A stretch of DNA of 56,678 nucleotides, the filler included, from Bipalium vagum (taxonomy: Eukaryota), in NCBI GenBank assembly GCA_037834085.1. It is 3 parts of 3 records of this genome, joined end to end, with 100 filler letters (N's around TTAATTAATTAA, not from the genome) between each part and the next. Parts side by side here need not be neighbours in the genome. Positions count along the whole stretch, not along the records: positions 24,020 to 39,746 come from JBBMKC010149397.1; 2 more parts are not named here. The stretch is one strand, 5' to 3'. The notes under the pieces were generated by a model. It was not told the origin of the DNA. It did not search any database and saw nothing but the letters and a program-made list of their open reading frames with translations. Positions 1-56,678 of the stretch are shown piece by piece. The first letter of the stretch is position 1. Each line of letters starts with the position of its first letter. The translations under genes were made by a program, and so were the position numbers.

Positions 1-12352: not shown

Positions 12353-15030
12353 GTAATGAGTTTAATATAATTAATTTTAAAACCATAAGATCTAATTTTT
12401 AGATATTAATTTATCCTGGGACTCATTAAAAACAAGTTTTACTATTTTAAAAAATCTGTAATATAAATACTTTATTAAAAAATTATTAAAAAAATTATTT
12501 TATTCATTATATTACTTATGAAAACATGATAATCAATAATTTAAAAATTTTATGAAAATTATAGTTTATTTATATAATGAATTACTGTCATAAAATGAGA
12601 TTTTATTTAGAATTGTGAAATTATAATGTAAATTATTAAAATTATAAAAATATAAATTTTTAAAATAATATAATATATACATAATTTTAATAATATAAAT
12701 ACGTTAAATAAATTAAAAAAATATTATAATAAATATTTTAAATTTTAGCAAATTTTTTTACCTTTCATTCTAAATATTTTACTGTATTAATAAAGAATTT
12801 TAATAAAATCTTTATTTACATAATTATATTTTTAAATGAAATTAGAAATATAAATAAAAAAAAGGAAAAACTGAAAATATAACTTTTTGGAGTATTTATA
12901 CTTTGAGAATTAATAAAAAGTCTTCTTGCTTTTATTTCGTTTTTAACTATCTTATAAAATACGATATTACTTATGACTCACCCTAATAATAAAAAATATG
13001 AATTTGAAACACCTTGATATTAAATTTTAAAAATTTTAAAGAAGAATAAACTTCTATTGGGAGTTTGTTATGGGAATTTGAATTATTTAATAATAATAAT
13101 CATTATTATTAATATATATAAATTGATAATAATAATAAATAATTTAATATGAAATATCAATTTTTTATAATTTAAGAATTTATTTGGCAAATTTATTTTA
13201 AGTTTCTGAAATAAGGTTGAATTTTTATTAACTTTTTTTATTTTCTTTTTTTTAAATTGTGAAATTAGTATTATTATTATTATTTCTATCATTAAATACA
13301 TTTTAAAAACTCCTTTATAATAATAAAACATGTAAAATTGAACTTTTGTGTTCAGTATTATAATAATAATATATTTATTGTTTGAGAACCTTTACTGGTA
13401 AGTGAGAATTATTCCAATTACGCAAAAAGCTTGTATCTTCGATGTGATATCATTGAAATCTTTTAACAAAAAGAATGTAAAATTGATCATTAAATAAATG
13501 AAAAAAGTGACACTTTATAGACTTTGTTGAGTTTCTTAAGCTACATATTAAGAAATGACTACGAAGGGAAGTCCTTTGGACAAATTGCTCCAGAAAATAT
13601 ACTGGTGAAATTTTTTGTTTCATTAAGTTTCTGTCTTTTCTTGAAATATCCCGGCGGCTTTGAATGGGAAGTCTAAGTTTTTATGTCCACAACACTTAGA
13701 GACTTAATATTTTCTATCAGTATGTGTAGAAAAAGACTTGTGAGAGATTTAATATCGTAAACATTAATACAGTCTATTGATAGCCAAGTACTGTCAATAA
13801 TCTTGAAAAGAAAATTTAAGACCTCCAAAAATCATATTAAAAAATAAATAAAAACCTGGAACATTTATAATACGCGTGTCAAGATTGCCCTGAAAAAACG
13901 GCTTGGTTTCTGGTCACATCCCTTTCTTGTGTCATAATAAATCGAATATGTCCTCAGACGCCCTGACCAGATATATTAATAAATTGGCCACAAGTTTTAA
14001 TTAAATTATGGAGTAAAAATAATTTATATTTTAAAAAAATATAATTTTTATATTTTAAAAACAATTTTTTGTAATATTATAAAGTATGAAAAATAATCTT
14101 AAATAATAAGTGGTAAATTAAAAAGATTTTATTAATAATAAATAAAATTAAATATAATTTTATTTTATGTGCATTTAATATATAAATAATGCCAAAAATA
14201 TATTATTAATTTTATTGTAATATTTAATGAAAAGTGTTAATAAATTAAAAATTAATTATTAATTTTTTCTACTTTTTTTCAATATTAAATACTTCCGCTT
14301 CTTTAAAGATATATATCGTATGAAAAAGTTAGAGATGATCAGATCACACATTTATAATAAGTTCTCAATAATAATAAAATTCTATTAATTTTCATTCATA
14401 GAAAGAATGTAGATAATTTTATTTTTTTATTTATTGACAACAATTATTGATTATTGGCAATAAACAAAAAATTGTAAATTTATTGTCATGCAAAGATTCG
14501 TCTGTTCAATTGAAAAGTGATTAAATTACGACTTTACCAATTTACCTCATCAAAACGATAACTTACATTGGGATTAATTTGCCCATATCTACGCTCTCTT
14601 GATTAAGTTCACAATTGGGAAAAATTGATTACCTGGACAAATGTCCCAAATTTTTAGAAAGGTTTCGGAATAAAATATATATAGTTATTTCTTAGAGAGA
14701 CAAGGAGTATCAAAAATGTATTGAGGAAAGTCTTGCGGGAAGGATTTTGATCACTGTCTTTTTTTATAAAATTATTTTTTTTGATAATATTGGAGATCGA
14801 TTTTAATAATTTCTAAATTGGCAATTCTTAAAAAATACATTAGAGATATCAAAACCAAGTTTAACTATACTTTTGTAATAATAATGTTCTTTTTTCATTT
14901 TATTATTATCCATTAGAGATCACAAGATCCCTTTTAATGATTGAAAATATGATTTTCATAATATAAACAAAAAAAATATCATAATTATTATGTCTATAAA
15001 TAATATTATAAATAAAATTAATTTTTTAAT

Positions 15031-15195
15031 AGGATGGGGCTCCTGCTCATTTTATTTCTTGAATTTAGAATTTTTTTAACAGCACATTTCAGAGAAGGTG
15101 AACTTGAAAACCAGGGCCATTCTACTGAACTGCAAAAGATCACCAGATCTTTCTACAATTGATTTCTATCTCTGAAGATACCTAAGGAAAGATTA
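15031..15195 (+). mobile_element. IS630-Tc1-mariner transposase relic (DGAPAH / SPDL..DF.LWG type)
   Basis: DGAPAHF followed by SPDLSTIDFYL*RYL. Confidence 0.65.
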
Positions 15196-15759
15196 AAGAA
15201 AGAAATCAAAGAAGCTGAAACATGTGTCAGATGTAATCAAAGAAAATAATGTAATCAGCTAAAATATCGTCACAATTGTGTTAAAATATTTGAGAATTTC
15301 AATGGAAAGTACAACCGCATTCTCGATATTCTCCAATTAGTTACCATCTTCTTTTAACTCTAAGCAATTATTTCAAGCATGATATAGAAAAAGAAAAGAT
15401 TTTTAATTTGGAGTTGGAGCTTATAATTTGTCCGCTTTTAAAGATTCTCAATTCTATAAAAAGGATCTCCAAGCTATTGTTTCTTAGGAAAAAATTCTTT
15501 TATTATGAAGGAGATGATTTTAACCAATACAATTTTATTTAGTCATATTTCTTAATATTATTATTGGACTTGTAATATATGGATTTAAAAGGCACGAGCT
15601 TTCTTCATTAATTAATACTCGTAGATTTGTTTATGTAAAGCAAATTAAAGTTAAATTAGATTTAAATTTACTGGTAATTTGAGATTTAATCCTCATCAAG
15701 GTGTTTAGTAACATTTTTACTAATTATTAAGGAAAAAATAATAATTGAGAATTAGTGAA

Positions 15760-16045
15760 TAACTAAGACGAAAACCTTTCAAGAAGAGCAGTAGATGCTT
15801 ATAAGAATTTTCGAAAGAGAAATGAATCACAAAATCCATTCAGTAAAAATATTTGAACATTAAAACCACTTACGGTCGTAAAAAGTGGACTGGAAGAAAA
15901 AGGCTTAACTACAAATATTGATAGCCAGAATATTTTGAGCTCAGTAAGCGATTTTCGTACAATCTCTTAAGGTGAAATGAAAAGAGAGTTAACTATAGTA
16001 AATGTTTCACCGCAAACTATTCACAACCAGTTGCGTGAAGAATAA
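15760..16045 (+). mobile_element. Tc1-type transposase N-terminal HTH relic
   Basis: GRKKWT and NVSPQTIHNQLREE (cf. GRPRKT ... VS.RTIRRRL.E). Confidence 0.45.
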
Positions 16046-16419
16046 TTTTATTTATTTTTTCGAATAAAATAATCATTAATAAGCATCTCTTTTGCGATTC
16101 TAATAATTATTCCGTAAGATCCGTGATTCTTCTGCCTAGGATCCTTAAATTCTTATATTTTTTATAGATAAACAAAAGTCGTATAACACAATTATCGAAA
16201 AGTTATGATCGGGGTTGTTTACAAATATCTGTAATTTATTTATTTCCTATATGGTATGATCATGTAGAGACCAAGTTTACAAATCCATATGATGGGCTGT
16301 ATGGAAAAAAAAGCAAAAGAACACAATTTTGTTTCAGCAAACTGTCGACCACCGATTGATTTATCCCAGTAAATTTCCTGCGACCGTTTCTTATTTTACA
16401 ATTCTCTTTTATGTCAAAG

Positions 16420-17010
16420 GAAATTATCTGTTGTAATTGAAAAGGAGAAATCTACGGCTACAAGTCAGTGGCCACTGAACTATTTAATGAATTGATTGAA
16501 TATTTTAATCAACCGAACTTCTAATTCGAAATCAGATAAGTAAAACAGCTTTGTATTTGCAAAGCTTCCTGGGGCAATATAGTTTTAATCACCATATTCT
16601 TATTGCTCTGTGAGGAGTTCTCCTTGAAACGATGGTTTCCAGAATGGCAGCAGTTCTTTTACGGATCTGTGATGCTTGGATAAGGAATAATTGAATTTAA
16701 CAAATGTTAACAAAGGATAATTAAATAAAACGATCGTCAAATGTGAATGGAAAAATATTTCTCTTTACATTTTTATAAAAACATAATTGATATTATCTGA
16801 ACGTGTAAGTTTTTCCAATGTTTTCTGTAGCAGCTGATTTTTCCGAGAACATTTGAAAGAGAGGATCAGACACAATGAAAGTATTTTGCTGGAACAATTT
16901 TTTATTCCCAGGTCGCCGAGACTCCCATTATTAATTATAATCAATATTTGATTTAATAATAAAAGAAAGAATACCTGTGTGATATATACACAACCAATAG
17001 ACAATTACTG
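16420..17010 (-). mobile_element. Decayed RTE-like LINE reverse transcriptase relic
   Basis: IGCVYITQVFFLLLLNQIL (cf. QGC.LSP.LF.L..D.I), LQKTLEKL, and further downstream RKLCKYKAVLL (cf. TKL..YKA.V). Confidence 0.45.
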
Positions 17011-17559
17011 TAATATATAAAATTTAAATAATTAATATCTGAAAATGTTTTAATTTTTGTCTTTCGTTAGTTAGTCTCATCTTTTGAGATGAAAATATTT
17101 CCATTCGATTGTCCTGTTCTATTTGGATGTAAAATATAAATAATTTATAATTGTTCACATTCCACACTAATTAGTACTAATCAGCTTAATACTAACAGAA
17201 TGAATAAATTATACGAAAATTATCTTAAATACCTTTGGAATAAAAAAAACGATGGGAGATATTTTCAAGAGCTTATCATCGTTAAGATTACATGAAATGG
17301 TTGGTAGTACCAGCTTATCCCTGTTGTTAATGAAATAAGATCTTCTCTGGACATAACCTCATATCACTAATTGTGATAATTGATTTTCCTCATTAACAGC
17401 ATTCACATACATTAAGAAAAGAATCTTTATCAGGGTATTTTCATAGAAGGAACTAATCATTATTTTTATATTTAGAATCTTAATTAGGTTGTGTGTGGAA
17501 AATATGATTATTGTTCTCATTATTATTATTAGAGTTATTCAATTTTCAACAATGAAATA

Positions 17560-17900
17560 TATAATATCAGTATCACTCTATACATTTTGTTCACACAGAT
17601 CTTGTTTAATATTTACTACAATAAGTATTTCTCATAGTAGAAAACCATTGGTAAACGACTTCGCCAACTTGTGTTGGAAAAATAAATGTCTTCTTCATGT
17701 ATGACATGTTTGATTTATTCTCGATTTGTTGGCTTCGGTAAATCACTCAGTCATTGGTCTTATATTATACTTTTGATCAATACTTTTTATACAATTTTTA
17801 TTATGAAGTTCAAGAACATATTGTATAATTTCATTTTTACGTTTCAAAGATATTTCATTTCTTTGAGTCCGGATTCATATTTACATTATCTAAAATATCA
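17560..17900 (-). mobile_element. pogo/Tigger transposase N-terminal relic
   Basis: NEISLKRKNEIIQY and FPTQVGEVVYQWFSTMRN (CENP-B-type HTH, cf. LY.WF...R). Confidence 0.4.
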
Positions 17901-19779
17901 ACCTATTTTATTTCTTTTAATTTTAGGTAATATTCTGTCAATTTTCTTTATTAAAACAAATTGTATCTGAATTAAAAAATGATTTAATTTATATTTTTGT
18001 ATTATCTTTCCGGATTAGACCAACTATAGAAATAATAAACTCATATTGCTACTTAGGACTGCAGAAACAAGAATGATTAATTAGATTAGCTGAACTCCAT
18101 TATACTAAGAATTTGAAACTATAAAATGTTTAAGTAAAATGAGGTTCGCAGAAAATCCTCTTTTCAACTGAATTTTTCTTGATAAAATAAAAAAAGTTAT
18201 ATTCTTTATTTGGTTTTTAATTTGAAGTCAGAAAGATGATCTTGATTTTTGAGCAAATTCATTGATATATTTATTCGAACAACACATTTACATACATAAT
18301 AACAAACACTGTAAGGAGATATAATGAAAGAATGCTTATGAAATAATCTACAGATAAACGAAATCTGAAGATGTTGAAATATTTCGTAGTGATAAATGGT
18401 AAGTTATATTAAAACTGAATAAATGACTAAAAAAGTAAGTAAAAAGTAAAAAACGAGGAGATATTGAGATTAGAAATTGGAAAATGAAAGATAAACATTC
18501 AGAAAAATGAAACTAATATCAATATATCTAATAACTAAAATAAATAATTTTTTTCAGCTTTTCAGTTTAGTAACTTTGGAAAATAAAAAAACTAGAATTT
18601 TTTTAACATAAAAAGTCTAAATAATACTATTTGTATATTTCAATGAAAAACATAAACTTTGTAGCAATGATAAAGAACTGCATGGAACTTGTATTTTCTT
18701 TCTTTTATAATTCTTCATTGAGATTTCTTGGAATATTTTATTATATTTTAGTATAAATTTTTTTCAATATTAAATATTGAATTAAACCTGACTTCGAGAT
18801 ATTAGGCTGTGCAGTTAATAACAACAAATAAAATAATAAAGTGCATTTATATCACAGTGTACAACTACAATCGTAAGATAAAAATGATAACACTTTATCA
18901 AGTCATCAGAAAAGAGTCTAAATACAGTGATACTGATCACCAAATTGTCTAATTGAACATTCACACAAGCCGTCAAATAATCAAATGTTAATAAAACGCA
19001 ATAATCTAATCTAATGATTAAATGCTCATAAGCATGAATGAATATCAATTAATCAATAATTAAATGTTAAATTAATAAATAAAAGAAATAAAATGTTATC
19101 AATAGTTAAATAAAACATCAGATAAGGAAAGAAAGATACCTTACAAGACAACTATTCAGAATAAAAAAAGAACAATCAACTGAGCCCTTGTGGGTGCTCA
19201 GAAATAGCCATCTAATGGAAAACTCGAACACAATCACCATGAAAAATCCTTAGTATATCTGTAACAAAATTAATAATAAGATTCTGATGACGCTTTGATA
19301 ACTTTCATACTCCTTCTCTTTATATACTCTTGAAATCTTCATTATTTTTTAAGTTCTATATTGACAGATCATGCACCATCGACAGAAATAAATATTCAAC
19401 GGATCAATGTTTGTTATTAAGCAATATTTCTGAAACATCAATATAATTCAGTCTACTCTGGTCTTTTTGTCCTGAGTTCATAATTTAATCAAATTATTTG
19501 ATATTTATTGTGATTACCAGTAGCTATTTCTTTTTGTTTCTGAAGTTCAGAGCACAGAATACATTTTTATTTTTCATATTACGATAAAAGTTCATTTCTG
19601 CCGGATACCTTCGATTAACCAATTACCTTTACGCTTATCTTTAAGAACTTTCACAAATTTAATCAAGTTTGTAATTCCCTTTTTTTAAAAATTTATAAAA
19701 TGAAAATTATGAAAAATTAAGTATGAAAATTTTTTAAAATTTTTAATAAAAATATATTATTAATATTATAATCTGGTAA

Positions 19780-20317
19780 TAGCAGCAAAAACTATAGCTT
19801 ATAAAAATATTAAATGCGAGAAATCATGAGCATATCTAAAATTTTTAAAACACCAATTCAAAATAAGCTTGAATGCCAAGAAAGTTTTTTTTGCCTGGTG
19901 GGATATGAAGTGTTAAAAATCACACTATTAAGTATCGTCAAATAGAATGTAGTGACAAAAATATGCGAGATAGTTAATCGAAAGTCATTATTATAGTCAT
20001 CATTATAATATTGAAGGTATTTAAAAATTTCAGAATTCTGCTGGGATGTTTCAAATCACCTTGAACAATTTTCTGATATTAATCTTTCAGTTTAGATGTC
20101 AAAGAATTTTAGCTTTTGTAAAGTATTGAAAGTTTGTTAAAAACAGTACAGTCAACAGTACACACATTCAATTACCAATGGCTACATGAAACTGCACAAT
20201 CAACCGAAGCAGAATATCGAACATAATGAAGCATATATTGTTTAATAATTATTAAGTGTTCTTTACAAGATTTCTTTTAATTTTTTCCACAACTAAGGTT
20301 CTTTTCATCCAACCTAA
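19780..20317 (+). mobile_element. Mariner relic with right TIR
   Basis: KKVFFAWWDMK motif, ending in a ...cttttcatccaacctaa TIR followed by TA. Confidence 0.55.
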
Positions 20318-21931
20318 TATCATAACTTGGTTTTTCGTTGATATTAATTAATTGATTAAAATAAAAACTGTGATTATCCATATCAGACGGATTTCACAGT
20401 CTTGGAATTCTAAATAGTAATTCTTTTAATTAATCGAAATGTGTTGAAATTTTTTAATATTTTTAAAAAATGAAATTATCCCCAAACGGGTTCTTACTCT
20501 CTGTAGATTGATAAAAGAAATTCTTGTTATTGTTTATAAATGTTCAGTAAAACAGTTAGACTGAATTGATGATAAAATATTTCCCCTATTTGTATAAATG
20601 TATGATAGGCAGTGAATATTGTTTATCCTACAAGGCAAATTTGGTATTAATTTATAGATATTTTCCAGTAATTACGAGAAACCATTTGGAAGGAAATGGG
20701 AAGAGGAATGTGTTGACTAATTCCATATTTATTTAATTTTCTTTTTCAAATTGGCTAAATTAATTTTCACCCATGACTATATTCCAAATCGATTTGGTTT
20801 CTTATAGAGTTTCAGACCTCAGTTTGATTTAAAATTAGGAGGAAAAATCGATTTGGTTCAGGGGAGAATATTATTAAACTATTTGGTAAAGAGTTGCCAC
20901 AATTCGATTTTTCTTTTCGGAACACTTTGACTGTTTTATTATTTGTTTGTCAATGAGAAAAGTCTTTTATTTTTATGTTGTCCCTTTGATTATTTTCCAT
21001 TTATTTTCTGATAAATTACTTTACAAACCTCTGCCTCAATTGCCAATAATGTAAATGGAAATTTTTTTTTCAATAATAATTGTAAATATTTTGCATTTTC
21101 TTTTTACTAATTTTTAATATTATTAAGATTCGTTCAATAATTAATCATCTTATTCACATTATATTCAATTCTTCCCAAATTTATTATTTTTTTCACACAG
21201 AAATTTCTTTTTCGAAATCAATACTAAAAATTGTAGCCCACGACCACTCTAAATGTTAATGAATAATATTTATAAATAAATAAATAATATTTATCGGAAA
21301 TAATTTTTATCCGAGTTATATTCTTTAAAGTTTAGGACTTATTGTCGCCATTTTATAATATAAAAAATATTATTAGAAAATAAAGGATATTTTAAAATAT
21401 TTTTTAAATTAAAAAAAAACAAAATATTTTTTTACCATTTCAATCAATAATTTTTATACATTGGTTTCATTTTGTCCTATTAAAAAATTATCTATTAGCT
21501 CGTTTTTTATTTTTTTTCTTTAATTCAGTATTACAAGATCAAAAAGTTTTATATTGAAGAAAAAGATAATTCTGGTTTGATCGAACAACTGATTTTGTTA
21601 GCGGGAGAAATTTGCGAAGATAGAAAACTTTTCGTCAATGGGAACTTCTTCTGATGTATAACCTCTGTGAGACGACTGTATCACATTTAAACACCTTGAC
21701 ATTTGAGACACACATGAAACAGAGTCAATCAAAGGAATTAAAAAAGAACTTTCTGGGAAAAATGATTGAACATAAATATTATTGAAATAATAAAAAAGGA
21801 AGCTATTTTATATTCATTTCATTAAGGACACAAATATCTGTAAAATATGGATCCCATATTTGTTAAATGCTCTGTTAAAATTTGTTGTTACTTGACCTTT
21901 AATAATCTTTTTTTACTCAAAAATTGCAAAT

Positions 21932-21970
21932 TTTAGTTCTAGAGTTTAGTTCTAGAGTTTAGTTCTAGAA
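21932..21970. repeat. 13-bp tandem repeat (tttagttctagag) x3
   Basis: Direct reading of the sequence. Confidence 0.85.
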
Positions 21971-23141
21971 TCTAGATCTCCTTTCTATCTACCAAAATTG
22001 ATTACTTTCTTCAATTACTTCTTTTAGTTTCCCTATTCAGAGACAATATACACTAAGTTTCATGTGCTTGAAATGAATGAGAAGAAGTTCCAATCTCAAC
22101 ACACGTATTATATCCTTAAATTTGTGTTTATTTAAAAATTGTCAGCTGTTCCACTAGCGAAGACCATTACATTTGTTTGCCTGGACTATCATACTCACAT
22201 GGTTGACTTCTCACCAGGAGCTTCAAGAAATATAGAAAGTCGTCCTTTGTTGTCTTAGGATGCGTATTTTAAAATTAAAAAAAATACTCTCATTTCTGAG
22301 TCTCACAGAGTTTGCGAGGTATCTGTCATCTTAATTTGTTTATTTTCTTTAAATTTCGACATTTATTTTTCCATTAAAGCGCAATTCTTAATTCATTTCA
22401 TCAAAAATATAACACAGTTTTCACAAATGATGACCTGTCACAATTAAAATAAAAAAATATTCGAAAATCGAAACAGTTTCTGATATTTCCTCAAATCAAG
22501 AATATTAGGATAAATTTTGTTAATTAATTTACTTTGGAACTTGTTTTCCCATTGCACATAAATTCTTCATTCGGTGTTTTCAGCAAGTGTCACATAAAAA
22601 TGATATTTAAACATAAACAAACTTCATAAAATCGCCAAAAATTTTTTTTAATATTAATAATTTAAAACATTGATTGATTTTCTTATCAAAAAATGACATC
22701 ACTTTACCGATGACCGAAAGATTAGCTTAATTGGAGGATTTTAACCTAACATACGTTTTTTTCATAATTCTTTTTTGTTTAACTTTGAAAAGTATTTCAT
22801 TTTGTTACGAATGGGATTCATCAATTAATAATTTTATTAACTTTCATTATAATGTGTACCATAAAGCTGTCAACTAGTCAGATTGATTAATCTATGAAAT
22901 AGATACAATTAAAACGAGACACAATACGTTTTGAACATCTCAATGAAACCTCCCTCTCTCTTTTGTGCATGATTACGTCCATTTGCCAAATTTATTCAAT
23001 TTCAAATTGGGTTTTTGATTAGCTGTTCATAAATACTGAAAATCATGAAACAGGAAAAGATCTAAGTACATTAAAACGACTTAACATTTTCTCAAAAGAA
23101 AAAGTAGAAATTCTACAAATACTGAGATTAACATTTAAATA

Positions 23142-23277
23142 CAAAGAAACCTGTTAATTTGGGCACCTCTAAATTTTGTTAATAAAAATTAAATATTGAC
23201 TTTGGTTTTCATGAGCCGTCTACAATTTGGGCAAAATGTTCGGTCCCAGTGGTGCACAACATGAACAGGTTTCACTG
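23142..23277. mobile_element. 136-bp pogo/Tigger-type MITE
   Basis: TA-flanked imperfect TIRs (caaagaaacctgttaatttgggcacc / ggtgcacaacatgaacaggtttcactg). The internal cggtccca is the reverse complement of tgggaccg, also present in the Tigger at 27555. Confidence 0.75.
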
Positions 23278-23839
23278 TACTTAAAAAATAAACGACAAAA
23301 TAATTTTTGTTAATTATTATCCCTATCACCTTTCAAAAAGAAATTCTCAGTTTAAATTAATAAATTCTTATTCTTATATTTTTTAAGATGTAATTTTTAA
23401 AATACTTAAAATTGTTATCCCGAAAATTTGATTTATTTAAACAAATAGAATATATATAGGACAATCTTATCTAGTCTTGAATAACTAAATTAATTTTTAA
23501 AATATTTTTGCGATAATTTATTAATATAAATAAAGAACAATTTTTTATAAATTTTATTTTTGAATAAAATTTTCTTATTTAATATAAATTTCAAAATTTG
23601 TATCTTCATTAGTATCGGGGATAGAAAATATTTAAAAAATAAGTTAGTCTGAGTTTTGTGAATTTCTCTGCTTATAAGTTAGAATATTAAAGGAAATGAA
23701 GACTATAGTAATAATAATAAATGAATACACATATCTCAAAGTACCGAAGTCGTATAATTCATAAAGTAATATTTAGTAAATAGCTTTGCAAAATTAACAC
23801 ATGTGAAAGTAGGTATTACATTATTCTTATAATTAATTA

Positions 23840-23851
23840 TCATTATTTATT

Positions 23852-23919
<68 letters not shown>
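23840..23919. repeat. (ATT)n microsatellite at contig end
   Basis: Direct reading; runs into the gap. Confidence 0.95.
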
Positions 23920-24019
23920 NNNNNNNNNNNNNNNNNNNNNNNNNNNNNNNNNNNNNNNNNNNNTTAATTAATTAANNNNNNNNNNNNNNNNNNNNNNNNN
24001 NNNNNNNNNNNNNNNNNNN
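23920..24019. other. Assembly gap/spacer: 44N + TTAATTAATTAA + 44N
   Basis: Six-frame stop linker in a fixed 100-nt spacer, identical to 39747-39846. Confidence 0.97.
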
Positions 24020-24267
24020 GACCCCGAAGAATTTTATAGCAGACTAGTAACTGGTGATGAGACATGGATTTATCAATACGATCCGGAAAGTAAAATTCAG
24101 TCTAAGCAATGGTTACCCAAAGGATCAATTGGATCAATCAAATTCAAAGCTGAACGGTCAATGAAGAAGGTTATGGCCACTATTTTTTGGTATTCTGAGG
24201 ATATAATCCTGGTAGACTTTCTCGAGAATCAGAGGACAGTTACTGGTAGGTACTACGAAGAGGTTTC
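24020..24267 (+). mobile_element. Mariner (irritans/Hsmar2-like) transposase fragment
   Basis: Uninterrupted frame DPEEFYSRLVTGDETWIYQYDPESKIQSKQW...KKVMATIFW...LVDFL...TVTGRYY, truncated on the left by the gap. Confidence 0.9.
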
Positions 24268-24952
24268 GTACAAATAAATACAATATTTTTAATATTATTT
24301 ATTCCCAATAGATTTTTAATTTCTGAATTTGATTTTATTACCAAATTAATGGCCTTACATTTCGTTGCACTTGAAATTGTCAAAATAGAGGTGAAAACGG
24401 TGTATTAAATCTGGAGAAAGATAGAATAACTCCTTTTTAGAACGAGATAAACATAACTTAGTAATATTATTAATGCTATTAGTTCTGTTCTTTTTCTTGT
24501 TCATTACAGAAAATCCCTCAGAGGCACTTTTATCAAGATTTTCAATTTTCAGTTCAATCTATCTCACACATATTTTCTACTAATTATCGTTATCTTCCAA
24601 TGCTTTTTCAAAGCAGTTTTTCCTTTTACTAATCTTGTAATGATATTGCAGACATTATTATAATCTTTTTCTCTTTTCAAACCTTCAAACACTCATACTG
24701 TGAAGGAAACGGATTTCTACGCAAAAAATAAACAAATATTCACAGCTTATGCACAGAAGATGCTGTAATCAGTCGCACCTCCCAAAATCAATTGATCTAT
24801 TTGTGCTACTGTAGGGAAATTATTTTTTAAGGTAAAATATCTTTTTAAAAAAATATACTGACCTAAATAAATACTTCACATTTCATTATTGTTTTCTTTA
24901 GCAACAAAGAAGAAAAACATTAATTTTTATGATTATAAATTAACTTATTTAG

Positions 24953-26540
24953 GTGATTGGGCCTCGAGAAAATAACTTTTATAACAAATTTGGAAACCCA
25001 TTGATAGCCCAAGCTTTTGTAGATGGATTTGTTGAACAAAAATATGGATTATATAAAAACCGTTTGAGTTATTTTGTATTCAAAATGATGGCTTATTACT
25101 TAAGGAAATCGGCAGAAATCAATGAAAACTGCCTTGATTTATCAAATATTGAAAATTTTACAATAAGTAAGTCATCCCAATTAATCAAATTAAAACAGTT
25201 CTTAATAAATATAATTTATTATATAATTGATAATATCATTTAGACAATTCAAATTTTGATAAAAAGTATTGCCTTAATCTGATTCTTGACAAAGTATGTT
25301 ATGTTTATATCTCTTCATTGTTGGGATCACATTCCAATGCAATTAATTTGTATTACAAAGCGGACAATTTTTCACCAGGAAAATGCAAAGCCACACACTG
25401 CTCGGATAACTCAAGACAAATTTGAAAACCAGGAAGAAGTTGAGATCTTGTCTCGTTTTGCCTAGGGTTCTGATGCTGCACCATCTGATTAGGGGTTGTT
25501 TCGACCCATTCAACACTTCTTCAGAGAAGATAGTACTTTGATCAGATAAGAATACTAGGGAGAACTGTGGCGTAAAACCATTGAAACTGATGGACTTTAT
25601 TTTGAAGAGTAGTGTTATAACTAACCCATTATATGGAGCTGATAAATACATTAATATTTTACTGAATTATATTAGCTAAGTTCAGATAGTAGTAAAGGTA
25701 ACAGTGGCAGAAAATTCAGAATCGTGATATCATGATAAATGGAAAATAAAATGGAAAGCAAATTAAATGAAGCAGGATTCAAGCTATAATGAAGAAAGGA
25801 AATTGATATCATTTAAGGGATAGGTTGCGACCAATATGGTTGACTTATATCAATTTCATGTAAAACCATTCTGATGATACCTCTGAAAACAAATATGAGC
25901 ACATCCTGATCTTGTTAATTCCAAAACCAAGATCTATTCTGATGAGAAGCTCCACGGCTCTACACCATTATTCATTGGGATCGTGCCTCTTTAAATTTCG
26001 CCATTTTTATTTTAAGACTTACTGATCCATCAGTGTAGTATAACAAATTCTTAATTGCAAAATGTGATATAGTTTTTAAGTTATAAGTTATTTATTATAT
26101 AAATATTTTAACATGTATTTTCTGATTTAAAGATTTTTAAAAATTTCTTTATTAGACCTCCAATTCTTCTGGATTATCAATTAGAAAATGTATTTCTAAA
26201 ATAAAAACTAGGTTTCCAAAACAAACTTCATAATTTGTTAATTTTAGCCATCAATGACACAGAAATCTGTGTCAGAACAAATATTCAGCTGATTACCGAC
26301 TTTAACCCAATAGATTATATGGATTTTGAAAGATACAATTTCGACTTTGTTCAAAACCTTCCACACAGAATGAGGAGCGCTGTGGTTATGGAACAAAAAC
26401 TTTTACTATATGTTTCTGTTAACTACCATATGCAGACGACCGTATTAATTGCTGCTACGTTGCTTTGCGTTTTCAGTTTTCTTAGTTCTGTATTCATTTA
26501 TCGAAACATAAAGTTGATTATACCTGAAGAAATATATTAG
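24953..26540 (+). CDS. 3' exons of a single-pass membrane protein, divergent nicastrin-like (5' part not found)
   Basis: Phase-consistent GT-AG exons 24953-25166, 25244-25293, 26156-26189 and 26248-26540. LSYFVFKMMAYYLRKSAEINENCLD resembles nicastrin TTYVVQYALANLTG...EQCQD, and NDTEICVRT resembles CVRS. A C-terminal TM (TVLIAATLLCVFSFLSSVFIY) is followed by a short tail. Confidence 0.5.
25345..25660 (+). mobile_element. Mariner relic in an intron of the nicastrin-like gene
   Basis: FHQENAKPHTARITQDK...SDAAPSD*GLFRPIQHF. Confidence 0.8.
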
Positions 26541-26595
26541 TTAATATAACAAAGGCTTTTTCCATGAACCAGGTTAATAGATTCATAATAATCCT

Positions 26596-26615
26596 AATAA
26601 TAATAATAGTAGTTC

Positions 26616-26657
<42 letters not shown>
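26596..26657. repeat. (AAT)n microsatellite
   Basis: Direct reading of the sequence. Confidence 0.9.
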
Positions 26658-26659
<2 letters not shown>

Positions 26660-26985
26660 ATCAAAATAATCCATTTCATTAAAATGCATTATCCGAAAAT
26701 ATAAAATAAAATAATACAATATAAGTAAATGTGAAACGGAGGCCGTATGGGAATTTTTCACTTAAAAAAACATACTTTTTAAAATCTTGTTTTTGGTGAT
26801 TTTTTTTGTAAAATGTAAAAAAAATTTTTCTTAAAAAAAGTTATAATAATAGAGTTTATACAATTTCTGGAAAATATTTTTTTGGTAATGAATGTTTAAA
26901 TAAAATAATTATAGAAGAATTGAAATCTGATATTTTTTATTTTTATTTTTAAGAAATAAATATCCATACGCTTTTAATACTAAAA

Positions 26986-29900
26986 ATGCAAGATAATTCA
27001 ATTGATCAACTTGAAGATTTCCTTAAATTTTAACCATCTAAGCAAAATTTTTTTGTGAAATTTGTAAAATAAATTATAATAAAAATAATTATTTAACAAG
27101 ACATTTTAAAAGTAATTTACATATTAAAAATATAAAAAAATTCAAGAAAGAGAAAGAAATTAATCACAATTTAATTTTACTTATGAACAAAATTTTTAAA
27201 AATATTTAGAAAATAATAATTTAGAAATGAATCATTTATTTAGAAAACCAGAATTATCAAGATTTACAAGATTTTATAATAATGAAGAAAGAATTCAAGA
27301 AATTTCTATTGATATGTTACCTATATTTGAAAAAATAACTAATTATTATTTTCAAAATATTAATTCATTTAAAATACAAATTCATTTAGTTTGTACATAT
27401 TTAAATCCTAATGGAATTTTTAGAGATTATAGTGTTTCTGTTCATCCAAGAATTGTTACAAAACAATAAGATATTAAAAATAATTTAGTTCAAATATTTG
27501 ATAGAATAAACACAAAAATGGAAGAATATGAAAGAGCTGGAAGTGTATTAATTACAGTACAATTCGCATAATCCGGTGTCTTTGGGACCGAAATATTTCA
27601 CCGGATTACACGAAAATCCGGATTATCCAAAATATACTAAAACCCAATAAAGTATATAGTATAAAGTAAAACCCAATAAAAGAGAACTTTATTTACAATT
27701 CATTCAAATAAAAGATCGTCTTTATTATTTTTTTTTTGAAGAAATTGGTTATTTGCAATTGTTTCAATCCGTTAGTTATTTTTGAGCTGAGATCATCTTT
27801 GAGAAGTTTAATAGCAGAGAGATGCTTTTTCAACCCGTTGTGAGTTTGTAAAAACAGCTGAATTGTATTCAAAGCCTGAATGGTTTCTGTTTGAGATGGC
27901 ACAACTATAACAGAACTTGAATCTTCAACTTCATTTTCTGCTATTGCGTTCGATTCCTTAAACATCTCCAAAATGTCTTCTTCCAATGCTCCAGCGGTAG
28001 TAGGCAAGATTTCATCCACTTCGACAAAATTTGCATATGAAACTTCCTGGGGTACTTGTATAAATGATCTTAATCGATCAAAAATATTTTCAAATTCTTG
28101 CTGGTCTTGGTTTGCTTTGATTTCAGCAAGTTCGTTTAATGATTCTGGTGCAAAACAATGTCGAAAGCAGTTTACCACAATTTCTTCGGAAACCGAATCC
28201 CATGCTATTTTGATCATATTTAAGGCACCAAGGAAATTTAAATGAAACTCCATTTTTTTTCATGACACAGTAGCATTCTCTGCATAAGACGCTTTCTGTA
28301 CTGACATTTCATTGCATTGATGATTCCACCATTTAGTGGCTGAATTTTGGATGTTGTATTCGGTGAAAGAAAATACAATTCCACATTTGTGAATCCAAGA
28401 ATTTGGTGATGTGCTGGACATCGATCGAGAATGAGAGCTACCTTTCGAGTTTCCTTCCTCATTTGCTGATCAATTGAATGAACAAACTCAGTGAAGATAA
28501 CACTTGTCATCCATGCTTTACGATTTGCACGATAGGTTACTGAAATATGTAAGACATTTTTGAAGCATCGTGGTTTTGCATATTTTCCAATAACCCAAAT
28601 AGGAAATTTCTTACCGGTCATACTAACACAGTTCAAAATTGTGAATCGCAGTTTGAATTTTTTCCCGCCATAAACTTTCTCATTCGCAAAAGCAAGTGTT
28701 TTATCTGGTGTTAATTGCCAAAATAGACCACATTCATCTCAATTCAGAATGTCATTCGGTGAATATTTTTGCATAATTTCCTTACTAATGGGATCTTTCC
28801 AGTGACAAATGGACTTATTGGATACAGAAGCGCTTTCTCCTGCCATTTTTTTTAATGTAACATCATGATAAGTTTTCCAGTGACTTAACCAACTCATATT
28901 AATTCACTTCACCAAGTTCTCTGGTAAATTTGGTGGCCTGTAGCCTGAGAATTCTCCACCTATTGGTAAATCTGGTCGATCAGTTCTCATTGCAGAAAAT
29001 CAATGCAACAAAACCATACCAGTTTGTGGAAATTTTGATTGCTTCATTATCCTGACTTTCCCAGAAACTTATTCTTTTTGGTAGTTATCCTTTATTTTCT
29101 CTGTGTTCTTTATAATGTCACTCAAGGTTTGCTGTTTCACACCGAAATAATTAGCAATTTAAATTTTCTTGAGATTTTGATGATTTCCAGCATAACAAAT
29201 ACTTTCATACTTTTTTCTAGACTTATTCTTTTTAAAGACATCTTGATATTTAATGCTAAAAAAATTAGAAATAATATTGACCTTTTAAATTAACAAAATA
29301 ACTTAAACAACAAAATACTTAAATTAACAAAATTAAATTAAATTTAAATTAAAACCCGGATTAAAAGTATGAAATCCTTTCGAGGGACTTCAAAATTTCA
29401 CTGTACTATGGATTTCACGAAACCGGATTGCGCAAAATTTGATTAGTCACAATTAATACGTAATTTATTTGGGACCGAAATATTTCACTGGTTTTCACGA
29501 AAATCCGAAAATAAAAAAGAATATATAAAAGATCATCTAAATGGAAATTATAGAGGAGCAGCTCATAACAAATGTAATCTTGAAGCAAAGAAAATTAATT
29601 TTGTTCCATTATATTTTTACAATGGTTCTAAATATGATTTACATTTAATTTGGTTGTGTTAGAATTCTAAATGTATTCATATTTTTTACTCTATATTTTT
29701 AAGAATTTATGGGTTCAACTTTAAAAGAAGAAGATTGTAAATTTTAAAAGAACATGGTTTTAAAAATTTAAAAGGAATATACCCATATGAATATACTCGC
29801 ACCGAAGGTGCTAGAGCTGAAAGCTCGCAAACAAGAGAAAATTTTGAAGATATAATAGAAAAAATGAATGAAGAAAATATTCCTCCATATCAAGAATTTT

Positions 29901-31188
29901 ATTCAACATTAAGGCAATCAAACATTGGAATAAAAAATTATATTACTGTTTAAGAAAATTGGACAGAATTAAAATGTAAAAATGTGATAGATTATACAAT
30001 TAAATATTTAAAAATAGATGTTTTAATTTTAGCAGACCTATTTGAAAAGTTTAGAGATGATTGTTTAAAATCTTATGGAATTGATTCTTGTTATTGTTAT
30101 TCATTACCAGGATTAACTTGGTTAGCAGAATTAAAATATACAAAAGTAAAATTAAAAGATTATAAAGAAGAATCATACGATAAATTATTATTTTTTGAAA
30201 AGGAATTCGAGGTGGAGTAAGTTCTGTTTTAGGAAACAGAAAAGTTGTTTGTAATAATAAAAAAGTAAATCCGAATTTGATGAATATTCAAAAATTTCTG
30301 GTGTAGAAGAATTTAATCACGTGATTAATGATTTTCAAAAAATCCAAATTTTGGGATAACAAATATTTTTAAAGAAAACTATTTAAAAAAAAATGGTTAT
30401 AATTTGGAACAACATTTTATAAATTAATGAATAATGCTTTCTATGGAAAAACTTTAGAGAATGTTAGAAATCGACAAGATATTAAAACAGTTTATGATTA
30501 TCAAAATTTTTAAAAATTAATTTCAAAACCAAATTATAAATATTCAACAGAGTGTAGTGAAGATGTTGTTGCTGTACATTTACTTAGAAAGAATATTAAA
30601 CAAGATAAATATAATTTTATTGGATTTACAATTTTAGAATTATCTAAACTTTTAATGTAAAGATTTATTTATGACTTTGTTGATAAAAGAATAGATGATT
30701 GGAAAATTCATTATGAGGATACTGATTCAATATTTTGAGAAATAAAAATTCCATTTAATTGATTTTTAGAAAATGAAGTTGGAAAGTTTAATGAATATAT
30801 TCATCCAACAGATTTATATAAATTTAAAGATGAGTTAAAAGAAGAAAATAAATTTATAAAAGAAGCAATATTTTTAAAATCAAAATGTTATTCTTATAAT
30901 ACTTTTGAAGAGGAAATGAGTGAAACTCGGGTGAAGCAAAGCTTCAACAAATCTTAAGTAAGAATGAAAGGAATAACAAAAGCATCTCAGAATAAATTTA
31001 ATTATGAAATTTTTAATGATTGTTTAAATAATAGTAAAATATTTATTTCAGAAAATTATAGATTAAAAACAAAAGAACATAATATGTATTTAATTAAAGA
31101 AAATAAAATTTCATTAGATCCTTTTGATGATAAGAGAATTATTTTAAATGTTGAAATAACAACATTACCATTTGGATATTTTTATTAA
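26986..31188 (+). pseudogene. polB: Polinton/Maverick-type protein-primed DNA polymerase B pseudogene, interrupted by a Tigger element
   Basis: N-terminal C2H2 finger (CEICK...RHFKSNLH) and EEYERAGS. After the insertion: KDHLNGNYRGAAHNKCNL (endonuclease VII-like), [68 protein letters not shown] (motif B), YEDTDS (motif C), LKSKCYSY and KISLDPFDDKR...TLPFGY. Many stops, frameshifts and deletions. Confidence 0.92.
27555..29507 (-). mobile_element. pogo/Tigger (TIGD4/6-like) DNA transposon, degenerate, one terminus lost
   Basis: TA at 27553-27554 followed by a CAGTAC... TIR. Subterminal gggaccgaaatatttcac...cacgaaaatccg recurs at ~29471-29507. The transposase (~29241 to 27693) has DECGLFW, GGKK..R.TIL, VIGKYAKPRCFK, NRKAWMT, LILDRCPAH and NTTSKIQPL motifs and is frameshifted. 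Confidence 0.93.
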
Positions 31189-33512
31189 AAATTAAATTAA
31201 AAAATGTAATTTTCGAGAAATTTTTTGTCTTTGAAAAAAATACTTCTTGTATACCTATTGTGGGGACTCCCAGGCCAACTACCAGGGGACAAAAAATAAA
31301 AAGAACCCTTGTTAACATTCTATGTGACTTCTATATGATCCAAATCCAATTTTTATATTTTTGCATGATCTTTGGGTAACTTAACCTACTTCTGATGTGA
31401 TTTAATTTTTGTCGAATCTTTTATATGATAAATCTGTGTAATCTTTAAGATAATATAATTATAATATTATTAAGTAGAACGTTTTAGTGAATGTATAAAA
31501 AATATATTGTAATTACTAGTAAATCCTGTAAAATATTTGAAATTAAATAAATAATAAAAATATAAATAAAATTCATAAAAAAATATGGAAGAAATTAAAA
31601 ATAATTCTAAAATTAGAATAAATAACAAAAATCATTGCTAAAAATAAAAAGTGATATTAAAATTAACTAAACCGTCACAATAAAAATCGTAAAAAAATAA
31701 TTATAGTATATTAAAGTTACTATAAATAAAAAATAACTAAAAAATTTTAATATAAATATAAAATATTTGTTAAAATAAACATAAGAAAAATAGCAGAAAA
31801 ATTCAAAGTGTCAATTTACAAGAAGTGTTCAAAAAATTGTTATTCTCGTCTCCAATTACAAATTAAATCGGACAAGACTATATCAATTTTCAATATAACT
31901 GACGGATACTATTAAATTACTCGAGTGGATATCATTATAAAAGTTGGAATGAGAAGAAACTAAAAACATTCAATTCAATTCAATAGCATACAGGAGAAGA
32001 GAAGTAAAAACGTTCGAATCTACGATCCCAAGAAGAAGTCATCCATTCAAGAACAGAAATCAAATATTCGACTCATCAAAGAGAAATTCAATAACTTGTG
32101 CGAAGATAGAAAGAGATACAAAATCGAAAATCAGACCGACGATCAATTCTAAATAAAGCTCAGAATACAGAAGACCAGGATCCTACGTAGAATATTATAC
32201 AACAAGGAATTTCAATAGTTTTTGATAATTTGTAATTATTATTATTAAACTTTGAGAATTGCAATTTGATTCCAAATTGGACAATTCTATGTCTAACTTG
32301 ATTACAAGTTAGTAAATAATTAAGTTAAATAAATAAATCGAAGTAACCGGATAGATCCCCGTTTACTTTCGAAAACATCAAATAACCTATAACTCTTTTT
32401 GTTCTTCCATTATTTATTTTTTTGCCTTCTCGACGTCAAGTAGGGCGGAGAGGCGCTTTTTACTTTTGGGGGCTCTTGAGGATAAGATAGCGAAGAGCAT
32501 AATTAATATCATTCTGATTCTTCTCAGGGATTTACTAGTAAAATTTTATTTTTTCAACAAAGCTTTTAACCAATTTTTAAATAAAGATTTTAAATTTATA
32601 AAAATTGTTTTGATTTGACTTAGTGATCGAATTTTTATCTATCGAAAGTCACGTTTACGAATTGATTAAAAACTATTGTTTACTTGCACGCAATTTACAG
32701 TTACCCAGTCGATTATTAAAAAAAAAAAAACCAACGCAACCTCTCATATAAACCGAACGTAACACACTCTAAATCCTTCTGATCAAATGAGCCACGTTAA
32801 GTTTGGAAAGATATTAAAAGTTCGAATTAACTCAACCTCATCTCAAAACTTAAATGTTTTTATATATAAAATTAGCAATTAATTTCTTTCCCACTTTATA
32901 TTATAAAATAAAAACTTTATGGTGAAATCTTTATTGAAAGTAGCACAGATTTTTAAAATTTAATTTCATTGTGTACCTATTCCTTTATTTTCCTCGATCT
33001 GCGTTCCCTCATTCCAGTATAAGTGCCCAATTTTATACCGAGGGTTTCTATACCTAAGTTTTCAGAAACATCTCCATTTTTAGTTTAATAAAAATTAAAT
33101 ATTTTTTACCTATATAAGTATGTTTATTGTAATTTCAACAAACAATCAATGCATCCTCTTCAGAGACTTTGACTTGTCAAGAAGCTTACTGAGATGTCTA
33201 CAGAAAAAATTTAATTTGTCGATTTTCCAACATTCTTTCTGTAATGAACGTGCTCAATAATTATTCGTGAACAAAGAATGTAGAGATTTTATTATTATTA
33301 AATTTTTTATCATCATCATCACCATTATACAAGTATAAACATGGCTATCATACAAACCATATATTTCAAATATCAAAATTAACAGTAAAATAACAGAGCA
33401 ATTAGGACTGATATAATTTATAAACTTAAAAATTTTTTGGTTTAAGTGATTGTCACAAAGAAAAAATCTTCATAAAAATTTTCCCGTACATATTTAAAAA
33501 GATAAACGATCT

Positions 33513-35635
33513 TCAATCATAGACCGGTCTAAATGTTGAATTTTCAATGGGTTTGTTTCTGTTTGAGTTCGAGGACCTTGCGTAATCGGGAAGAGCGTCT
33601 TGCAGCGACTGAATATCAGGATTGTTGTCTCCAGTGATTGCCATGTCTCTCAACCCGGGTAATTCAGCAAAAGGTAACCAATCCTTTCCTGTAAAAAATA
33701 ACAGTTACATTTAACATGATTGTCGTGTATGATAGAAATACTGTTTCTGGAACAATCAATACCGAAAATGTTAATAATTTATTCATCCATAAAAAATCAG
33801 CCAACCTATTGGTCGGCCGGCTGATATTCTTTCACTTTCCGTTTCTAAAACCGTCTGGTGTCGATGCCAGTGTAGATCACAAGCGGCACAAACAAATGCC
33901 GACTGGAACAGTGAACATCCACAACCGGAAACTTTGCACTTGTGAGGAGGCGGATATGCTTTGTGATCTTCATGAGAATGTTTGCATCGACATTTAGCTT
34001 TGTAGTCTTCTAAGACAAAGTTTCTCCGTTTTTTCAACCAAAACTCACCAGAGTCTTCCGGCCGAGATGGTATCCAAGCGAAAGCTTTACACAGGCAACC
34101 TGTCTAATATAAATAAATATTTGCTGAGTTCAGGAAGTCAAACTGTTTTCAACAAAATAAACTGACCTGTAAACATTTCAATACTGGTTCATGACCAGTG
34201 AATGTTTCATGTTGACTGAAAGAGTGGGAACAAAAACATTTCCCTTTCGACGAAATACGTACACAATCTTGTTGATTCATGGGTGGATCGATGGGTCTGT
34301 AGCTGACATACAATCCTAAAAGTCTCAAGTAAATAGTAAATAAAAAGTCAATCATGAAATTAAATATTATCACATTTGAAAATTATCTTTTATTGTACAT
34401 ATTATCATTTTTATGTTACACATTAAAGTTCAACAAACAGGTCAATAAGAAATCTTCACTGAGATCTACACTTTCATAAGCCTGCAAAATCTATTATTAA
34501 ATATAAGCATTCATTAAACAATGTAATCACTGTAACATGTTCCCCTGGAATTTTATTGATAAGGCAATTTTATTCCAAGTTCAATCCAAACAAATAAGGT
34601 TGATGGATATGCATATTTAAAACCGAAACATATTGCGGAAACATATCCTAAGAAAAAGGTAATACGTATTGATTAGAATGAATTTTAAAAGAAGTGATGA
34701 ATTAAAACAATATATTATCCGAAAATAGATATAAAAATAAAAAAAATAATTAATATTATTTATTATTATTATTTATAATTACTTATTTATTTATTATTAT
34801 TTTATTAAAGGGGAATATTAATGAGATAATTGTGTAGGATGGTAAATAGGGTAAAACTTTTAAATATTTTTTATTTAACCAATATTTGGATATAAGAGTC
34901 ATATACGAAAACTGTAAACGTATTTATTTAGAATTTAAAAGTAATAAGATTATTGGATTTGCATGTCAAAATGATATATGCAAGCATCCAATCCATAGGG
35001 AGCTTATTTAAAAAAGATTACTTACATAATCCTTGACATAATTTAAAAATGTCAAACATGTAGTCATTGACAGTTATTCAACTGATATTGATTATGCTTC
35101 AAGTATGAAAAGAAACCGAGAATGTAAGAGTTTATTGAAAAACCTAGGCGATTTCAAGAAGCCAAAAATATCAACTTTATAAGAAAAAGATCTAAGCATC
35201 CCTCAAACGAAATTCAATTTAGAAAACCTAACCAAACTTTAGTTGGTAAAATGAACATATCACAAATCAATGCAAGGAAAAGTGAATATATCTAATTTCT
35301 TCAATGAATAAAGTTTTTAAAGCTTTCTTTTTATATATAGCCATTTATAAATAGGAACTTTTGTATACTACTAGAAGTGATAAAATGAAAATCGGACCTT
35401 ACCAGTCTTGCAGGCCTCCATACAAGCTTCTTGTTCTGGAGTGAATAACTCTTTCAGTTGGGCAGCAAAATTGTCATTCATTGCCCTAGCCACATTTATT
35501 ACATCATATTTAGAAGCAGGCTGAATTTTTTTCACTCTCAGTTCTGATACATAAAATATAATTATATAATTATAAAATTAATAATAATTATATAAGTTAT
35601 ATTTCATTCTGTACCTTTGGAGGAGTATGAAACAT
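33513..35635 (-). CDS. FAM221B: FAM221-family (DUF4475) protein, FAM221B-like
   Basis: Exons 35615-35635 (uncertain), 35403-35520, 34167-34315, 33806-34103 and 33513-33688 are phase-consistent (~253 aa). Motifs: VARAM...ELF..EQEACMEACKTGLYVSYR, DCVRI...KCFCSH, WIPSRPEDSGEFWLKKR, AKCRCKHSHEDH, CAACDLHW..HQT..ETE.ER...GRP.G..WLPFAELP. Confidence 0.85.
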
Positions 35636-36699
35636 TTTAAAGAAAAAACTATTTGTAAAAAAAATTATTATTATTATTCAGATAAAAACAAATTAATTCT
35701 TTAAACATCTTCCAATAATAATAACGCTTTGATTATATTTGAATAATTGTTTTATTATTAAATAATATTTAAATATGTTATTTTATATTTTTGTTACAAA
35801 ATTAAAAAAAATTTTTCCAGCCCTTTTATAATTAAAATTTTATATTATTGATCTAAAAATAATTAATTGAAATAAATTTTAATGAATTTATTTATTTCTT
35901 CCGAGAAAAAATGATACTAATAATACCAGAACATGGTTGTAAATAATTATTGGTCTATAGGAAAATCCAAAAATCGTTCTAAAATAAAATTCTACCGAAT
36001 ATTCACAAATATTGTCATTTTCAATAAATTACTGCAGTTTTTATCATTTGTTTCTTTATTCAGACTTTTTATTGTATACAAATTATTCACTATCAATTTA
36101 CATTGATGGCTTTATTGAGAAAGATACTTCCTCACAGGGAAATTCAGGATTATTTTCGGGAAAGTTTCCCATTTAAGACCCCATTGCTCGGATAATGGGC
36201 ACTTGGTGATCTTGTACTTAAAGGAGTGCAAATCAGTAAAATCTGCTTAGAAATCCAATACGATAGTTTTCTTTATACGAAGAGAATTATTAGTAGACTT
36301 TTTTGATTCAAATACGTAAGTTTCAAATACTTTTATTAAAGTTCATTTAACCGAACCCGATGGAGTTCAGTCAATTTTAGATGCATTTAACTGACGATTC
36401 AATGGTTGGTTGAATTCTCACGTTCAGGCAAGGATTCCTTATTTAATTTCATTGTTAATAAAGTTTTCTTGTTGAACTGATTATTTATTTTTCTTTCACC
36501 AATAACACTAACTATTAGTGAGGAGAAAGATAACGACTCAGAGGTCAAATTCCTACTACTAGTTTAAAAAACAATTGATTATTAAAATAAGCTGTTATAC
36601 ATATGTCCTGAATTTAATGAAAATATTAAAAATTTTTGATATTTTATAATTGAAGAGTAAATTTTGTTCAGATTTTACGGTATAAATGATGTTTTTTAA

Positions 36700-37394
36700 A
36701 ATTATACATCAACTTTATGCGGTCTGTGATAAAAATGTGCTTTTGTGAATGCACCTTAATTAAAATTCTGACTTAATAAAAATAATAATGCTTTGTCCAC
36801 ATAACTAATTCTTATTAATATAAATGAATCGTGAAAAACGTTTGTGGCTATGAATTATCATTAATATTAAGAAAAGTATAAAAATATTATTTTGGATCTA
36901 CTGACAAATAAAGAATTCATTTGAAAGTGTACTGCAATGAACTGGAAAAAGTTACATTTTAACATGAGATAGAAAAGGCCAGGATTGGTTAACAGAAAGC
37001 GTATGATGTTCCATTAAGACAATGACAGATCTCTTAAAAGTTTCGTCATTCGTCAGAAGCTGTTAACCTTTGGTTAGGATGTCTCATCCACCATATTCAC
37101 CACATCTGGCACCAGCAGACTATTACTTATTTTGGTCTTTACAAAATTTTTCAGATGGTAAATCTTTCAATTATAATGATGTCATAAATATAAATTGTTC
37201 AATTTTCCGGAAGTAAAAATCAAAACTTTTATAAACAAAAAATCATGTTTCTACCAGAAAAGTAAGAGAAGGTAGTGAACAAAAGAGCCAATATATAATG
37301 TAATAAAATACATTCCTAGTATAAAATACAATTTAGTTAATAGATGGACTTTGTTAATCATATAAAAATCGCAATCACTTTCTCAATATCCAAA
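36700..37394 (+). mobile_element. Mariner (cecropia/Hsmar1-like) 3' relic with right TIR
   Basis: KRPGLVNRK..MFH*DN and HPPYSPHLAPADYYLFWSLQNF; TIR aaaatcgcaatcactttctcaatatccaaa followed by TA. Confidence 0.85.
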
Positions 37395-38639
37395 TAGTAA
37401 CAATATTGAATATATCATTTTTTATTGGATTTAAAAATGGGAAGGTTTTCTCACATATCATGTATAGAACATTTGTATATTATTAAGTATCAAAGTAAAA
37501 AATCGAGTCTAGGGTTTCGGAAATTTTCATGTCTTTTTAATTGTGAAAATAATCAATCATTTTAGTGATATTTAGAAAAATATCATAAATTATGCCAATC
37601 ACGAATGATTTTTATGAAAGGAAGACAAATAAAACTCTAAACAATAGTACGGGAAATTTAATACCAATAGTGGCGGCCCAGATTAATGGGAGTCCAAGAA
37701 ATTTCGATGAGCAAAAATTTTAATGGATTTTAATGGTTTTTCAATCTTAAAAATATGTTTAAAGTATTAAAATATTTCTTTATTTTGTGATATTTGAAAA
37801 TAAAGTTAACATTAAATTGATTATATTAATACCTCCAGATGGTAATTTATAACTTCCTTCAATCATGTTACCGCTTTTATCGGTGGGAATAAGAGATTTG
37901 CTGTTTTTGATTAACGAGACCTAAAATAAAATTACCCAATTTTTCAGAAATTCGATATTGGTTTACTTTATTATTTTGATTAACCGTCTTTTTATTCATT
38001 TGTAAAATTAATTTCGTTTTAAATAATGTGAATATTTAATTCAATCTCGCTTTTTGAATTTCAAATAAATAGCGTTGTCAAAGTGATATTTATTTACATT
38101 GATTAAATAAATCGTAGTTAATTAAAATAATTTTTGTAATTTTATGCAATTCTTTAAGAAAGAAGTTTATTAAAGCATTATTTTAGTTTATTACTTTTTT
38201 AACCACAAAATTATTATTGTGTCTGATCTTTTCACTTTATGTATAGTAATTTTTAGAAAAAGTTATAGAAATATATGAAATAAATTGAGATTAGATTTTT
38301 TTATTAAAATGAAAATAACACTAGAATTGATGTATTTCAGATATATACAATTCTCAAAGTTGTAATCAGATATAAGATAGTATATCATCAAATTGTATCA
38401 TGCGATTTTTCTAATCTTTGCTTAACTGTGGGTTATATCTGCATTTATAAAATAAAATTGTAAAAATAGTTTCGTGAATAGTATATTACATGATATAACT
38501 TTGAAATTTAATTTTACTGTACAACTTTTTCATTAAATGATTGCAATCTTTACCAAATAATTACTATTCTGATAAAAAATAACAAATGAAATCTTAAAAT
38601 ATTTTGTGTAATATTTTAAATAATATTTTGTGTTTTAAT

Positions 38640-39130
38640 CACGTCTTGCATATCATTTGATTAAAGCGCAGTCATAGATATTTTTTGAGGAATACATTGG
38701 AAGATGAGGAACTCTGAGATTATCTTCCAGACAGCAAGGGTGAATCTCATTAATGAGTTTTTCCAAAGGAAATGTATTATTCTTAGTGTTTTAGAGAATC
38801 AAAAGGTTTAATCAAAACAAAAATTATTCTGGAAATCAACAACTCAAATACTACTGTGTACTTGTTAGTCCTGTGAGAAAGTTACGAAAGAAGCCAAAGA
38901 ATCAAAAGCTTTATCTTTGGTATAACAACACCCCAATTCACAAAACACATTGAATTATGCATTTAACTACTGGAAAAGATTTATACTGGTTATACACCAG
39001 CCGCATAGTCCTAATTTATCGCCTATTAATTTTTTATTGTTACTTTAAAAACCTTTAGAAGGATAGAAAATATATTCAAATGAGGATCTCATATCATATT
39101 CTTATATCATATTTCTTCAATGAAACAGAT
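38640..39130 (+). mobile_element. Highly decayed mariner relic
   Basis: HQPHSPNLSPINFLL (cf. HPPYSPDLAPSDF.LF). Confidence 0.5.
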
Positions 39131-39133
39131 ACA

Positions 39134-39348
39134 AGTAGTGGGGAAATTAGGTGTTACGACAAAGACCCAAACCTCAATATCAAATACCAAATACTGAAAT
39201 ACCACAATATTGAATTTCGAATAAACCCAATTTGATTTTTATTTTTTTCAATTTTATGAATACCAAATATTAAATACTGCAGTATCACAATATCGAATAC
39301 CGAATATTGAACATTGGAAAGCAGCGTAACCCATAATTTCCGCTACTA
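39134..39348. mobile_element. ~215-bp MITE-like element with imperfect TIRs and internal AATAC(C/T) repeats
   Basis: agtagtggggaaattaggtgttacg matches the reverse complement of cgtaacccataatttccgctact. The interior is built from aatacc/aatatc units. Confidence 0.55.
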
Positions 39349-39746
39349 TCACATTTTGTTAAATTTCAAATTTTCACTGATTATTGATTTTCATTGATTT
39401 CATTGTTAATTTTGCAAATTTTTTTAAAAATTTTTATTATTTTCATAATTTTTATATTTTCAAATTTATCCAAATTTGTTTTGTTTTTCATGATTTTTTT
39501 TATAAATTTTCAATTTTATGAATTTCAAAATTTATGATTGTAACACAACACCTATTAATCTATCATTCTATTTTTTTTAAATGTGTTAAGATCCTAAAAG
39601 ATGGATAGATGTTAAAAAGTGGAGCTGACTGTGTTTAGGTCTTAACGTTTGAAGGTTGCTTATTTACGCGTTCGTTAATATTATTTAAAGTGATTGAGAG
39701 AACGATTTGATTTTTAAAACTTTTATTTTTATTAAAATAAAGTATA

Positions 39747-39846
39747 NNNNNNNNNNNNNNNNNNNNNNNNNNNNNNNNNNNNNNNNNNNNTTAATTAATT
39801 AANNNNNNNNNNNNNNNNNNNNNNNNNNNNNNNNNNNNNNNNNNNN
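39747..39846. other. Assembly gap/spacer: 44N + TTAATTAATTAA + 44N
   Basis: Same artificial linker as 23920-24019. Confidence 0.97.
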
Positions 39847-40371
39847 TTATTGTTTATTTGCGGGATCACTTCTTGTCTTTGATGTTGTCGAAGTTTTTTG
39901 CGGCTTTGATCGTAGTCTCCACACTAACAATTGTTATATTTACATAATTAATTTTTAAAATTCTTATTTATTCTTTATTATTTACAATTATTTTGAGTTT
40001 TGATTTTAAAAGAAAATATAAAAATTTACAATACTTTAATCATTTTAATAATATATTTAAAAAAATAATTTTTAAAAATTTAATTTAATTTTAAAATATT
40101 AAAATAAAAATAAAATATGGTCACAATCATATGTTTCATTTAATTTTTGCTTAGAGTTTAAAATGTAATCATAAAAATTAAAGTTTTATGTAGGTTAACC
40201 ATTAAAAAATTTAAAATAATATTTTATTTAAAAATTTAAAAATAACTATCAAATTATTGTTTTTACTAAAATTTGTTTAAATACTCAAATGTTGAATTTA
40301 TTAAAACGTGCATTTGTAAGATAAATTAAAGAAAAATAATATTTCTTAGCATTTTATAGATTTAGATTATT

Positions 40372-41571
40372 ATGGATTTAAAAACTGAACCACAAGAACT
40401 TTTACAGAGAATTGTCCGTACAATTCCCGTTGGGTATGGTGGCTATATTATCGGTAAAAAAGGAAGGTATAAAACTTATAATTAAAAGTCTGCAAAAACA
40501 ATTAGTGATATTTTAGTTTCAAGTCTCAGTTAAATTCTGAATTTGGTGCTGAATTCCGTCTAGTTAACTTTCCACTAGACCCTTTACGACAAATAATTTA
40601 TATTGACTGTCCAGCGGACCAGTATTCATTGGTAGAAAAGAAAATCGACGAAAAAATAGCTGAAATAAATAGAAAAATAAACTCTAACACGATCAACACA
40701 GTTACCAGTAACCCAGATCAACTAAAAGTAAGATATAGAATAGCCACATGTTAAATAAAACCAGATTGAATCATTGTTCGTCTAGCCAACTGTAGAACTG
40801 GGTAAAATGATACCTGGTCGAGTCATAAACATGTCTCATTCTAACGACCTCATTGTCATTCTTGAGAATAACAAAGAAGCCAAAAAGAAATACGAAAATA
40901 TGCACATTTCCATCAACTCAGAATACGTAAATTCGCCGCCTCGTGTTCCATTTCCAGTCGGGCCAGGTTGTATTTGCATTGCACTGGGATCTCGGGCCAA
41001 ATATTATCGAGCTCTCGTTCTGGGTTATGAATATGACTTAGCAACGGTATACTTTGTGGACATTGGGAAGTTCGAGCTTGTGCCTTACAATAGATTATTC
41101 AAGATTAAGTAAATTTATTAATTATTTTTCTTTCAATTAACTATTTTCAGAGTAAAATATCTAGATCTGCCGTTTCGAGCCGTTCCGGCTAAATTGAACA
41201 ATGTTTCCATGAACACCAATATCGACGGAATCGCCGATGTCGTGTACTCCCGTTTCCTTCGCAACGTGGACTCGACACCAAAAAAAGTCTACTTGTATTT
41301 CACGCATGTGGAGTGCTGTATTCCCCACGTGAACATTTATGTCCAGAAACCGGGAACGGAGATGATCCATAATGAATTTATTGATTTGTTGGAGCTGTTA
41401 ACGAGCGTGCAGTTGGCCGATACGGTACCATCGAATGTCGATCTGTCTCTCAGTGAACGGTTCATTTGCAAATCCAACTGTGACATTCGGTTCCATCGGC
41501 CAATCAATTTTGCCTATTACGAATCGGTTATGAGCATTAAATCCCTTGACGATGTCAACAGAAACAATTAA
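40372..41571 (+). CDS. KH + Tudor domain protein, AKAP1/Spoonbill-like (349 aa as modelled)
   Basis: Exons 40372-40466, 40517-40727, 40786-41108 and 41151-41571 (introns 50, 58 and 42 nt). KH domain: IPVGYGGYIIGKKGS...FPLDPLRQIIYID. Extended Tudor: PRVPFPVGPGCICIA...YYRALV...YFVDIG...KYLDLPFRAVPAKLNNV, matching AKAP1 PTLPTPVEITVICAA...WWRAQV...DFVTLPFQ. Confidence 0.85.
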
Positions 41572-42460
41572 CAGATTTCAATATTTAATATAGATTGACA
41601 TGATCTTATAAATTGATTTTTTCTTCGGGTTTTTGAATTTGTCGCTGTTATTCTAAAAATTAATGCCATTTGCCACAGTAAAGCTGTGATGTAAATATTT
41701 AACTCCCAGTATCGATTTAGTATTGGATTTTTGACATGGTAATTTTTTTCTGGTTACATACTGTATCTAGTTTACTTGTTCAAGATTTCGGAAACTATTT
41801 GGTTCTTATTTTTATATTTAAAAATTCTCCACGTTTTGATTGGTGGAAAAAAAATTATTTTGTAAATCTTAAATTGTATAATGATTTATTTGTATTGATT
41901 TGTTAATTAAATCTTTCTGATAATGACTTGTTGAATTATTTATAATGGTAACTGTTTTTAAAAATGTCAATAAGTTAAATATTTACTATCTGGTTATCTT
42001 TCCAAAGTTTCATCATATACTGTTAGTTTTGTTTATGATTTCTAAAAATATTGTGATATTTAATTTCAATATTCACTTGTAAATTTTGTTTATTAAATAA
42101 AATTTTTGTGTAAATAAAGAAATTATTAAAGGAAATATCTAAGTCTTTTTTTAACCCATCTCAACTATTTTGATTGGCAAAATTAATTTTAAAAGTTGAA
42201 AATTGAAAAGGATTTAAACTAAAGTAGGCAACATGTTTGTTATATGTGGAGGAATTGCGTTTTTAAAAGATTGCCGGCTGTCTCTAAAAAACCATTCTTT
42301 CAAATTTTTTAAAATCAAAAAAATAATGTAATTCCTATTTTAGTTATACATACATTTACTCCAATAATTATCCGTCTCATATTGAAATAATAAAATAAAA
42401 TTTAAAGAAAAAATTGCTAGAATATTTTTAAAAGGCGATTGTTTCTAAGTAAAACAGTTA

Positions 42461-42527
42461 ATGTAGCTCAGCGGTCAGAGCAGTGCATGCGCATGTGAAG
42501 GTCCCGGGTTCGAATCCTGGTATCTCC
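42461..42527 (+). pseudogene. tRNA-Ala-derived pseudo-tRNA / SINE head
   Basis: A-box tagctcagcggtcagagc, B-box ggttcgaatcc and the 3' acceptor half tatctcc. The 5' GGGG is missing and the anticodon arm is disrupted. Confidence 0.7.
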
Positions 42528-42639
42528 GATTAATTTTCAACTAACATGGCGACCACACCAGGACACCAACCAGCGGACGAGGTCTCGGAAGTAAAAATGT
42601 TAAGGAAATGAATGGAAATAGAAGTAAAAGAGACATTTT

Positions 42640-42990
42640 CACTAACATTCAGGTTTCTCTTCAATACAGCCCATACATTTTCAAATGGGTTCATATCAGG
42701 TGATTGCCCAATCCATTTCATGACATTTATACCGTATTCGTGAAGTCAACGAGTAATAAATTTGGCCGCATGTTTCTGGTCTCTGTCATGTTAAGTCATG
42801 AAATCAGTCTCAAGACCCAGGCAGATTCCAACAAATTATCTTGTAAAATTTTTAAATAATCTTGCTTTTACATTTTTCCATCGATGAAGACTCAATTTCG
42901 AACTCCGCAACTTGAAAAATATCCCCAGATCATAACTGATCCATTCATTTCATTTCTTCGCCAAACATTAACCTTTTCATCTGAAATATT
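42640..42990 (-). mobile_element. Tc1 (DD34E) transposase relic
   Basis: SDEK..., GSVMIWGYFS..GV, HDRDQKHAAK and KWIGQSPDMNPFENVWAVLKR. Confidence 0.88.
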
Positions 42991-43089
42991 AATAATAATA
43001 TTATTAATAGATTTAGAAATCGCATGAAAACCTTGAAAAGTCATAAATTAAAAATCCCCTACTTTTATTTATAAAAATAAATTTTACCA

Positions 43090-43447
43090 ATACTCCTCCA
43101 TGGTAATGCCCCTTACACGTTGCAAAGTGAGTGAAACTAAAAAGGATGGAAAAAAAGGATCTTCTTTATTCCCCAGACCTTGTATCTACCGACTATTATT
43201 TTTTCAGGAATTTTGATATCTTTTAACAAGGAAAAAAATCCCATTCCCCCGAGGCTGTTTAAAGTGTCTTTATGCAATTCATCGAATCTCTGAAAAATGA
43301 GTTTTTTGATAAAGACATCTCCGAGCTGCCAACAAGGTGGCAGAAGTGTATACTTGTTGAATGTACTTTGATTAAATAAACTGTTCCTTGTCAAAGATTT
43401 CTTTAAAAAATGTTTGTTATATCTGTGATAAATACTTTATGACCCAA
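43090..43447 (+). mobile_element. Mariner 3' relic with right TIR
   Basis: YSPDLVSTDYYFF...FIESLKNEFFDKDISELPTRWQKCI; ends ...tactttatgacccaa followed by TA. Confidence 0.8.
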
Positions 43448-43449
43448 TA

Positions 43450-43860
43450 TTAAAAATTAGCAGAAATACTAAGATACACAAACAATTAAAAAACTGTGAA
43501 AAAAGTATCTAAATAAACATGGAAAATGTATGGAAAAAAATCATTAAAAAAATAATAATAAAAGTACTAAAAAAATTTGTATTTTTTCGTCATATTTTGT
43601 GGTATTTTAGTATTTCTAATACTTAGTACTTTTTTTTCATATTTTTTAATGATTTTTGTCATACTTTTTAATTATTTTTTCATGTTTTTCTAATTTTAAA
43701 AATCACTTTCATACTTTAGTACTTTTCATAGAATTTTCAACTTTTTCCATGTTTTTAGTTATTTTTTACTACTTTTTAAAAATGGTTTTAGTGATTTTTC
43801 TTATATTCTTTTTAGTGTTTTTGCTGATATTTTACTTTTTTTTAACAAAAAAAGTAATCA
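43450..43860. repeat. Foldback-like imperfect inverted repeat (A-rich left arm, T-rich right arm)
   Basis: aaaaatcattaaaaaaat...aaaagtactaa (~43535-43570) is inverted at ~43623-43657 (ttagtactttt...attttttaatgattttt). Confidence 0.55.
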
Positions 43861-44049
43861 AAAAACGAAACACAACAGATTTTGAGTCCTGTTTTCAAAG
43901 ACAGGTTTGCCCTTATATCTGTCATAAAAATGAGCTCCATTCGAAGATTATTATGGAAAACCAATATTCAACCTGCTTTGGTTCAAAGAATTATAAGAGA
44001 ACTTAAACATTTTAAAATGCAGGCTCTTCATAAGTTAAGAATAGTTAAA

Positions 44050-44300
44050 ATATTCAATGGGTGTGTCAAAATCACCGGACATCACACCAGTTGATTATTG
44101 ATTTCAGGGTATTCTTAAGATAAAGGTTTTACATTACCAAAAACCGAAAATATAACTAAAACGAAAACAATAATCAATTTCCTGTTTTACTATCGAAGAG
44201 CTGCCAATTATAATATTGTATTTCCCAAAGAATTGAGTTAATGTTATTCGTTTAAGAAAATAATTTCTAGGAAAGCATCATTTTATTTGTAATTAATAAT
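44050..44300 (+). mobile_element. IS630-Tc1-mariner transposase C-terminal relic
   Basis: KSPDITPVDY*FQGILK (cf. RSPDLTPLDF.LWG.LK). Confidence 0.55.
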
Positions 44301-45205
44301 ATAATTTTTTTATCCACTTTATTTCTCATTTACTTTTCTACTTGGTTTTGATAAAACCTGTATTTTAGTTCTTACCTAAAAACGTCTTTGAATAACTAAA
44401 GATTTACATAAAAATATTATAACACAAAATTTAAAACAATAAGTCCTGATGAGAAGATAATCGGAAAGGATGAAACAAGTAAAAATTTAAATTGGAATCA
44501 AAACAAAATGTTGAGGAAAGCCTGGAAATTATTTTGCAGGTAGGTAGAAAAATCAATTCCAGAAAAAGACCAGAGATTAATCATACCTGACCCTGGAACA
44601 AAATATGAGATGATGCTTATCAAGAGGAAATAAGTTACAGGATAAGATATTTTTAAAATTATTTACATTTCAAAAGCTGTCTTAGTTAACAATAAAATAA
44701 AAATCAATGTAAGGGACATATCAACTTGAATTCACATTGATCAAATAAAATCTCAAAAATCATGTTATATTAAAATTGCAACTTATTAACCGAAAAATTA
44801 TATAGATAGCTTTTCTTCAGAAAATAAGAATAATATTTCCTAAGAAAATAACTTTATTAAAAACATTTAACGCATACAGACTTAAACCGCATGTTTACAA
44901 TTAATTTCGTCAGAACAAATTCTAACTATCAAACCACGGGAATTCTATATCATTACACATTGCCAAAATACATTTTAATTGGATTATTTAAAATTAATCG
45001 ATATATCATAATATTGAATTTTCAATAAAGTACTTATAATCAATTCTTATAATCTTTATATTATTTCAAATTCTTTAAAATTAAAAATCTATTTAACCTC
45101 AATTCTTAATTGATTGTTTTTAATAAATTTTTCTTTTCTCTCAAAATTTTTGTATGAAAACTGCGAAAACCAAATAATTTTATTAACATGTGCACTATAT
45201 TTATT

Positions 45206-48200
45206 TTACGACTCATATAACGATTTGATAACTTCTGAATACATGTCCACAATGACCATCCTTTTGAGCTTCATAGTGGGACCTGTGGAAATAGAAAATA
45301 TTAAAAACATCGTTTTTTCAATAAAAATCAATAATAAATCATACCCAATTCCTTTCCGTGGATGGAAAAATCTTTAGGAAGAATAAACCACTTCTGAACG
45401 TATGCCGCCCTAGAAACGGACAGACCGTTCACTAATCGAATCTCTTTATCAATAAATGCTTTCAGTTGTGCATTATTGGATTCCCGGACTTCTGAGACAG
45501 TGGTTGCATGTACGCCGATAGCTTCGAGACTCCGAATGGCAGCTGGAGTCAACTTTTCTGTGGGACCTTGAGTAACAGGATCCACGAGTGTCTGAAGGAA
45601 AATACAGACAAAATCAACATAATGATTTTTTATCACAATTCGCACTTTAATAGTCAATAAACAGGATATAAATTTCTGTCGATCACCGATAAGCATTGCG
45701 TTGCTGACAAATGGAAGTCGCTCCTTGATTTTATCTTCAATCGGCACCGGAGCTATGTTCTCACCACCAGCTGTGATTATGAGCTCTGAAAATCAGTCAG
45801 TCAGTTTTGGTGACATGTTAACAATCATCCTTCGTACCTTTAATTCGACCAGTTATCACAAGAAATTGATCATTCTCTATTTTTCCCAAATCTCCAGAAT
45901 GAAGCCATCCCTCGGCATCAACGGTTTCTTTTGTCTTTTCTTCAGCATTAAAATATCCCATAAAAACATGTCGACCTCGCATGCAAATCTCTCCAATATT
46001 ATTTTCATCGGGTTGTGAAATTTTTAATTCCGTACCCTTCAATAAAACCCCAGCTGATCCTAGTTTTACCTACCAAATCCAAACACAATTAATGCCAAAC
46101 TGGATGAAATTAACAAATGAAAAATACATAGTATCTAAGCTCATTGTGTTACTTATCAAAAATAAAGATAGAATTTGGTTATTGATGTGTCAGCTTAGTC
46201 TACAATATTATAGATAATTCTAATTGCACTAATTATCAGAGTTTTTATCAATTGAGTGAAAGGTCCTGCCAGAGAAAAAACAAAAGAAAATATTGAGAAA
46301 AATTTTAATCTTAATACAAAAATCTAGTGAAAATTATTCTAAAAAAATCAATATAAAACACAAAATTGATTCACATAATAATTAAATAAAAAAATCAATA
46401 AATAAATCCAATTTCTGATAATAAAAAATAATTATTATTAATTTTTAATCAATTAATAGAGAGGAATTTATTTCCAGTAATAACTAATAACGTGATAACA
46501 TTGAACAATGAAACAAGCTTTCATGAATTGATTTTCGATTTTTATGAATATATAAAATTAGAATTTTTAATTAAAATCAATATTAATAATAAAATCCTCA
46601 ATTTAATAATCAATTACATTTTTTACAAGAAGCTCAAATTCTTTGCGTCTTGCTAAAAATAAAAAATATTCAGATAGTAATATCTTTAACAAGACTGCTT
46701 AACAGCACTTTGATGTCCACAGTACTTCTATAAAACTATTACTAAAAAAAAACCATAATAATAATAATTTATAGTTCGCAGAATCAGTCTGCTAAAATTA
46801 TAAATTCTTTTATTACAATTAATTGATAATTCTCAGTGAAGTCTCTGTGATTAGTTGGTAGTAGTCATTTAAGATCTAAATAACTCTTAACTACTTTTTT
46901 GGTCTATTTGATTGATTTATTAAAAAATATCAAAGTCTGTATAAAGTTTTGTCAAAATTAGATTGTGTAATTATAAATTATTATTACAAATAATATTGAT
47001 TTTTAAATTCCATAACTTTTATTCAATGAAATCAATATTATTTTTTATTAATGAAAATCAATACCTTATCATTAGTCCCAATGGTATGGGGACCACAGCA
47101 TTCAGACATTCCGTAGATTTGGTGAATTACAAAGTTTAGACTGAGGAAGTAGTCTAAAGTCTGTTGAGCTAACGGTGCAGCAGCCGATGCTAAGTAAACA
47201 CATCTATCTAGACCCAAAGCCTTTTTCACACGGGAAAATACAAGACAATTTGCAATATAGAATGACCATGATGGAGATTTACCACTCAATATAGCAATAG
47301 TATTTCGATAACCGACACTCTTTGCCCAAGCTGCAATTCGCTTTTTAGTGGCGCTAACACTGGATCCAATCTCTTGCATTTGTTCTTGAATTTTTTCGAA
47401 AACTCGAGGTACTCCAACAAAAAATGTGGGTCTCACCTAATATTAACAGTAAATATTGATTAAAACAAGAAAACAAAGTAGAGCTTTATTAATATAAATT
47501 TTGAAGAAAACCTTTTACTCATTAAACGTAAACGACACATAAATCACGTTAAAATAGACCTAAGCCATCAAAATGTTAACAAAGACTAATTACGTTCTAA
47601 TTTTAAAGTTTTTACTCAACATTGCTTTCAGAGATTGTATTTCAGCAATTAAGGATACGGTGCGCGTCAATCACTCCGTTTTTAATAGATTTAGACTGAT
47701 TAGTTAAAGATTTTGCCTTTTGTTACAAACAATTAATGACCCTTTAGAGGAGGAACAAATGAACAGGAAGATAAATTACTTTGTCTTCCATACAACCATA
47801 AAGAAAATGTAAGTTAAATAGTAAACCATATCGTTATTTGCAATGCAGGTGGTCTTCAAAACCTGTATCATATTATTGTAACAAAATCAATAAAATAGGA
47901 TGTTAAATTTATTTCTTTGTTTTAAATGTCATTTTTAATATTTAAATTAATACAATTTTTTCCCGAGAAATTTGTTCAAATCAAAACTATTATTAATTTA
48001 AGTATTTAATTAACAAATTCCGTTTCCATGAATATGTTAGTAAAGATTTTCGCCAAGTCGTATTTTAATGTAGGTTTAATTAATAAATTTAGGTTTAATT
48101 CATAAATTATTAAAAATTAATAAATTTCTCGTGAATTTAAATCTATTAGCGTCGTTATATTGCACAGACACAAAACGATTTCTATTATAATAGAGACAAA

Positions 48201-51200
48201 TTAGTTTCGGTGAAAAGGTTTCAAATATCCAATCTCTTGGTTATCAGTAATAATTTCTGTTAGCAAAGTTCTGTTTTATAATAAAGTATTAATAGATAAC
48301 ATTGTTAACACAATGCAAGACCAAAATAAAAGTGGTTAAGTGCAGAAAAAAATTATTTATATTAAGCATTTTAATAAGTTATGTTGGGTGAAAATGTGCT
48401 CTACATAGATTTTTATAGATAAATTTGTAAATTGTATAAGAAATTCGATGAAATAAATAATTTAATTCGTTTTAATCGAATAGAAGGCTGAAAAAAGCCG
48501 ATCGCACTTAGAATTTTTCAAGAGAATGGCAAATGCAGAACGACTTTAAATAAAAATCAATAAAATTTTGGTATGTATTAATTGTATTAAATACAAATAA
48601 AAGATACTTAACAGTAAATTTGGTTCTCAGGTAACTCTAATATCAACAATCTCAAGATAACTATTTAAGACAATGGAACGTGAAAGTAAAAATAACTTGA
48701 CCTAATTAAACGTTAAAAAATCACATGGTACATAAAATAGAATTATTACTGACTGATGAAGAACTGGAAAAGTTTGAAACATGTTTCATAAAAATAAATG
48801 ATTAAACCAATTTTGCTTAGATTTGAAAGAGTCAATTTCAGAAATGTAAAGTGCTGTTTTCACAACATTAAAAATACAGAAATACAATTGGTAATAGAAT
48901 AGAAATATTTTCTTAAAAAAAACAATGTACGACACAGGATGTCAATTCTATTTTCATTGTGTCCGATAAACAAGAACTGTAGATTTATACTATACTGTCA
49001 GTTCAATATAGATTAAATATAGCACTTATTTCCGTGATTGATGAAGACCAATATTAGCAGCACTTTGCAAATGCTAAAGATGATTTTCTAACTACTTTTT
49101 CTCTGTGAGACATTAAAACAAAATATAACCAATTGTGAACAAGTCCATTATTAAATATATATATTTAAATTATCATTATGATACCTATATGATTCAAGCA
49201 ATTTTTTTTATTATTATTACCATTATTGATTTGCACCGATTTATTTCTTCAGAAAAAACATAACCTTTTGTATTATTTACAAAAAATGAGTTAGAAGTCT
49301 TATTATAGAGTACAGTAAATTATTCCTGGTCATTACAGAATTCATAGGAATATAAATAGTGATCTGAATTAATGTCTGATTTCTTATTAAGTGTGAACAA
49401 GAAAAGTTTGATAATGTAAAGGAAAGCTTTTAGAAGAATTGAATCTTCAATTAGGTTTTAGGTCATTTTTCAGGCTGTCACATCTTATTAATAAAGTTAA
49501 GATGATGAAAATAAAGTGTTCTGTGATATAGCATTGAAAATCATTATTTACTATTTATATTCGCATTCGATACAACTGATCTAATTTAAGATTGAATTAT
49601 TTTTATACAGTTATTTTTTGCTAAATAGGATGAAGGAAAAATTTCAACAGTCTTCATAAAATAACCAAAACCCTGAATTATTTCGATCTGCTAATGAATT
49701 AATGATAACAAAACTCTCGGTATTATATATTTTTCGAATCTTTCTTTTATAATTATAACATTTTTTAATAAAATCCATACAAAAAATTAATAACTTTATT
49801 AATAATATATCTTAACTAAACACTGATCGATTTACGAGTGGAAAAATAAAATATCACCTAAAAATTTAAAATTTTGTCAATATTTATAAGTTAATTTCCA
49901 TTGATTGTATAAATGGAGATAGAAGAACTCTTCAAAATATGATATTAGTTGCAAGAATTATTAAAAACAATTTTAAATAAAAAAATTACTTCTCTCAGCG
50001 TTTTCCCCAGAGAACCTTTCAATGCATCTGGTTGGGCAAAGTAAATGGTTGTACCTAATACAACAGTAGATATGATGTCAATCAGATTCGCAGCGATATG
50101 ACTTAGAGGCAAATACGATATTATCGAGTGTTTGAAAGGCTCCATATTCACATGTTTCACGGACATTTTTAAAGTGAAGATAAGCTATTTATTTTTCGAT
50201 TAATTAATAAAGCAATTTATCAAATTGAGCACTAACATTATCATGAGAAAGCATTACACCCTTTGGAAGACCGGTGGTTCCACTAGTGTAAATGAGCATT
50301 ACGCAATCATTTGATTTCATACTCTGCAAACGGTTTTCAAGCTCGCTTTTTGTGTCTGACGATTCAATATTCATAAATTGAGTCCACTGATAAAAAATTA
50401 TTGGTTTCATTATTTTATTATTAAAAAATTATAACTGTATATATTGGTATAGAGCATTTCTGTTTAGTTTCTTCTTTGATAGACCCCGTATATTTAATGA
50501 AAGCTTTTAAATTTGGAACTTCAGGCAATATGGAAATCAGTCTTTCCAACTGTTCATCTGTCTCCACGACCACAATTTGCATATTACAATCATTTATTAT
50601 AAACTTGCAAATATCAGCACTATTTGTCGTATATATACCACAAGCAATACCACCGGCAAATATTGCTCCCAGCTCACTTATAAACCATGCAGGGTGATTA
50701 AAACCCATTATTCCAATCGAAGCTTTACGATTTAATCCAAGCTAAAACAATGTGAACCAAAATAATCAACGTCTAAGTAAATAATAGTATCATTTTTATA
50801 ACAAATTAATTAAAATATTTTAACCTCCTTGAACCTATTCAAACAAAAATCTCAATCATATATGAAGATATAAAAACATATCTAATATGATGAACTATGA
50901 AAATGATCAACACCAAAGAGTACCACCATCCAATGTTTAATTTTTGATATGGAAAACGAAAAGGAAAATTAGATTGGAACATTTATAACATGAAGAATTA
51001 CCGATTTTCGATGAAGGTGTTGCGGAAAGATGAAAAAGAAACAATCTGAGTAAAATAAAAATATTTTATAAATTCCAAATTGAAGTTTTTTATTATCAAT
51101 TAGATCAAGATAAAACAAAGATAAGTTTACACATGATGTAATTTGACGCAAGTCTTATCTGTTAAATTCGCGGAAATAATCTAATGTCTTTTAGACATTT

Positions 51201-53395
51201 GCAATTATTATTCAACAATTTCGTTATATGATTAAAATTAGTTCTGCTTAATGCTTTCAACATTTTAACTAATCGGCCAATTATTTTTCATTTACAATTT
51301 TATTAAAAATCAATAATTAAATTTAAATCATTAATTATTATTAATTAGGAAATATTTTAATCTTCGTTATACAATTTGGAATTTATTTCTATTATGGAAA
51401 CAAATTTAATTGAATGCAATTTCTTGTCATTAAACATTTTGTGAAAGTAATTTTATTTTCTATTTAAGATTGAGTAAATATAAAAATGTCTTAAAAATAA
51501 GATCAACATTAGACTTTTATTTATTCTCATAAGTATTAATTGATAATGATCCATTTATGTCTTGAAAATGTATTTGTTAGATAGATTTTAACTTGACCTA
51601 CAGTGCACAGACTAAAGTGAAAAAACCATGGACTATGCATTAATGACACAATGAACTCTGAAAATGTTTGGATATGAGGTGTTCAGTCCAAAGTCTTATC
51701 TCAGCTATTACCAAAGGTTTTCTCAATGAAAAATGGAATTTCACCATAACCTCTGGAAAATAAATTCCAGGCTAAATGAGAAAACATTCGAATTTTATAA
51801 ACACCCCAAAAATAATTATATATTCGATAAATGAATGATTTTTAATTTCCACTTTTACATTTTCGTTTTATAAAATCAATGATCCTTTCCCATTGAATAA
51901 CAAAATGTGGGTTTTATGTAAATAAAAAGGAAATATTAAAATAAATATGGCCGCAGATCACAATACATGTTCAACATGGATGATCGAAAATCGAAGAAAG
52001 TTATTGTTACGAATCAAAATTTTAATCTATTTTATAAATCAATGTTGTTAATGACATGTTTACAAAAGTTCCAAGGCAAATATTAAAATAATCAATAATA
52101 TTTTGAAGTAACATGAAATGGCAAAGCAAAAAATAGCTATTTTATTCCTATGATAGTTCGCAATTGTCATTCTGCTGCTGATTCTTTTGGATAGTCGTCA
52201 AAAACACGGGCAAAAGAAAATCCTAAAAGAGAAAAAGGGCATAAGAAATTTCTGTCGATTTCAGTACAGGTCTTTTCAATGACCCCATCTGATATGATAA
52301 AAATGCTCACTAGGCGCAATGCAACCAATAACGTGTACGTATTTGACAAAAATATCGCCAAATTTACCAATACTTCGACCCTTTTCTCTAAAACTGGCAC
52401 ATACTGAATAGGTTATAGGTTGTAACAGAAACAATTTCTTAAATTTGAAATCAATTTAGTTTATTTTCCATTAAAAAAAGTTAATACGGATTTTTCCGCT
52501 TTTTATATCATTTCTCTTACAATTTAAATTCCACAATAAAACATTACCAACGTTGTTAAATAATAATTGGAGACAAAAAACTTCTCACTATCACCTACAC
52601 AAATAAATCATTCAACGAATTTTTCTAAGAAAAACCGTATTATAATATTGAACAATAATTATTGAAGCAGAAAAAAACAATAATATTGTTTAATAATCTT
52701 GAATCTCTGTTACGTTTTAAAAATGAAGCATATTATTTGTGAGAGAGAAAGCGTTTTCAGTCAAATAAAGTCCACATGAAACGAATGACAATGCGTAAAC
52801 CAAATCTAAACTCAGTACAGTTAAAATTTCTAAGTAAAATTTCAGTACAAGTTAAAATTTCCAACTAAGCGCTTTTTCAAAGTAATCAATAACTAATCGT
52901 TGTTAAGCAACATATCATAAATAAATTTTATTGTTTTTCTTTTCTATTCTGAAAAGACGCTTGGAACATACTGTCACTGAGTTTCATATAACAAATTTTG
53001 ATTTAAATGATAAATTAATTGACTTAAATAATTTACGAAAATAACTAAATAAATTACTTTAAGAAAACTACGAGCAGCATTGGTGATCTGATACAAATAC
53101 GTCTCCATGGTTATGACTGTATCATATTCGCCTTTTGGGTCACTTTTGTACTTCAATACAGCAAAGTGTGGATTGATTTGAACGAGTCTTTTCAAATTTT
53201 CTGGAATTGTTTCTTTCGGTAAATTCTTGCTCTCTTCGTCAATATTCGAATAAATTCTGTCCTCGTTAATTCTCACTGGAAATCAAAATATTATTAGATA
53301 GTTGTTAATGAGAACAAATGTTTGTTCAAAGCATTGCGTTAATGTTAAAATGGTTGCAAAAAGCCGAATCTTTTACCTGTTATATGTTGTGACAT
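45206..53395 (-). CDS. ACSBG2: Long-chain-fatty-acid--CoA ligase, ACSBG/bubblegum family (~651 aa, 10 exons)
   Basis: Exons 53377-53395 (start uncertain), 53058-53275, 50436-50741, 50237-50386, 49990-50184, 47065-47436, 45838-46069, 45646-45785, 45345-45591 and 45206-45282, all GT-AG and phase-consistent. Motifs: GFNHPAWFI...GIYTTNS, IYTSGTTGLPKGVMLSHDN, SYLPLSHIAA, FAQPDALKGSL, IYGMSEC.GPH, GWLHSGDLG, GRIKELIITAGGENI, ELGPTMKLKR. Confidence 0.95.
48743..48797 (+). ncRNA. Candidate minimal type I hammerhead ribozyme (Penelope-associated type), possibly degenerate
   Basis: Core CUGAUGA (48753), then A, stem II GAAC[UGGAAAA]GUUU, GAAA, and palindromic stem III AC-AU-GU with a GUU site. Stem I is UGA/UCA plus distal UUAUU/AAUAA. 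Confidence 0.5.
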
Positions 53396-55209
53396 CGATA
53401 TAGCATTCTGAGTTCTATAGTGGGAATAATAAAAGGATTTTCATCACATCTAATTAAATGCATATATATACATACCCACGATCTCCTATTTTTTCCATTT
53501 AAATTGCAAATTGAAACAAGCAGTAATATCGTACCACTCTGTTTTACTATTTATCATTGCCAAGGTCATTGTGTAATACAGCAAGCTATGTTTTCATTGG
53601 ATAGAAAATGTTTAGTTTGAAACTTGTTTTTTAATTTTTTTGATTATTTAATTGTTTTATTTGAAAATGAATTCAATTTTACTAAGACTGTCAATTATCT
53701 CTAATCATAATAATCACATTGGTTGAATGGTGCACAGGAATAAAACGATTGAACTTAGAGCAGCCAGTCTTTGAACATTAACTATGATGTGATATCGAAA
53801 ATAAACAAGATGTCGTAAGGGTAATTTAAATAATTGTGGACTTAGGCAATCTAATTCTTTAATTAGAATGAATGTGTGAATCAGTTGTTTACTGTAAGAT
53901 AAACTTTAATTAATCAAGTATTAAACAATGTTATGCAATTTTCCCGTATTAATAATTGATAAACTAATTAAATTGAGTTACATGTAAGGAAATAGTAATT
54001 TTGTTGTAAATGACTTATAAAGTCTATTAATTTTTTTGAGTATTCAAAATCTCTATTATTTTAAATTAATACAAAAGCTGGTAAGTCTCAATAATTTTTG
54101 CTTATCCAGTCATTTTAGCTGAATGTAATCCTCGTTTTTTATAATTTAAAAAGAATATTATTTAAACAAGACTTATTTAAAATATTTTATTAATAAAAGA
54201 AAATGAAGTTAAAATAAAACAATCTTTGTAAAATTTATTGTAATTGTATAATACCTTTTAATTCTTGTTTGTCTGATTAATAATATCCTAAATTATGTAA
54301 TTTAACAAAGTTAAATGATTGTATAGGAACTACTTCCTCTTTATAATCTAAAATTATATATTATATTATAAAAATATTTATCTTTAAAATTATGCATTTA
54401 ATTTTTTTATCTTTAACATACTCGATTTATTTATTATATTTACTGAAAATTGTGTAATTTAGTTGTAAAGATAATTATTTACTCATGAAAGTTGTGGACA
54501 CTCCCAAAACCAAAAACAATTAGTAAAAAGTAAGAAAATTGAAATAACAATGTACTGTCTCCGTATTCATATATCTCTTGCTATTGAGAACGTAAAATTT
54601 ATATGTAAATATAGTGTGTAATATTATGTAAAAGGAAAAAAAAGAGAAACTCAAAATATTTAAATATCCTTCTTTCTTTACTAATTAAACTGTGTAATGT
54701 GAAAATAATATTTATTAATCTAAATATACAAGGTTAAATATAAAAAAGAATTATATAAATAAAATAATCCTATTTGATGAATAATTGTACATAAAATTAA
54801 AAAAAATAAATTAGTGATATACAGTTACTAATAATACAAAAATTATAAAAAAAATACTATTAATAGAAAATCCTAAAAATTTACGGTACTTTTGAAAATA
54901 TCACGATACTATTTTTTAAAATAAATATAATGAAATTAATATGAATTAGACACATCTTTCAAAGAAAAGCAACGAAAATCAAAACGAGAAATAAAAATGT
55001 ATATAAGGCAAGTGTCAAGATAGAAAAAGATATTTTAAATTATGATTTTAAAAGTTCTAAGATAAATTGGCTTGTTACTTATGAAATTTCATTTTTTTCT
55101 GATTTTTTTCAAAAACTCTTAAGTTTGTCAAAAATAACTTAATTTCATCAAAATATGCACTATTACAATCAATACAACATTACAAAATAAAAATCTTTTA
55201 CAGTTGTTA

Positions 55210-55900
55210 AAAACATATACAAAATTAATTCAGCTGCAGTTCGTCAAATAGTGATCACAGTCTTCCATGAATGAAAGCTTTTAAGTACTTGTTTTGGTTT
55301 TTGATTCACATCCAACCATTGTGCTGATCTTCGCCAATTACCATATAAGAGCCACTTTTCGACAAAGTTACAATTCGAGGCAAAAATGGATTTTTCCGGT
55401 TTAGAATATTGAAAGAATAACAATTTTTGAATTTCATACTTTCTTGCTTATCATTTAATTTGTGTAGTATTAATTTATCGTGCTTTCTCACTTCACCAAG
55501 ATCTTGAAGATGCCAGGAAATAGTTGACTTGATGAAACTCAATTCTTCAACTATTTATCTATCCGACGTTTCAGTTACCGCTTTCAAACGGTCCTTACTT
55601 ACGACAGTAGACGGGTTTCTACTGTCATCATTTTCAATGCTGAAGTTACTACTTCTAAATTTCTGAAAATATTTTTGTGTTGATTTTTCGCTTACAAGAC
55701 CATTATCCCACTATTAATTAATATTAATAATCTAGTTGCTTCTGATGCATTATGATGAAACTTGAATTCATAAATAATACAAATTCGAATATGTTGTTCA
55801 ATTGTGTTCTGAAAATTGCAAAAGTAACGTAATTTTAAATTGAAATTACTTTTAGAATTACCAGAAAAGCGAAATTGGCTCTTCAATTTGATAAATTAAA
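55210..55900 (-). mobile_element. Mariner 5' transposase relic
   Basis: QHIRICIIYEFKFHHNASEATR, STISWHLQDLGEVRKHDKLILHKL and KNPFLPRIVT. Confidence 0.85.
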
Positions 55901-56602
55901 CCATTATTATAATAAAAAATTTTTGATTAACAAATCTTTGGTATAATAAAATTAAAATACCTCATTTCACGAGGGATAACACGATAGATAACTGATAACA
56001 ATAAATCGACTTTTCCATAGGTAAAAACTTATTACAAAATTTTAACGTAAAAGTTTTTAAGTGTTATATTCAAAAAAAATTTTTGTTACATATATATAAT
56101 ATTATATATATGATTAAAATTTCGTGACCCTTTCACTTATGTTATTATAAGGTTGAGTCAAAACAGTCACATTATTATATTTTTCATTACACTGTTATAA
56201 TCATTATACAGATGAATCACAAGCAATTAGCATAAATCGTCAAAAATATCAAATAGTGAGTTACAGATGATCGCAAATTGCCAAAGTATCAACCGAATCA
56301 ATAGTCGAGTAATATTAATTGAATAAAAAATACAGAAATCGAATTGTTCAAAAGCTAATAGATAATAATCGATGTATTTTAAGATAAATTCTTTAAAAGC
56401 AAATAAAAATTCAAATAATTTTTCAAAATCAAATAATTCTAATCAACGTTTAAAACGGCTAATAATTACATAAAGAGACATTAATTTAAAAAGTAAAATA
56501 ATAAAAAACAACTCACAAATCATGGGGATGAGTCCATGTGTTGTCTGATAAGCCAACACCAGAAAGGTTAAAGACGACCGAACAGAACACGATTCATCAT
56601 TG

Positions 56603-56603
<1 letters not shown>

Positions 56604-56678
<75 letters not shown>
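56604..56678. repeat. (AAT)n microsatellite at window end
   Basis: Direct reading of the sequence. Confidence 0.95.

Follow-up and report, generated by a model that had tools for sequence, protein, structure and literature searches.

Gene-less insertions only 30–33 bases long, each built of two adjacent hairpins, have multiplied in the Polinton genes of Bipalium vagum, where they very probably form an abundant family of micro mobile elements present in hundreds of copies. While the Polinton replicates, they likely travel as single-stranded DNA folded into dumbbells, a reading to which we give a probability of about 0.6. How gene-less double-hairpin elements move has been an open question ever since they were described in fungal mitochondria. 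Hundreds of copies, dozens of stem families and exact empty sites, rules for both geometry and target, and a handful of candidate viral enzymes now make the mechanism testable with oligonucleotides. What we report is thus the double-hairpin kind of element in a new type of host, with two rules attached. It places a 30-base parasite on a Polinton that itself parasitises the host, a third level of parasitism, and offers viral enzymes a likely way of gaining new peptide loops. Each insert of 30 or 33 nt brings 10–11 codons.

A broken polymerase gene and its two inserts

The window, as the whole 56.7-kb stretch of DNA analysed here is called, is made of three parts, and both double-hairpin modules lie within the second (24020–39746, contig C149397). 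The features concerned are as follows.

27696..28738, minus strand: DDE_1 transposase fragments, unrelated, lying between Polinton-like segments (PF03184, E 1.2e-30 on 28241–28738)
29531..31188, plus strand: broken gene for a Polinton/Maverick protein-primed DNA polymerase B (pPolB), host of both inserts, with stops, frameshifts and an internal gap
29531..29584, plus strand: putative remnant of a polymerase endonuclease VII-like motif (DHLNGNYRGAAHNKCNL), from the translation and the PF02945 matches of relatives
29798..29827, plus strand: DH1-family double-hairpin element of 30 nt (C, 13-nt hairpin with a GAA loop, TA, 13-nt hairpin with a GAA loop, G)
30916..30948, plus strand: DH2-family double-hairpin element, 33-nt variant (4-bp hairpin with a GAA loop, 3-nt linker, 6-bp hairpin with an AAA loop)

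The only Polinton hallmark gene in the window is pPolB; Polinton-linked homology picks up again at about 26750–27554, beyond the DDE_1 fragments. This pPolB is 49–53% identical to the intact relatives P0003 and P0004, and one fragment of it matches PF03175 with an E-value of 8.7e-5, below the curated cut-off. Its siblings in the genome give at least 77 matches, many of them at 73–93% identity. The preliminary description had spoken of an ORF, but translation reveals a pseudogene in which stops and frameshifts are numerous and an internal gap spans about 200 codons. Both modules are free of stops in the polymerase frame, where they read RTEGARAESS (module 1) and MSETRVKQSFN (module 2), so that their description as in-frame inserts holds locally and, because the gene itself is broken, only locally. 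The endonuclease VII-like remnant, a candidate structure-cutting nuclease, has its counterpart in P0004 and P0006, which match PF02945 just under the curated cut-off (E 5.5e-5 and 3.5e-4). The AlphaFold model of P0004 has a pLDDT of 37.

The hairpin pairs stand where they had first been noticed, at 29799–29826 and 30918–30946, and the inserts prove slightly wider, at 29798–29827 (30 nt) and 30916–30948 (33 nt). The spacing between the two loops is 15 nt in module 1 and 16 nt in module 2. No other double hairpin occurs in the window, where a local shuffle yields 0.005 on average, and DNA folding turns each module into two triloop hairpins with z-scores of −3.6 and −4.0.

Both modules are insertions

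Aligned with its siblings and homologues, the polymerase gene carries each module as a presence/absence indel, as had been proposed. Site 1 is empty in all 13 other loci (11 contigs), with a 30-column gap in 12 of them and a larger one in the last, while site 2, which falls in a length-variable stretch among polymerase homologues, is empty in 14 of 14 (12 contigs) with a gap of 33–34 columns. Contigs assembled from runs X1 and X2, which come from two other organisms, also show a net skip of 33 nt at site 2. Counted genome-wide by pattern, the junction at site 1 is filled once and empty 18 times, and the closest intact outgroup polymerases lack both module peptides. Sibling gaps, an empty majority and outgroups free of the peptides together establish that both modules are real insertions, private to this one polymerase copy.

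Could the hairpins instead be ancestral, or due to chance, and the empty alleles be precise deletions? Hairpins can be skipped during replication, which counts in favour of such an idea, yet the empty state is the majority one (18 vs 1), the closest intact outgroups are without the peptides, an identical 30-mer recurs at numerous unrelated sites, and the chance rate is 0.005 per window. We consider it hardly credible, and for site 1 the outgroups and the allele frequency refute it.

A family lodged in Polintons

The first hairpin of module 1 has 52 exact copies in the genome and none in a reversed control, and in 28 of 30 loci it is followed by TA and the second hairpin, GCACC-GAA-GGTGC standing without its usual partner in the other two. 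Made degenerate, the module 1 pattern (DH1) finds 331 matches, again against 0 in the reversed control, and one further pattern gives 59 against 0. For module 2, the AAA hairpin is matched 98 times (8 in the reversed control) and its family pattern 6 times (0 in the control). Among the 56 contexts listed for the AAA hairpin, 46 have a partner stem 15–17 nt away and 36 a Polinton hallmark match. DH2 occurs in two polymerase clades, the second of which has no significant similarity to the first and which we read as VSR-like.

The 124 DH1 contexts fall into 38 site clusters, a figure that overstates the number of independent events (34 after automatic merging, about 23 positions by eye): a composite may be mobilised as a whole, and decay divides single sites into several. 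Within DH1, where 99 distinct 30-mers were compared, the same 30-mer recurs at many unrelated sites. An empty partner exists for 16 of the 38 clusters, and the ten clean gaps measure 30, 30, 30, 30, 31, 59, 60, 60, 60 and 90 nt. All 38 clusters sampled are linked to Polinton genes in this 441-Mb genome, 24 directly and 14 through homologous flanks; enrichment in Polinton sequence was what the preliminary description had proposed to test. A tblastn comparison of sibling loci with proteins that have Pfam hits identified the host elements. Around the inserts lie matches to pPolB, rve integrase, A32 ATPase, double-jelly-roll capsid and other Polinton genes, and the first four are the hallmarks that qualify the host elements as Polintons/Mavericks. 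Polinton copies in this genome are fragmented. Single GCACC-GAA-GGTGC hairpins are also found outside Polintons (locus L461).

Empty sites, copy number, many unrelated sites and nesting demonstrate mobility indirectly but strongly; with the confinement to Polintons and the codon-multiple lengths, they give substance to the early suggestion of a tiny mobile double-hairpin element.

A recurring geometry

Comparison of sibling copies, under thresholds of our own setting, yielded a catalogue of 161 indels, of which 41 are GC-rich hairpin inserts and 120 are others. Exact lengths of 30, 60 or 90 nt are found in 20 of the 41 hairpin inserts and in 8 of the 120 other indels (p 1.5e-8), the 60- and 90-mers being nested or tandem 30-mers, up to three deep. 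Multiples of three, for which the preliminary description had proposed a test, account for 29/41 hairpin inserts and 57/120 others (p 0.011), the latter proportion being itself an enrichment. The typical unit consists of C, a hairpin, a 2-nt linker, a second hairpin and G, the two hairpins sharing their length as 13+13, 11+15 or 15+11 nt. As for stop-containing frames, one insert in nine lies in such a frame (p 0.14), and four of 12 inserts contain a stop where 6.3 are expected.

Among 138 double hairpins spanning 53 stem types, 116 have a loop spacing of 15 nt; when spacings of 9–26 are permitted, so do 22 of 47 stem types outside DH1. Under automatic loop calling, 18 of 32 inserts measure double their loop spacing to within 1 nt, the 14 exceptions being partly loops misplaced in decayed copies and partly real. 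The pairs of length and spacing run 30:15, 32:16, 33:16 or 17, 39:19 and 42:21. Such a rule would be expected of a symmetric dumbbell whose ends are joined, with the junction opposite the linker.

Of 313 triloops in GC-stem hairpins at these loci, 142 are GAA and 67 AAA. All four loop-flip isomers of DH2 are present (10, 6, 3 and 1, with 7 unclassified, n=27), and a loop can be flipped even at one single site (L451 vs L449). It had been proposed that the architecture is conserved while the stems differ. This is true between families, where 53 stem types mostly keep one spacing, but not within one, since covariation in DH1 is weak: over the 99 distinct 30-mers, 16 pair cells are compensatory, 64 are G-T and 153 are broken. 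Many of the broken cells resemble CpG-type decay.

Where the elements insert

The ends of 33 of 36 inserts are ambiguous by 0–2 nt without any constant repeat; neither a fixed target duplication nor terminal inverted repeats are present. Polintons/Mavericks themselves have terminal inverted repeats and a 6-bp target duplication. The preferred target is (A/T)(A/T)(A/T)G^(C/T)TT, frequently one nucleotide to the 3′ side of the loop in a hairpin already present. DH1 lies at exactly this loop+1 position in 16 of 38 clusters, compared with 4.4% of random junctions (14 of 34 after automatic merging), and any other offset from an older loop occurs in at most 3 of the 38. The four nucleotides before the DH1 junction are TTTG in 9, AAAG in 8 and AAAA in 4 of the 38, a bias of the junction only. 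Site 1 of the window offers no loop+1 target.

The largest DH1 cluster is one insertion just downstream of a gene (just after the stop codon, as we read it), common to 56 of the 124 contexts. A position of this kind is what functional viral signals that selection had placed and maintained would occupy, whether they act as terminators, serve priming or packaging, or shield displaced strands from nucleases, and mini-hairpins are described at phage replication and transcription origins in the accessible text of PMC13037366. Positions are nevertheless scattered and mostly empty in siblings, nesting reaches three deep, orientation relative to genes shows no strand bias (9 vs 6), and such hairpins are essentially absent from distant relatives, 97 of 98 distant Polinton-like loci (27–37% polymerase identity) having at most one each. 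The cis-acting role in replication, packaging or processing put forward in the preliminary description is therefore not supported, and selection for signals is an improbable origin of the family, although hairpins at single sites may have acquired a secondary use.

How the elements might move

Confinement to Polintons, codon-multiple lengths and insertions common to many copies together suggest that movement occurs during virus replication. pPolB replicates by strand displacement. GAA triloops in DNA are exceptionally stable and nuclease-resistant (PMC13037366, in part). Taken together, the two make a single-stranded step during Polinton replication likely, and we hold it to be probable. Exact ends at unrelated sites, combined with the length rule, tip the balance slightly towards a precise cut-and-join that reads structure, rather than pure copy-choice.

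The proposed sequence of events would run as follows. Strand-displacement replication by pPolB would expose single strands, in which the element could fold and bring its two ends together across from the short linker. A structure-specific nuclease would then cut at the ends of the element and at the target hairpin, after which the ends would be joined and copied; the enzyme would most plausibly be the nuclease domain, of endonuclease VII or VSR-like type, that these polymerases carry. Template switching within each stem would flip loops and rewrite stems, generating new families of the same geometry, and inserts measuring whole codons would persist, Polinton genomes being densely packed with genes. 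The substrates of endonuclease VII are branched and mismatched DNA. The choice of a polymerase-fused nuclease is a tentative guess from the presence of the domain; the pPolBs of other Polintons have been described with HNH or VSR domains (PMC10748475, in part). An Eco47II-like ORF is a second candidate enzyme.

The principal competitor dispenses with a nuclease altogether. By copy-choice, or ectopic gene conversion, pPolB would stall at the closing pair of a hairpin, switch template through a few matching bases, copy the element and return. Insertion on the 3′ arm, immediately ahead of the closing base pair, would suit such stalling, and loop flips, a template-switch footprint according to the accessible text of PMC8794818, betray template switching at stems even at one site (L451 vs L449). 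Junctions are also alike far beyond random (mean of 10.0 against 3.2 contiguous nt), but split sites and the nesting of inserts in paralogous hairpins confound this comparison. Ends are nonetheless exact at unrelated sites, including the 56-context cluster and site 1 of the window, whose junction shares only 4 nt with another site, and copy-choice alone gives no account of a length equal to twice the loop spacing. Loop flips are thus likely due to template switching by pPolB, which may account for insertion as well, while as the whole mechanism copy-choice seems to us rather unlikely.

Enzymes of other kinds were sought as well. The Y1 transposase profile (PF01797), which is matched in 6 of 14 genomes, has 0 matches in this possibly incomplete assembly. 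Among 21 GIY-YIG matches, 20 loci were inspected: none has a Polinton hallmark, by look we take them to be Penelope-like or SLX1-like, and one holds a lone hairpin in unrelated DNA of 44% GC. In 82 Polinton-linked ORF pieces (from 94 selected out of 309), Pfam recognised only pPolB and no transposase. These results bear on the idea of a host micro-transposon, MITE- or SINE-like, whose host-encoded enzyme would strike Polinton copies already integrated. Every copy seen is integrated and decayed, and the two inserts of the window are private to one copy, as such an idea would have it. It is very improbable all the same: all 38 DH1 clusters lie in the Polinton-linked DNA of a 441-Mb genome, terminal inverted repeats and fixed duplications are lacking, lengths are codon multiples, some insertions are common to many copies, and neither a Y1 transposase nor a GIY-YIG gene at a Polinton locus (0/20) was found.

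Movement as a single-stranded dumbbell during Polinton replication can be carried further, to minimal mobile DNAs that would form a class by their shape alone: a symmetric dumbbell in which two purine triloops are separated by half the element's length and the ends face a 2–3-nt bubble. Cut and pasted by the polymerase-fused nuclease, such DNA might jump between co-resident Polinton lineages and, if so, would be a source of new loops of 7–15 residues in viral proteins of several hosts. This extension is speculative, and we lean against it.

Relation to known elements

The closest described elements are the mitochondrial double-hairpin elements (DHEs) of Allomyces and fission yeasts, reportedly first described by Paquin and co-workers in 2000. 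As described in the accessible parts of PMC10085805 and PMC2800124, these too are short, GC-rich and made of two adjacent hairpins, patchily present at homologous sites and presumed mobile with no known enzyme; the latter source also has them lacking a target-site duplication, as here. The host in B. vagum is instead a nuclear-integrated DNA virus, the flanks being Polinton genes on genome contigs, and a near-fixed length of 30 or 33 nt, constant loop spacing, loop+1 nesting and many copies in coding DNA set the elements further apart. Being non-organellar, they are not classed as mitochondrial DHEs, to which they are likened by description and not by sequence homology.

Yeast mitochondrial GC clusters such as GC42 are likewise short, mobile GC-rich palindromes, prone to merging and shuffling, but GC42 has a putative AG target duplication (PMC4478555, in part), and none is fixed here. 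Without terminal inverted repeats or a fixed target duplication, the elements belong neither to MITEs nor to GC clusters.

IS200/IS605 elements and the REP/BIME sequences, moved by Y1 HUH transposases, are also defined by hairpins and likely single-stranded, and the circle that geometry alone suggests here would resemble the IS200/IS605 circular intermediate (PMC6006769, in part). The present elements differ in that no Y1 gene was found, in apparently having no guide tetranucleotide common across families, in measuring 30 nt as a whole and in living in a eukaryotic viral host; with 0 matches to the Y1 HUH transposase in this genome, membership was rejected. The NTS/SRM repeats of the Ssn GIY-YIG nucleases, which are cut as single-stranded DNA, are dispersed short hairpins as well (PMC11893778, in part), but that system is bacterial, and here GIY-YIG genes were never in a Polinton (0/20). 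Membership was set aside, no small GIY-YIG gene being linked to the repeats in the 20 loci inspected. Rickettsia palindromic elements also add residues in frame to proteins as palindromic inserts, but they are about five times longer and bacterial.

No report of double-hairpin elements in Polinton genes was found in the literature outside Repbase, subscription papers and supplements, and the published ones that were found appear to concern organellar genomes; a PLV preprint, in its accessible text, has terminal palindromes only. The exact DH1 and DH2 patterns have 0 and 0 matches in IMG/VR, and DH1 has none in GTDB genomes. A looser pattern was discarded after returning more than 120 matches, mostly unrelated. 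These include giant-virus modules in which the loop spacing is 18–40 and not 15, and there are hints of similar elements in the Polinton proteins of another host and in giant-virus contigs.

Stacked and Insert-Bearing Loci

The 30-nt double-hairpin units inserted in Polinton genes of Bipalium vagum also occur on top of one another, in two stacks, one with two units in tandem and the other nested three deep:

L329:1488-1577, 90-nt stack of three different 30-mers
L394:1198-1287, 90-nt stack of three different 30-mers

A larger insertion of 123 nt, containing tRNA-like sequence, lies at L412:1301-1423 and is absent from the sibling locus L415.

Possibly Related Inserts in Other Organisms

In sequencing run X1, from another organism, at window position 29831, the 30-nt element DH1 abuts a flank found at another site in the Bipalium vagum genome. 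Run X3 (aligned at window positions 30897-30963) represents another organism's Polinton, whose site-2 loop bears a different hairpin.

Short in-frame peptides distinguish closely related open-frame polymerases (proteins P0006-P0011 and P0123-P0150, from ENA assemblies), which apparently come from a host other than Bipalium vagum. One peptide occupies the same polymerase loop as site 2 (the DH2 insert, 30916-30948). Judged from the protein sequences, six of the nine peptides (4/7 distinct events) could be specified by DNA folding into a GC hairpin whose loop is of the GAA/AAA type, against 6 of 108 control windows.

Composite modules are also found in giant viruses, some within long open frames:

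Contigs L083, L101, L131, L132, L145, L146, L149 and L151-L154, GAA/AAA-loop hairpin modules

Their hairpins include GCACC-GAA-GGTGC, also present in the window, but their spacing is unlike that of the Bipalium vagum double hairpins.

A Candidate Nuclease and a GIY-YIG Exon

One further candidate nuclease, proposed from sequence resemblance, belongs to an atlas cluster that is 85% viral:

L211:2526-2933, small ORF upstream of the polymerase, like Eco47II-type restriction endonucleases (atlas score 0.96)

A GIY-YIG exon in the L459:1501-1659 region resembles SLX1.

Host Genes

Host gene pieces in the window comprise Tudor, AMP-binding enzyme exons, FAM221, Mos1 HTH and IFT140-like sequences, a content consistent with an animal host:

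4423-4949, host gene piece
33786-34382, host gene piece
40509-41568, host gene piece
45331-50741, host gene piece
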